A DNA stretch of 63,293 bases, filler included, from Cladosporium halotolerans (Eukaryota), in the NCBI RefSeq assembly GCF_011745625.1. It is 10 parts of 10 records of this genome, joined end to end, with 100 filler letters (N's around TTAATTAATTAA, not from the genome) between each part and the next. Parts side by side here need not be neighbours in the genome. Positions count along the whole stretch, not along the records: positions 19,455 to 25,773 come from NW_027191652.1; 9 more parts are not named here. One strand, given 5' to 3'. Below, piece after piece: positions 1 to 63,293 of the stretch. Below the pieces are notes generated by a model. That model was not told where the DNA came from. It made no database searches and saw only the letters and a list, made by a program, of their open reading frames with translations. Numbering within the stretch: the stretch's first letter is position 1; every line of letters begins with the position of its first letter. The position numbers and the translations under genes are program-made.

Positions 1-1349
1 AGGGGATTGAATGTACCAGGCAATTCGCAGCCCCTGCTTCTCCGCATCAATTGTGTAACTTCTTTGAGGTAGTCTGATCTGGAGACCCCATTAGGTTCAA
101 GGACCTCTTCCTCAGGAGTCTCAACAATGATGCGAGCGTGACCTTCTTCTCGTATCGTCTCTTCAAAGTCGATCAAGGTGTTTTGAATGACCGCTCGTAG
201 ACGTCTCCGGTACCCATCCTCCGTCATCGCATTTCCGAAGAACTGGTCGTTGTACATGCCATCCACAGCTGACCTGATGAGAGCGGAAAGATCATGGCTG
301 ACCTTCAGGAGGTAGCGACGTTGGTCTGCTATTGTTGCTCTAGAGCTGCCAAGTTGCGCCAAGATGTTGTGACTTGCGGCGATACCGGCGCCCACATCGT
401 CCAAAAGGCTAGGTAGTTGGAGAAGGATCTGGTCTTTGAGGACGTTGCTCAATCGAATCTTTAGCGTCTTGGCTCCCAAAAATGATGACTCGATGGAAGC
501 CCACGCTCCACTAGCGAAAAATGTCTCTTCTATCTTGTCCCGTGCGATGGATGTGGTGTTTCTTGTTTCGTAGCTTCTGTTTCGCAGTACATGCCAGCCC
601 AACCGGAAAACGACGTCTTTATTCTGTGCAAGCCTCACATATGAGCTCTCGCTATCTGAGCCAGGATCCAAAGTGTCTGGTTTCGTTATGAGTCCGAGCG
701 TACGCATTCCTTCCGGGTCTAGATTTCGTGCCAGCTCTGTGACCTCTTGTAGAGCAAAGTCGCTCTTGGCGGATACGACGGCGAGTATGATGCTCCTCGG
801 CCTTTTCATATATCCAACCACCATATTTCTGACAGTATCTGCATCCTCAACCGATTGGTCTTGGTTTCCAGCTCGGAAGAGACCCGGAAGATCGACCATT
901 GTGAGGTGTGGTTGAAGAGGCCCACAAAGCTCGACTCGGAGAATGTCAGTGCTGAATCTTTTGACATCTGATAGGCCCATGACTTCTTTCGCCTTCTCAA
1001 CGACTTCACCCAGGTCGGGCGTCTCATTCTCAAAGTCGTAGCCGAATTTTGAAAGATGCTGTCGCTCGCGGTCTGTTCGGTTTGGACCAGCAGTGATAGA
1101 TATCTTGACAGTTTCGTTTTGTGCGCGCCGCAGTACGAGCTCTGTAGCGAACCTTGTGCACAGGTTGTCCTTCGTTGGGAACGACATGCCAGAAATAGCT
1201 TCGAGGACCGAGCTCTTTCCGGCTGACTGGTCGCCGCAAACCACAATTTCAGGCAGATCCACATACTTGCTAATGCCTTTGGATCGAAGTCTGTCGATGA
1301 TATCCAGTAACTGCCGGTGTTGCTCGGATTGTAGCTCTACTGAAGACAT
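1..1349 (-). CDS. Dynamin-family (Mx-like) GTPase, 3'-truncated at contig edge
   Basis: Manual translation from ATG at 1349 (not in the ORF track because it runs off the window): MSSVELQSEQHRQLLDIIDRLRSKGISKYVDLPEIVVCGDQSAGKSSVLEAISG (G1), LCTRFATE (G2), MVDLPGLF (G3), ITKPD (G4), LGWHVLRNR. Confidence 0.93.
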   Translation of the reverse strand, partial: MSSVELQSEQHRQLLDIIDRLRSKGISKYVDLPEIVVCGDQSAGKSSVLEAISGMSFPTKDNLCTRFATELVLRRAQNETVKISITAGPNRTDRERQHLSKFGYDFENETPDLGEVVEKAKEVMGLSDVKRFSTDILRVELCGPLQPHLTMVDLPGLFRAGNQDQSVEDADTVRNMVVGYMKRPRSIILAVVSAKSDFALQEVTELARNLDPEGMRTLGLITKPDTLDPGSDSESSYVRLAQNKDVVFRLGWHVLRNRSYETRNTTSIARDKIEETFFASGAWASIESSFLGAKTLKIRLSNVLKDQILLQLPSLLDDVGAGIAASHNILAQLGSSRATIADQRRYLLKVSHDLSALIRSAVDGMYNDQFFGNAMTEDGYRRRLRAVIQNTLIDFEETIREEGHARIIVETPEEEVLEPNGVSRSDYLKEVTQLMRRSRGCELPGTFNP

Positions 1350-2676
1350 GGCGAGCACGCGGAAGTCCCGTGACTAGTTCAGAAAACAACTTCTTTTCTA
1401 GAAGAGAAAATTGCAAAAAGGCTATTGCTTGCCAATGTCACAATTGCTTTTGTCACTTCAGCGTGCAATGTCCAGACTAAGTACTCTGTGATGCGGGATA
1501 ACTTGAGGATTTTCGAATTTGCCAAGAATGGAAATGCAGGGTCACAAACCTCTTGACAACGCATACTTCTACCTTCTCGATACAAAGTCCCGATCAGTGA
1601 TGCGATATAATAACGCAAGCCGCATGCATCACACCAATGTTTCGCTTAGTAGAAGCATTCTTACAGTAGTGTCTATGGCAACCTCTGGTGTGAGAACCTG
1701 ACTTATGTGGCCTCTGCACTGAATACCGGTGAGCTCATCAGCGAAGGCAAATTGAGCTCGTTTGCATGTGCCCCACTTACAGGCCTGGAGAAGCACAACT
1801 TGCAGCTCTAATGTGCTAGCTCATTGACCCACCTAAGACTGCGGAAGAACGTTCCGACCTCCGCGCATCGAAGTGCAGAATCATAACGCATGGCTGATAG
1901 CACTAAGTAGCTGCTTCGCCGCCACTGAGCTCTTGACACGCATACAGTCGCTTGCTCCGTCCGCATGACGTGTCGGCCGAGATTCTTTACTGCAGCGTGT
2001 TTGACTCTTATTTGCTGCCTCATAGCTTAACAACAGGCGACTGAGCTCTCTTGCTGTAGCTCACGATACTGTCCTTCCTGGTGATTCGATTCACGGCTGG
2101 ACGGAGGTTACCCCCAGTTTTTTAGAAATGAGCGTCCTGTTATGCCAGGCGCTGAAATCACACAACAACCTCTCCAGCCACGTTAGAGTGCAAGAGAGGG
2201 ACGTCGAGTGGCGACAGCCTCACGAATTGTATCTGGCGTATCAGGTAAGCTTTACGCCCGGCTGAAAATAAATCCGCTTTCACGCGGCTGCGCTCTGATT
2301 GGCAGTAAAAGGATGTGGATCAACGTGCGATCGCGGATAATGGTAGAGAAATCCTTCATATGACCACTCCTTGCCCATTAGTTGAGCTTTCACTTAACGT
2401 GGACAATCAACATTCGTCAGATTATTCCATCACCACAATGTCCACACCAGCCACAATCTTTGTCACAGAGAGCCCAGTTTTGCTCATTATCGTCGTACAA
2501 CGCATATCGAGAAGAGACGTCGTTGTACGGAGAGGTCAGCGAACACTTCGGTTTGCCTTTCCTGGCTTTGCCGCCGTTCTCACCACCCTCTGGCACAAAT
2601 ACGACGGGTTGATATCGCAGCTCGCCAGCGTGAAACTGTCAGAGGTCAGTAAGATAACAAGGTGGGGGTACAGACC

Positions 2677-3603
2677 TCATACTGCGGACTGGGCTAAGAC
2701 CTCCTGGTTTGCAAGTGGAGTCGGCCCACAGGTCGTCGAAGCTGCTACTGTCACGTTCGACCTGGTTTCTCTCTTGGGCGGAAACCTCCAGCTTTTAGGG
2801 CCTAAGCTTTTTTGTCTTCCATGATGCTTGTAGCTTGGACTTCTTGACTCGTTTAGCCGTTTCTCGGTTTCGACTCGGGCTTTTTCCAACCAGTGGCAGC
2901 TCATCCGTTTTTGATAAATCGCAGAGAGTAGAGGTAAAAACTCAACATCACCAACGCAGTAGTCAATGAGAACTTGCGGAAGAGGTCGAACGTTGAAGAC
3001 TTCGTAGGTTCCACCGAGTTTGGGGTCAAACTTTTTGATGACTTCTTTCTTCGTGTTTTGCCATTGCAATAGGGCTTCTGACGGCAAAGCTTGCTCTTGC
3101 TCTATGCACTTGGCGAGGCCGCACAAGGCGTGCTTCATGCCTTTTCTAGATGCCAGCTCTAGAAGCTGTACATCCACCACTCCGTCCAGTCGGACGCCAA
3201 ACAGAGCGTACAATGCGTCGGAGTCGTTTCGGACATCGAATAGATACTTCTTGATGGCCTTAGACTCCAGTGCATCCTTGAGAGATTTTCCTTCGGAACC
3301 GGTCGTGTCGAAAGCTGTCATGCCCAAAATGTGAATATCGATAATGAACGCTTGTTCGCACGACGGGACAAGTATCTGTACGAGGGAAATGGAGCCATGA
3401 CGAGATAAGTTGATTCCTTCCAAGTCCATGTAGATGGAACCAAAGCTCTTTTGGAGGTGTGCCAAAGTATCAACAAGGGACTTAACAGTAGCGGGGGTGT
3501 CCACCATCACCGCGGTGGTCAACCTCCAGGTGTTCTGTGGACCAGGTTCGCTGAGCTCGAGTTTTCCCATCTCTTTGATGGCGCCCATCTCAGGTGATGT
3601 CAT
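2677..3603 (-). CDS. DnaQ-like (DEDDy) 3'-5' exonuclease, EXD1/Egalitarian-like
   Basis: 308-aa intronless ORF with ExoI YMDLEG, ExoII FDVRNDSDAL, DVQLLELA and ExoIII YCVGDV motifs. Confidence 0.88.
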   Translation of the reverse strand: MTSPEMGAIKEMGKLELSEPGPQNTWRLTTAVMVDTPATVKSLVDTLAHLQKSFGSIYMDLEGINLSRHGSISLVQILVPSCEQAFIIDIHILGMTAFDTTGSEGKSLKDALESKAIKKYLFDVRNDSDALYALFGVRLDGVVDVQLLELASRKGMKHALCGLAKCIEQEQALPSEALLQWQNTKKEVIKKFDPKLGGTYEVFNVRPLPQVLIDYCVGDVEFLPLLSAIYQKRMSCHWLEKARVETEKRLNESRSPSYKHHGRQKSLGPKSWRFPPKRETRSNVTVAASTTCGPTPLANQEVLAQSAV

Positions 3604-4411
3604 TGCAACAAGGTTACTGGAGGTGGTTGTCAGGTAAAGAGACGGTAGACCAGTAGAACTTGGGTAGATCCAATTTTGATGATTGCAGACACGCCTGGTT
3701 GCACCAAAGAATCTTTTTGCGAGAGAGCAAAGTTTTTTTACTATTGGACGAGAGCTTGCAAAATAATACCGTGGTTGCTGCCGACGATAGTTCTCATAAG
3801 ATGGCCTGTGCGTATCGGTTCCGAAGTCAAAGGCTCTACGTTCGTTAGAAGCGAAGAGACACCGATCGTATCATGATCAGAGGCTGGCGCTCTTTTCAAG
3901 ATGGAGAAGTCGGGCTTCGCCGGTCGGAAAGTAATGATGTTCGACAAGCGCAAGCGAGTCGCAAGTGGAACTATGGGAACAGGATTTAAATATTGTTGCA
4001 GCAAATGGAAATCGTTGCCCTTACCCCTCAAGAAGCTCACGACGTTTAGGTCGCATGTAGTGATAGCTCCATTGCATGCATCCGAAGTTCGACCAGCGAC
4101 CTATCGCGGTGTAACCTTAGTGTTCTCGTGTGTGATCAACGTAACCTGAGAAGTCCTTGCAATGCATGCTGCATAGATCGGAAATGCAGCACTCATGCAC
4201 ATGCTTCCTCGGTTCGTGCTGGCACCACCGCTAATCAAGAACCGTTCATGCTTAGCTGTGGTGGCGGGGAGCTCGCTCCGGCAGCGCTTGGCGCATGATA
4301 TGACAATTTGCAGTACATCTTATTTAAGCCCATGCGCATAGGTGTGCGTAGCCCTCAACTTTGCCGATGCAAGCTAACAACAAGCAGAGTTATTAGTAGC
4401 GCGTGGTGTTG

Positions 4412-4915
4412 TCATGTGTTCTCGCATCTTGAGCTAGGCCATGCTTTTGCGACAGCGCACGCCTGCATGAAGGATCGGAGTAACCTTGTGTTGTCCAGCG
4501 ACAGCTCATGCCAGCCATAATGTTCGGATATATCAGCTCCCCAGACAGCTACGATAGCCGTTTGGTGTCTGATTCCCTGGGCATCATGAGCTCGTGTCTG
4601 CTGCGACCGCTGTGCAAGGCTGGCGAAAGATTTCCACGCTTCGGTATCTTGCCCTCGTTGTGGCTTATGCAAGAAAGGAGCGAAAGCGTTGGTGAAAGCA
4701 GCGGCGATATCATCCGCCCACATGGATACTCTCATAATCGTGTCACGGCATGTACGACATATTTTCGCCTTGTCGGCATCGCTCTTAGAACGAACGAGCT
4801 CGCGGTCGAACTCCGCAGCCAAGCTGAGTGCTGCCGAGCCAAATGATGTAGTAGGGTTCTTTTTGGTGGTCGACGACACTGCGAGTGAAATGGAAGGGCC
4901 CGCACCGAGAGCCAT
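4412..4915 (-). CDS. Hypothetical protein
   Basis: ATG at 4915 (MALGAGPS...) opens 167 codons inside a longer open frame. No recognisable motif. Co-oriented with neighbours. Confidence 0.3.
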   Translation of the reverse strand: MALGAGPSISLAVSSTTKKNPTTSFGSAALSLAAEFDRELVRSKSDADKAKICRTCRDTIMRVSMWADDIAAAFTNAFAPFLHKPQRGQDTEAWKSFASLAQRSQQTRAHDAQGIRHQTAIVAVWGADISEHYGWHELSLDNTRLLRSFMQACAVAKAWPSSRCENT

Positions 4916-5441
4916 GTTTGGTACGGTTCGGCGGAAAGTCTCGTGAGTCGGGGCCACGATCACTATGTAGAACGTGCTTTGGCGATCGCCTATATTCGAG
5001 AGAAGATCATCGGGTACGGATCCTGTGTGCAGGCGGTGACTGATAACCCGAACCCTTGACCTCATCTTGGAATGGAGACACACACAATCCTTCGCTTTGC
5101 TTCTCCAGTCTCGAATCCACAACTGTCCACAAGCTCTCCTATTTTCGCCATGGCTTGCAAATTCATGCGTCCGTTCGTGCAAGATACAACCGGTGCCGAA
5201 CATCTGTAATTGGCGTTCCGTACAGCCAGGAGATCCGTACAGCTGTCGACCAAGTCGCGCCACTGGTCGCAGCTGTGCGAACTACAAAGAATATTTTTAT
5301 CCTACTGGCAGTCGTTTGTCGATGGTTTGATGCTTAGCATGGCGCAGAAGCTTAACAGAGGTGTGTCAGGCGTGGAGGCGATGTAGAGAGAACTAATGTT
5401 TCATTTCTATCTCTATTTCAAAATATCCGCCGCAGCTATCA

Positions 5442-6404
5442 CTACTGATTTGGTATAACTCTGACTTCACCGCTTATCTTCCGCCTCTGCCACACTCTAT
5501 CCGCTCTATTTGTCATGTCGTCCAGCGGCCGCTTCCGTGAAGGCAGAGAGCCTGAGGGGAATCCCAAAAAGTCATGCCACTCTTGGCTAACTCGGCGATA
5601 CTCTGACTTTCTCGCTTCGACGTGCCCAGCAGCCTCCTCCAGCCCACGAGCATATGTTATACCTGCTGTCCAGGATGTGTGAGAGCCTTGTCTATCCACC
5701 CCAGACTCCTCTAAGCCGTAGTCACGTTTGAAGCCGCCGCATTTAAGATGCTTCCGAGAGATAGCAACCGCCAGGTGTCGGTACAAAGATATGTTCATTG
5801 CGACACCGAATGCTTGCTTCGTCTCGCGCTGGAGTACGCGACTGAGTCTGGAGCTATCCCAAGGATCGAGGCTTCCTTGCTTCGCCCATACGAATGGGGA
5901 CGGAAGGTCTCTTCTACGCAAAGCAAGCATCTCTAGCTTTCTGAAAAATGGTTGAATGAGCCAGAGGTAGTATACTAGAAGCTCTCCGACCGCCTTTGGT
6001 AAATAGCGGTGGATGATCTTTGTGTTACCAGTGGTACTGTAGCCTTTGTGGTAGGTTGTCACTGTGCTCACCATGCCGCCCTCGATGAAAATGTTCCTGT
6101 GGTGGCCGCTAACAGTATTGACATGCCTCAAGCTCAGTGTCTCGCTGCCTCGGGCTGGCTGACCTGCCGTAAGGTGGACAAGTAGGAGCAACTGCTCGAG
6201 GAATGCCTCGACTTGGAGGAAATATGTTTGACACATGCTTTGATTCCAACGTTGTTCTGCGGCTGTACTTCCCGCACAAATGAACTCATCCTGGAGCCAC
6301 GGGGTCTCAAGTACTCTTTTCAAGAGCCATACGTCTCGATCTGGCAGAGGACCTTGAAGGTTCTGTGGATGACGCAAGAAGCTCCAGCCCTTCTGGTTCT
6401 CCGT
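5442..6404 (-). CDS. Tyrosine-recombinase-like protein resembling the N-terminal region of fungal telomere-linked RecQ helicase (DUF3505-associated) proteins; 5' end lost in gap; no helicase domain follows
   Basis: Frame open from the gap (TENQKGWSFLRHPQN...) to the stop at 5442. Motifs: LTAGQPARGSETLSL, TTYHKG, IIHRYLP, SLYRHLAVAISR, QGSHTSWTAGITYAR, SQEWHDFLG. Family recognised from memory; the recombinase reading is inference. Confidence 0.75.
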   Translation of the reverse strand, partial: TENQKGWSFLRHPQNLQGPLPDRDVWLLKRVLETPWLQDEFICAGSTAAEQRWNQSMCQTYFLQVEAFLEQLLLLVHLTAGQPARGSETLSLRHVNTVSGHHRNIFIEGGMVSTVTTYHKGYSTTGNTKIIHRYLPKAVGELLVYYLWLIQPFFRKLEMLALRRRDLPSPFVWAKQGSLDPWDSSRLSRVLQRETKQAFGVAMNISLYRHLAVAISRKHLKCGGFKRDYGLEESGVDRQGSHTSWTAGITYARGLEEAAGHVEARKSEYRRVSQEWHDFLGFPSGSLPSRKRPLDDMTNRADRVWQRRKISGEVRVIPNQ

Positions 6405-6504
6405 NNNNNNNNNNNNNNNNNNNNNNNNNNNNNNNNNNNNNNNNNNNNTTAATTAATTAANNNNNNNNNNNNNNNNNNNNNNNNNNNNNNNNNNNNNNNN
6501 NNNN
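6405..6504. other. Artificial contig spacer (44N-TTAATTAATTAA-44N); also at 12907-13006, 19355-19454, 25774-25873, 32189-32288, 38559-38658, 44852-44951, 51002-51101, 57148-57247
   Basis: Nine identical 100-nt spacers containing a six-frame stop linker. Confidence 0.98.
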
Positions 6505-6601
6505 CTTGATCATGACCCTTTGGCTTGCTTGCTTGCTTGGTGCTCAAAATAGCCAAGCGCAAGCAAGCCGCTCGTACTGGACTTGCTTGTGGACACCACT
6601 G
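6505..6601. mobile_element. Terminus of a hAT-like DNA transposon
   Basis: Ends ...cttgcttgtggacaccactg (reverse complement CAGTGGTGTCCACAAGCAAG). Clustered GCTT/CAAG subterminal repeats lie at the contig edge. Confidence 0.55.
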
Positions 6602-6781
6602 ATTGCATTCGAACGAATATGAGGCAGCAATGCCTTGTCGTTGTCTTGTTGCAGTGCATTTTTCAGTACCTTTTAAATCGTAGGTTATCTATTTCGAGTA
6701 TCGTCTTTGGCTTCTGTCGACCGTACATTGACTCTGCGTCTTCTAAGCTCAACTCATTAACAAATTCTGTGAGCAGGCAAG

Positions 6782-8617
6782 CTAGTGTCCAAATAAAGAG
6801 ACAAAATAATTTTCCATGCCGTCAACATCCTCGATTTCTCCGACCCAGCCAACGTGCATATCAGGTCGCACGATGACAAGAGCGCCCCTACTCCGATCCA
6901 CGCCCCACAAGTCGTAAGCGCCTCCATCGCAGTAACGATCGAGGTGGCTAGTGGTGTCGACGAAAATGCGACGATAGTCCCAACCGTGGTAATCAGGATC
7001 AAATGGGCCGCGTAGAGTTTCGGGAAAGTCGAAGATCGAACGCGAAGCATACTGTTGACCACTGTGGATGGTGAGCAAAGATATCATGGAGTCCAAAGGT
7101 CGTTCGTGGTCGAAAGTTATGGCAGGATGCTGTTGGCCCGTCGGGTCGGCACAAGCTGGCTGGAAACGTGTTGGGGCTTCAAAAGGATAAGGATAGCGCG
7201 AGACCAACGCGTTACAGCGCCCATCAGCCTGACCTCCAGCTGAGATCCTTTTGCACAGATGCTTGACCCTCTCGAACTGCTCTTCAGCATCGATATCGCC
7301 AGCCATCAAAACGATTCTGAAGCGCCCGTCGCTTTGGAATAGTCTCGTCGTCCAATACAGCTGTGAGTCTGCATGTCCGAGCACTCTTGCGTGTATGAAC
7401 GATTCTCCCACGATCAGCTTCCTGGCTGCGGACTGAGAACTCGTTGTCTTTGAAATAATCAGGTTTTCGGGGTACATCAATTTTCGTCCGTCGGCAAATT
7501 CACGGAATGCTTCGTGTGTCTTTTGGAAATCTCCCGAATCCATGGCTCCTTCGTTGGTCCAGAGCGCGCGGTCAAAGTTCACGAGCGTTTTGGCCACCGG
7601 AAGTCGTTCCATCTCGTACGTGGCGAGCAATTCGGCCGGAGAGCGCACGGCTCTTGCAGCAGCAAGTGCAACCTTCCAGCCTAGATTGTAGCCATCCTGC
7701 ATACTTGTGTTCATACCCAGGCCGATCTTTGGAGAATGCATGTGAACAGCGTCTCCAGCCAAGAAAATGCGACCGCATGGGTTCTGCGAGCGCTCAGAGA
7801 CTCTTTGACCCACTTGATAAACACTCCACCATTCGCAGATTTTGAAGTTGAAGGTATAACCCTTGAAGAACGTCTGAGCCCGACAGCGGATTGTCTCGAG
7901 ATCGATAGTGGCACGGTCGTGGTGTTCGGGTGTGTTGGGTATGAACGGAACGTAGATACGCGTCATGTTCCGTTCGCGCGGAAGAACCATCAAGGCTCCA
8001 TGTTCGCCTTCAATAAAGCCTGGGTAGCGGATATCCGGGAAGTCTGTTACCGGTACGACATCCATGACACCCCTTAGAAGAGGAGCTTAGCATAAGGTTT
8101 AAGAAGATCGATCACGGAGAACTCACCACAGAGAATCTAGCCCAGAGCCTTGGGTCTTGTACCCCAAATTATGCCTAAGCCAGCTATGAGCACCGTCTGC
8201 GCCGACCAGATATCTAGCCTCAACAACTTCAGTGCCCAGCTTCCGCGGAGAAGCACTTTCAAGCGCTTTCAGTTCGTCTTGCGCAAGATTGTTCTTCGAT
8301 ACGATGTGTCTCCCTCCGTACCCGTAGCTGGCAATTCTGTCTTTTGTTCCCGTATCTGACATCGTTCGCAGCGTGACTCTGATCGGATAAGCGTCATGAT
8401 CGTCTTGTAAAGAAGAGTCGTACGAGAACGACTCCGCGGACACGCCACGTTCCACCTTCAGCGCGCATGATGTTTCTTCGATGTTGTCTACCAGAAAACG
8501 CTCGATGCGACCTTGACTTGTCGTCAGGTTCATGAAAGGAGACGGCAAAGTTGCGATCCGGTCTGTCATGAGATTCGCTCTGTGGGCGCAGATGATACGA
8601 CCGTGTTCTCCTGGCAC
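6782..8617 (-). pseudogene. Phenol 2-monooxygenase-like FAD-dependent hydroxylase, N-terminal exons not found
   Basis: Exons 8617-8127 and 8072-6782; intron 8126-8073 (GTGAGT...GCTAAG...TAAG) joins ...DSLW/GVMDVVP. Motifs QGRIERF, YLVGADGAHS, FLAGDAVHMHSPKIGLGMNTSMQDGYNLGWK, VRPDMHVGW. No GxGxxG exon is evident, and a retroelement fragment lies immediately 5'. Confidence 0.85.
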
Positions 8618-8621
8618 CTAT

Positions 8622-8863
8622 TGGCGAGACGGAGAGATGGTGCAGGAGGACCACTGATGAGGAGTAACAACACGACGGGACAGTAGGAGGGCTCAGAGCC
8701 CGAAAGCCGTGGCGGCTCGACGAATTCGGGACGGCGAGCAGGAGCAGAAGAGAAGAAGGAAATCGAGAGGCACGTTGAGGAAATTGGAAGTTCTCTAGTA
8801 AATAGTTAGGGGGTTGTCATAACCTAGATAGCTTGCATTCAATATGGAAAAGAAAAAAAAAAA
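8622..8863 (+). mobile_element. 3' fragment of a poly(A)-tailed non-LTR retroelement
   Basis: Ends ...ggggttgtcataacctagatagcttgcattcaatatgg plus an A-tail. Homologous to 10791-10851, 19245-19354 (-) and 19455-19529. 5' boundary approximate. Confidence 0.75.
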
Positions 8864-9661
8864 CTTCGACTGCGCCAGAGACGCAGGCAGGTGTCAGTTT
8901 CTCTGGCAGTCCACAGTGCTGATGAAGGTTTTATAAGGTACATGAAAATAAGCTCAAACTCTCTGACGCCTTTATGGGATAATCGCAGATGGCTTTGGAG
9001 TTCTTCAGGTCATGCGACAATGCGTTGGGTGCACAGCGGTGCCTCCAGGAAGGGATTTCAATAGGCTCTGGACTGCATGGCTCGCAGGAGATTTTGTTGA
9101 ACATGTCAGCATGCCAACGCGATATTTGCTATCTGTGTCATCTGCTCCATCCTTTAGCACATGCCGCTTAAGAAGGCCCTACGCGTGTTTGACCGACGCG
9201 TCAAAGAGGCCTCCGCGTCCTGCCCCAAAAATGGCTGGGGAGCAATCTTCCAGAGTGTGCGAACCCAACTTGCAGCATGGCAACACGTGAGAGCGTGCTG
9301 AATGGCATGGCCGTTCCAGCTAAGTCCAATCGGGTCAGGGAATGTGTTCCACTGCATAATCATGAATATGAAACCCCACACCCGAGGTTAAACGATGCAC
9401 CGAGCGGTCTAGACGTTGTTGGGCAACCCGGGGGGTGGGGAAACGCACATGGAATTTGTGGATGTTCACATTGCAATGCTTCGGAAACAAGTGTCACTTA
9501 TTTTATACTTAAATCTGCCATAGCAGGCAATGCAGAAAGACCGAACCGCACTGGGATGCTTGCACCGAAAAAGGCGACTGCTCAAAAATTGCAGCTCAGC
9601 ACGCGATTGAGTGACCTAATGGAGCCCACGATATGAGAATCAATTGCAACAATCGATATTG

Positions 9662-10060
9662 CGGCCGAAGAGGATTCAGGTAGCAGTCGCTTTCATCACT
9701 TGCCAGATAAAAAAAAATAGAAAAAGGCGAAGGTTAGGTTGGCTGCCACAGAGCAAAAACGACTCTGCCAACAGCGCGAGAAACGGCTAACATCCTTAAT
9801 AGTGCGACGGCCAGCGGCCTTCATGCGAGCATTGTGCGAAGAAAGACGTCGCCTGCGAATATGTTGTCGAGCCAGACACAACACGTTCCACATCTGTCCG
9901 GCAAGAAAGCGAGACCCTTCAAGTCGAGGTGGAACTACTGCACAAGCTCATTGAGTTCGTTCGCACCGGTCCCGACGCTGAAGCTCAAGAAGTGTTTCGG
10001 AATATCCGGGCATGTAACGATCCTCTAGATATTGCAAAGGCATTGGATGTCTCGTCCTGA
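9662..10060 (+). pseudogene. Small Zn2Cys6 transcription factor gene, degenerate
   Basis: RPKRIQVAVAFITCQ..KKAK, intron 9733-9802 (GTTAGG...GCTAAC...TAG), then CDGQRPSCEHCAKKDVACEY...LIEFVRTGPDAEAQEVFRNIR...VSS*. First Cys appears as Phe, there is a frameshift in the A-run near 9708-9720, and no in-frame ATG was found. Confidence 0.75.
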
Positions 10061-10191
10061 GTTTCCGCTATCGCTGGGTTTACATTTTTGTGCGCCGTCC
10101 GCGAAGGCCAGACCTTCTAATAATATTACAGTAAACTTATTGGAATTCATGGGACATGGCCTCGTTGAGGAGCTTTGGAATGCAGAGACCT

Positions 10192-10851
10192 GGTCGGTTT
10201 CAGCCTAACAAGTGGAGTTACTCGAAGCGCTGAAATAGTGCGAGCACTGCCGGACGGAGAGCGCACACCTTTCCGTTGTGTCCGGTGTGAGTGGCTACCC
10301 ATGCAGTGAAACCAAGTGCGCTACGAAACAGCCAGAAGAGCGATGAGCCTAAGTGGCAGTTTCGCAACCAAATCCTCACCTGACGACCCCTACCCATCGA
10401 CAACTCCCGACATCAACGTCGTAGCCGCCCACCTCGCCGCGCTGCTGTCAGGGAACCCATCCATGCACGATACGACAAAGACTGCTCGCACCGCGCGCCT
10501 GCGGGCAACACGCCTCAACTGCCGCCGCCGGCGCGGCCGACCCAATATCGAAGATGAGCAAGGGTCGGGAGAACATGCATAAGATGCATCAAAAAGCGAC
10601 GAGCCTGCCGCTTTCGGCAGGACGGCCAATACATGGGCTCATAAACACCAAGATAGAACAGTAGGAGGGCACTGAGCTTAAAACCCGTGGCGTCTTGATG
10701 AAGGCGGGATGGCGAGCAGGGTTGTACGGTTAAAGGCCAACGCGAGAGCACAGATAGACGACCAATAAATGCCTGGGACTTAGCCCAGGCCTGTCATAAG
10801 CTAAACAGCTTGCATACAGTACGAATCAAGAAGAAAAAGAAGACAGAAAAA
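10192..10851 (+). mobile_element. Non-autonomous, internally deleted LINE derivative (structured 5' region + 3' UTR + A-rich tail)
   Basis: 3' half shares a 63-nt block with 8680-8742 and has the gtcataagctaaacagcttgcatac terminal motif plus an A-rich tail. 5' part forms nested stems. 5' boundary inferred. Confidence 0.6.
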
Positions 10852-11329
10852 GGGCGTTGAGCGGCTGCTCCCGCGTTGGGAATAGAACTTGGCTCTCAAG
10901 GCCATGCGACTTCCCAGTCTGCGGAGTCTAGATCCCCCTGTCCTATTTCCCAATTGTCTCTCATCCCCACGATAAATAATTACATCCGTCCATCAAAGCT
11001 TGTCGCCCTGTACTGAGCCTTGATGTCTCACGAGTTAATGCGTTCGAGGACGCTCTTCGATCAGCATCTCTAAGTTCACAACCGCAAGAGGCTACGCCGT
11101 ATATTTCGGCATGCTTGTGGCTTCCTGACGACCCTGAGGTCAAGAGCGTTATACCGATATCCTAGTGCAGTCTGGCAATCTCACACATGTCTCTTGAAGG
11201 AACGCACGCGGCCAATGCTGTGGTTACACAGTATCATCTTTATCGCCAAAAGAGCGGATAACTGGAGCGATCGGCTTCGCACCGGGCAGCGATATCAGCT
11301 GTGTAAAGCATCAAAGCGAAGGACCGCTT

Positions 11330-11767
11330 GTGGATAAGAGCTTGGATGAGGCTTCAAAGACTGGACCCCACAATCCTGCAGATGATTTGAGCGCAGCTCA
11401 GAAATCCCGGGCAGGAAAGAAGGCAAAGCCTGTAAGAAGTGCATGCTTACAGTGCAAAAAGAGGAAGATAAAATGCTCCGGTCAGCGTCCTATCTGCCAG
11501 TCTTGCAAGGATTGCGTTCTCGACTGTCTGTGGGAAGTTCCCGAAGGCTTGACAAGGATGGAGGGTTTAAGAGAGAAGCTCCAGTCAGTGACGAATCGTG
11601 TGGACAATCTCGAGGCATTAGTGGGGAGAATGCGAGATGGCACAGACGAAGAGTCCACCATGCTATTAGCGACACTTCGCCTTGGGTGGTCAGTCGAAGA
11701 GATGGCGCACGCGATAAGGACGGGACCAGCGCATGAGGAGGAAGTGGCAAAGAAAAACCCTCCTTAG
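11330..11767 (+). CDS. Small Zn2Cys6 transcription factor (cluster + short coiled coil); true start probably in an upstream exon
   Basis: SACLQCKKRKIKCSGQRPICQSCKDCVLDCLW followed by LEALVGRMRDGTDEESTMLLATLRLG. Confidence 0.85.
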   Translation: MDKSLDEASKTGPHNPADDLSAAQKSRAGKKAKPVRSACLQCKKRKIKCSGQRPICQSCKDCVLDCLWEVPEGLTRMEGLREKLQSVTNRVDNLEALVGRMRDGTDEESTMLLATLRLGWSVEEMAHAIRTGPAHEEEVAKKNPP

Positions 11768-13162
11768 GCTTGCAGCAAAGTTTCTGCCTTAAGGAGGACG
11801 AGGATGAGAGCTTGCCGAAACAGAACTATGCAAAGTAACTACACAGATCGTCGAAAGCAGAGTCACCAGCAAGGGTATCGCAAAGATGTTGTTGAAGCAA
11901 ACTAAACCACGGCGCCGGAGAGGCGCAAGTGAAAGGCTGATCCCAGGGCTGCAGTGCAGAAATTCGAGGTACAGCACACGGAAGGTTTCATATTACCATA
12001 CCAAGAGAGAGAGCACGAAAAGCGAGGACGTAGTTACATGGGTAGGATCACGACGGGAACTTGATCGAAGACCTGTGCTTCGAGATAGAACCCCACTGTA
12101 ACTTTATACATATTCAACAGCGCTATTAAGTCGGCGATCTACTTTTCTGCAAGAAGCCACTTATTCGAAAACACAGCATCGCGAGAAGGGCGTACGGTCA
12201 AGCCACCGAATGAGCCAGTTCATCAGTTCAGTGGGTAACAGGTACTGTATTGACATCGAAACCTGTCATTATGAAGCATGAAACACGGAGGTAACTCCGA
12301 CTTCACATGCACCCTATGGGAGTCAACTCTTTCAGATCAAAATCTCGTTGCTTGACCGTGCCTGCTTTGGATGTGAATTCTAACGAGTTTTTCCTGACGA
12401 GATTGCTACCGACTGCCACTGACAAGTGGGGCATCTGGCTAAATTTCCTTCGCCTGACCTTGTTGGAGTCGAACTGGTACATGTACAGACCCCAAGGATC
12501 TCATACGATGCAGCATTCCGTCAGATCATCGCAGCTACCGCAAAGCGCAAGAGGTGAGATGAGTCTTCGTCATGGCCCACTCATTATCCTCTGCACCTGG
12601 TGAGCTTCAAAGAACACAAGCTAGGCTGTGCGAGCTTCTCATCCGCGCCCAAAATCATCTCAAGGAAGAACGTACACCAAGCGGATTACACCTCACAGGA
12701 GAGCGGAATCCGATCAGAAGGCTCGGCATGTGTCTAAACAGCCGAAAGTCAAGACAAAGAACAAATCTGAAGCTGACTGTACAGGATGATAGATTCGGCA
12801 TGCGAGAACGGCACTTGCACAGTCCTGGTCACGGCATTTCTTGATTTCTTGCTTCGAGTACCTTGATAGCCGCTTTTGCTCATCCTTTGAGCTACACTGA
12901 ACCCCTNNNNNNNNNNNNNNNNNNNNNNNNNNNNNNNNNNNNNNNNNNNNTTAATTAATTAANNNNNNNNNNNNNNNNNNNNNNNNNNNNNNNNNNNNNN
13001 NNNNNNCGAGCTGCGACGACGGGCGCACAGTGGCGGCCATTGGTTAGATCTGCCAACTAGGCACAGTATTTACTTGAAAAGCGTCCTTTTTCTCAAAAAC
13101 AATAACAAGTTCAATATCCTCTTTTGGGTGCCTGTCCGCCCACTCAGTTATTCTGATACATA

Positions 13163-15312
13163 CAGTAGAAAGCTTCCCCACCTCAGGCACGGACACACCT
13201 CAGGCACGCTTGACGGGCCCGGTGTCGAGGAGCTCCTACTACTTGTATCTCACACATCAATGGCCCAATACGGCTGAAAGCATACCACCAGGAAGCTACA
13301 GTACTACTATACAAGTCTGCGACAGTTTCATGTTTTAAATCGTGCTGGTCGGCGCACTGGCCGGCCTTTCGCCGTTGTCGCCACCTCCACGGGCTCAACG
13401 ACTACTGGCTCTCGTATAGTGTTTGTAGCCTTCTGAGCAGCTAACTTACCCTTTGATCGGCTTCGTAGACGCCTGTGCCCAGCCCTCGATTCTTTTTCGG
13501 TCTGTTTCTGAGCTTTCTTAGCCTCTCGTGACGCCTGAGCTGCGGCCTTCTCCTGAGCTGCAGCTGTCTTGCGAGCAAAAGCAGTCGCAGCTCGTTCATC
13601 TCGCTTCCTCTGCGCCTCTACCTGCTTCTGCACCTTCTTTGCAGCTCGTTCTCGAGTCCTGGCCTCTTTTTCTTGCTGCGACTGCTCCTTCTCTCGCTCT
13701 CTGCCCAATGCAATGTCTCGAGTCTTCTGGTTTTTGGAAGGGCTCATGAACAGCGTCTCAGATGGGCCGGACGCTCTCAGCTCGTCTACAACCTTCCGCC
13801 TCTTCTTCTTTCGCCCCTCCTCTTGGCGTAGATACTCACTCAAGCGCTTGACTCTCAGATCCGACAACACAAGCTTCGCTGAGAGACCGAGCACCGTGTC
13901 ACTCAGCCTCTCCGGTGTCTCTTGCGTCTTGTTATCGCTACGTGCCGATTCGACATTGAGCATACTTCTGAGCCTTTTTGTCTTCGACGGTGAATCGTAT
14001 ACACTCGGTGGACTGCCGCTTGAGCGTTGCGTGCTTCGCTGGGACCTGGTCTTAGCTTCCTGGGCTTCGGGGAAGGATTTGAGCACTTTCTGGGGATCAA
14101 AAGGCCAGATCCCGGTCTTCGACCAAGCCGACACTATGTTCTCCTCCGAGAAGGCTTTCTCGAAGGCTGGCCAGAAGATCGAGAAGAAGTCTCGTTTGCT
14201 GATGCTTGTGCGGCCTTCTGACTTCCTGACTAGGTCGTCGAGCGCCTGGCTGTAGTAATTGGCCAGTGGGGCAAAGACGCCCACATCGAGAGGCTGCAGC
14301 CTGTGTGTGGAGTGAGGCGGGTAGACGGCGAGCAAGACCTTGTGCTGCTCGCACCAGTCGAGGAACTTCATGTTGACGTGTGAGCCATGTCCGTCGACGA
14401 ATAAGAGCCTGTGAGATCGCCTCGCTTTGGACGCCGTTTCCTTCTCGAATAGGCCTGTCAGCCAGCTGTAACCGAGCTCGTCGCTCGTCCATCCGTTCGG
14501 CGATGATGCAAAGTGGCAGTTGTGTTCGTCCGGCTCGAAGTCGTTGAGCCACGTGTCTTGTAAGTTGCCGGAGATCGCCTTGTAGATCAAAGCTGGCGAT
14601 AAACGCGTGCCATCTGCACAGATCGCTGCCACAACCGTGACCCACTCTCTACTGCCGTCCTGCCCGGCTCCTGCGAGGCCGCCTCGCTCGTACAGCTCTC
14701 GTGCGATGATTCTGCGAGTCTTTTGTAGCTTGCCGATGAGGAAACCCTTCTCATCCATGTTGTATATATTGTCAGCACTTATCTTGTATTCTTCTATTTT
14801 TCGACCAACGATGGTGAAGTAGGCCTCGTAGTTACTCCCGGAGTCGGCTCTGTGACGTGCGAGGTCGATGGTGTTGAGATATCGGGCGTCAAGCCTATGC
14901 TTGTGTCTTGCCACGAATCGCGAGGACCAGCTCTTTGAAAGCCTTCTCCCACACAACTCTTGAGCTATATTGGCCACAATCTTGGGCGTAGGTGGAAGGC
15001 AACGCTCGCAAAGATGGTTTATATAGCTTAAAAACTCTTCTTCTTGCTTATCGTTGAGCTTCCTCTGAGACTCGTAACCACGGGGCCTCGAAGAGGTTTT
15101 CGCATGGACACGCTTGCTGAGCGCGGATCTGGTGACCCCGTGCTTTTTCGCTACATCAGATATCCTCAGGCCATCAGAAGACCTCAGATCTGCAAGCGCG
15201 GCATCCATTGAGTTGTTATCGCAGGGCTATCACGCAAAGAAGAGAGCACGTTGGTGTCGCGTCAAGCGTGCCTGAGGTGTGTCCGTGCCTGAGGTGGGGA
15301 AGCTTTCTACGC
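13163..15312 (-). mobile_element. Fot1/pogo-type (Tc1/mariner superfamily) DNA transposon, full length
   Basis: Perfect 51-bp inverted repeats at 13165-13215 and 15260-15310, each with two cacctcaggcacg direct repeats. TA precedes the left end. Encloses a transposase. Confidence 0.93.
13328..15208 (-). CDS. Fot1/pogo DDE_1 transposase, intact 626 aa
   Basis: N-terminal HTH/CENP-B-like region; catalytic motifs NMDEKGF, LFVDGHGSH, HRLQPLDV. Confidence 0.95.
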   Translation of the reverse strand: MDAALADLRSSDGLRISDVAKKHGVTRSALSKRVHAKTSSRPRGYESQRKLNDKQEEEFLSYINHLCERCLPPTPKIVANIAQELCGRRLSKSWSSRFVARHKHRLDARYLNTIDLARHRADSGSNYEAYFTIVGRKIEEYKISADNIYNMDEKGFLIGKLQKTRRIIARELYERGGLAGAGQDGSREWVTVVAAICADGTRLSPALIYKAISGNLQDTWLNDFEPDEHNCHFASSPNGWTSDELGYSWLTGLFEKETASKARRSHRLLFVDGHGSHVNMKFLDWCEQHKVLLAVYPPHSTHRLQPLDVGVFAPLANYYSQALDDLVRKSEGRTSISKRDFFSIFWPAFEKAFSEENIVSAWSKTGIWPFDPQKVLKSFPEAQEAKTRSQRSTQRSSGSPPSVYDSPSKTKRLRSMLNVESARSDNKTQETPERLSDTVLGLSAKLVLSDLRVKRLSEYLRQEEGRKKKRRKVVDELRASGPSETLFMSPSKNQKTRDIALGREREKEQSQQEKEARTRERAAKKVQKQVEAQRKRDERAATAFARKTAAAQEKAAAQASREAKKAQKQTEKESRAGHRRLRSRSKGKLAAQKATNTIREPVVVEPVEVATTAKGRPVRRPARFKT

Positions 15313-15544
15313 TTTCTTTCACAGTCCGCCACTCGGTCTCGTATAACTTCAAGAAGCATACACATGTTTGGGCCTTGACGGTTGGAATACTTCGCAATCT
15401 ATGCAAACACCAGATCGATCCCATTCACCGGTGGGATATCCCAGCCGCCAAGGCGGAAGACCGACAGGGTAACCTTGTCTCAGCTGGGGCTGAAGGATTC
15501 CAAGCCTGTAAATTGTGGAGGGGTTGGAGCACATAGAATCCTCT

Positions 15545-15846
15545 ACCCGTTTCCTGCGATTGTGTCAGGCTGCAGCTGAAAAGGCCTGGATAAGCCAAGG
15601 TGGTGTGAAACAACCGAAGGAGGCAGCTTGCGCGCCAGGACTCACCCNNNNNNNNNNNNNNNNNNNNNNNNNNNNNNNNNNNNNNNNNNNNNNNNNNNNN
15701 NNNNNNNNNNNNNNNNNNNNNNNNNNNNNNNNNNNNNNNNNNNACCCGTTTCCTGCGATTGTGTCAGGCTGCAGCTGAAAAGGCCTGGATAAGCCAAGGT
15801 GGTGTGAAACAACCGAAGGAGGCAGCTTGCGCGCCAGGACTCACCC
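15545..15846 (+). repeat. Exact 103-bp duplication (15545-15647 and 15744-15846) flanking an internal N gap
   Basis: Identical sequence on both sides of a 96-N gap that lacks the linker; probably an unmerged overlap. Confidence 0.85.
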
Positions 15847-17956
15847 CTTTTCTCCCAGTGACACCCCGGGCCCATCAGGCAGCAGACTCATTTCCTCGTG
15901 TTTCGGTCAAGAGCTATGTGGCTTGGGTCGGTTCGCGAGGATGCGTCATGATGCCGCACCGGTGAGAGCACAAGCGAGTAGCGAATGGAGCGGTACGAAG
16001 CAAGGGTCGGTCGTTAACTCTCGCCTGATTGGTCTCGATAGGAGCATGGTTGGGCTTGCTGTATCTCAGCTGTGTGAAGGCGGATGGAGGACTGTGAGAT
16101 GACCAGCTTCTGAGGTCTTCTCATGTTGTCTCTGGTGAATTTGTCTTCCAATACTCAGCAGAGGGGGTGTCTGTGCAGCCTCAAAATGACTAATTTCCCA
16201 GTCCAGGGCCGTGCTATGTCACGGTCTGCAGATTGTGCAAGGTCTGAAGTCGTTCACGAGTACCTGAGCCGCCAGGGGTCAAGACATGGAGTCTGCAAGA
16301 GCAAGGGCGCTGCGGCTGCTAGTTCACGAGCTAGACCATGCCTGGGCCGTCAGCATGGCCATACAGGCACCTTACTCCGAAAGTCATAGCTCTGGGCTCA
16401 GTGAAGCTCCACTGCTGCCTAAATCTGCTGTTATTGCAGTGGCAAAGCTACATTTGCGGCCAAGGCTTGATTCGCAAACGAGCTCGTTGAAAAAGGCCTT
16501 CTCAAATCGACGTGCGGCGACATAGGTTCATCGGCCCATGGCTTCCGCGAACGCCACGACCGGGGGTGGTAGTCTGACGCGCATGATTCTGCTTTGTAGA
16601 GCATCGGCAGATTTGATTGGGAGAAGCTCCAGTCGACAACATGCTGCGGCTGCAGCAACATTGCCAGCATGAGGATTGCCATCCAAAGTCCCCTAACTCA
16701 TTTATTGAAGTATTCGCACACGATTTAATGGATTGATACCCGAGACGGCGGTTGCGGTGTGCTGCTGCTGAATGACATGTGATTCGGCTTGCAGGCGGAA
16801 GCGCTGACCGTCCCGACAACCCATCTAGCCCCAGCACAAATGCACGTGGCAGATTGTGGAGCTGTGACGACTGAGCTTCGAGCCATCTCTAGCCCACCCA
16901 GTGATGGCAACACATAGTCCACCCTTCAAAATCCACCCATCGGTCTTCTATATTTCAAAAAGCATACGTATGGTTTGAGCTTTGATGGTCGGCGCACTCA
17001 AACTCCTTTGCATTCACCACTCACCGTTGAGATCTGTCAGCAGCCAAGGCGGAAGACCACCCCGGTAATCTTGTCTCAGCTGAGGCTTGAACGGCTGAAG
17101 CAATCCCAAGTGTCCATCTCCTGCAATTGTGACAGGCCCAGCCGAAATCCCAGGGTCCTGTTCGCAGACGTCAAATCCCACAATTTCACAGTACAGCCCC
17201 ATCAATGCGGTCGCAATCATTGGTTAAAGGGCAGGGGAGACGCCATGCTGCCAGACGCAAACGCCGACAGTTCAACCGCGTGACGATACCTGCAGCTTCA
17301 GATTCAAGCTGCGTAATTATTGGTGGGCCGCTCCGGCATTTTGGTGGTCAAGGTGTCTCGTTTGGCGCGATAGGCTGCATCACTACATCTCTCCAAAGAA
17401 TTACGAAGCCAGCATCCAACGAACGAAGAGATGTGATTGAGCGTTCCTCCAATATGCATAGCTCGAAACGACGAGGAAGACACTTCGATTCGTGCCGTTC
17501 ATACACCAGGTCACTGACGCTAATCGCCCCAAGTCACATGCAACCTGACGCTGCGCATTGTGCACACCAGGATCTTGACGGCAAGGCAAATTGAGGCAAC
17601 CAGCTGCAAGTTGCCGCCTCGTTTGCCTTCCTATCGCAGTCGCCTTCTTTCTGTGATAGGTCTCGCAGCCTTTTTTTTTTTTTTTTTTTATAGGCATGAG
17701 CAGGCCTTCGAGTGCAATTTCCTCGCTGCACATGCTTAGCATTCCAATGCCCATCTCCTCATAACACTCACAATAGAAGCTCACAAGAGATTGACAGCAC
17801 CATCAAAGTCGGAAATATCCTAACAGCATTGCCTGCCCTTTCCACTGTAACTTGACAGTGAACATTCTTTCCAAATGCTGGACAAGAAAACTCTGGACAA
17901 TGGGGATCGCGAAAGGCGGCATAGCATAACGTTATCGTATCTCACTCAGACTACGC

Positions 17957-19244
17957 ATGAATGCCGCAAAAACTTTAGGAGCTTTGAAGACCAGCCAACC
18001 GTCTCTTCTTGGTATGCTATCTTTCAAGTTTCGCCACTCACTGCCTTCAACACATGCCTTCTGGAGCCCATTCGCGTCGGAGGCCCCTTTCCACAACCGC
18101 TGGGATTGCAATGAACTTCATTTACTGACGTTTTTATGTAGCGAAGGAAGCAGTACCACAGCGGAAATTAGCTCAAGCGGGTTTACTCCAAGCTCGAACT
18201 CCTCGAAGAACCACTGCAAAGTATTTGTCTCCGGTTCAGTCATACGAAACCAGGTCACGACAGACTTTGCCTCCAAATGGACCTCACGTTTGGACGCTGT
18301 ACCAGGCTCCCTGGCAATGTCAGACTCTATTCAGCTTCGGGGAATTGAAAGTCGCACAATTCTTGAATGTTCCCGCGGAAATTATGCGTCAAAGCACCAC
18401 AAAAGAGACTATGACTGTGCATCGAGCTTTCTGTTCGGCGACAAGCATCGAAATTCTGATTCAGCTTCCCACCAGCATCAATGCAGGCAGCAATGGCCTT
18501 CCCTCACCCTACAGCTACATGTAAACCCGGTCTCTGAAGAGGAGCTTGCCAGCAAAGTTCAAGACATATACGCTACCTTGATTGAGGTGGAGCAGAGATG
18601 TCTAAATATAGATTCGCAAGTGAAAGCCCGTCTCAACCTGGACCTAAGCACGGATCAATTCAAGTCGATGGTCGCACTCCACAGCACCCTTGTGTATCAG
18701 CATCATGACTTCCTCATGGCAACATACCACCCGTCCGCGGGCCCGGAGCTGCTCGGCCTTGCAGAAAAGTATCATATGCCGGGACGAATGTGAAAGCATG
18801 GCATTCACGCGATACTAGAAATACTTCGACACCAAATGCCAAATTCGCAGGACTTCATGCTAGCCTTCATACACCTTGCTTACCAGATGATCTCGGTGTT
18901 CCTCGAGACCGTACCACGTCTGACAAATATCTGGATTGAATGCCTTGGTGATCTCGCCCGCTATCGCATTGCCGTCGAAGAAGATGGAGGTATTCGCAAC
19001 GTATGGACCGCTGTAGCTGGAAGTTGGTATGTCAAGGCATCTGGTCGCTGTCCAGCAGTCGGTCGTCTATATCATCACGCTGGGATCTTGGAACGTTCTT
19101 CGTTGGCCAAACTTTACTTTTATGGACGCGCATTGACATCGATCATGCCCCTTCAGAATGCATGGGAGTCATTGCACACGCTTTGTACCACCATGCTGGA
19201 CGACTCACAATCACATTGTGAGAGCATGCCTTCCCAAGCCTCAG
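17957..19244 (+). pseudogene. Est1/SMG6-like TPR-domain protein, pseudogene
   Basis: ALHSTLVYQHHDFLMATYHPSA...KYHMPGRM*KHGIH...WIECLGDLARYR...GRLYHH. In-frame TGA at 18791-18793 sits where Trp is expected. 3' end cut by a retroelement tail. Start uncertain. Confidence 0.85.
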
Positions 19245-19354
19245 TTTTTTTTTTTTTTTTTTTTTTTTTGGAATCATATTGTATGCAAGCTATCTAGCTT
19301 ATGACAACCCCTAGCTAATTACTAGAAGACTTCTCGTTCCCCAATGTACTCTTG
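19245..19354 (-). mobile_element. Retroelement 3' end with 25-nt poly(A) inserted in the Est1-like gene
   Basis: T25 (19245-19269) followed by the reverse complement of ...ctaggggttgtcataagctagatagcttgcatacaatatgattcc; runs into the contig end. Confidence 0.8.
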
Positions 19355-19454
19355 NNNNNNNNNNNNNNNNNNNNNNNNNNNNNNNNNNNNNNNNNNNNTT
19401 AATTAATTAANNNNNNNNNNNNNNNNNNNNNNNNNNNNNNNNNNNNNNNNNNNN

Positions 19455-19529
19455 TAGTAACTAGCTAGGGGTTGTCATAAGCTAAATAGCTTGCATACAA
19501 TATGATTCAAAAAAAAAAAAAAAAAAAAA
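19455..19529 (+). mobile_element. Retroelement 3' end with poly(A), same family
   Basis: tagtaactagctaggggttgtcataagctaaatagcttgcatacaatatgattc plus A21 at the contig start. Confidence 0.8.
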
Positions 19530-20498
19530 GATCTGCGTCTCTCATTTCTAGCTTTCGAGCAAAAACGTACACGGCTATCGTATGGCGGTTCAGCATTCCA
19601 GCACCACATGGGCAGACGCTGATACCGAATAGATTTGTCTTAGGAACAGGATATTATACCAAGTTGTCGCTGGTGGTCTCGATGCTTTATTGGCTTGATA
19701 ATTGTTCAGAACCGCTGAGACGCGACTACACTACGGTCGCGCGCGCCGCAAGCCCGCTATGCCGCGCGGAGCTGCCCGAGCGAATCAAAAGTGGCGATGA
19801 TCGCGACACCGGAGTGCCTTCGCGTCTGGCCCTAGTCAGCGGGCCCCAAGGCTGATCCTTCAGAACGACCAGTCTGGCGCTTATTTGCAAGCCGCAACCT
19901 CCGTTAATGGTCCCTGACGACATGCATTTGAATGCATGACGTTCTTCTTGCCGCTGCGCATCTGGCACATTTACATTCATCTTCATTCGGGCCACCTGTC
20001 GCTTCTACGTAGGCTCGAAAGCTGAAGCGCCGAACGATGACGGCGACAATTTAGACAATGAAACGACTGTCTACGCGATCGGCGCCCCAAACCCTGATTG
20101 GGCACGCAGGCAAACGACAGGAGAACAGCAAGAGATGGGTGATCAATGAAGTATGGCGTGGAGAATGGATACAGGATGGAAATTGGATAAGTGTCCCGGC
20201 ACACGTGGATTCCCGACACAGGTGGATGGACGTTAGTGATTTTTCAATGACGGACTATGCAATTAGGGTTTCGCAGGCTTCAGGTGCGCTCACATGTTGA
20301 ACGTTAGACGCATGAGCTTTCGGCAGGCCTACCACTACAGCGCCTCTCATTCATGTCACAAACAAGTGGCAGTCTAGCATGAACTTGTAACGGAGCCACG
20401 TTGCATATACAATCAAATCAAGCCAAATCACGTCAATATCTACAGATAGCAGGATGCATCCAATTCATTCTGGCTTCGGTTTCTTGGCGCTACACTGC

Positions 20499-21520
20499 TT
20501 AGACACTATATTGTCGCATGGAGTTGCCTCCCTTGCTGTTGTATGCGAGATCAAGATTGCTCAATGCACTGAGCAAATTCTCTAATCTCCCTCCTTGAAT
20601 ATCAGTTCCGGACCTGCTCAAGTCCACCATCCAATCGGCTCGGAGTCTGATGGTTGTCTTTCTGCGAGAAATCTCCTCTTGTACCTTGCCAAAGATGTCA
20701 TCAGCTTCTGGAGGCATGTGTAAATGGAGTCTCAGTGCTGTTTGTTGAATTCCAAGGAGTGCAAAACGGAGAGCGGCAAAGGCTCCGCCCATTTGATAAA
20801 GCATACGAAGGGCAATGAGGAACCCAGTCTCCGCAGATGGCGAATAGGTCATACTGAGTGCAGATGCGGATGGTAAAGTCTCCAGAGCCACAGACATGGC
20901 AATCTGAGAAAACACGATTCGAGCTTGAAGGCCGGCGAACATTGTAGAACCTAGAGTCAACAGTTGCCGGAGTTCATGCGCAGCAGACCTCGCCGTAGAT
21001 AAGCAGGCTCTATCGAAAGCTTTGCGGTTTCTCGTGGGAGTGAATGTATAGAAGGCAGCGTAGGTGTTGTCACAAAATGGCGGAAGAGCTGCAAAATGGC
21101 ATAATGATACCAACAGCTGGACCGAAACAATTAGCATATCTGCTACACTGAACAATCCGTTCAATATGCGTGAGCGCGTCTACTTGACTTACTGAAGAAG
21201 AAGCAGCTGGGGTGTCTTTTGATCGAGGGAGTACACAATCCCGCCAGACGAATTCCATACCAATCGCAGACGGTGACAAAGAGCGAGGGACGCGTCTAGA
21301 TACTCTTGAGTCAATCCAGAGTCTGTATGATTCCTTTGAAGTGTCCTGATTTCCAGAAATATCATCATGATTGAAGATCTCATCAGGAATATTTCATCCG
21401 TCAATGCCAAAATCTGTGGATCGCTTCGGGGCCAAGGCGTCCATTCCTTATCTGCAGAATGTCCCTTAAGGAGCGGCGTCAAATCGGGCGGCAGCTTAGA
21501 GAGGCTGTACTCTTCCCCAA
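20499..21520 (-). pseudogene. C-terminal remnant of a fungal C6 (NirA-like) transcription factor
   Basis: EWTPWPRS...QKTPQLLLL, intron from 21192 (GTAAGT...GCTAAT...CAG), HCWYHYAILQLFRHF, then a frame change to ARSAAHELRQLL...FLIALRML. No Zn cluster and no room for a 5' part. Confidence 0.6.
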
Positions 21521-21549
21521 GTCATATGATCGATCAATATCGATCCGAT

Positions 21550-24500
21550 TCAATCGTTTCGGGTACCGAGAAGCTGTTGAATCTTGCTCACCATCTCTTC
21601 AATCCTGTAGGGCTTGCTGATAACATCGTCCTGACGGATATTAGTTCGGTTGTCATCTTGTCATCCAGTCTTGAGAATAAATGTGCACTCACCATCCCTG
21701 CCGCTTTCCTACAATGCGAAATTTCTCAGGTCAGTACCATGTTTCGATATTGAAAAAGCACCTAGCCGCAGAAGGAAAAGGATGTCTTACATCTTATCCT
21801 GCTGCTCACTCCTCACATTAGCCGTGACCCCCAGGATAGGGAGATATTCGATAGCACCCTTCCTCTCCAGCTCGCGAATCGCTTTCGTCGCCGCATTCCC
21901 GTCCATCCGCGGCATTTCCATGTCCATGAGGCAAATGTCAAAAGCCGCTTCGTCGCCCGTGGAGAGTTTGGGAGCGCTTGTTGCCAAGTCAATAGCTTCT
22001 TTGCCGTCGTTGGCAGTTGTTACGACGTAGCCTTTGGCTTTGAGCTTGCGGCATACAATTTGTTGGTTGATGAGGTTATCTTCGACGAGTAGGACGTGCT
22101 GGTGGTGGTGGTGGTGGTGGTGGTGGTGGTGTGAGATCCTTGGTGAAGAAGTTGAGCGGGCTTCATGTTGGTCTGCTGGATCAGGCAACTGTGATGGGCA
22201 TTTTAGGTCGTGTACAAGCCACGTTTGTCTGTCAAGGGCAGAGATGCAAACCTTCGATTTCTGAGGCACATCGTCTTGTTGGAAATTGTCACGATAGAGC
22301 TTATCCACGGCGTCCTTAGCATGCGAATAATTCGAGCTTCTCGAGACCAGCTCGTCGCCAACTCCTTCATGTGGCGCGCTGCGTAGGTTCTTGATATCAG
22401 CGTCTTCCACGCTCGGCTCTTTGGTCATGTCATCGTGGTCCTGGGGCTGCTTGGATCTTCTGACTTTAAAAAAGAAGCCGAATGTGCTGCCCTCGCCAAC
22501 TTTTGAGCTGACGCCGACTTCGCCGCCGTGGAGGTGACACAGTTTCCGGCTGATATTGAGGCCTAGACCTGAACCGCCGTACATTTCGGCGGTCTTTGGC
22601 GTAGCTTGCCTGCTTGGATAGTTAAGGAGACGCACACACAGAGCTGGAGGGAAATACTAAAACTCACTGCACTACGCGTTAGCCCTCGGGAAACATGGTG
22701 GAACCACATATGCTCCGTGATACGTACCATGAACCGCTCAAAAAGCCGCTGCTGACCTTCCTCACTGATACCAATGCCAGTGTCTTTGACCGCGACCATA
22801 ACGTAAAGCGCCTCGCCGCTCCCCCATTCTGCCGAGTTGGTCGAGTCCACCATCAAGGCATGTTCCTCGGATCTGAAGAAGACGACGTTGGGTGGGTAGC
22901 TCGAAGGACGTTCCATACTGGCTCCAATAGAGATCGATATGTTCTTGTCGCCCTGCGCCTTGACTGTGAACTTGATCGCGTTCGAGACTAGGTTCATCAA
23001 TATTTGCGAAATGCGAGTCATGTCTGCCTTTAAGATATCAGAGGACTGTAGTTAGCGAATTTCCAAAACCGATGGAGACACTGTGCTAGATAAATAAATT
23101 ATCGCTCGCTGTTGAAGCTCGGACTGGGTTGGCACTGTTTGAGCTGACGGCTCACGATTTGGCCTTTGTGAGACGGTGGGACCTGGGGTGCCCAAATTAT
23201 TGGCATTGATAGGAAGCTTACCTTCACCCAAGACACATCAAATTCCGCATAGCTCGGGTCTGCGTTGTAATCCATATCGATATCTTGCCGCCTGAACTCA
23301 GGCGTAAAGAGCTTGAGTGAATTGCCGAGTTCACTATCAGGTAAGCACGTTTTGGGGCTCAGACGCAGCATCGAGGCGTCTAATTTGGAGTAAGACAGCA
23401 CATCGTCGACAAGGCCTTGTTGATGCTAGGCATTTGCAATGTCAAGGTCAGCCTCTCTATCCGTCTTTGTACGAATTTGGCGGGCTTACCTGTATGCAGA
23501 TATTGATGGTCTCGATTGCTTCTTTGATACTGGAAATGTCAAAGTTATTTGGATCGCTGACTGCTTCGTCGATATCCTCTGCGCAGTGAAGCATGGCTGA
23601 TAAAGGGTTGCGAATCTCGTGCGAAATCATATCAATGAACCGTTCTTGCTGCACTCTGGCTTCATTAGCATCCTTGGCAGCTTTTCTCTCGACAAGTGCA
23701 GCGCCTTTTTCGCAGGTAATGTCCACAACGCAGCAAATGAAGCCTCCTTGGTCACAAATGCTTATATGCCGAAGGTCGTCTCCGTCGAATGGCATCATGA
23801 AAAGCAATCGCCATGGCCGTTGTTGCCCCAGCGCCCTGAACTCGGTTCGAAGCTGCTTGTTGGTGGCGAAGGCATTGTGGTACGCTCTCATGACTCTATC
23901 TTGGTCGTCGGGATGGATTGCTTGTGACCACGAGGTGAATTGTTGGTCTTCGCCGCAGTGGACGGTCAATTCGTGGAATGTTCGATTGACGAAGAAAGCC
24001 TGAGCGTTGTGGTCGAGAATCGCTAGGCCTGTTGGCAGCATATCCGCGAAGCGGTTGAAGAATGGGTGCTTATCGAAAGCATTATTGTCAGGAGCTGTTC
24101 TTTGCTGATTCGGATCAAGGTTGGGTTTGGCGTTTTCCCCCGGGCTCTGGGATTCCAGTTGGTCAGATGGCACAGGTTGCTTATCTATGGTTTCTCCATG
24201 GCAGCTCGATTTTGGTATCAATTGCACGAGCGAACCATGTGCGCCAACTTGCTCTGGCTTCGCCTCGTCAAACAAAGGACTGATAGACACGGTATAGTTC
24301 CCGGCTTCGTCTCCGACATTATGTTGGTAAAAAGCAGGGCTGCCGATTCTTTTCTGGGCTTTGTCTTGCAAGGAGGCAGATAAGGCGTTGAAGGCGTCTG
24401 CGGACACTTTGCCGCTCTGTGATTTACCTTGACCGTCAATTCCAGTTGCCTTGCTCCACTCGTCGTTGTGGAAAGAAACCATTGCTTCGCCCCAATAGAC

Positions 24501-24740
24501 ACAGGCAGGATGAGGAAAAGACATGATAGCCTTGCTGTAACTCAACAATGTCTCTGGCCATGTCCCCGGCATTCCGAGTTGCAGCGCTTCCCACGCCTGT
24601 TTATCTCCAGGCAAGGCATCTTGCATCTGGTCTGCAAAGCTCTCCAAAGCATCCGGGTGTGTTTCGTCTGCAAGTCGTGCTTTCGTATTCGAAAGTGGCT
24701 CTCTTTGGCGTTCTGAGTCGCTTCGTTGGAGCGTCGACAT
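21550..24740 (-). CDS. Hybrid sensor histidine kinase (PAS, HisKA, HATPase, receiver)
   Basis: Exons 24740-23490, 23425-23222, 23027-22729, 22609-21791, 21708-21693, 21630-21550. H-box [14 protein letters not shown]-box [14 protein letters not shown]1 DTGIG, G2 GGSGLGL, receiver LVEDN...[11 protein letters not shown]...KP. His10 tract from a CAC repeat near 22100-22130. Confidence 0.93.
22610..22728 (-). other. Predicted spliceosomal twin intron (stwintron), [D1,2] with alternative [A2,3] route
   Basis: G|GTACGT...GCTAAC...TGCAG|TGAGTT...CTTAAC...AAGCAG. Sequential excision yields in-frame RFMQATPKT; a single GT-AG excision frameshifts. Confidence 0.8.
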
Positions 24741-25365
24741 AGCGTTTGGCTTGTGGGCGAATCAGATATTCAATTGTCGAGCTGGTGAGTTTTCGTGAAG
24801 TTGTAGAAAGCTGCGAACATGATGTCGTCAATTAATGGTCGCGAGCCTCGTCTTTTCGATCGACAAAGGCCTGGCCAGGAGCTGTCTCCGTTCACACGAG
24901 AGCCGGAGAGCGGCGGGTCGTCCGTAGCATGACACCATCATGTGTCACGACATGCATGTGCTCCGCCCTGCCAAAGACTGAATAAAATGCAGAAATCGGT
25001 GATCTGTCAAATGCCGCAATTTCGTGTAACGGTATACCGGAGACATGCAACCATAGATAATAGGCAACCAGCTCCTGCGTACCTATGGAAGTCACCACGC
25101 ACCACCGTCATACGACACCCACAATTGAAACCATACCGCATGCATCTCAACACACACCAGACTGCGCCGAGTCAAGTCTTTCTGAGCATGACTGTTGGTA
25201 TGCTGCGCAGCTGCGGCGATCTACGGCTAAGGTGCACTGATCCTCCGATTCTCCGAAAGTTTTGGGATTGCCAAGCTCAACTTGATTCTCACTGGTCTTG
25301 AAGCATGAGAAGTCGATGGAGCGAAAGACAGGAAGATACATTGACGACAAAGCTTTGCACTTCTA

Positions 25366-25773
25366 CTACGCGTCCACATGGATGTAGACGTCGTCTCTGA
25401 AATGGTTGCCGCCTCCTGCCATCTTACACCTCTTGGCCAATTCTACATAAACCGCTCTGCAAACCTTGCCTCTCACTGTCTCATCAAAATCCTTGCTTTG
25501 CCAGGTGATTCTCAAGAGGTCTTTTGCCCTTCGCACAGTAGAGGCTTGTGCATCCCTAACCTCATAGATGAAACCTGCAAGCTTCCTTTCATGTTCACCC
25601 TGAAGACCCTCTATTGGTGCCAAATCTGGCGAATTACCTGGATGGTTTACAAACACGATACCTTGCTGTTGAATCTCGGGCTGCAATAGCTGTCTGGCTT
25701 TCAGATGCGGTCCATGATTATCCTCTTGTATCACCACTCTCCTGCCTGGGTTGCGTCTACATATCTCGCGATA
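25366..25773 (-). mobile_element. Tc1-like (DDE_3) transposase, C-terminal part
   Basis: VIQEDNHGPH...HPGNSPDLAPIE; frame open into the gap. Possible terminal repeat near 25241-25270. Confidence 0.8.
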
Positions 25774-26663
25774 NNNNNNNNNNNNNNNNNNNNNNNNNNN
25801 NNNNNNNNNNNNNNNNNTTAATTAATTAANNNNNNNNNNNNNNNNNNNNNNNNNNNNNNNNNNNNNNNNNNNNCAGCCTCCACCTTACGATGCTAGAGTC
25901 TGACGCTTGTAATGGATATGTCGCAAGTTTTTCGGGGACATAAAGCGACAACTCGGCGTTTTGTCCGCGCCGCAGAGATGAATTTAGATCAGTAGATCCG
26001 GGGGACGATTGACGGCAAATTGACAAAGAGTCAAGAATAAACCTAACGTGCGCAATCCAGCGTGATGGCACCAGTTTGCTACAGTACTGAAAGCGTGAAC
26101 ACATACCATTTTGTCGCACGAGATGTTATCCATGAACGTCGCAATGAAGGGTCATTTTGAAATGGTGGAGCTTCTGTCAAATGAGGGCAATGCACCCATG
26201 ACGTTGCGACATTGGCTCGGGTCGGTGGCGTCGAGTTGAGCAGCAGCGACGAACCATCATCCTGCCGCCCTTTTTCTCGGTTGTCGAAGATCGATCCGGT
26301 GCCCAAACCTTTCCTGGCGGAGGTAAGGCCGCAGTAGGGGCATGAATCTACCACACCATAATGTGGCGTTGTAGTCGGATATGCTAAAATGAAGGGCCGG
26401 AATGCTGGCTGCTATGGTCGTGCTCAGTCTCGGCCTTCACATGATTTTGGGGAGATACTGGGAGTGGCGGTCGATGAAATCATTGCTGGCTTACGGACCA
26501 GGCGACTCTTGCGGGACATAGCACAGAACTTACGGGCAGGGCTGTCAGCACGGGAGCGTCTCCACAACTTTACGGTATGCTCAGCCTCCCATCATCTTCA
26601 GCTCACGACCTCTGACCCCTTTGACTTCTTCAACGTTGAACATAACGCCTTTGAGCGCACGCT

Positions 26664-27341
26664 ATGATACGACTACAGAGCTTCGATGGACTTGTATTAG
26701 AAGTCGGTATGCAACAGCATGGCTTTTTGTGTTGATGTCGACCGGCCGTATCCCGGAAGAAGCTGACGCATTCTCGCAGAGAGCCGTGTGGCCCGCGAGT
26801 CTGGATATCTGAAGAAATTCCTACTTGGAGGAGATAGTGCCGAGTCCCATACTATCTTTCTGCCCAAAGTTAGCTTGAAGCATTACTCAACTTCCGGAGA
26901 GGCAGTATCGTTGACACTGGCTAGATTGAGGGTAACACGCTACGGTTGCTATTCGATTGGTGCAATCAATTCGCACACAGAAGCAGACCGATTAGCAAAA
27001 GCGGCGATCAATTGCTCATGCCGTGGCAGAAGCTTTTCCTCCAAGAGTTGGACAGTAAAATGATGATGCGAATTTTCTGCGCAGCCGTTCGTCTGAACGT
27101 GGACCACCTTGTTGCCGCCTGCTGTCATTTCCTTGTCAGATACCGCGAAACAGCACTCACTGAAGCGATATCTGCCGGACAAGACGGCGAGGAGACCGCG
27201 CTGTGCTCTGCGATAAGGAGTCATCTCCGTCACGCACGGAAGCTTCATATGAAAAGAAAGCGGATGCAGGAGCTGCTGGCTCATGCGAGAGGCTTGACTC
27301 TTGCAGATGTTTTACAGACGCACAAGGCGAGGGCAGACTGA
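26664..27341 (+). CDS. Divergent Skp1-like protein (182 aa, 3 exons)
   Basis: Exons 26664-26706, 26780-26868, 26925-27341 with canonical introns give MIRLQSFDGLVLEVESRVARESGYLKKFL...TIFLPKIEGNTLRLLFDWC...WQKLFLQELDSKMMMRIFCAAVRLNVDHLVAACC, matching the Skp1 POZ and dimerisation patterns. Confidence 0.8.
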
Positions 27342-28287
27342 GCACACATTAGACCAGAGTCACAATGACGATTTCGGTGTGGAACGTGATTATTGGGCGG
27401 AAGGATCAATGAGCATAGCAGTCAAAAGGAGGAAAATCGTAACAGCATGAAAGTATCAAATGTTATCGCAAAGCGCTGTTAGAGGAGCAAGGTCAGGAAT
27501 GACTTGTCGACGAGCATTGGTCAAACATTTTTCACACCATGCTGTATGAAGTAACACAATACGTACTGTATTTGCAAGTATCTTGCCAGATGTCCAGTCA
27601 GGCGTCGCGTGCAATTTGATCGCAGTGAGGCTTCTCAAATTCACGCTCAATGCACGTGGCTGGGTCAAGCTCGGGTGCGACCAGGTTCACACATCATACC
27701 TTCCATATCTTAGGTGTTCAAGGCCGAAACCGTATTGTTGCCGTCGAAAAACGCACCCCGAGAAGGAAGATATTATCTGGACATGCAGTGCAAGGAGATC
27801 AGAACAGCGATCATGTTCCACTAATCAGCCGAAGCAGTGGCGACGTCGTATCGGGACACTATCGCCGGGACATGGCACGAGTCGGTCGTCAACCAAGTCT
27901 GCAGAGACGACTGGTGGTTCACAGCACAAGGTGAACACCAGGCGCCTGTGGAGAGGCTGGAGGGCAGAAGAGGCGCCCGAACGCTCGTATCAGCCTCGTC
28001 AGTATAGTGGCAAATGACCAGTGTCGAAGCTTTACGCGCCACCAGCGAGTTTCACATCGACTCCCAAGATTGACGTGTGGGTCTGTGCCGATGTGTTCCC
28101 CTGCAGCAGACGCTGCATCTAAATCTACTTGCTGGTGGGTTGCGGGAAGAAGTCAGAGGGGGGCCCGAAAGATTTGTGCGTGGGGGCCAACCTCCGGCAA
28201 ACCTGTGCGTTTCCCAGCGTAGCGGGTCCTCCTTGTCCAGATCACCCGACCGTCGACTGGGTCATCCAGGCACACGCGGCAATACAA

Positions 28288-28294
28288 TATAAAA
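28288..28294 (+). promoter_or_regulatory. TATA box candidate
   Basis: TATAAAA about 175 nt upstream of ATG 28467. Confidence 0.45.
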
Positions 28295-28466
28295 GCGTTC
28301 CGCACAGCTCGGCCAGAACTTGGTCTGAGGACACCAAGCTCATCGTTAGAAGTGCTACTTCAAGACATTCCTCGACTCCATCTGTTTCCCTTTTTTCCAC
28401 TAGGCCAATAAATTCCAACAAATCAACCCAACGCCACCTTCACTGGGAGGCTCAAACCCGGTCAGA

Positions 28467-29402
28467 ATGCGGTTTCAATCCAGCTTCGTCCTGCCGTGCG
28501 TCATCTCCGGTACGCTTGCAGCCCCCCACTACTTCGAAGGGTCGTTCTCCAGCTTCAAAGCACTGAGCGTGATGCCTGGAGCGGACATCACGAAGGAGCT
28601 CTACAATAGCTGCACGGGGTTCGACGCTTCCGGAAAGGCTGTGAGCACTGGCAATGTTTGCGTCAAAGAGCTTCTGTGGGACACACTTGCAGTCTTATTG
28701 GCCACGTCGGGAGGGATGCAAACGCCCGCAAATGCGGTATCCAATGACACTGTCCTGGACGTGGGACGTGCGTCCGTGACGAGCTATCCCGTCACGACTC
28801 CGGCGACCTCACAGCAGGCTGCAGCCTCGCAGGCAACTGGAAGCAAGCACAAACGCATGGGCGACGCCGGGGAGACTGCACTTTTGAAGCGAGTCAACGA
28901 CAATCTTTCGGAGGCTCTGCATGGAGAGCACTCCATTCGAGCCGTATCGGTCGGTCACTCAGACATTCACCCCACAGACGGCATCGCGATTCGGACCAAC
29001 GTGCAAAATAGCGGAGCATTCTTCCACGTGCACACCAATGGCTCCCATGCAACTGCTACTCTCAACAGAGATGCTTCCTCCAGCATGCGACGCCGGGGCC
29101 AGGATTCTACGGGAAAGCGTTCGTATGAGTTCTCGAAAAATATGTGGGGCGTCAAAGTGCAGATCAACAAGGGAAACGGTGGAGATATCAATATGAGTGA
29201 CCTGGATGCATACATTGCGGCTTTCACATACGGTAACGGCGAATCTGAGCCAGCGTTGAAGGAGTCAGATGACTGGAAGATATCTGTGTGTGACAGAGAT
29301 CGCAAGGTTCAATTGCTCTTTGGCAAAGTGGTCTCGCTGCAGCGTCCTTCTGACAATGGCTACGACCATCCTGAGGATTGGATGAACTGCAACAGAGAGT
29401 AG
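28467..29402 (+). CDS. Putative secreted protein (effector candidate) with dibasic processing sites
   Basis: 311-aa ORF with signal-like N-terminus MRFQSSFVLPCVISGTLA|AP and KR/RR sites (KHKR, LLKR, MRRR, TGKR). Confidence 0.75.
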   Translation: MRFQSSFVLPCVISGTLAAPHYFEGSFSSFKALSVMPGADITKELYNSCTGFDASGKAVSTGNVCVKELLWDTLAVLLATSGGMQTPANAVSNDTVLDVGRASVTSYPVTTPATSQQAAASQATGSKHKRMGDAGETALLKRVNDNLSEALHGEHSIRAVSVGHSDIHPTDGIAIRTNVQNSGAFFHVHTNGSHATATLNRDASSSMRRRGQDSTGKRSYEFSKNMWGVKVQINKGNGGDINMSDLDAYIAAFTYGNGESEPALKESDDWKISVCDRDRKVQLLFGKVVSLQRPSDNGYDHPEDWMNCNRE

Positions 29403-31050
29403 CCCCAGGCAAGAAGTAAAGCGACTTAGATCTGTCGTTGGGACCGGAGCGTCGATGGAGATTTGGGGTTCTCTCGGTAGCACAATGTATATCTCAAAGC
29501 TTCCAAGGGCATGCGTAGCCTGAGCTCCGAAGAAATAATGCTACATTCAAGACAGATTCTCTCCATTCTTCGCTGTTCCCCCATGCTTCGAGCGGTCATT
29601 GCCGAACAAACCTCGAAAGAATTAACGCGCATAATTGCTCGCACAGATCACGTTTGAAATGGTGGTAGTGACGACCACTAGGGCCGTCAGGTGCGGGCTT
29701 ATGGACTCCCAATTTGAACGGACGTTGAAGAATCGCCATGCAAAGAGAGCATTGCCCGTCCAGAAGCAAAGACACTTGAGAAGCCTGAGGGGACGTCAAC
29801 AATTGCAAAGCACTCGAATGGGTTCAGTGTCTGGCCAGAACTAGATCATGGGAATGCCCGTCGCTTCTCGGCTCAGCATCCAAAAAGCGAAGAGAAAAGC
29901 ACCCACGGCCTGTGATATCAGCCATGTTGAGCGGGCCGCTACTTGCACTTTGCCCTCAATGTGGCAAATGGATATGAAGAACGTCAGGTTTGAGACTGTA
30001 GTCGCATCACGGACGGCAGAGGTGCTGCGGAGCCGGAGTCAGCAACTCTTGCTCGTTGGATAATTTACGCAGAAACTCTCACAGCGTTGAGCTCACGTTG
30101 CGTACGCGAATTTGTCCGAGCTGCGGACGCGAGCCAAGAGCAGAGGAGGATTAGAGGAGAGAATCCATAGAAGACGACAAGAAAATCATGAACCAAGCAA
30201 TATATTTGCGGAGGGTCAAGAAGGGCACCGTCAGATGATATCAGCGAGGGCCACATGGAGGTGTCTTGCATCTTCAAGAGGGCAGCGTAGACAGAGACGC
30301 GGTGCGGTGAGTTGCAAATTTTCTTCATGGCGGACGAACCGCGTGTTGGAACACGGTGGTAGGAACGCATTTCAGGGGGATTTTTGATTACCGTCGAGTC
30401 TGGCAACACCCGAATTAACGTTACCACGGCTAGAGCCTACTGGCGAGTAGTGCGAGAACTATCGGTCCCGACCGCCTTTAACTCCATTGCCGACACGGTC
30501 CCAGTCTGTCGATCTGCTGTGAATGTGTATGCAATGCAACACATGCAGTACCAGGGCTCAGAGGAGCTTACTTAAATTTACGTCGAAGACGTGCAAGATT
30601 TCGTAGTGTGGCACTCAATTGACTGACGTTCCGAAGAACATCTGTTGAAGTGGAGAATTGACTGCAGCCATGACTCGCTCAAAATTCACCGGCGGATTCA
30701 AGTACGGAAGGTTGAGCGTTGAGCGATCGTGCACCCATGCAGATGTCAATCGCCTGAAAAGGCCGCAAGGCGCCACAAGCGACCCTCAGGCCGGAGGTGC
30801 AACCATTGCTGGGCGTAGGCATGCGACAGGATCGGCCTGCGGCAAGGATGAAGCCGTCTTGTCTTGCAGTAGCATGAGCGGACCCGCAATGGCGCTTTCA
30901 ATAATGACAGCCACCGCTTGAAGAACCATCGCAACCGCTATCTTTTCGACGGAGTACGAGCTCAAATCATCGCAGCTTTGGTTCCATTCGTTCGCGCACT
31001 CTGGCGAAACCACAGTGCGAACGCAACTTCATGGACAGCCGCGCAGAACG

Positions 31051-32188
31051 ATGGGCATCAACGATCTTCCAACAGAGATACTTCACAACATCCTCACGCG
31101 AGCCGTGAGTGCTAACGGAACAAACGAAGTCCGCTTCACTTATGGTCTCCGCTCCTCTTTCGAGCCGCGGTCGTCAAAGGTCGACAGATATGTGCGGAGT
31201 CCATCGCGCGACGACTTTGTCGCCATGGACGCTGCCCAAGCGATCAGACGGGTGTGCACTGGATGGGGCAGCTGGGTTGTCTGCCACACCTTTCAGCACA
31301 TCCGCGAGCAACGCCCTGTGGGTAACGAACGCTGGGCCGACTTGACTTCCTGCCGCGCGAAATATCCGCTGTACGAGCTGGTTGATGCTCCAAGAGGGAC
31401 ATTTGTGAAACGCGATCCCCACCTCAACTTGACAAAGACGTACGAGCTCCTGACCCAATCCTCTGCGGTCTCACAGCATGTGCGGCGTCTGTGGTTTGAT
31501 GGCTTCCACACCGTCACGACCGACGGTTGGATTCTTTCAATCGCACAGTCTTGCCCCAACTTGGAGATCTTAACCATTCCTTGGACGGTGCTCCGACGCG
31601 GATGCCCAGAACACTGGGCGAACTTGCTCAAATCAACAACCTCCGATGGCAGAGCGCTTCGATCGCTAGAGGTTCGAAGCTCGCACTTGACCGCGGATGA
31701 GGTTCATCAACTGGATCGAACGAAAGTATCAGACCCTCTCAGAGACCCACACGTAAGCTTTGGTCGGCTCCGACGACTTCGACTGTCGGGTGATACGCGA
31801 GTGTCTCCGGTGATCGACAATGATCTTTTGGCCGTCGCGAAGACCGCCACAAATCTAGAAAGTCTCCAAGTCGCCGGAAGCTCGACTATCACGGTCCATG
31901 GCGTCATGGCTGTCGCAAAGGCTTCGGAACAATATTTACGTTTCCTGGAGTATAGGCCGCTGCCTCTTGCGACGGATAAAGCCCGGCACCTTTCGGCTGA
32001 TGAGGAGGCGCACAATTGCAGTATCCTCAGCGCCCTGTCAAGACTGGTGGACTTCGACATCTCGCTCCCTTCAGTCTGTGCAAATTTGTTCGCGAATCCA
32101 GCGAGTATCTGGCGAGGGACTTGTACCGTACGCTCTGACAGAGTCTGTTCCAGAATGCACAAGGACAAAGCGCAAGACGAAGCCCAGC
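31051..32188 (+). CDS. F-box / LRR-like protein, 3'-truncated at gap
   Basis: MGINDLPTEILHNIL F-box start; LRR-like units CPNLEILTI, LRSLEV, LRRLRL, NLESLQV. Confidence 0.8.
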
Positions 32189-32288
32189 NNNNNNNNNNNN
32201 NNNNNNNNNNNNNNNNNNNNNNNNNNNNNNNNTTAATTAATTAANNNNNNNNNNNNNNNNNNNNNNNNNNNNNNNNNNNNNNNNNNNN

Positions 32289-33005
32289 GGGTCACGTCAG
32301 TCAAGCTGGATACGCCGCCGGCAACACGTTCCAAGACGCGCTCGCGCACTATCGCCGAAGTCGAAGCTTACCCGCGGTCACCATTGACATGGGCCCGATG
32401 TTGGACGTTGGTGCGGGAAACGACGGCACTGTGTCGGCAGGTTTGTCGACTTCAGAAGCCACTTGGATGACGGAAGCTGATCTTCACGCCATAATGATCA
32501 TGTGCATATCCGGAGAGATTACCAGTTGTAATTTTCCGCCGCAACTGTGCACCGGACTCCCCTCTGGAGGAATGCTGCAACTGGGTCAACATGAAACGCC
32601 GGAATATTACGACCGACCAATCTTTGCGCTTCTGAAATGCTTGGGCGTCTCCGCTGCCGCGGGAAAAGACAACAAAGTGCTCAGCCGCCGATCAAAGGAC
32701 TTCAGTCACCAAATTTCAGCCGTGACTTCGATGGAAGAGGCGCGAAAGTGTATTGTGAGTGCTGTCAAAGCTCATTTGGCGAAAGGCCTGCGTCGCTCCG
32801 CTGATTCGATCAAGTCATCGCAACCATTGCATTCGTACAGCATCGATTCTCTCGGTGCTATGGGATTCCGAAATTGGGTCCGGGAGACGAGAAAGCCGAT
32901 GTGAGTATGTTTGACGTACTCAACGCAAGGAGCATTAAAGAGCTGGCTGCGAAAATTGTAAGGATCTCTGAGTTGATTCCAGAGGGACTCGAGTCAGGGG
33001 AGTGA
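32289..33005 (+). pseudogene. 3' end of a reducing polyketide synthase (KR + ACP), frameshift in the ACP
   Basis: SQAGYAAGNTFQDALAHYRR...PAVTIDMG (KR) and YSIDSLGAMGFRNWV (ACP). The continuation KADVSMFDVL...SIKELAAKI lies in another frame after about 32890. Confidence 0.85.
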
Positions 33006-36000
33006 CCCGGGAAGACGAATGAGCTGGGGCCCACGGGCGATAACATTCCTGCGGCCGGTCAAGGCTTGGGCAACCACGACATCAAGAGGACAAGTGACTG
33101 CGCATGACCGCTGGTCACGTGAGGAGCTACGGGTACTGTAAAGTAGCATTTGTCGGGCGCTAAATTAAGCATGACGGCGCTTGGTATGCGGACATGATTC
33201 GTTGACGTGGCAGGCTCAATGGCCCCTCCCCGCCTGTTCCCCCTTCCCCCTCGTCGTGTTCCCCCTCGTCGCGTGGCTTTTGCGGAAAGCGCGGCGGTAG
33301 AACGTCACGCGTCACATCTTCATGGACTATGAATGAAATGATGTTGACCGCGGCGCCGGCGAAATGCTTCTGGATAATCGATGATGATCCCGCCAGGAGC
33401 AGCCTCGCAACATTGGATTGGCCTCTACAGCGTTAAAACCAGATTGGGAGTCTCTCGGAAATCCAGGACTAGCCTCCAAGCCGGGGCATTGTATGCGCAC
33501 GGCGACCGTTTCCGCAAGCCCAATGCCGGAGAGAGTGCACTTTCGCGGGGACCCTGTGCAATCACTGTCGCGTCCTCTCCACCAACGTGAGCATGACTTG
33601 CTGCAGGATTTTGAGGATCATGTGCTCAGGAACATCGACTGCTATCGACACTCGAGCAAGTTTTCGCTGCCTCGAAATTGCGAGTTCTGCAATGATGTAA
33701 CCGCGTACATCTTGACCCGGTTCGATTTCAGACTCGGGAAGTGTGTCCAGAAACCATGGCGGGAGCACTGCCCTACAATAGTGGAGATACCCCGGTCTTT
33801 CGAATGGACTCGCTGCATCCTGATCCAACGTGCAGAACTTGATCGTGGTCGAATGGAACCAAGCAGGAGGCAGTCCCACAATTTCTCCGATTCCCATGCA
33901 CGATCTAGATGTGCGGGTCCATCATCAGCTTGGCGCGGGACTCCCGTGGCTGTAGACAAACGCCGCCCCAAAACTCGATGCGACCGAGTTGTCGAGCACG
34001 AAGTATTGATTGGGAGAGGCGATGAAGTCATGAGCTTTGTCTTTAGCCGACTCGTGGTGTCCGCCAGAGGCGGTCGATACCCTTCACATGACCCCGTTGA
34101 AATGAGGCATATTGCACATCGTGGGGCCCGATCACGATCTTCGCTTTGATGGTGCAGTCTGTACTGTGCTATACAGCTTCCGGAATGTATTGTCCATAGC
34201 TTCTAGAACCATCGTGAGTAGGCTGTGCCACTCTTCCCTAACAGTTTCCCTGAGTTGGGGAGTCTGTCTTGCGTTGAAATTCGTCATGAAGAGGGGCGGG
34301 GAGAACGAATCCACCGAACAGGGCTGTCGCTGAACAGAAAGCCTCCGGGCAGGGGCGCAGTTCGTCGTTGATTGCGAGGAGAGTGATGCTCAAGCTCATT
34401 ATCACACACTTCTCTTTGCCAGGAGCGATTGAAAGACCAAGGGAATCATTTTACATGTCAGAAGCAGCTGGCAATTATTCCAGAACATGGCTTGTTCTAA
34501 ATTTAGACATGATTCAACAGTTTTGCCGCGCTGGCGTCACAGTGAAGTCAAGCTAGGAAATTCAGGTACAAGTCCCAGATGCGCACAAGACGAGAGCGAC
34601 CTCTGTTGCGGCATTTGTAAATCATAGAAGCTGATGCTTGGAGCAGCGCTGTCGCGCAATCTGTGCGCCCCCTGCAGACGTGCCGCCAGGCCCGGGACGT
34701 GGAGGGTTGCGGAAGCTTTGGAGGCCGCAAGTTGCGGAAGCGGGCCGTCGTCCAGTATCTCACGAGGCGAGACGCGACCTCAAACATGAACCAATCGGAG
34801 CCGACAAACCCGAAATTGGCGCGCCTTAGCGTCGACCAATTCCGGCCCTGCGCAGGCTCCACACCATCATTGTCTGTCGACTGGACGCGACTCCGCCTCT
34901 GTCAGACTACATTAAATTACACCACCCTGCTACAGTAGACCAGCTCTAGTTTATGATGGCTTCATTATGGGCTTCACCACTGACGCGAGGGACCGGGATG
35001 CTTTGGCAACGTGCGTGCACGGAGCGACAAGTGCTCCAGATTCGATCGTGGCGTGACAGAAATCGATCGAGGACATGCCATTGATGTCGGGGCCGTTGCG
35101 CGGAAGGTGGGCAACTGGCCCGCGCACGTTGTGGCCTATATTGCATCATTCCGCTTAAGCACCTTAGATCTTCGCCAAGGTGAGCTCGAGTCAGACGAGC
35201 GGACGGCGGCTTCCCCAGCCGCCGGGGAACGAACGTCCGACTGGCGCGCGGTGGTCACCGCGTGCCCTGGCAGGCCGTAGGACCCCAGGCGAGCAGCCTG
35301 GACCCTACAGTAGAGACCTTTCTTCTGCTTCTCGACCATGTTACAGTGCTTGCAACGAGCACGGTGTCGCTGCAGCACCTGGTGCTGCCGATAAGATGGC
35401 AACTCGGCCAGTCTTCAAGGCTTGGCTGATTGCACGTATTTCGCTGGATGCTGACAGATCTACTTGTCACCCTTGTCCGAATGGTCTATACGCGTACGGA
35501 AGCAAGTCCGCTGTTTTGGCCCCTTCCGAAACACATCGGCTCAAGATTTGTTCTACACATGAGAAAGAAACGCGTCAATGGCCCCATTTTCGTTGCACGT
35601 CCTTGACACGACGAGCTCTATAAAGCCACTGACCGACTCCTCGTCATCTCAGCCTGGGGCAACGTCTTTCATCGTCGAGACCATTCTCGCCAGCTTGCAC
35701 GGCCTAGCTGTGGCAATCTATTCTTGCGTCGCGCTGCTCGTGTGGTACACGTGCCGGCTGCGAGGATTTGAACACAACGGATTGTGAGTTGGCACTGTGC
35801 GCTGGCCGCAACATCTCGTTCGTCCTGTCAGGAAAGCTTACGACAGTTTCGCAGCACAAGAACGGCGTTTTACGCTGCACTTCTTGCGGGTCTCCCAATA
35901 CTTCTAGACTCTCACTATTTTGGGAAGAATGCTCGAGTGTGCTTGCATATTATATGGCTGCTGGTGCAGTTGACGGCTGCATGCTGCTCTGTGGTTTTGC

Positions 36001-37246
36001 TCTGGCGGAGTCTCGGCGAACAGAAGGAACTCGCAGCGATCAGATGGTGAGTGTATGCTCGTGGAGAAACCTTTGAGCGCAGTACCAACCACTGCTGACA
36101 TGGTGCACAAAGCTTGTTCACATTATTGGCCTTCTTGAAGATTGCGTGCATCGCAATCTTGCGCTCTGGCGTCGGAGCTCACGCTTGGGCGACCCACATA
36201 GACCCTCTTGCAGTCTTCTTCATATGCCTGACATTCTCCCCCGATGTCGTCTGCATGTTGTCGCGTTATCTTACATTGTGTCCGAGCACCAGCACGCTCG
36301 AACGTATCTCCAATACCAGTTCATAGCGCAGACGGGTTGTCGAAAGACACGTAACCTGCCGAGCGGGCTGCGATCCGCTGCTTATCGACGCAGCGTCTTC
36401 TTCCAGCATCCGGGCGCCCCGGACGCCAGAGGTTCACCGCCTTCTCTCCAAAACGCACTCTGCGACGTCCCATCTCTTGAATGCACGGCACGAAAATCCT
36501 GCGCCACTGCATGGTAGCAGGCAAACTGCACCGGCAGGCTCGCGCATCCAAATCGACATCGAGGATGAGCAGGAGTCAGGCAATAGAGACGATGCACATG
36601 GTCGCGAGAGAAGGTGGATCACCATCAATACACGCCAGTACTGTACCAGCGCGTGATGCGCTCGACCGTCTAGGAGGCGGCCTTGGCTCTTGCACTTTCC
36701 ATCCTACGCGACCACCAGAACACGGTTGTCTGTCGTTATTTCGGCTCGATTGCAGAAATTGAAGAGTTTGATCACCGGACTCAACGTGCATATTCTTCCG
36801 TGGAGATCCCACAAATTTGGCGAGATGATGTTGCGCAGCAAGGGGTCTCCCACTCTCAGACATGGGATTGCAGTAGGAGCACAAAGTGTGAAGATTGCGC
36901 CAAGTCACGAAAAGCACACTTGCACGCCGCTCCGCGCCAAGAAGGTCACGGTCTGCCATGAGCTGCACACCATCCCCCCACGTAAGCATGCGAATGATTG
37001 ATCCACATGTCTACCGAGCGCCTGCTGGCAGGGATTTTTTTACCTGCTCTGTCTGTTCAAGGGATGGCCAGTCCTGCCTTATTCCCTACTGTATCCCATC
37101 ATACATTTATATGTCTCGGCAGCCCCAGTCATACCGAACCCCAAGCTCTTGTTGCAAATGGTGGCTAGACCGCTTACTGTAGTGTTGCATTTGATTCTAC
37201 TTTTCCACAGCCGACACTATAACCTCACCACGTCGAGCCGAGCTGA

Positions 37247-38059
37247 ATGCGCCCACTCGTTCATCGCACAATGTGGTGTCTAAGGGTGTCGGTTCTGTTC
37301 TGGTTCGCCGCAAGGCTTGCAGCCGTGTCTGATGCAAGCGGTGACGGCGTACCTCAGAAGTACTTCCACGAGTCGCCCGCCCGCAGTCATTCCGACGATC
37401 GTTTCGACAGAGGCCCACTGTCCAATGGTGAACGGCGCTCGCGTCTCTCTTGTCTGATTACCTTCTTTCTATCCACAATGAACGATATCGGCGTCGAAAC
37501 ATGGCTCATGCACGGCTCTTTGCTCGGGTGGTACTGGAACCGCAAGATCTTACCTTGGGACCTGGATCTGGACGTTCAAATTACGGAGAAAAGCATGCAG
37601 CACCTCTCCAGCTATTACAACATGACAGTGCACCGTTTCGAACTCCCCGGATCTGGTGTTGCTCGCGACTATCTGCTCGAGATCAACCCAAACTGGACCA
37701 ATACCAGCTTTGACGATGTTGATAACAAGATCGATGCTCGTTGGTTGGATATGTCGTCGGGGCTCTACATTGACATCACCACGCTTCGCTACGATGACCA
37801 TGCTGAAAGAGAGGATGGCGTAGAGGCAGTGGTGATGTGCAAGGACGGGCATCGATATTCGACGAGCGACATATTCCCCCTCGCAGACACCACATTTGAA
37901 GGTGTGGCGGCGAAAGTTCCCTCCGCATTTGCGACTGTTCTGGCGCAGGAGTACGGCGTTTCAGCACTAGAAAAGGCCGTCTTTGCGGGTCATCGATTCG
38001 ACGTGGTCAGGCAAGAGTGGATGCCTCTCCTGGCCTCGGAGCGAGATGTCCGTGATTGA
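37247..38059 (+). CDS. LicD-family (Mnn4-like) phosphotransferase
   Basis: N-terminal hydrophobic segment, KYFHE, TWLMHGSLLGWYWN, LPWDLDLDVQ, IDARW, GLYIDIT, CKDGH, IFPL..TTFEG. Confidence 0.9.
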   Translation: MRPLVHRTMWCLRVSVLFWFAARLAAVSDASGDGVPQKYFHESPARSHSDDRFDRGPLSNGERRSRLSCLITFFLSTMNDIGVETWLMHGSLLGWYWNRKILPWDLDLDVQITEKSMQHLSSYYNMTVHRFELPGSGVARDYLLEINPNWTNTSFDDVDNKIDARWLDMSSGLYIDITTLRYDDHAEREDGVEAVVMCKDGHRYSTSDIFPLADTTFEGVAAKVPSAFATVLAQEYGVSALEKAVFAGHRFDVVRQEWMPLLASERDVRD

Positions 38060-38773
38060 TTGTTGACTTGCTGGTGAGGCTTCAGAGCCAAGTCATTCCC
38101 GAAGATCGAGCTGAGACGCGGGCCACAATAGCAGCTGAAAACAGAAAATAGATCGACAATGGTCGTTGGAAATGGGGTCGACTTTACATACAACAGCTAG
38201 GCAATGAGATGAGTTTTGAAAAAAATTTCTTTGTGGCAAGATCCCAAGATCGAATCATGAAGAAGGCGAGGAAAGGTTCAATGAGTGTCATGCGGGCGCT
38301 CGCATTGTCGTCTCCGACGGAACTTGTGCGTACGTTGGTGGCATTTCGAATGCGCATGGATCGTGGCTCACTGGTGAGTATCAGTCGAGCCATTCGGCTG
38401 CTGTGCTTGCTCTAGTCATTGCTTACAATTGGGATTCCCTTCACCTTGTCCCAAGCTCAGAATGCCAACCTCCTGAGCAGGTTGCTGAATGGTGCTTGGG
38501 ATGCCGGCTTTTTGTGGCAGCATCAGCTTTTGGCAAAGCATTTGTTGGGCGAGCTCCCNNNNNNNNNNNNNNNNNNNNNNNNNNNNNNNNNNNNNNNNNN
38601 NNTTAATTAATTAANNNNNNNNNNNNNNNNNNNNNNNNNNNNNNNNNNNNNNNNNNNNCGATGTAAGCGGAAGTTCTGTAACCTTTTACGGTTAGCGCCG
38701 CCTTAGGGTTAGTAGGAGATCAGTGTTCTCCTCCGTTGCCTTTTGGCGAGGTATAAAAAAAATCGGTTTTATG

Positions 38774-38885
38774 GGATACGCGAGTACGTTCCGCTTCTCG
38801 CGTATCTCAAGCGAGTGACCCTATAAGTTAGGATACGCGAGTACGTTCCGCTTCTCGCGTATTTCAAGCGAGTGACCCTATAAGT
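38774..38885. repeat. Tandem repeat, 57-bp period x2, each unit with an internal hairpin
   Basis: ggatacgcgagtacgttccgcttctcgcgtat(c/t)tcaagcgagtgaccctataagt at 38774 and 38831; arms gatacgcgag/ctcgcgtatc. Confidence 0.85.
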
Positions 38886-39150
38886 CATCATAGTAACAAA
38901 CCCACGAAGTTACCGAGTAATGACCCTTACGAGACGTCATACGCGAGTACGCGGTATGCAGAATGATTAGATTCTACGCTAATTATTGGGACTTCTATTA
39001 CGACACCATTCGTGTTATAAGGATGTGGAAGACTGCTTCGATGATTTTCCTATCCACTACCGCCGCATCCAGCAACATATACACCGGAATAGACTCTCTA
39101 TTCAATCGAAACTTATTGATTGCATATTCAAAGACTAGGAAATAACTATC

Positions 39151-41344
39151 ATGGAGAACATCGACAGACGAACAAGCAAGAAATCGGGACATGACTTCGC
39201 CTGTCACTCAGGGAAGGGCCAGTCCAAGCAGCCTTCCGATTCTCTCGGTGATATTGATGACATCGATCTCTCACTTACGCGCCTCTGGCTCGGTCTCGCG
39301 GCCAGGAAGCACGACAGTGGCCGTGTCGAAATTGGATTCGCTTGCCATGATGGCACATATACCATGGATTCCGCGATCCATGTCCTCCATGAGGATGAGG
39401 ATCGCGAAGAGCTAAACCAAGCCAATGGATGTACGCAGAGCAGTGCGAATGCGATTGAGAGCTACATGATCTCAAAAATTCGTGAGTACGCTTACGACAA
39501 TGCATACCGTTTCCTAGGTGCGGGAGTTCCGGTGGAGCTGTCCAAGTTGTGTCCTAGCTTGACGACCTTGCTCTGGTCAGAGCTTGACATCGTGCCCATT
39601 GCGCTTCAGAAGGAAGACAGCTTTGACGATTTGGACGCAGTGGCCGACTCCATGGCTCGAAAATGCGTGATGTGAGTGCTTAACGCGCTTCCTGCCAAGA
39701 TTGAAACTTTGCTAACGCATCATAGTTTATTCGCACCAGACTACCAATTGCGCTTGGAGATTGGGCGCCAGAATGATGTACAGCCAGACTTGAACGGGCG
39801 GGCTTGTTTTGCTTCCTTGGAGCAATATCTTGGCTCTGTCGCTAAAGGAACAGCGGCCATGACGTGGAAATACGCCGAGAACCTCAAGCAGGGAAAGAAA
39901 AAGATTGCCTTCTTCAGTGCGACTCCACGTGGTGGTGGCGTTGCCTTGATGCGCCACTCACTGCTCCGATATTTCCGTCTTCTCGGGGTCGACTGTACTT
40001 GGTAAGTGCCGGTGCAGATGAACCCAGCGAGAAGTAACATTGGCTGAGACTCATGTTAGGTGGGTGCCGAACCCGAAGCCAGCAGTTTTCCGCATCACCA
40101 AGACGAACCACAACATACTCCAGGGTGCTGCCGGGCCAGATGATGGATTCACCGAAGAAGACCAACTGCTTGTAGATGATTTCGGCAAAGCGAATGCAGA
40201 GCGCTCTTGGATCAAAGATGGATGTCCGTTGGCTCCACGATCGAAGGGAGGCGCTGACTTGATAGTTGTCGATGACCCTCAAATGCCGATACTGGTGACA
40301 CTCGCCAAGGAGACGGATCCCCAACGCCCTGTCATCTTCCGCTCTCACATCCAAATGCGCCCTGAGCTCATCCGGGATACAAACTCGCAAGCTCATGCTG
40401 TATGGCAATGGATTTGGTCCCATGCACAAAAGGCCGACATATTCGTGGCGCAGCCAATCCGCGAATTTGTTCCAGATGATGTGCCAAAGGAGAAAATCGC
40501 ATATATGCCAGCAACCACTGATTGGATGGATGGATTGAACAAGCAACTTTCTGGAGAGACCATTCATTCCTATCTCTGCGAATTCAAGTCGCTTTGTCGG
40601 TGCACCCTCGCCTACCCAAAGCGAGAATACATCATTCAGATTGCAAGGTTCGATCCCTCCAAAGGCTTGGACGACTGTATCGCAGCATACGCAGAGTTTA
40701 GACGCAACTCTGAATTCTGCAAAGGCAGGACGACACAGCAGATCCCCCAACTCGTTCTCTGCGGACATTCCAGCGTCGATGACCCTGATAGCAAGAGGAT
40801 CTTTGATCATGTCATGACAACGTTGGAGGACTCCTACAACGACTTGAAGGACAGCGTAATCGTTGCCCGCCTTGGTCCTAGTGACCAGATGCTCAACGCG
40901 TTACTCACTTGCTCGCGCATCGCCTTGCAGCTCTCGACCGGCGAAGGATTCGAGGTCAAAGTCTCCGAAGCACTGCACAAGGGTATTCCCGTCATTGCTC
41001 GCGACGTTGGAGGTCTACCACTGCAGATCCAGCATGGAATGAGCGGCTATGTCGTGCGTGGCAATAGTAAGGACGAAGAAATCAAACAGGTTGCGAAACA
41101 TATCGAAACGCTCTTTGCCGACAAAGATGGCTACGAGAGAATGAGTTCTTACGCAAAGAGTCACATCAGTGACGAAGTTGGGACGGTGGGAAATGCGGTT
41201 TGTTGGATGTATTTGGCTGATCTCTTGACAAGCGGGAAAGAATTGAAGCCAGCCGAGCGATGGGTCTGGGACATGGCGAGGGAGCATATTGGAGGAAAGG
41301 CGGCAGAGGAGGAGGTAAAATTACCGAGAAACTTGACGACCTAA
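39151..41344 (+). CDS. ccg-9: Trehalose synthase/phosphorylase-like GT4 glycosyltransferase (ccg-9-like)
   Basis: Exons 39151-39671, 39726-40001, 40060-41344. Motifs FFSATPRGGGVALMRH, FRITKTNHNILQG, VDDPQ, QIARFDPSKG, EGFEVKVSEALHKG. Symbol denotes a family homologue. Confidence 0.9.
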
Positions 41345-41949
41345 AGCTCTGACGTAGAAGCGCGTATGCAAGATTTCACGCTCGATTTGGTACGATTGGA
41401 CTCTTGTGAACGATGATGCACTCCTGACAAGTTTGTGAGTAAAGTCAGTCAAGTTGTCGGGTCTTGACAGGGCCATCTTTCACAATCAGAAACTTACTTC
41501 TTGAGAGGTTCTTGCGTAGAGGTAACGTAAGGCTTCAGGTCCAGGATGATGATTCCAGCATCATGTAAACTTGGAAGCACGGAACTCTTAGCTGCCACAT
41601 AGTTTACTCGTTGAGACTAAAGCTGCGTGTAACATTACAATTTTGGGGCATGGATGTGGAAGACCGATGTGTAGCAATTGAAATCGAAAATTGTGAAGAA
41701 CCCAGCCTGGTTCTTGTAACTCACCCACTAAATGAGGTTTATTGAGTCTGAAGTCAATTCGCCGACGAGTAGATTGACTGCGTGATCTTCTTGCGGTCGA
41801 GGTTATGTACTACAAAATTGCTTCCGATACAGAGGCCTCGCTAACAAATCGCTCTGCTTTTGCACCCTAATCTTGGCTTTCTTCCCTCCATGCTTTACCG
41901 ATCGTTGCTACCTGAACCGTCAGTGGCTCAAGTCATGTTCCCAGTCGGT

Positions 41950-44463
41950 CTATATCATCGAGTACTGGGTCTCCCAAAGCGAAGAAGCAAATGGATCCTT
42001 TGATACCGCTCCAGCATCCGTCGGAAACAATGAGAAACTCTCAGTCGTATTGCCTTCCAGTAGCTTCCAGCCCTGTACCTCACTATTAAACCTCTGAGGC
42101 AGGATGGGGGATTCTAAACGTTGGTTGGCGGACGGAACCAAGGCTTCTGCGAAACCATCTGTGACTTGGTACAAAGGCTACGGAGAATGTCAGCTACTTT
42201 GAGCGGGACCCATTTCCGGCAAGCTTAGAATTGGTATTCATGCAATATACTCACAGTCAGTGCCCCTAGACAGCGAGATGCTGAAGAGTTCTTGCTTGCA
42301 AGTGTCTCGAGAAGCTCTTTCGCTTTTCTGCTACTTCCCTTTGCGCGAACCGCCAGCATGTCGTCCGGAGCTCCAAGTTCGACGACTAGAAGAGTCGTGG
42401 CGGCCATCACAAGTACATCAATCGTGAGAGGGTAGGCTTCGTAGAGTATTTTTTGATCGCGCATGGTCTCGGCAATACACACTGCGTCGATAGCGCCTTC
42501 CACGCATCTTGAGGCGGCCATGTCGGCGCTCGAGCTCCGATGCTCCATTGGCTTGAGGATGTGATGAAGCAATGGGCTGTATAGCACAAGCAGTACGTAG
42601 CAGTGCGTGAATCTCAGAAACAAATCCGTTCTGTGTTGCTGTATCAGTAACTTGAGAACGGTCCGCAACCGTGGGGATTTTACATACTCGGTGCGATCGC
42701 TAGAGCCGTCCTGGGAGCGACGTGAGCGTGCGACGTGCGTCGAAGCCCACATGTCAAGGGCATTGTTCAGTTCGTGCAGCCGCACTGAGTCGATAATGTT
42801 CGAGCTTTTACCCGGTATGGTGACATCAGTGAAGAAGATGATCTCGCGAGTGTTGCTCATGATCTCCAGCAAGTCCGCGTTCGCGCTTGCGGCCGTGAGT
42901 ATCTCGGGAGAGCCAACATCTGGAGCATGAGTGGGGCCGCTGGTCTGATCAATGACACGAAGATTGCGTGGTAGTCCCAAGGAGCTTGTGATGTAAGCAT
43001 CAAAGGCTCTCAAAGTGGCATATACTCGCTGGCTTACTGCTCGCTGCTTGCCGGACAGCCAATCAGCGGTCGCGGCTTCGTGCAAGCCCAGTTGGTGCCT
43101 GCGATGAAACGATGAATCAGCGAAAGTGCACTCGCATACAGGTACAGCATGGGACAGTCGAGTGCTGGAGGCGTAGCGACGGGACCACTTCCAGCGTCGT
43201 TCAGTGACGGCGACCTTGGACATATCTCAACGGACGAAATTGGGAGACCCACGCTGCGTGACCGGCTGTACTAACGTAAGTATGAGCGGCCCTTTTGGCA
43301 GATATGGACATCAAGTACATAGCCATGCACATCACTGTCTGCACAGCGGCGATGCTTCGGCTGCAATCTGCCAAGGGTATCAGCTCTCGAGCCGCTGCAA
43401 ATTGTCGAAGACTGTGACGAAAATTGCTGTTAACACTCAGGCAAGATGCCGCCCTTGCGCTGATTGAACTCACCCACGAGTCTCTGCCGAGTGAGATCGC
43501 ATTCCATCGAGACTGACCAAGTCAGGATCGTTGCGTTGCCCGAGGGCGAGGACCGCGTGTAGGAGGGCGAGCTGATCATCATCGCGGCCACTCTCACCCA
43601 GGACGCCCGCTTGGAGGGTACGATTGACGTAAGCGTTGAACGATTCGCGATCGAGAAAAGGCCAAAGGACGAAGGATCTGGCGAATGCTAGATCGATCCA
43701 CCGTCTGACAATGGCCTCGGACAGGAAGACTGGACTGGGAGGCGAGATGGTAGGCAGATCACTCGACGGAGCAGCACAGTCGAGAGCGTTGGCCATCTCG
43801 GCAGCTTTCTGATCCGGGTTGACGGACAAGTTGACGAAAGCGTCACAAAGCTGCCTCAACCCCCGCAGCACTTCAATCCCGGTCGTTCTCCCGCGGTAGG
43901 CAAACAGGCGTCCGGGAGATTCGTGTTCGCAGTCGAGCCAGAGGGTGTCGACGAGGCGGTCCGGGGCTTGGCTCGAGTTCGGAGTGCGGAGGACTTGAAG
44001 ACGATCATGCTGCCCTCCGGTCACCGGGGGTGCAGATTCGGATCGGGAGGGCAGGTCGCGCAGCCGAGCCTCCAGAGCTCGCACCTTGTTCTCGAGGTGG
44101 GCGATGTCTGGGAGCAGTGGTGAGCATTGCGCCACGCCGTGGGTGGTGAGGAGGACGGACACCTCAGGCTCGACTCTGGCTTGGTGCGGTTGCCGTAGGA
44201 GCATTGAAGGCTGGGGCGGATCAGCGATTGTCGGTCCGCCGGCCGAGCGTCTGTCAGAAGGGCCAGGGTCACTCACCCGGTGTCGATGCAGCTTTTGCAG
44301 CCTGCTTCGCCGTCGCATTTGGTCTTGCGCCTCCGACAGTGGTTGCACTGTTCCGAGTCTGTCAGCGGTGCACGTGGTGCACGTGGTGCACGTGATCGCG
44401 ACCTACCGCCCTCTGTGTCCTCTTGCGCAGGGAAACCCCCGACGGGGTATGAGCGACTTGCAT
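41950..44463 (-). CDS. Zn2Cys6 transcription factor with fungal-specific TF domain (multi-exon)
   Basis: Spliced RKRTQRA/CNHCRRRKTKCDGEAGCKSCIDTG/LQCSY...YIAHLENKV, WPFLDRESF, HQLGLH...DAYITSSLGLP. Introns have GT-AG ends and branch sites; stop at 41950. Confidence 0.85.
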
Positions 44464-45956
44464 GGCCGCACTGGGAGAAGCACGCGCGGTAGGTACGCGG
44501 TAGGTACGCGGTAGGCTGCAGAGAGCGGGAGGCCTATCCCACACATGGCTGCGCAGGAGGCCCAAGGTATTTCACGCGCGGCCGCACTCCAGCTCGACGG
44601 CGGCGCCTACGCCTCGCCACCTACCTTACATGGCTTACATTTCAGGTTGACGGCAGCGCCTACGCCTTGCCACGTAACGACTGCGTTACGGGGGTTGCGG
44701 GCGACGGGCAAGGATTGGCATGGAAGGGCGCGGTGGCTTATGACAAGGCCCAGAGGTCGAGGGCAGGCCAGAGCCAATCGAGCATGTCTCGCAGCAGGCC
44801 GACTGCAGGAAAAATGCCATTCCTGACCCGATGGCGGCATCGGCGGTCGGANNNNNNNNNNNNNNNNNNNNNNNNNNNNNNNNNNNNNNNNNNNNTTAAT
44901 TAATTAANNNNNNNNNNNNNNNNNNNNNNNNNNNNNNNNNNNNNNNNNNNNCGGATGTGAGACACAGAGGCGGACACTAAAGGGACACAAGCTGAGGATT
45001 TGCGACAGTTTAGGCAAGCAACTCCAGACACAAGGACCAAGCGAGCTCATTTCGTGCAATGAGCTCACAAAGACAAGCCTTGCGCAGCTCAGACTGCGTC
45101 AACAAGCATAATGCATGTATCTCCTTTTATGTGTACGGAAGGTTGGCAAGACGGAAAGGGCAGCGCGCGCGGTCAATACCGGAGGTGACCAGCCTGTAAT
45201 GGGGGAAAGAGGAGATGGGGAGAGACAAGGTGAGAAAGGTCAGCAGTTGTGACCACATGCGAGAGGCTAGGTACAAATCCTTGGTGGATTGGATCTTCGT
45301 GAATATGCGCCACCAGCAGCCAAGGTCTCGACCGGAGCTTTTCACGAGATGATCGTGGTGGAATTGCTGCTCTCGAAATTTAGATAGTTGAAGACTTGGA
45401 ATTGGATCAAGCTGATGTTTGGCGTCAATCCTGCAAAGTTCGGGAGAACTGGTTTTGTTCCTTCTAGTGCTCCGTTGAGATTCTTCGCTTCAGCAAAGCA
45501 GCGATACCCCAATGCCAAAAGCACATTTTGAGCGAAGGTAGCTTGCTTCACCGATGGCCTAACGCCTGTCAATACCGGCCCCGGAAATGGACGTCTCCGG
45601 GCACGTTGTTTTCAATCATCAATAGAAGGGCGGCGAAGAGTTTGACGCGATATACGTGATCCTTAGGGATAGGGGCGCCGAGAATCAAGTGAGTTAAGGC
45701 AATCGTCAAGTGTTAAGGAGCGTGATCTTGAGTCGCTCACCCAGGACAATGCCGATATGTTTGCATCAAGTCCTCTAAGAAACGATGGTCAAGGCGACTG
45801 TTCAAGTTGGGTGATTGTAAGGTTTGATCAGCATGAAGCCATCAAGCCACGGGCTTCCTCCTTCGCCTTTTGCCATCGTGGTCATCGTTCTCGTCATCGT
45901 CGAAGGTACTCCTCCATACTGGAGAGGCATTGATTGCGCACCGGCACTGTACGCTA

Positions 45957-46334
45957 CTATTTTCGCCTGACCAACCGTTGTAGTGACTGATGCTCCTGAA
46001 TCTGCGTCTTCAATACGCTATTCATGGTGCTCAGCTTGCGATGCTTATCCTCAAGTCCCGCAGTATTCTCTTCCTTCCTTGCACGACACTTAGCAGCTGC
46101 GAGCCTGTTCTTCTCACGATATGTTCCCCTCTTGCCTACAGCGTCCCCCTCATCACCATCGCTGAGTGCTGCGTCCTTTCTTCGATTGAGTCGCCCCACT
46201 GTCTTGCTCTTCGCATGCCGCTGGTTTGCAGCATTGTGGGCACGTTCCGATCTGCCAGGTCTGGCTTGCTCTGCAGTTTGTGTTCTTGCAGCCTCTGCGC
46301 TACTATCCCTCGCAGTGCGGACACCGCTGGTCAC
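45957..46334 (-). CDS. bZIP transcription factor (ATF/CREB-like), partial or degenerate
   Basis: YREKNRLAAAKCRARKEENTAGLEDKHRKLSTMNSVLKTQIQE. Zipper ends early; start not defined. Confidence 0.7.
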   Translation of the reverse strand: MTSGVRTARDSSAEAARTQTAEQARPGRSERAHNAANQRHAKSKTVGRLNRRKDAALSDGDEGDAVGKRGTYREKNRLAAAKCRARKEENTAGLEDKHRKLSTMNSVLKTQIQEHQSLQRLVRRK

Positions 46335-47559
46335 GTCAAGCAGAGGTGTGATCTGGCCAAATCGGTGATGGACGGTATCACCGCGGCTCTGGATTATACG
46401 CTGTTGGGTATCAGATTCTGAAAGAGCCGCCCAAACAATCTAGCCCTGGTGCCTTACTTTGCCGAGGAAAGTTGACTGAGCCCCCTGTAGGCCCGAGAGA
46501 TCCAAGGTCTCCGAAGGAGTCGGACATACTGTACGGGAAAGGGAAAATCTTTCAGAGCCGAAGCTGCTATCGCCTACGTTAGAGCATCCTGACCAACATT
46601 CATAAGAGCATTTGGGTTTACCTGGTCCCATTGACTGGATCAAAAGATGGATGCTGAATGTGCGCCTTCGGTGGGTACACGATTGGTAGGACCTTGCGGT
46701 CGTCAATGACATGCGAGCCCGCGGGAATCCAGCCCTAAGTACGGCTCAAACATTGGATCTCTGAGCCATGGCGCAAGCACGCCGATAGAAGCTATGACGT
46801 GAGGCGAGTTTCGGACATGCATTTGTGGGTTGTACGGTGACGCCAACGTTGGTGTCGGTATGCTGTTGAAGGCCACTGCTGACAAGTACAGATCGCCAAG
46901 CTCCAATGGCGCTCGTAATGGTTGCAGTAGGTGCTGAACGAGGCTGCTTTCCGCCAACGCTGGTCACGATCCAAGGACTTAGACTGTGCCGAGGCTGTGC
47001 TGATATTAGCAGTCTACGGCCTGGTGCTTGAAGGCAAGGTCCGAGGCGTCGAAGATGGCAACAATGCGCTTGCACGCATGAAAGCACTCTGCTTGTGCTG
47101 TTCGAAGTTGGCGACTGCGTCAGAAACACGGTCGGAAGCAGCAATTTCAGCGATATCTTGACTTGCTTGCCAGCACGTTGAGTGGACTTGAGCGGGCATC
47201 CAAGTAGTGTGTCGGAAAGGTTTACCGGGAAAGGAGTTTGTGCGATAGTCCCACTTTAGAAAATAGATGCTAGAAGCGTCGTAAAGCGCCCACAAGATGA
47301 GCAATTCACGCATTTCTTTCCTCCATTTTGATCAACCGCAAAGGGCAGCGCAGTAGGTTGGTGGACTCGTTTACGACTTTGTCACGGACAAGGTCCATTC
47401 TTACATCATCGTGAAGCGCCAACCAAGAGGAGAAGAGCGAAGCCACCGAAGCATCCAGCGCCATGCAGGCGGGAGTGCTATCGCCTGGCACAGGTGGAGC
47501 AGGACCCCCTCTGCGCGGCGTTTCTGGAATTCTTGCAAACGCGGGGTTGGTCCGACCAA

Positions 47560-49159
47560 TCAGAGACCTAAATCAAGAACAGATCGACCCCGGATCAGAA
47601 AGAGGGCAGGATTGGCTTTCAGAAGACCAAAGAAACGTCCTGCAGACGAAGGCCCATCGCTGGACTTCACCATCGGCGATATAGCCGAAGCTGTAGAGGT
47701 GGTGATAGACGAGGCGCTCGCCCTACCGCTGGACAGCATACAGCGCGTGCGCGAAGAACTGAAAGAACAGATAGCCCAGACGCAGATACAGACGGCGAAG
47801 ATGATCAATCCCTCGAGGCTAAAGCGGAGAAGAGGGCGGAGACATTGCTCCAGAAAATCCTCGAGCAGTCGCCCAGGACAGTGGCGAGATGTATGAGATG
47901 CAGCAGCACGAACGTATCCGGCCCGCATCAGGCGAGAACAGAAACACAGGCTACGGTACATCTAAAAGAAGGTCCCAGCCTAACTTGGGCGGCTAGGGTC
48001 GGGGGCAAAGCGCAAGGGGCAAACGAATGGACGACGGTCGGTGGACGTAGGAAAGCACCGGCGACGAAGAAGGTGTCCCTGTGAACCAAAGACGAGTTCT
48101 GCTCACAAGACAGAGCCAAATGGGCCAAGATGGGGCACGGCAGACGGATCCAAGAGACGTAATCTTGCCATCAACAAGGCACTTGCCCAGGATGGAGCGG
48201 ACGTGTCAGCACGGCTTACGGGACTAAGGTATACAGGAAGAGACCACCTGTCGGGACTCACGGCTATATACGCAAGCGCGAACGACGTGCTCGAGCATGC
48301 TGGTAAAGTGACGGCGGCAGCTGACAAGCTTGACCCGGCCGTAGCCAAGATTGAAAAGACCGAAAAGTGGCGCAAACTGCGGGTGCACGGAGTGTCGCTA
48401 GACCGCTACCTAGGAGACGGAGGACTTGACCTGGCGAGGGAAGAGATCGAGCTGATGACCGGCGAGTCGTTGCCGTACACGCCTCGGTGGATGAGGGGTG
48501 AAGGACTGGAAGAGAGGTTTCATAGTGGAACGGTCAACCGCTCGACGCCGATAGTGACAGTGAAGAGTAAAGCTGCTGCCGACTCCATCATAACCAAAGG
48601 ACTTTCTTTTGGGGGCAGACGACATGAGGCCGAGAAGTTTTGGACGAGAGGAGAGGGTGGAATATGCATGCAGTGCTGCTGACGTGACCACTTCGGCAAG
48701 TGCAACCAGGCAGCGAGATGCTACGTCTGTGCGGAAGACCACGAAGGGCCGGAATACCGCTGTAAGGCGAAGGGTTGCGGAAAGAATTCGGGGCCATGCG
48801 AGCATCGTGCCGCAAAGTGCGCGAACTGCGGAGGTAAGCATATGGCGACATCGCCGAGATGCCCTGAAAAGTGGCAGCAAAGGCAACGCAAAAATAATGA
48901 AGCGACGGATGTACAGAACAGCACGTCTCAGGTTTCTTCTGAGGAAGAAACATGCGCCGGGGCAACGAACGGGCAGCGAGCATGTACGAACCCTACCGAG
49001 CGGCTCAGCGAACCCAGATCGACCCCATCGCTGCCAAAGACACCGGCAATGAGGCCACCGGTCCCGGTGGCGGGGTGGGACGAAGAATCCAGGACCTTTG
49101 AGATGGACATCGAATCGGACGTCGAGTCTTCCTCCCCGATAAACAGTTTCGTGGTCTGA
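47560..49159 (+). mobile_element. Degenerate LINE (Tad1-like) ORF1/gag remnant
   Basis: KWRKLRVHGVSLDRYL...REEIE...PRW and Cys/His knuckles CMQCC*RDH..C, CYVCAEDH...C, CANCGGKHMATSPRCP. In-frame stops at about 48082 and 48680. Confidence 0.8.
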
Positions 49160-51101
49160 TCACGCGATTTCAAAAGTGCCAAGTAATCGCTGGGTTCTCT
49201 AGCTCGCCAAACGACCGGCCGGCAGCCGACGCGCGCTGAGCGAATCAGCGCACCCCACTTCGCCATACCAAAGGCATGACCAGCTGCCACCCTCGCCTCC
49301 GCGGTCATAGAGTCCCTATGTACATTCTGTGCCACAAAACTGATCTTCTTCCTCTTGACGTCATCTCATTGTGTAATTCACCTAACCCAAACATATGAAA
49401 CCCCCTTTGTCCTGTATCTGTCTACTGTGGTTCTTGCGGCGCTGTGGCACCATGTCTTCGACCATATACCTGTCCCCTAGTGCTCAGCTCGTCTCTTATG
49501 TTGTGGCTCTCGACTCTCTGGGCGCATGCCGATGCGCTGAGTGCGATCCACGTGTTCTTGTTGCCTCCTACTAGGATCTTCAATGTGGCCATATTAATGC
49601 GAGCGTCTTTCGTCGTCCACAGCAACTTCGATGTCTCTGTCGGCATTCAGCAATACGAGAACGATGTTCCACTCCTGCAGGGCTTCGAATCACTAGGCAT
49701 GAGAGCTCTGGCGTGAATCTCCTCGGGCATCCTCATACGGTGAAGGGTGACCAGTCCTTCACCAATAGTTTGGGGGGCGACAGTGGGAGAGGCTCTCAGT
49801 GTATCTGCAGTATTATGTGGTACCGGTGTGTAGCGTGCCGATGCCGGGTGCTCGATTTGCGTAGAGATGATCCCGTTCTGTTCGAAGTCCTGCCGGCGTG
49901 AGACGTCGCAGACGTTGGCGGGTGTTTTGATGGACCTGCTCCCGGTCCATCCGTGGCTGTGTAGTGACTGTGTTGCTGAAAGTTGTCTGGGCTCAGTCGT
50001 CAAACCCGTACTGCTGAACTCTGACTTAGCACTGCACTGCTGCTAACGCCGAAAGACGTTCTGCCTCGTGGCTTGCTCTTGATGTTCTGCATGAATTATC
50101 CACTGCATTGATGAGAGCTCCTCTGCAGGCCCTGTGTCCACGCCGAGTCGCGCTATGACCTGTACAGGGGAAAATCGTCACGTGTGGACGTGATTGCGGC
50201 CGTGTCACTTGGGCTTTCCGCTCTTTCGCACCTGCTCCGTGCACCTCGTCCAAGTTGTTGAGGTCTCTTTGGTTCTGCCAACTGTTGCCAGTGACAGGTT
50301 CGTAGCCGGCACCACGGACAGGTGGACCTCATCGCCGGCCTCTCTTGACATGCTTTCGGAATATCTAGGACGCTCTTTGGCCAAGTGTAATGGAGAGTTG
50401 AAGTATCGAACTGGGCAAATTGGGTGTGAAAGGGTTGATTGTGCTGTGTATCTACTGCTGGGGCCATCCACTGCATTATACCTTCAGTAGGTCTGTGGCG
50501 GTCTGGATGCTCTTGTCCAGCAATCTTCAACACGAACAACAATTTCAATCATTGAGAATATTGCAGCTAGGGACGTCATCACATGACAACTCGTATGCAT
50601 CTATGGAACGTCGAGGTATCTGGGAGATACCGCTTCGCATGAACCGTGGCCCACAATGTGCACCCATTGCTAAGGCATTCTTGACTGCTGGATGCTTAAG
50701 TTCAGGTGATAAGTCGGCCATAGTCGATAATCCAGTGGTAGCAGACCCGTTGAAAAGTCCGCAGGATAGAAAATCCCAAGTCAGTTGAATTGATCTTCTG
50801 ATAGCCACAAAGTTCTGCAGCAGCTATAACGATCCAAATAATGGTTGTCGGTGCCAAGGAATTCAGCTGTGGGGATTGTTCGGCTTTTGGTGAGGATCCT
50901 CATAGACGTCTTCCCTGGCTCGTGCACATCCCTGACTCGTGCACACTTTGGAAGCTCGACAACAACGCGCTTCAACACGCGATATCTTCCTAACCATGGC
51001 TNNNNNNNNNNNNNNNNNNNNNNNNNNNNNNNNNNNNNNNNNNNNTTAATTAATTAANNNNNNNNNNNNNNNNNNNNNNNNNNNNNNNNNNNNNNNNNNN
51101 N

Positions 51102-51848
51102 CTGATTGCTGATTGATTTCTGATTGAGCGCCCACCTGACTGATTTGATTCCTGATTGAGCTTCACCTGATTCTGAATATTCAAGATTCAAGATCTATGG
51201 CTGCGAAAGCAGCAATTGATGGCGCATACTCGGCCGCGAAGGCAAGGTGGCCGCTGGATGCCCAGAAGGCAGTCTTCCTCAGCCCAGTGGAACCGACGGT
51301 CAAGTCCGAGTCGAGATTTGACGACTACAACACCCTACCTCAAGAGGTCGATTCGATGGATGACTTGCAGCTCTACAAGCGGGAAGAGCGGACTCCAGGG
51401 CTGTACTCGCCTTCACCGCTGGAATGGTGGCGTCAAAATCATACCAGGTTTCCGCTCTTGCGACACCTAGCCTTTGAACTCTTCGCGATACCGGCCAGTG
51501 CGTCAGCAAACGAACGAACCTTCTCCATTGCTGGCAACTCGGTCGGGAATGATAGGCCACGGACTCTGTATGAGCTCGCGGAGGCGCAGCAACTTCTGCG
51601 CAGCTGGTACGACGAGGACATGATCTGAAGTGTATAGACGCTTACCTACCGTACCATGTGAGCCCATTCTCTCGTTTGTACCACACTGCCTGCCCGTTCG
51701 TGCCAAGACTGGTAAATGTCTTGGCAGATGATGCAGACAGACAGACAAATCGCTGCCATTTCTCAGACAGACAGACAAGCCACCGCTCCTTAGGTAAGCA
51801 GACCAGACATTCCCGGAAATCTTGTCTGTCTGTCTGATGAACACCCTG
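51102..51848 (+). mobile_element. hAT transposon 3' part (dimerisation domain 51197-51628 + right terminus)
   Basis: PLEWWRQNHTRFPLLRHLAFELFAIPASASANERTFS; CAGA subterminal repeats 51735-51836; terminus ...ctgatgaacaccctg (reverse complement CAGGGTGTTCATCAG). Confidence 0.85.
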
Positions 51849-53036
51849 CACCAATTCTGGTTAAACCTGCGCAAAGTGCCCGACTGGGTCGACTGGGCGC
51901 AACTGGAGAGGGGGCAACGCGTGTTCCATCGCTACATTCTGGCATCCATCACGGGATTTGTTCTGCAAGGCTTCGTAGGTGAGAACTCCTCGGCCTCTGG
52001 CGTTGTCGAAGTCTTGACCAGGACTGGCGGATTTCATCCCAAGAACCTATCACGGAGACTGCAAGACACATTTCGATGGCTGCTCGAGGTCACATCCGAC
52101 TTGCGATCTATTCAACCAGGCGGTAAAGGTCATGCAGATACGATAAGGGTACGGCTGCTGCACGCGCAGGTCCGTCAACGCATCCTAGAATTGACCGAGC
52201 AAAGGCCGAGCTACTACGATACAGGCCGACATGGCCTTCCCATAAACACTCTTGACTCCGTCCGTTCGATATCGACATTCTGCTGCAGTCCTATGTGGTC
52301 GCAGCTGCCCAAAGTCGGAGTAAAGCCAACTCAGCAAGAGATCCAAGACTATGTCGCACTTTTTCGCTATCTCGGTCATCTGCTGGGAGTTCCACATGTA
52401 CTTTTCGACTCGACGGATCGAGCCAAAGCCGTCTTGCACGCCATGACGGTCCACGAATCTCAACCAAGTGTGCAGTCCAGAAACATTGCACAAAACTTCA
52501 TCGAAACGATCACATCCATCGGACCATGCACGTTGTCTGCGGGATTTGTCGCAGCGGGCTCACGCTGCATGAACGGCGACGCACTGTGCGATACCCTCGG
52601 CATACCGCAAGCGACCAGCATTCATTACGCCACATTTCGCGGTTGCTGCTGGCTCGCGTCCGCTTTGTGTTTTCTGCAACGCAGATCATGCGCCACGGAC
52701 AGCTTCCTCATCAGCGTAAGGTGACCTTCCCGCAACAGCAAAGCCATGGCTGACAAGTTCTATCAGGTGTCGCGCAAGACCCTTAACGGTATTTTCGATG
52801 GGTCGGAGTCTTCCCGTACGGACGGAGGGCCATTTGTGTTACAGTACTTGCCGACGTACTCTGGGCCTAAAATGGTCGGCGTGGAGAGTGACGCCGCTTT
52901 ACGTCTCACAGTCAATATTGAGCTCGTCTTTCGGGCCGTATTTGCGCTTTACTGCAGTTTTTATTTTCTGCTTGTTTTGTCAGCGGGCGCAGCTTTCTCT
53001 CACTGCGTGAGGAGTCTTGTTGCTGTTTACAAATAG
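51849..53036 (+). pseudogene. MpaB/Lcp-like (DUF2236) ER-bound oxygenase, interrupted at the 5' end by hAT
   Basis: HQFWLNLRKVPDWVDWAQLERGQRVF...VLTRTGGF...RVRLLHAQVR...GLPIN...YLGHLLG; intron 52716-52766; C-terminal TM segment. Coding sequence begins right at the transposon terminus. Confidence 0.8.
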
Positions 53037-53903
53037 TAGGGCAAGCGAGCGATCGTGCGCTTCGCAAGGTGCGAGTTTCCAACACTCTTGTAATGCTCGT
53101 GGTCGTAGGGAATCAGATGCAAAGATCTTCGGACCTCTGGTCGATTTTCGAATCCTGTCGAATGCAGAGCCTCCTTACTGCAGTGGTAGCGAGCCTTTGA
53201 TACATCGCTAGGTATCGCAACGAGGATCTATCGTGTATACAGATCAATTGTGCGCAGAATGCTCGCTCCTGTTGACCATGAAAAGGTTGAGATTAGATGC
53301 TGTCGGCCCTTACAAGCGTCCTTCGATGATGAAGTAAGTTCTCGCCCGTGGGTATCAATCGATCGTATTACGCCACGAGCGATCAGGACTTCGCTCTTAC
53401 ACTCTTACATCATTCGCCCTCGCATCATTACCTGACGTTGTAGGGTACGGCTCTCAAGCTCTATGTTCGTCCATCGTTAAGACCTCGCAGCACGAATTGC
53501 TGCGTAATCATATTCTCAACTGGCTGGCACCAATCCAGAAAGGTGGTCTTCGGTGCCTTTGACTTGTGTAATTGGATCGTCAGGAGCTCTGAACAGTCAT
53601 CACTTATGCCCGACGAAACTTGAAGCAAGTGTTACTGTGAGCGATGTAACGATTACATTTGCAAGACTGAACGGAAACAGGTCTTTTTCGTGACGTCGTA
53701 TCGGTAGTTGCTGGTGGTGTGGGGCGCTGGTACAGTAGTTGAGGTGTGGGACCGGACACTGTTCCATCGGCAGGTGAGCTCAATCCTACGCTCACACAGC
53801 ATGGCCGGCTTTTCGCCAAGATCTTTTCCGTGTTCCTCGAATAAATTGCTTCAGTATCCTATAGAGAATATTTTCCCTCCATTGACCTGATTTTGCACGA
53901 GAC

Positions 53904-55125
53904 ATGGCTGACTCACGCGAGATAACTGTGAAGTTCCCCAACCTTTTCGTTAGCTTCCTCGCCCCAGAGCCGACCCTAAACGCCAACTATGCTGCTGTCT
54001 GCGAAGCCTCTGAGGATCCAATACTCAGGTGTGACCATCCCTGAGACGAGTACAGCAGTAACCTATCCTAACCTCCGGGCTAGATCGTGCAACTTGACCG
54101 CCCGTCAGAAACAAGCGATCATCGAATGCAACTTCCCCTATTTTGCGGCCGTGATGGTCCCCTCTGCCAACGCTAAGCTCCTACGCATAATTTGTAATTG
54201 GGGGAATTGGATCTTTCCCTTTGACGATTTGTTTGACAACGGCGACGTCCGCAACGATGTCGCTCGAGCTATGAAGGTGATGGATGCTCTGAAAGCAACT
54301 CTTACCGAAGGTAGCAAGAGCGTGCGTAGTCAACAAGAGGACTGTAAGCACATCAAGCCACTACTCGATATCGCACACATGCACGAAAGCATACTCTCGG
54401 CTATCCGAGCGCATGCTTCGGCTGGTGAGTAGATTCACTCCCCGAATAGAGATGTCGGCAGTCACGGAAGCGCAGATCTCGAGCATGCAGCACGTACACG
54501 CGAGACAGCATACTGACGGACGGTAACAGGTATCTGTCACCGCTATATTTCTTCGAAGGTCGATTACTGCGATGACACAATGGCATAAGTGCAACAGGTG
54601 CAGACGGCGCACGGAACAAGTTTTGAGTGCATCCTTGGGCAAAGAAGGCAATCCGTTTGCGTCGCACCCCTTTTTGCCCTGGTCGAACTCGGGCATCACA
54701 TCCGCCTTCCAGATTCAGCCTTCGATGACCACAGATTTCAGAGCGTTCAGAGGCTCGGCATCGATATCACACTACTCCACAATGACCTGCTCTCGTACCG
54801 CAAAGAGGAGAAAGAAGGAGTCCCGCACAATGTCGTCACGGCTTGCAGGAGGCAAGGTAAGAGCGCACAAGCAGCCATGGATTTCGTTGGCTCGGAAGTC
54901 TCGGTTCGCATCGCGGAATTTGAGTGTATCGCGGACGAGCTCGAGAGGTCCGGAAGCGAATGGTCAGACGAACTCATGCGCTACATTCAGGGAATTAGAG
55001 ATGTGATCAAGGCAAACCTGCATTGGAGCTTTTACTCAGAGAGGTTTCTCTCGTCTGAGGAAAAGTCTACGCTGTTGGCAGAAGGCAATTTGCAAGTTAC
55101 CAGCGAATGCGTGGCGCTGCAATAG
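53904..55125 (+). pseudogene. Class I (sesqui)terpene cyclase with one premature stop
   Basis: Exons 53904-54028, 54084-54424, 54530-55125. Motifs FPFDDLFD, RRQS, HNDLLSYRKE, WSFYSERF. In-frame TAA at 54586-54588. Confidence 0.88.
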
Positions 55126-55812
55126 TATCGGAAGTGGTTGTTGTCATTGATGCAAGCTTGTCCGATACCCACGGTGGCCGACCTGAATCTACTCCGGCCA
55201 TGACACAATGGGCTTGCACCGCCGAGACTTGTTTTTGATCATCCCGCGTGAGCCTGTCCACGTGTCTGTTAGAATCGGCACGTCGTCCGAAGCGAAGCAT
55301 GTTTACCAACCACGTGAAAGGCCGAGGAGAGGTCGAGGGCTGACAGTCCCACCTGCCTAACAGTAACGAGGGCAAGGAATAAGTCACGAGCATGTGCTGG
55401 TCGATAGCCTAGATGATGCAATAGCGATTAGCGGACGCGAGTGTCCTCCGCCGCTGCGATGTCGCATTAATTGGGAAAAGAAGGCGGCTTAGAAAGGCAA
55501 GTCAGTTGCACTAATTTACGTGCCGTCTGCAAACCAGAAACCCTGGTCTGCGGCGCGGGTAATCGATCGCGGTCCAGTACTGTACATGTACGACTCTGCA
55601 CCATGATACACATGAGGGTAAACGTCTTGGGACCCGCCACGCAAGTCGCACCTTCAAACCACCACTGGAGAAAGTCAATGCGAGGATCCCTTCTCACATG
55701 TTTCAATAACAACAACATCATCACTCGTTTCACTCTTCAATTGCTCTTCGCAACCCGTAGCGTCCAGGGCTATGATGTTCAACAGGTATCTTACTTTAGG
55801 AGTGATGGTAAC

Positions 55813-56415
55813 TTATGTTCTGCGGATCTTGTAGTGCTCTGCGGTGTCATCCATCAGGTTCTGGAAGTACATGATCACACCTTTCGTCTCCTTTATGATA
55901 GGGTCCGTATCTGCCAGGCCTTGTTGAGATTCTGCAAAACCGGTGGGTTTTGCAACCTTTGCAGAGAGAATTTCTAAGGCGTTGTTGAGTGCCGGCAGCA
56001 TCTGACGTTGGATTACGGGTAGTAGTCTTGCCGCTGATCCATATTGTCCGTACACTTCGGCTCTGAGTATTCTCATAACACACGTCACCTGCGTCGCAAC
56101 GCAATCTTCCTCGTCGCTGTCGTTCTTCCACAAGCGCTCCTGGTACTTCTCAATCTCAATCTCGCATTGCTCTATGATCACATCTGGAAGCACGTCCAAT
56201 GGGCCAGCCACGATGCCCGTGCGCTGCAATATCGTGTCGTTGGAAATGTCGTGAGCAATGCCACCTTCGACTGGGCAAGGACTCATGTCTTGACCAGAGG
56301 TCTGAGCCGGGATGAGTTCCTGTTGCAACTTTTTGCAGTCTGGCTCTTCTAAGCGAATTGGTGGTGATATAGGAGCACATTCTACACTTCGTTTTCCACT
56401 CCGGGTCACGACCAT
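55813..56415 (-). CDS. Hypothetical protein (200 aa)
   Basis: ATG-initiated ORF with protein-like composition; no recognised motif. Confidence 0.4.
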   Translation of the reverse strand: MVVTRSGKRSVECAPISPPIRLEEPDCKKLQQELIPAQTSGQDMSPCPVEGGIAHDISNDTILQRTGIVAGPLDVLPDVIIEQCEIEIEKYQERLWKNDSDEEDCVATQVTCVMRILRAEVYGQYGSAARLLPVIQRQMLPALNNALEILSAKVAKPTGFAESQQGLADTDPIIKETKGVIMYFQNLMDDTAEHYKIRRT

Positions 56416-57247
56416 TGTAGCAGCTTCCGGTCAGACAACGATGCGTGCGATAGAATGCAGGTTCTTGCTTTCGAGATCGAATAGTATCCTGTGCTAGGTG
56501 TTCTTCGGAGGAGCCGCTTGCTGCGTGACGGTGCAGCAAGGTGGTGCGAGATATCTTGGTCAACTCACGGAGGTATCAAGAAGAGGCAGTGAAGGGGAAG
56601 GTAGAGACACAACGTGTGGACAACATGCCTGCCCGAACATATAAGCAGGGCGTAGGGTCCTTGATCCGTGTTAATGTGATGCGTTCCCACCTGCTCGCTA
56701 CCAGTGAATGCCCGGTCCTGCAAGTCAGATGATTGGGCGGGATATCAAGCGGAACATGCAGCTCTCCTGCATGAGGGGCAAGCTTTAGCCAGTCACATTT
56801 GTGACGTATCGTGAAGCGATACATAACTTACAGCCCTGACAACGACGCAACCGAACGGGAGGTCTTAGCGCCCAGCGTGTGATCGCACAACGCTCCAGCG
56901 GCTTACAAAGTTAGACGTGTAATGTACTGTAGCGCGTGGGGATTTAAATCTACGGTGCTGCCAGGGCGAGCCGGGAAGCAGGGTAAAAGCCAAAATGCCA
57001 AGCATTTCAGTTGGACAGTTCAACCCAAATGCTTGGCATCACGTGGGATGGGTAATTGTCACGGGCAGAGTAAGGTTAATTTAGATTAGAAAAAAAGCAT
57101 CAAGTCGCATCCAAGCTAAATAGCCTATGAGGCGTCGGCTACCGTAGNNNNNNNNNNNNNNNNNNNNNNNNNNNNNNNNNNNNNNNNNNNNTTAATTAAT
57201 TAANNNNNNNNNNNNNNNNNNNNNNNNNNNNNNNNNNNNNNNNNNNN

Positions 57248-58061
57248 GCTGCTGCGATACCTGGAGAGCTTTGACCCGACAAAGCCAATATACGCGGGCA
57301 ATCCCATGCTTATAGGGGAGGTCATGTTCGCACACGGCGGCTCGGGCTTTGTTGTTTCTCGGCCTGCGCTGGAATCGATCGTCGAGCATTACGCAACGCG
57401 CAAAGAAGAAATCGAAAGCTTCACCAATGAGCACTGGGCGGGAGATTGCGTTCTGGGTAAGGTACTCTTTGATTTGGGAGTGTCCGTGACAAACGTCTGG
57501 CCGGCCTTTCAAGGGGATTATCCAGGCTTCCTCTCGTATACGCCAGCAGACAGACGTCCCGTGGCCAACAAATCCCCAAGAGAATGGTGCGGTCCCACTG
57601 TATCTTACCATCATATGGCTCCGTCTGAGATTGAGGAGCTGTGACACTTCGAGCAAGACTGGCTGATCAACCAAAACCCGGTGGGTGCTAGTTTGTCCTA
57701 GATCCCTTGGAATGCGGATACTGACCTAACGCTTCGCAGGGGAAAAAAGTCTTGCGTCACATAGATATCTTTACCGAATTTGCCGCCATGCCTCGGATGA
57801 AGTCCGTCAAGGGAAATTGGGATAATTTGAGCGAGGACCGATCGATAATCGCCTCTTCAACTGATGAGTGTAGACACAAGTGCATGGCGGATCCGGAATG
57901 CATGCAATATTCCTATGACAAAGATGAATTTATGCAAGACACACGTCCATCTAAGGCTGGGAAGGGCTAAGCCTGGAGTTACATCAGGATGGATCTGGGA
58001 TCGTGTGGTCGACTTTGCGCAGGGTATGGCGTCTTGTGAGGGAGCGAGTTGGCCGACATGA
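57248..58061 (+). pseudogene. GT31 (fringe-like) glycosyltransferase 3' part, pseudogene
   Basis: FAHGGSGFVVSRPAL, WAGDCVLG, SYHHM..EIEEL*HFEQDW (TGA 57642-57644 at an expected Trp). Further frameshift near 57925 before LRLG...SGW. Confidence 0.8.
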
Positions 58062-58568
58062 TCGAACGAAATGTACGGCATCGTGTATGCTGTACGGATT
58101 GCAAGCTTAGCTGTATAAATTGATTTTCTTTGTGGGCGAGACTATTGGTGTACATGTGGATTAGGATCACGTGTCAACAACGAGATCAGACCTCCGGCAA
58201 CTGGGTCGGCCACAAGCTCAGTGACATTCGGCTTCGTTTCGGTCAGTGAGCGTTTCCACCACGGTGAAGTCCTCCCAAACAGGCAGACTGGCGTCATCGC
58301 AAGGAAAGTGAACTTCAGAACGGATGATGCTGACATCCACGCCAGGCAAATTGCTGGCATCTTTGATACAACCGTCTGCATCAACTATGCGCCAGTCGAA
58401 TCTTTGTCTGGCAAGGTCGCTGATGGTGCCATAATCACGTCTCTGGGCTCTTCCTGACGTTTCTTGAAGGTCGGGCGGGAAAGACCTGTCGGGAGTGGAG
58501 ACACCTGCACGCAGTCGAAAGCCAGAATTGAAGAGCGAGCCCGAGAGGAAAAAGCCGTGGAACCCCTT

Positions 58569-59999
58569 TCAGCTTCTACTATTTCGCCACTCCGTGGGCT
58601 TAGTCTTGTTGAAGTCCCCGTCGAAAAGAAAGATGGTAAAGGATCCGTTCAGAGCTCCGGCGTCAAGTTGAATGCTGGCGAAATGCTTCGTCAGCTTGAT
58701 TTGAGGACCGGCCGCCTGGCCGTCATCGAGCCGTAACATAGAACCGTGAACTTCGTCAGTTTTCTTGGCCAAGCCGCCGAGGACCTCTTGATCTGGCCCA
58801 GCGACTGAAGTTCCCGCAGTATGGAGGCCGTTGATCACGGATGTCACGTTCTCCTCGCCGAGGCCTTCGTACGTGTAGTTCAGCGCACGTGTGGAACGCA
58901 AGGCGTTGGAAGTCCAGAATCCGCTCTTTGCACGCGACCGGAAGGGCTGAAGGCTGGTGTTCCCATCCGTGACCGTACCGGAAGTGTACAACATGGAAGA
59001 AGCGGCTTCCACAGATTGAAAAACCCACTCATCTGTGTAGACGGCTTGATAGATGGCGAGTATCCGGTCCACATTTGTGTGATGCAGCCAGAAAATAGGA
59101 TCAAAAGCCGCTTGTGAGACGACACTCATGTGACCTCCGACAAGAACATGCACGTGGTCGTGTATCGCCTCCAAATTGCTGGGGTTCAGACTTTTTGTCC
59201 CCTTGCTGGCACCATCGAGCCTGGCTTCGGTGCTGAAGTCTGGATAGGTCTGAGCAGATGACAGCGCAGCCCAAAGATCAGCACGCAGCTGAATGATGTC
59301 ACTGACGGCAAAATTTGGCCGTCTGGCTGTTTCGTTGGCGTTCATGAAGCTGTGATCTTCATTTGGTCTGAACAATAGCTCTTCAGGGGATTGGTGATGT
59401 TCGCACGACCTGTGGGAGTACTGACGAGCACTTCTTGGTCGGTGAACACTCGAGGGAAAGAGTCTGCAGTTTCCAAAGGAAGCTTGGCCCAGTCCTAGAA
59501 TGGCAGTCTGAGATGTTGGGCAGCTCGTACATAACGGCCACGTTCATCGCCGGTGAACTGCTTGGCTACGGACATCGCATTCAGCAACAGCGCCTGCTCT
59601 AAGAGCGCCATATAAGCGCGATGCCAGGTTGGGAACAAGGTCGACTGGTGGGTGCAGTACCGTGAGGAGGTGCAGCCATCGCACGGCTCGTTGTTGTCCC
59701 TAGCAACATACGGCTGGCCGTGGATGGCAGCAATTTGGTAGTATGACATGAGATCGCTCGCGTCCACCTCTTTGAACCGGGCGAGACCGAGAGATATATG
59801 TTCCATTCATCTTCATTTTCTCGCAACGCATGGATTTCTCTTCGATAGCCGGCGCCATCGCTAGCGGATCCGGCTATTGGAACAAAAGTTTGGTTCCGGG
59901 TGGAGAGAATCTGGTCGGGTAAGGATACGTGTGCTGACTGAGCAGAGCAGCAAGTTGCGAGGGTCAGTAAAAGAGCCGCCTCCCAAAAAAAAAAAACAT
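58569..59999 (-). pseudogene. Secreted tyrosinase, multiply disabled
   Basis: CuA IAAIHGQPY...YCTHQSTLFPTWHRAY; CuB LEAIHDHVH...AAFDPIFWLHHTNVDR. Frameshifts near 59990, 59795 and 59375; LPF*DW stop at 59495-59497. Degenerate C-terminal domain may extend below 58569. Confidence 0.88.
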
Positions 60000-60679
60000 T
60001 GCTGCAACCGCGTAGAGAGTGATCTTCGTATTGACGTAGCCTGATGGAAGTATTAAGGTGAAGTCTCGCAGTAGGCTCTCGTGAAGAAGCGCCAGAGTTT
60101 CTGAGCGAACGTTGGCCCGAGTCGATGGCGTTATGAGCCTTTCGCCGAAACTGCCAGTAGACCAAAGCAGCACGAGCAGGCATGAGGAAAGACAGACTTT
60201 AAATCAGATCTGCCTGAGTGAGACCCTACCCATTTATGGCATCGAGGGAAGATGCAAAAAGCGGATTCATGCGTCATGTCCGGCAACACGTTGCAAGGGT
60301 GTTGTTGTACGAATGAGCCGAGTCTTCTCCGTCCTATTCTTCACAACTACAAAGTCAGATGAGGATCACAAGCGCAGTTTTCCAATGGCGGGGCCACGGC
60401 CTACAGGCGTAAGACCTCTCGTCCTCCATCTGTCGATAGACAGCGTGCACCAAAGCCATGCTGCTGCGCGGTTACATTGCTGGTGTCCACGTCTCAACAA
60501 AAAATCCGGCCCACGAACGCATTATCACCCCCCATCTCTGATATGGTTTGCTTGGCTATGTCGGCACACTTATTCTGCCACATCATTCGTAATTAGCGGT
60601 CCTGAGTGGGAAAAACACCACATAAAAATTCGCCCGAGAGTCCTGACGAGATGCGGTCTTCGAGTCTCATGTGCAAGAT

Positions 60680-61130
60680 GTGAAGAGCGACAGCTGGCGA
60701 AAGAAAAACTCCGTCAGCGTCGCTCTCGCAACGAACACAAGGAAAAGGATCGAGATTTGCTGACTACCCTGCCCTTGAAAAGCCCCGCTCTTCTAGCAGG
60801 CCTACAAGTGCTTCGGAAGACTCCGCGCCCGGGGGAGGGCCACGAGTGTCAAAACCTTCGCAGTGGTTTTGTTCTTGACCGCGTATTACTACTAGTGTCC
60901 AGTGCGCTATTTCCACTAAATAAAGCGGAAGAAGGAACAGGCTGGGTCTGGCATTCGACTCCAATATCGATTGAACATTGTCGGACGCTCTGTCTGTCTC
61001 AAGCACTCGCGCAGGGGCGACTTGAAATATCAATGGATTCGGATTGAATGACCGTAAAATTTCGTCGACAGATTCAGCCATCGATCGCTTCTAGGACGGA
61101 ACCTCATCGTCGAGCGGCCTTGTCTGATGG
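60680..61130 (-). pseudogene. Ulp1/C48-like cysteine protease remnant
   Basis: FRPRSDRWLN-like segment, then LFLLPLYLVEIAHWTLVVI...EGFDT, a stop, and DADGVF where DCGVF is expected. Broken frames. Confidence 0.45.
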
Positions 61131-63293
61131 TCCACATAGGTGGTAGATGTTTGCGCAGGAAGCCCACGGCCAGCAGCTGCAACAGAATGGTGTTCAGAAT
61201 TGTTGCCTTCAGATACTTCGAAATAGCTGGCGCTTCGACGCACCTTGAGAGCGCTTCGGGTCTGTTCCGATATCTGCTGACAGCAATGCAGGATCCTGTG
61301 AACGAGATGATGCTGTTAGATCTGACATGCGTTCTGCTGTCAAAGTAGGTGTTCCCGGATCACTATGCGAACAAGGGGAGCTTGAGTTGATGATTTCGAA
61401 CAAAGAAGCAGCCACACTGCTTTCAGATTGTATACTTTTACCGAGCTGTGCCGCAGTCCTGGTTTTTCCCGCATTGATGGTCTGCTGCAGTGTATTGATG
61501 CTTTGTGATTTCCTGTCTCTATGCACCGTTGGCGGGACTTCGACTTCAAAGCGCGGTCCTGATCAGGCAAGGGATCCACCAGTGTTCGAAAGTCGGCTAC
61601 AACCCAAGGATTTTGGTTGATGGTCTTCCTCTTCTTGATCTTCCGTTGCTCTCTACTCTTCTCGAGCAAATGCAGTGCGGCCTGCCTGTCTGGCACGTTC
61701 CTCGAGACTTTAGACAACCCGCGCAGAAACTTCTGTGACCAAGCGAAAATTCCAATGAGATCGTGCACATCTTTAGATTCCAGTTTTTACCGTATGCAGC
61801 ATTCCTAGCTCCTTCGAAGTATTGCTGTGTTTCGCCTAGCCTCACACTTCCTGGGTGGTCTCAGGTGTCCCGCTAGGAAGAGGTGCCCCGATTGGGTCCG
61901 AAGTAGCCGTGCTTGAGCTCTATCCTGGAAGAGCGGCGACGGAGGCTCTATGCATGTAGCGGCCTGCGATCGCAGCAATGATGGATCTCAATCTCCTGAG
62001 CCCATTGCGATATTTTTGAACTGACGAGCCAGAAAGTCAGTCCAATCGCAGGCGCACAGCTGAACGTTCTTAACTTGCGGACGGCTTGCTGGAGCCCGAA
62101 AGGGTCAGATTGGAATCCGCCTGGAAGATGTCCCTGAAGCAAAGAATACGGCGAGAATTTGAAACGTGAGCAGACTCTTACATGCTTCACAATCACGCCG
62201 AACATAGATGTAATCCCTAGCAGCCCCATGTGCGACCGCGACAAGTCAAGACGTGAACCAGGAAGTCTGGTGGAGAATTTACAGCCCGCGCTTTTATCGG
62301 CGCTCTCATAATCTGTCGACCTATTCAAGCAGCCATAGAGGCTGCAGAGCGGATAAGTCGTGCCTCAAGCCACATTGGTTTTGTAACCGCCGACGCCCAA
62401 ACTCGCGAAAAGCCTTCTCTTCCAAGCTTTGTGTGCAACCCGGTCGACCTCGACGTGAGCCTTTCCGTGACGAATAGTAAGGCGTATCATCGGCGAAGGA
62501 GTTGTGGTGGCAGTGCGTTGTTGCTCGAGAGTCTTGCAGTGGCTGGTTCGAGGCCTAGATGCATGCCCCTTTTCAGAGAAAGGGACCGCTGTAGGTTGGG
62601 CGGGAAAAGAGCCTATCGAGCGGTGGGCTGAACGATCAGGCTTCGGAACATAGGTTTTGGGCAACAGGCACGCGTGCATCGTAAATGTGCGCTGAGCAAA
62701 CATTGCTACAGTGCGGTTGACTTCATGGGTGCACGGGCGTGGTGCATCGGAGGAAGCAAGATGTTGTGTCAAGGTCGCGGCTTGGGTGGAGCAATGTCGG
62801 CTTTGGCGCGCTTCCCGATCAAAGGCGAATCGCGGGTCGATGAAGCCTGTTTCAGGGGCCATTGCATCGCATCAGAGCGCCACCAAGCGACAACTGCATT
62901 TCCCAGTGCTGCAGGGATGTTAGAACAAGGAGCAGATGCAGAAGCTATAAGATGAAGCGAAAGGCCACAGCGTATCGCTAGACCTGCCTCTGAGCCACTT
63001 TGTGCCAGCAACGCGTGGTCTGGTGGCTGGGAAGTGCGAACCTTGAGAGTGCGTCCTTGGGAATGCGATCCTCGGTAGTGCGATGTGATCCTCAGAACCC
63101 TAAAACAAAATAAGTCAGGATGCTTGGTGCATGTCCACACGTGCCGACCGCGTGCGGGGAAGCGGCCCGGCCCGGCTGCAAGAGGGGCCATCAAGACGCG
63201 TTTGTAGATTAAGGCTGCAGCCTAAAGACTTGGTATCAAGCAAACAGCAGTCAATATGGAAGGTACCGCTCTTTGGGCATGTTCTCACCCATC

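Follow-up and report, generated by a model that had tools for sequence, protein, structure and literature searches.

A truncated Cladosporium halotolerans gene from a helicase-less sister lineage of telomere-linked helicases carries a predicted tyrosine-recombinase-like domain

Within a 63,293-nt stretch of Cladosporium halotolerans DNA (hereafter the window), positions 5442–6404 hold an open frame whose residues resemble the catalytic set of tyrosine recombinases, which raises the question of what protein is encoded there and whether it might break and rejoin DNA. A sequence-only reading had described the frame as a stand-alone 311-aa protein with a cryptic recombinase signature. Translation of the minus strand of 5442–6404 returned all the motif strings that it had quoted. 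The 311-aa ORF itself is absent: the frame ends in a TAG stop at 5442–5444 and is open upstream for 320 codons up to 6405, and its first in-frame ATG, at residue 57, opens an ORF of 264 aa (5442–6236, minus strand). Residues are numbered here along the 320-codon frame, from which the earlier numbering differs by minus 9. The features concerned are the following.

5442–6404, minus strand: 3′ part of an OrsD-zinc-finger/TLH-domain gene, consisting of the C-terminal 320 codons plus the stop, with about 550 N-terminal residues missing
5652–6152, minus strand: tyrosine-recombinase-like catalytic core, spanning the codons of R85, K120, R209, H242 and Y251
6150–6152, minus strand: codon of R85, in the string LTAGQPA-R-GSETLSL
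6045–6047, minus strand: codon of K120, in the string YH-K-GY
5778–5780, minus strand: codon of R209, in the string SLY-R-H (R209/H210)
5679–5681, minus strand: codon of H242, in the string GS-H-TSWTAGIT-Y
5652–5654, minus strand: codon of Y251, the presumed nucleophile, set off from H242 by eight residues
6405–6504, no strand: contig-joining spacer N44-TTAATTAATTAA-N44, artificial and not biological, which ends the ORF frame

The central 12-mer of the spacer, TTAATTAATTAA, is its own reverse complement and places a stop in all six frames. Nine such spacers occur in the window (at 6449, 12951, 19399, 25818, 32233, 38603, 44896, 51046 and 57192; spans 6405–6504, 12907–13006, 19355–19454, 25774–25873, 32189–32288, 38559–38658, 44852–44951, 51002–51101 and 57148–57247), separating about ten small contigs of about 6.0–6.4 kb whose sizes fall along the window. 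Since the window consists of small contigs joined by spacers, a contig end truncates the ORF, and any other feature touching a spacer is likewise cut. The relative P0002 (540 aa) aligns to the frame without gaps, matching at 290 of 320 residues, and extends a further 220 aa towards the N-terminus; a DNA contig from another run (X4 record 22) matches 5240–6404 and continues for 956 nt past 6404. The view of a stand-alone protein was refuted by the frame running into the spacer at 6405 and by the length of full-length relatives, 840–920 aa: the ORF is an assembly-truncated fragment of a zinc-finger protein of about 870 aa. The statement that the ORF stops with no helicase held in so far as none was found in the window, and failed in so far as it took the protein to be complete, its N-terminus having been lost at the contig end. 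Apart from the spacers, 96 consecutive N occupy 15648–15743.

The window ORF matched no Pfam family, yet it has hundreds of relatives in Pezizomycotina. A word-indexed search returned 303 proteins of near-equal length and 376 longer ones at E ≤ 1e-3, and an exhaustive search returned 2,941 representatives at E ≤ 1e-3, 299 of them at E ≤ 1e-30. Their source names are mostly “hypothetical”, and two from Aspergillus read “putative telomere-associated RecQ helicase”. The relatives take two forms. The short form, of about 840–920 aa, combines an N-terminal PF12013 (OrsD, a C2H2-type finger) with a C-terminal window-type domain, and ends about 50–70 residues after the Tyr; among the 120 longer matches listed (of 376), precomputed annotation gave PF12013 alone or no family, and a Pfam scan of 14 relatives placed OrsD above the cut-off in 10 and a helicase in none. 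The long form, of 1400–1700 aa, continues after the window-type domain with DEAD and Helicase_C, as found in 23 of 24 scanned long representatives, 17 of these 23 carrying OrsD too, and a search with the domain of P0259 gave mostly this helicase form among the 120 matches listed. Altogether 146 of 359 classed relatives are of the helicase type, and the window domain is 30–47% identical to their pre-helicase segment. The genes are single uninterrupted frames (e.g. positions 484–3162 of metagenome locus L018, an intact ORF of 893 aa corresponding to P0124). Comparison of the window gene with six relatives gave estimated dN/dS ratios of 0.02–0.13, rough in five of the six comparisons because dS there exceeds 2.5, and these values show that the protein has been under purifying selection in the past. 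One contig can carry two or more members of the family, of the same or mixed architecture (L090 1530–5531 and 10900–14265; also L087 and L037); with only about 65–72% identity in DNA, these are arrays of old paralogues and not recent duplicates.

Descriptions of fungal telomere-linked helicase (TLH) genes date back to the late 1990s. The sequence-only reading had assigned the ORF to the sequence type that precedes the RecQ domain of these proteins, and this was borne out by homology to the segment in front of DEAD/Helicase_C. In the available text of the published descriptions, TLHs are laid out as two N-terminal C2H2 motifs, a “TLH domain” of about 250 aa and RecQ motifs (10.1101/2024.02.27.582403; 10.1101/2022.03.07.483234). 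Because the long form shows this published layout, the window domain is, as judged from domain order and sequence, the published TLH domain. The likeness to M. oryzae TLH1, S. pombe Tlh1/2, BcTLH of B. cinerea and the TLHs of U. maydis and F. oxysporum, namely a domain placed between OrsD/C2H2 and DEAD/Helicase_C, is drawn through the helicase-type relatives and the published layout.

The gene in the window and its clade differ from TLHs in having no helicase. A tblastn search of the 63-kb window with a complete helicase-type protein was matched only by the TLH-domain part, and the frames downstream on the same strand comprise the three listed below together with the 3′ UTR, none of the frames being a helicase.

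5386–5441, minus strand: 3′ UTR, bounded by the end of an RNA contig plus 16 unmatched T on the plus strand, corresponding to poly(A) on the coding strand
4412–5281, minus strand: open frame of 289 codons without a Pfam family, just downstream of the gene, not a helicase
2677–3870, minus strand: 3′-5′ exonuclease (DNA_pol_A_exo1), downstream of the gene
3–1373, minus strand: dynamin-family GTPase, downstream of the gene

The contig that defines the 3′ UTR (X15 record 9, from an RNA library) covers 5386–6231 with 12 differences and places poly(A) 56 nt past the stop, an end that is a hint only, resting as it does on one contig. RNA runs X15 and X16 carry the gene at 95–99% identity, their contigs being no proof of transcription. 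A tree of the domain was then built from 55 of the 146 helicase-type and 55 of the 91 full-length short-type proteins, drawn at random, plus P0001 and P0002. The results showed that the tree requires 4 changes of architecture versus 37.6 in shuffles, none of 500 shuffles being as low, and that the row of the window groups with short-type rows only, in a clade of 15 supported by an SH-aLRT of 99. The tblastn result, the downstream frames, the poly(A) contig and the tree together showed that the absence of a helicase, which the sequence-only reading had noted, is real. The window copy therefore belongs to a helicase-less sister lineage of TLHs.

To what extent the recombinase-like residues are kept in this family was examined by aligning its members. 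Across 374 proteins, R85 was found in 348 of 351 informative sequences, K120 in 366 of 369, R209 in 351 of 357, H242 in 340 of 348 and Y251 in 341 of 344, that is, each in 97–99% of 344–369. The residues picked out earlier as R76, K111, R200, H233 and Y242 are these five, and they proved near-invariant. All five occur jointly in 144 of 146 helicase-type proteins, in 91 of 91 full-length short-type proteins (235 of the 237 complete proteins) and in 110 of 116 N-truncated short entries. The alignments A2 and A3 (125 and 63 proteins, both architectures) extend to identities of about 30% and have only 13–15 invariant columns, those of R, E88, K, R, H and Y being among them. With the five residues among so few invariant columns at that identity, the motif match is, on sequence comparison, far beyond chance. 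R85 sits in a TGxRxxE-like motif, and the spacing H-x8-Y, which had been likened to known recombinases, equals that in the database records of E. coli XerD (GHSDLSTTQIY) and lambda Int (GHKSDTMASQY). The first His of HxxR, already described as not conserved, is Ser at position 206 of the window frame and varies over the family among L, S, P, A, Q and T.

Evidence for the fold came from structure prediction, partly with a 63-sequence alignment as input. For two independent predicted models, recombinases were the best structural matches in Foldseek and in a Foldseek-independent search, the match being to the catalytic domains of Xer, Cre and Int. Recombinases ranked top in Foldseek, though with weak E-values of 3e-3 to 5e-3, and outscored topoisomerases in every structure search; confidence in both models is lowest over the H242–Y251 stretch (pLDDT 34–42 and 48–50). 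The predicted secondary structure places K after hairpin strand 2, R209 within a helix, and Y at the end of a short helix followed by a long C-terminal helix, a context that fits the recombinase layout. Alignment of 359 family segments with 15 E. coli and phage recombinases by hhalign was weak (E 0.15, probability 0.4%), and its register set R85, K120, R209, H242 and Y251 on R148, the Lys of GKG, R247, H270 and Y279 of XerD. In a protein atlas the nearest named clusters were Phage_integrase and NDC10_II, both at 0.84, which serves as a lead only. Searches with sequence profiles found no match to Pfam Phage_integrase (PF00589) or DUF3435 (PF11917) in 32 members at E up to 10, no chain among PDB sequences for the A1 profile at E up to 10, and only spurious matches of 12–32 columns when A1 was aligned by hhalign to single XerD or Cre. 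The catalytic fold proposed earlier is thus supported by the best structural matches of the predicted models and not by sequence-profile significance; the recombinase reading is likewise supported by predicted fold and conservation, not by sequence statistics. On these models the domain is best filed in the tyrosine recombinase/topoisomerase IB superfamily, which shares a DNA breaking-rejoining fold.

We propose, with a probability of roughly 0.75, that the gene belongs to a Pezizomycotina-wide family of proteins of about 870 aa whose C-terminal domain of about 300 aa is the TLH domain, with a recombinase/topoisomerase IB catalytic fold acting via Y251. In full-length relatives the architecture runs from an N-terminal OrsD/C2H2 zinc finger through a helical middle to the C-terminal recombinase-like domain, and the zinc finger and helical region would bind DNA. 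The candidate catalytic set would comprise R85 as Arg-I, K120 as the hairpin Lys, R209 as Arg-II, H242 as His-III and Y251 as the Tyr, the His of HxxR being absent. Y251 would attack a phosphodiester and form a 3′-phosphotyrosyl intermediate, and the cut strand would then be rejoined either to itself or to a partner DNA, the latter resulting in recombination or in a selfish repeat being integrated or excised. From the conserved residues we infer that the domain is a DNA breaking-rejoining enzyme that works through a 3′-phosphotyrosyl link at Y251.

Such an enzyme might serve a mobile element or the host. For the former, we tentatively consider it possible that TLHs and their helicase-less relatives form a new superfamily of eukaryotic tyrosine-recombinase elements, composed of a zinc finger and a recombinase with or without RecQ, which would integrate or exchange at chromosome ends and other repeats and would be selfish and telomere-targeting, not host genes of telomere maintenance. 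For the latter, which we regard as rather unlikely, the active enzyme would be a host factor, topoisomerase IB- or resolvase-like, handling recombination or replication intermediates at chromosome ends, and in TLHs coupled to the fused RecQ in the manner of helicase-topoisomerase pairs. That 146 of the 359 classed relatives have the domain fused to a RecQ-type helicase speaks for the host factor; the lower scores of topoisomerases than recombinases in every search speak against it.

Analysis of 80 metagenome loci, of which 26 were of the helicase type, 20 had no helicase for at least 1.5 kb downstream and 34 were too short to tell, bears on both. Of the 26 helicase-type loci, 5 are closed by TTAGGG runs 1.3–6 kb past the gene, which likens these to TLHs and agrees with a host role at chromosome ends; because L067/L068 and L092/L093 are duplicates, the five represent three distinct places. 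Telomere repeats are found beside none of the 20 helicase-less loci, which sets these apart from TLHs and counts against the host factor. In the window there are no TTAGGG/CCCTAA runs of at least 2 units, the contig of the gene being only 6.4 kb. At L067/L068 (12931–14038), L088 and L092/L093 the helicase-type genes are oriented towards the chromosome end, and in the interval of 1.3–6 kb between gene and (TTAGGG)n, L067/L068 have tandem subtelomeric repeats, whereas the sequence of L088 there is partly repeated.

Also at odds with a host factor are the multi-copy, patchy occurrence of the family, the degeneracy of some copies, evident from stop codons and a C-to-T bias, and the position of copies among transposons and variable genes. 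In favour of a selfish repeat, parts of the gene are covered in run X1 both by contigs with 11–28 differences and by contigs with 0–2, a divergence that gives a hint of diverged copies in one run, contig depth being no measure of copy number. Pointing the same way, close metagenome relatives (L020, L046, L017, L019 and L021) carry 1–11 in-frame stops per copy, and L020 (GC 44%) and L046 show the excess of C-to-T/G-to-A at CpA/TpG sites that repeat-induced point mutation would leave. The flanks of the loci, too, are transposon-rich and variable (HNH_2, dynamin, NLR, hAT, Tc1, kinase, copia RT). The idea of a conserved neighbour gene was rejected, these flanks being diverse and without a constant partner.

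As to the extent of a repeated unit, one feature of the window was found.

5309–5361, no strand: zone where contigs of DNA runs depart from the window, with loose ends at 5309 (X1), 5360 (X1) and 5361 (three X4 contigs), 81–133 nt past the stop

This zone, though weak as evidence, may be the 3′ border of a repeated unit that contains the gene, and it too is in line with a selfish repeat. DNA similarity between copies begins at the ATG (L024 versus L053) and ends between a point within the ORF and about 280 nt past the stop. The searches for element termini, target-site duplications and insertion polymorphism or empty sites found none, which favours the host factor and speaks against a selfish repeat; megablast and blastn found no shared termini among the 80 metagenome loci, and repeats within 1–6404 were at chance level only.

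It is improbable that the domain is derived from a recombinase but has lost catalysis and now only binds DNA, as a module comparable to Ndc10 domain II or to DUF3504 of Crypton-derived genes. The loss of the His of HxxR would agree with such a module, as would domesticated DUF3504, which according to the available text of the Crypton study has lost most of the R-H-R-Y tetrad (PMC3212892). In this family, however, R, K, R, H and Y are kept in all but two of the complete proteins over a range reaching about 30% identity, which is hard to explain without catalysis, and a set of nucleophile plus activators that is invariant in both architectures argues for catalysis and against a dead relic of the DUF3504/Ndc10 type. 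A coincidental motif match in a domain unrelated to tyrosine recombinases is very improbable indeed, for although no sequence-profile method gave a significant match, recombinases came top for two independent models with and without Foldseek, it is exactly the residues predicted to be catalytic that are invariant, and even the weak hhalign alignment puts them in register.

The reading of the TLH domain as a probable breaking-rejoining enzyme acting via Y251 was then set against known systems. XerA, XerC, XerD, XerH, Cre and lambda Int (PF00589) differ from the window family, which has no PF00589 match, lacks the HxxR His and contains large inserts; unlike in prokaryotic and phage recombinases, a zinc finger and a long helical region stand in place of the core-binding domain, and the family is eukaryotic, with RecQ helicase fusion as an option. 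Type IB topoisomerases match the models less well than recombinases do, and their N-terminal clamp domain is unmatched. With Cryptons and Starship captains the family shares the character of fungal, intronless, multi-copy recombinase-like genes in transposon-rich variable regions. Its separateness from Starship captains, which the sequence-only reading had put forward, is upheld at the sequence level by the absence of a PF11917 match in the 32 members noted above. The available text on Cryptons gives their tetrad as R-H-R-Y (PMC3212892); compared by description, the window family keeps R, R and Y but not the H of HxxR, and that text mentions neither helicase nor C2H2. The analysis defined no termini, direct repeats or cargo for the family.

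Several further observations were made around the gene. The 289-codon frame at 4412–5281 is 56% identical over 132 aa to a relative at 3715–4113 of L053, which lies upstream of the copy of the gene at that locus, and the coverage of 4000–5000 by many variant X4 contigs implies that this stretch is itself repeated. L018 and L024 also have a dynamin-family gene (L018 9725–11059, minus strand; 30–42% identity), some 7 kb away from the related gene. The available text on the accessory chromosome of B. cinerea reports dynamins, ribonucleases, helicases and C2H2 proteins together (10.1101/2022.03.07.483234), and the grouping of dynamin, exonuclease and TLH-family genes may be a recurring neighbourhood. 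Elsewhere in the window the following frame was found.

13328–15226, minus strand: open frame of 632 codons for a DDE_1 (pogo/Tc5-type) transposase

Other contigs of the window carry fragments of histidine kinase, phenol hydroxylase, tyrosinase, LicD, GT1 trehalose-synthase-like and mpaB-type oxygenase genes. Sequence nearly identical to 5300–6404 (65–94% of sampled words) occurs in air, dust, surface, urban and fermentation metagenome runs and in runs of several organisms, and the metagenome spread suggests a widespread airborne fungus.

Full-text searches of the literature, with InterPro, bioRxiv supplements and subscription papers (e.g. Rehmeyer 2009) outside their scope, returned no paper tying the TLH domain to tyrosine recombinases. 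In those searches the literature naming the “TLH domain” did not mention a recombinase, none of the matches listed paired telomere-linked helicase with integrase, Crypton, DNA breaking-rejoining or Starship, and DUF3505 or RecQ appeared with tyrosine recombinase in unrelated contexts only. The finding, as far as the predicted models carry it, is a reinterpretation of the TLH domain as recombinase-like. If the domain is a breaking-rejoining enzyme, strand cleavage and exchange through Y251 becomes a testable hypothesis. Were the proposal true, Flp, DIRS/Ngaro, Cryptons and Starship captains would be joined by another fungal lineage of recombinases, one with an unusual fusion to a RecQ helicase, which would bear on the reshuffling of subtelomeres and accessory regions; and if these genes should be selfish elements, this would account for the spread of TLHs among subtelomeres.

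Follow-up and report, generated by a model that had tools for sequence, protein, structure and literature searches.

How does a gene keep its reading frame across an intervening sequence that no single GT..AG intron can remove and still give the conserved reading? The question is posed by a hybrid histidine kinase gene on the minus strand of a stretch of DNA from Cladosporium halotolerans. The frame of its HATPase_c domain needs 119 nt to be taken out (22727..22609). Starting at the exon end, just one GT..AG pair bridges the entire stretch (22727..22610); it removes 118 nt, which shifts the frame and brings in a stop at residue 633 of the 868-residue protein. Taken as one intron, the 119 nt end in GT..GG or GG..AG. 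The analysis described here indicates that 22609..22728 is very probably a spliceosomal twin intron (stwintron) of the [D1,2]/[A2,3] type, located in the HATPase_c-coding part of the gene. Its layout, the mature RNA junction and the layout in a relative make removal in two steps the most likely course.

The Kinase Gene

The window, which is the whole stretch of 63,293 nucleotides that was analysed, carries the kinase gene with the features below.

21550..24740, minus strand: hybrid histidine kinase coding region, from Pfam, with exon joints from spliced contigs
22728..23027, minus strand: exon preceding the twin intron, covering positions 2-62 of the HATPase_c profile and ending TTC ATG
22252..22608, minus strand: exon following the twin intron, covering positions 66-109 of the HATPase_c profile and starting CAA GCT ACG (Q-A-T)

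The protein has PAS, HisKA, HATPase_c and receiver domains in that order, the arrangement that marks a PAS-containing fungal hybrid histidine kinase. Pfam searches of the window returned PAS_3 (1.6e-8), Response_reg (2.2e-13), HATPase_c split in two halves, and HisKA at 1.6e-5 and 25.3 bits, just below the 26.9 cut-off and scored on an exon fragment. Precomputed Pfam results for the NCBI protein XP_069224850.1 (P0001) contain all four domains. When the joints of the spliced contigs are used, the rebuilt CDS is 2607 nt long and encodes 868 aa in 8 exons, one of them a microexon of 16 nt; the joint 21631/21786 resolves into two GT..AG introns around it. Apart from the twin intron, the gene has six RNA-verified introns, five of 62-82 nt and one of 194 nt. 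Their donors are mostly GTRNGY-like, and five have a branch-site-like motif 10-24 nt from the acceptor. Each half of the twin intron looks like these other introns.

Architecture of the Probable Twin Intron

The elements of the twin intron are as follows.

22609..22728, minus strand: twin intron with its two flanking Gs; 119 of the 120 nt are removed, as 22727..22609 or, equivalently, 22728..22610
22667..22727, minus strand: 5' constituent intron, 61 nt, GTACGT..GCTAAC..CAG, the internal intron on the [D1,2] route
22610..22667, minus strand: 3' constituent intron, 58 nt, GTGAGT..CTTAAC..CAG, the internal intron on the [A2,3] route
22728, minus strand: upstream G, which opens the external donor (G+TGAGT) in [D1,2] splicing and belongs to the exon in [A2,3] splicing
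22609, minus strand: downstream G, which closes the rebuilt CAG acceptor in [A2,3] splicing and belongs to the exon in [D1,2] splicing

Donor, branch site and acceptor, the complete U2 set, are present in both constituent introns. The 5' intron has the donor GTACGT at 22727-22722, the branch site GCTAAC at 22683-22678 and a CAG ending at 22667. The 3' intron takes as its donor the G at 22667 together with TGAGT, followed by the branch site CTTAAC at 22626-22621 and a CAG ending at 22610. The G at 22667 is common to both, a 1-nt overlap, and the branch A of each (22679 and 22622, respectively) lies 12 nt from the 3' end. After the CAG of the 3' intron comes the G at 22609, and then CAA GCT from 22608.

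This arrangement can be described as two ordinary short U2-type introns, 61 and 58 nt, that overlap by one G, with an exonic G on each outer side. On the [D1,2] route the 5' intron would leave first, which would bring the G at 22728 up to TGAGTT and create a new donor, GTGAGT; a second splice from this donor to the CAG at 22610 would finish the removal. On the [A2,3] route the 3' intron would leave first, and GCA, brought up to the G at 22609, would give GTACGT a new CAG acceptor. The two routes would lead to one identical mRNA, TTC ATG CAA GCT (F-M-Q-A). The hallmarks of both are present: for [D1,2], a G at 22728 before GTACGT and a CAG ending at 22667 that is followed by TGAGTT; for [A2,3], a GCA at 22670-22668 that makes GCAG with the G at 22609. 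We infer from the layout that removal takes two consecutive reactions, by one or the other of these routes. Two other splicing patterns were tried and rejected. A micro-exon variant (TAG at 22674-22672 with TGCA as the micro-exon) disturbs the frame by adding 5 nt, and the AAG acceptor at 22615-22613 yields FMQASYAKD.., which is out of frame.

A regular expression describing the complete twin arrangement (G, donor, branch site, YAG fused to TRNGY, branch site, YAG) has one match in the window on scanning both strands, and it falls at the 22609..22728 site. The branch site in this expression was YTRAY, relaxed from NCTNAY, which missed the site (its second branch site is CTTAAC). Simulation of the window by a first-order Markov model gave a mean of 0.11 matches, and 20 of 200 simulations had at least one, so the twin pattern alone is just mildly unusual. 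The layout exceeds chance because of its place, exactly where 119 nt must go, and because of its conservation in a relative.

Spliced and Unspliced Contigs

The X19 and X20 contigs (depths 43.1 and 45.3) join 22608 to 22728 and skip the 119 nt. The joint has 0 mismatches, no letters in between and an ambiguity of 1 nt. Its ends on the plus strand are CC..AC; all other joints of these contigs in the kinase gene are CT..AC on that strand. The mature junction reads TTCATG and then CAAGCT (F-M-Q-A) within the in-frame mRNA TTCATGCAAGCT, and the mature mRNA is expressed and in frame across 868 codons. A DNA-type contig, X18 (depth 63), retains the intron stretch and has 0 differences from the window over 22139-25269, as a separate assembly that possibly comes from the same reads as the window.

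X19 and X20 derive from transcripts, because both are without all six intervening stretches of the gene, which X18 keeps; their RNA nature is read from their spliced state, no run being on record as RNA. The RNA support amounts to approximately one data set, since X19 and X20 come from one study and the X20 sample is also that of X18. The material consists only of assembled contigs, from which rare forms drop out. No splicing intermediate appears among them, and no contig spans the intron in X19 or X20, where the bin depths correspond to the exon share only. In X1, a relative at 95-99% that is guessed to be RNA, two introns of the kinase gene are removed, and the twin intron lies outside the part covered.

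These contigs bear directly on the initial annotation, which had proposed a stwintron on the minus strand here, and its sequence is found exactly where it was placed. The annotation held that a single GT-AG excision of 118 nt would frameshift the HATPase domain, as the stop at residue 633 confirms, and that removing both introns would restore the frame, as the F-M-Q-A of X19 and X20 shows. The mature junction that it predicted, TTCATG joined to CAAGCT, matches the spliced contigs with 0 mismatches.

Conservation in Related Lineages

Two metagenome contigs, L025 and L074, form the sister clade (100*) to the window, with a protein identity to it of 80%. They count as one lineage because they are identical over the compared stretch. 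Their layout is G/GTATGT..GGGCTAAC..CCAG/TGAGTT..ACTGAC..ATAG/G, with lengths again of 61+58 nt, both branch A's 12 nt from the acceptor, and a G also after TAG. In both of these other assemblies 119 nt must be removed as well, with the same two flanking Gs. A check of orthologues, which the initial annotation had called for, thus recovers the same 61+58 nt layout.

When the window is aligned with L025, 53/61 exon columns are identical, as are 27/30 of the columns that hold splice signals and 35/90 of the other intron columns. The difference between the last two classes has a Fisher p = 6e-7, with signal columns that were set from the model of the initial annotation, but listed after the alignment had been viewed. 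The internal branch site and the CAG/TGAGTT would drift freely if the 119 nt left in one step; their conservation therefore supports the twin intron. A third lineage is represented by P0126, a Logan ORF from an 87%-identity cluster, which reads ..RGLTHSAVSFSI..RLLNYPRRQATPKT and is compatible, at the amino-acid level only, with GGGCTAAC, GCAGTGAGTTT and CTTAAC..AGG CAA. Among the source names given to kinase relatives are HHK12p, mak2 and NIK1, whose orthology was judged by the tree.

The Public Gene Model

The rebuilt CDS and the NCBI protein differ in 2 residues and no others. XP_069224850.1 reads M-V-P-T (FERFMVPTPKT) where the rebuilt CDS gives M-Q-A-T, and the source of the difference is the following feature.

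22605..22723, minus strand: spurious 119-nt GT..AG intron of the NCBI model, GTATCA..GGCAAG, which reproduces XP_069224850.1 with 0 differences

The NCBI model is wrong at two residues inside the ATP-binding domain, where V586 has to be corrected to Q and P587 to A. Across 23 aligned proteins, conservation of Q586 and of A587 reaches at least 90%, and the NCBI model is the sole deviant. The initial annotation had warned that gene callers would mis-model a stwintron, and the FERFMVPTPKT of the public record is such a case. It illustrates how a gene caller can fail: with the true model blocked by the twin intron, the program settles on an in-frame GT..AG pair close by, and the resulting protein is plausible but wrong. 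The practical outcome is an error exposed in a public protein record, XP_069224850.1.

Alternative Explanations

The 119 nt might instead leave in one step, as a single non-canonical intron (GT..GG or GG..AG) whose internal signals are idle. The contigs show the final product only, and GTACGT and CTTAAC, the distal donor and the distal branch site, are of good quality. This explanation is nonetheless unlikely, for GGGCTAAC and CAG/TGAGTT are kept in L025 while 55/90 other intron columns differ, and both halves retain there their lengths of 61 and 58 nt and the 12-nt distance from branch A to acceptor. Moreover, the distal canonical pair would remove 118 nt and cause a frameshift, and GG is not known as a U2 splice site, either as a donor or as an acceptor dinucleotide. 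Somewhat less probable still is that the twin intron is real and doubles as a switch, the distal 118-nt pair leading to a frameshift, a premature stop and, in certain conditions, less kinase output. Translation of the 118-nt product would end at residue 633, and occasional one-step missplicing with the distal sites appears, in excerpts of PMC12403724, for the [D1,2] stwintrons of Xylariales. Against the switch, the X19 and X20 contigs, which drop minor forms, contain no 118-nt joint.

The intron of the NCBI model, a single canonical one shifted by 4 nt (22723..22605, GTATCA..CAAG), has hardly any likelihood, even though this canonical, in-frame intron has 119 nt and reproduces XP_069224850.1 exactly. 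It predicts the protein FERFMVPTPKT and the cDNA TTCATGGTACCTACG, with GTAC/CT at the joint, not the CAAG/CT seen in X19 and X20, which are joined at 22608/22728 with 0 mismatches. It would replace the conserved Q586 and A587, its GTATCA is a poor donor, and the equivalent shift in L025 ends in GG. Just as remote is an artefact or decay, in which a 1-nt assembly error hides a true ordinary intron of 118 nt, or the gene is a decaying pseudogene. X18 may be the window's own read set, which leaves its agreement not fully independent, but it is a separate assembly of depth 63 with 0 differences over 22139-25269. The local context is GG, with no long homopolymer, and for L025 and L074, too, 119 nt must come out, the two flanking Gs being the same. 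The assembly error that the initial annotation had named as its possible undoing is, on this evidence, unlikely. A pseudogene is at odds with an expressed mRNA in frame through 868 codons. The [D1,2]/[A2,3] stwintron accordingly remains the preferred reading in the comparisons below.

Comparison with Known Stwintrons

This kind of stwintron is already known in fungi, and the C. halotolerans kinase gene adds another case. The occurrence of twin introns in fungi, which the initial annotation gave as established, is borne out by excerpts of PMC5587772, where the same configuration is demonstrated experimentally in other fungal genes. Excerpts of PMC5587772 and PMC12403724 define the [D1,2] type by a G directly before the 5'-most donor and an internal acceptor followed by TRNGT; Gs on both sides make a [D1,2] stwintron also [A2,3] (PMC5587772, excerpts).

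The closest match is the [D1,2]/[A2,3] stwintron in the DHA1 antiporter gene of Trichoderma reesei (dhaoS orthologue) and 28 orthologues, for which intermediates of both routes were cloned (PMC5587772, excerpts). As far as these excerpts extend, the two cases share the one-G overlap of two U2 introns, the exonic G on either side, the same protein by both routes, a wrong automatic annotation of the locus, and short constituent introns (66 + 88 nt in T. reesei, 61 + 58 nt in C. halotolerans). They differ in the gene, in the taxa (Sordariomycetes and others versus Cladosporium, a member of the Dothideomycetes) and in the evidence, which is cloned intermediates in the former and assembled contigs alone in the latter. 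Relatives in the dhaoS family have canonical introns 1 nt apart, whereas the kinase relatives sampled have no intron or a canonical phase-2 intron. The first demonstrated [D1,2]/[A2,3] overlap is in the alternative oxidase gene of Helminthosporium solani (Ag et al. 2015, Fungal Genet Biol 85:7, as cited in excerpts of PMC5587772). It has the same configuration and also belongs to a Dothideomycete, but lies in a different gene and was dissected experimentally.

The [D1,2] stwintrons of lipS and bioDA sit where orthologues of other taxa have one standard intron, a position which suggests that a new intron arose inside an older one, and they were lost without trace in many lineages (PMC5639578, excerpts). 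Similarly, the external [D1,2] intron of the kinase stwintron shares its site with a canonical intron of other taxa; unlike the lipS and bioDA stwintrons, which are ancient and span classes, it is so far confined to the Cladosporium lineage. Sequence-similar 'sister' [D1,2] stwintrons occur in Hypoxylaceae and Xylariaceae (PMC9024468 and PMC12403724, excerpts). The kinase stwintron has the same [D1,2] geometry, with one-step missplicing at the distal sites possible (PMC12403724, excerpts), but no similar copy of its 119 nt exists in the 63-kb window or 80 loci, where blastn-short gave chance matches of 10-15 nt only. The RNA structure of the 119 nt is likewise not notable (z -1.66; 13/200 shuffles fold equally well), and the near-terminal stems described for Xylariales stwintrons are for this reason not evident here.

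In the recursive splicing of Drosophila and vertebrates, zero-length exons (ratchet points) allow a long intervening sequence to be taken out in steps. There, the 3' splice site is juxtaposed to a regenerated donor that starts right after AG (AG/GT), and no motif is interrupted. The stepwise removal considered here is comparable, but the donor would be rebuilt from the upstream exonic G and TGAGT, moving the cut by 1 nt. A donor rebuilt from an upstream exonic G is what sets stwintrons apart from recursive splicing in excerpts of PMC5587772.

In the literature searched, no paper was found with both 'stwintron' and 'histidine kinase', and 'stwintron' with 'Cladosporium' led to a 2014 review only, seen in excerpt. 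The kinase gene thus provides a stwintron, supported by RNA and by comparison, for a fungal order and for a gene family in which that literature gave none. It is one more gene with the [D1,2]/[A2,3] overlap, a proposed intermediate of 1-nt intron shifts.

Origin of the Site

Read as [D1,2], the twin intron has its external intron at the same phase-2 position as a canonical intron of 47-58 nt in 15 Pleosporales-like loci. In the closest relatives sampled, 13 DNA rows of the 97* clade, the site is intron-less, and the tree is compatible both with inheritance of an old intron and with parallel gain. Three states (none, canonical and twin) are therefore found at one site, and the kinase relatives form a useful set for comparing them.

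One tentative scenario, which we consider rather doubtful, is that the 58-nt intron is the last Capnodiales-like survivor of an old Dothideomycete phase-2 intron, canonical in Pleosporales-like orthologues, and that the 61-nt intron is a young insertion of the Cladosporium lineage between donor positions G1 and T2. If so, nature would offer at this locus a two-state case, open to dating, of one intron arising within another. In the same scenario the Gs on either side would prepare a later shift of the intron by 1 nt, and kinase output may be tuned through the 118-nt mis-splice. In the 40 intron-less loci matched by a separate regular expression, the codon before Q is variable: AAG in 7, AGG in 5, CGA, AAT, CGG and AGA in 4 each, and others.

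Organization of the twin-intron site

The twin intron occupies 22727..22609 on the minus strand of the hybrid histidine kinase gene. Its 5' constituent intron (22727..22667, 61 nt) and its 3' constituent intron (22667..22610, 58 nt) have the G at 22667 in common. The minus-strand layout of the initial annotation is exact, with the sequence at the coordinates claimed.

Features of the twin-intron site
to 22728, minus strand: upstream exon end, ..CTT TTT GAG CGG TTC ATG, first part of the HATPase_c domain
22727-22722, minus strand: 5' donor GTACGT
22683-22678, minus strand: branch-site hexamer GCTAAC
ending at 22667, minus strand: internal CAG, followed immediately by TGAGTT
22626-22621, minus strand: second branch site CTTAAC
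ending at 22610, minus strand: 3' CAG
22609, minus strand: single G between the 3' CAG and the downstream frame
from 22608, minus strand: downstream exon start, CAA GCT ACG CCA AAG ACC, HATPase_c profile 66-109

The last codon of the upstream exon is complete and the reading frame resumes at 22608, so that 119 nt have to be removed. These read GT..GG, and a one-base shift turns them into GG..AG. The canonical excision from GT(22727) to AG(22610) removes 118 nt and causes the frameshift that had been claimed for it, with a stop at residue 633 of what is otherwise an 868-residue protein. Each half is similar in length and signals to the other verified introns of the gene, and the G at 22667 serves both as the last base of CAG and as the first base of GTGAGT.

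A regular expression of this layout (G, GTRNGY, 20-90 nt, YTRAY, 6-25 nt, YAG fused to TRNGY, 20-90 nt, YTRAY, 6-25 nt, YAG) was loosened from a stricter first version, which lost the real site because its second branch site is CTTAAC. The twin-intron site is its one match on both strands of the 63,293-nt window. Simulated windows (200, first-order Markov) contain a mean of 0.11 matches, with at least one in 20 of the 200, so the pattern by itself is too common to constitute proof; the RNA and comparative data settle the question. A distant kinase homologue (locus L061:7166, plus strand) also matches, with 78 + 95 nt and A as the next base, which may be chance.

Transcript evidence

Contigs of four sequencing runs (X18, X19, X20 and X1, the last from a 95-99% relative) were aligned to window positions 21000-25300. 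No run is recorded as RNA. The contigs of X19 and X20, which share an organism code and a study, X20 being from the same sample as X18, lack six stretches of the kinase gene and are therefore taken as transcript-derived. At four of the joints the plus-strand ends are CT..AC (GT..AG in the coding sense), defining introns of 76, 63, 194 and 64 nt. The fifth, 21631/21786, leaves 10 letters unplaced; inspected by eye, it splits into a 16-nt microexon between two GT..AG introns, one of 82 nt and one of 62 nt. The sixth, present in both X19 and X20, connects 22608 directly to 22728. It skips 119 nt with ends CC..AC and 1 nt of ambiguity; the record coordinates run on without a break, and neither side has a mismatch. 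The contigs of both runs thus carry the mature junction predicted from the sequence, TTCATG/CAAGCT, which is the only non-canonical joint of the gene. The CDS built from the RNA joints is 2607 nt, or 868 codons.

Conservation among relatives

Scanning metagenome contigs by protein alignment yielded 80 loci. In 55, a script recognized the sequences on both sides of the site, the remaining 25 having no coverage of the site or deviating from the motifs. Thirty-eight of these 55 are intron-less, 15 contain a canonical intron and two a twin intron. The canonical loci, a Pleosporales-like clade (L040-L060 and L077; site FERFR/QATPKT), have one intron, 47-58 nt long, that interrupts the Arg codon preceding Q in phase 2 (TTY MG/GT....AG/R CAA). 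The intron is missing from four close relatives within that clade (L031, L032, L033 and L045), which indicates recent, precise intron losses.

The two twin loci, L025 and L074, come from a relative 80% identical in protein; they are identical over the compared stretch and so represent one lineage. Their 119-nt intervening sequence has the same layout, TTCATG/GTATGT..GGGCTAAC ACGAGATCCAG/TGAGTT..CTACTGAC GTCTCAAATAG/G CAG GCG. The halves in L025 are 61 and 58 nt, as in the window, both flanking Gs are kept, and both branch As lie 12 nt from their respective acceptors. The window and L025 agree at 53 of 61 exon columns, 27 of 30 splice-signal columns and 35 of 90 other intron columns; the last two differ with Fisher p = 6e-7, the signal columns having been chosen from the annotated model after the alignment was viewed. 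A third lineage is represented by the Logan ORF P0126, from the 87%-identity cluster of P0002. Its translation continues across the intron and is compatible, at the amino-acid level only, with conserved GGGCTAAC, GCAG/TGAGTTT and CTTAAC..AGG CAA.

Alternative explanations and the public protein model

The main rival is a one-step, non-canonical removal of the 119 nt. It gives no account of the conserved internal branch site or of the CAG/TGAGTT junction, and is improbable. An assembly error at the site has a negligible probability. The X18 contig (depth 63) matches 22139-25269 without any difference; it is DNA-like because every intervening sequence is retained, and it may be the source of the window itself.

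A protein search identifies the product of the gene as 'hypothetical protein WHR41_09503 [Cladosporium halotolerans]' (KAL1581741.1 / XP_069224850.1), which reads ..LFERFMVPTPKT.. at the site. A single intron at 22723..22605 (GTATCA..GGCAAG; 119 nt, canonical and in frame) reproduces this protein with 0 differences. That this intron, shifted by 4 nt, is real is highly improbable: the RNA joint lies elsewhere, and its counterpart in L025 would have GG at the 3' end. The annotation pipeline evidently dodged the twin intron by a 4-nt slide to a weak donor. The expectation that gene callers would mis-model the site is borne out, as the public protein differs from the RNA-based model at residues 586 and 587 (V586Q and P587A only). 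Across the 23 proteins of an alignment, conservation of Q586 and A587 is 90% or more, and QATPKT is present in all six relatives inspected in full. In practical terms, the site yields a correction to the protein and clearly illustrates how annotation fails at such places.

Splicing mechanism

Stwintrons have been known since 2013. The kinase locus corresponds to the [D1,2]/[A2,3] stwintron as defined in PMC5587772, an overlapping form demonstrated in Helminthosporium solani and Trichoderma reesei. Excision of the 5' intron first would create a donor from G(22728) and TGAGT, and the second splice would link TTCAT to G(22609)CAA. Excision of the 3' intron first would create an acceptor from GCA and G(22609), and the second splice would link TTCATG to CAA. 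Either route would give an identical mRNA. We infer the two consecutive reactions and the choice of route, because contigs hide intermediates and none spans the intron in X19 or X20.

The kinase stwintron, of which layout, spliced product and conservation are demonstrated, is a well-supported further case of an already known intron type. PMC9024468 reports 36 sister stwintrons and 81 unrelated [D1,2] ones in one Hypoxylon genome. In the literature searched, 'stwintron' with 'histidine kinase' returned no paper, though subscription papers and Hypoxylaceae supplementary tables could list kinase genes, and 'stwintron' with 'Cladosporium' returned a 2014 review only.

Origin of the intron

Fifty-eight rows entered a quick maximum-likelihood tree spanning the PAS-to-HATPase region: 27 intron-less, 10 canonical and two twin rows, and 19 named proteins lacking DNA. 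Loci that nearly duplicated another and rows less than 80% filled were omitted. The window groups with L025 (support 100) inside a set of 26 rows (support 97) that includes Fulvia, Zasmidium, Zymoseptoria, Cercospora, Acidomyces, Baudoinia, Hortaea and Teratosphaeria; all 13 other rows with DNA in this set are intron-less there. Every one of the 10 rows with a canonical intron falls in a separate set of 15 (support 99) with Decorospora (Pleosporales), four rows of which lack the intron. On the tree, the three site states require at least five changes.

In the [D1,2] reading, the external intron coincides exactly in position with the canonical phase-2 intron of the Pleosporales-like loci. In this the kinase stwintron resembles those of lipS and bioDA, which likewise sit where orthologues elsewhere have a standard intron; PMC5639578 suggests that there a younger intron originated within an older one. 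The tree cannot distinguish an old intron retained with many losses from one gained independently at this position. Stwintrons of Xylariales are described in PMC12403724 as propagating as a unit; the 119 nt have no second copy in the 63-kb window or the 80 loci, and no notable RNA fold.

Other features of the gene and its surroundings

The microexon (GAAAGCGGCAGGGATG, 21693-21708, minus strand) belongs to the receiver-domain part of the gene and is flanked by the introns at 21790-21709 and 21692-21631. The aligner reports a 154-nt skip with the unplaced letters there in X19, X20 and X1, and the NCBI model is right (..DKMKAAGMDDV..). The 194-nt intron (23028-23221, minus strand), confirmed by the same three runs, is three times as long as the others of the gene; a CAG 6 nt past its GCTAAC branch site is bypassed and an AAG 24 nt downstream is used.

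Ten His codons in a row (about 22088-22138, minus strand) lie in the linker ahead of the receiver domain, where every run contig breaks or is repeat-filtered. Downstream of the kinase stop (about 21550), a 76-nt GT..AG intron (21117-21192, minus strand) is spliced out in X19 and X20; its location is either the 3' UTR or a neighbouring gene on the minus strand, and a single transcript contig covers both regions. An ORF at 25366-25821 (minus strand), which we take to be a putative Tc1/mariner-type DDE transposase fragment, enters an N block (about 25775-25870) that is an assembly gap. All three runs of organism K show a roughly three- to four-fold increase in contig depth from 25028 onward, which would be expected of a repeat.
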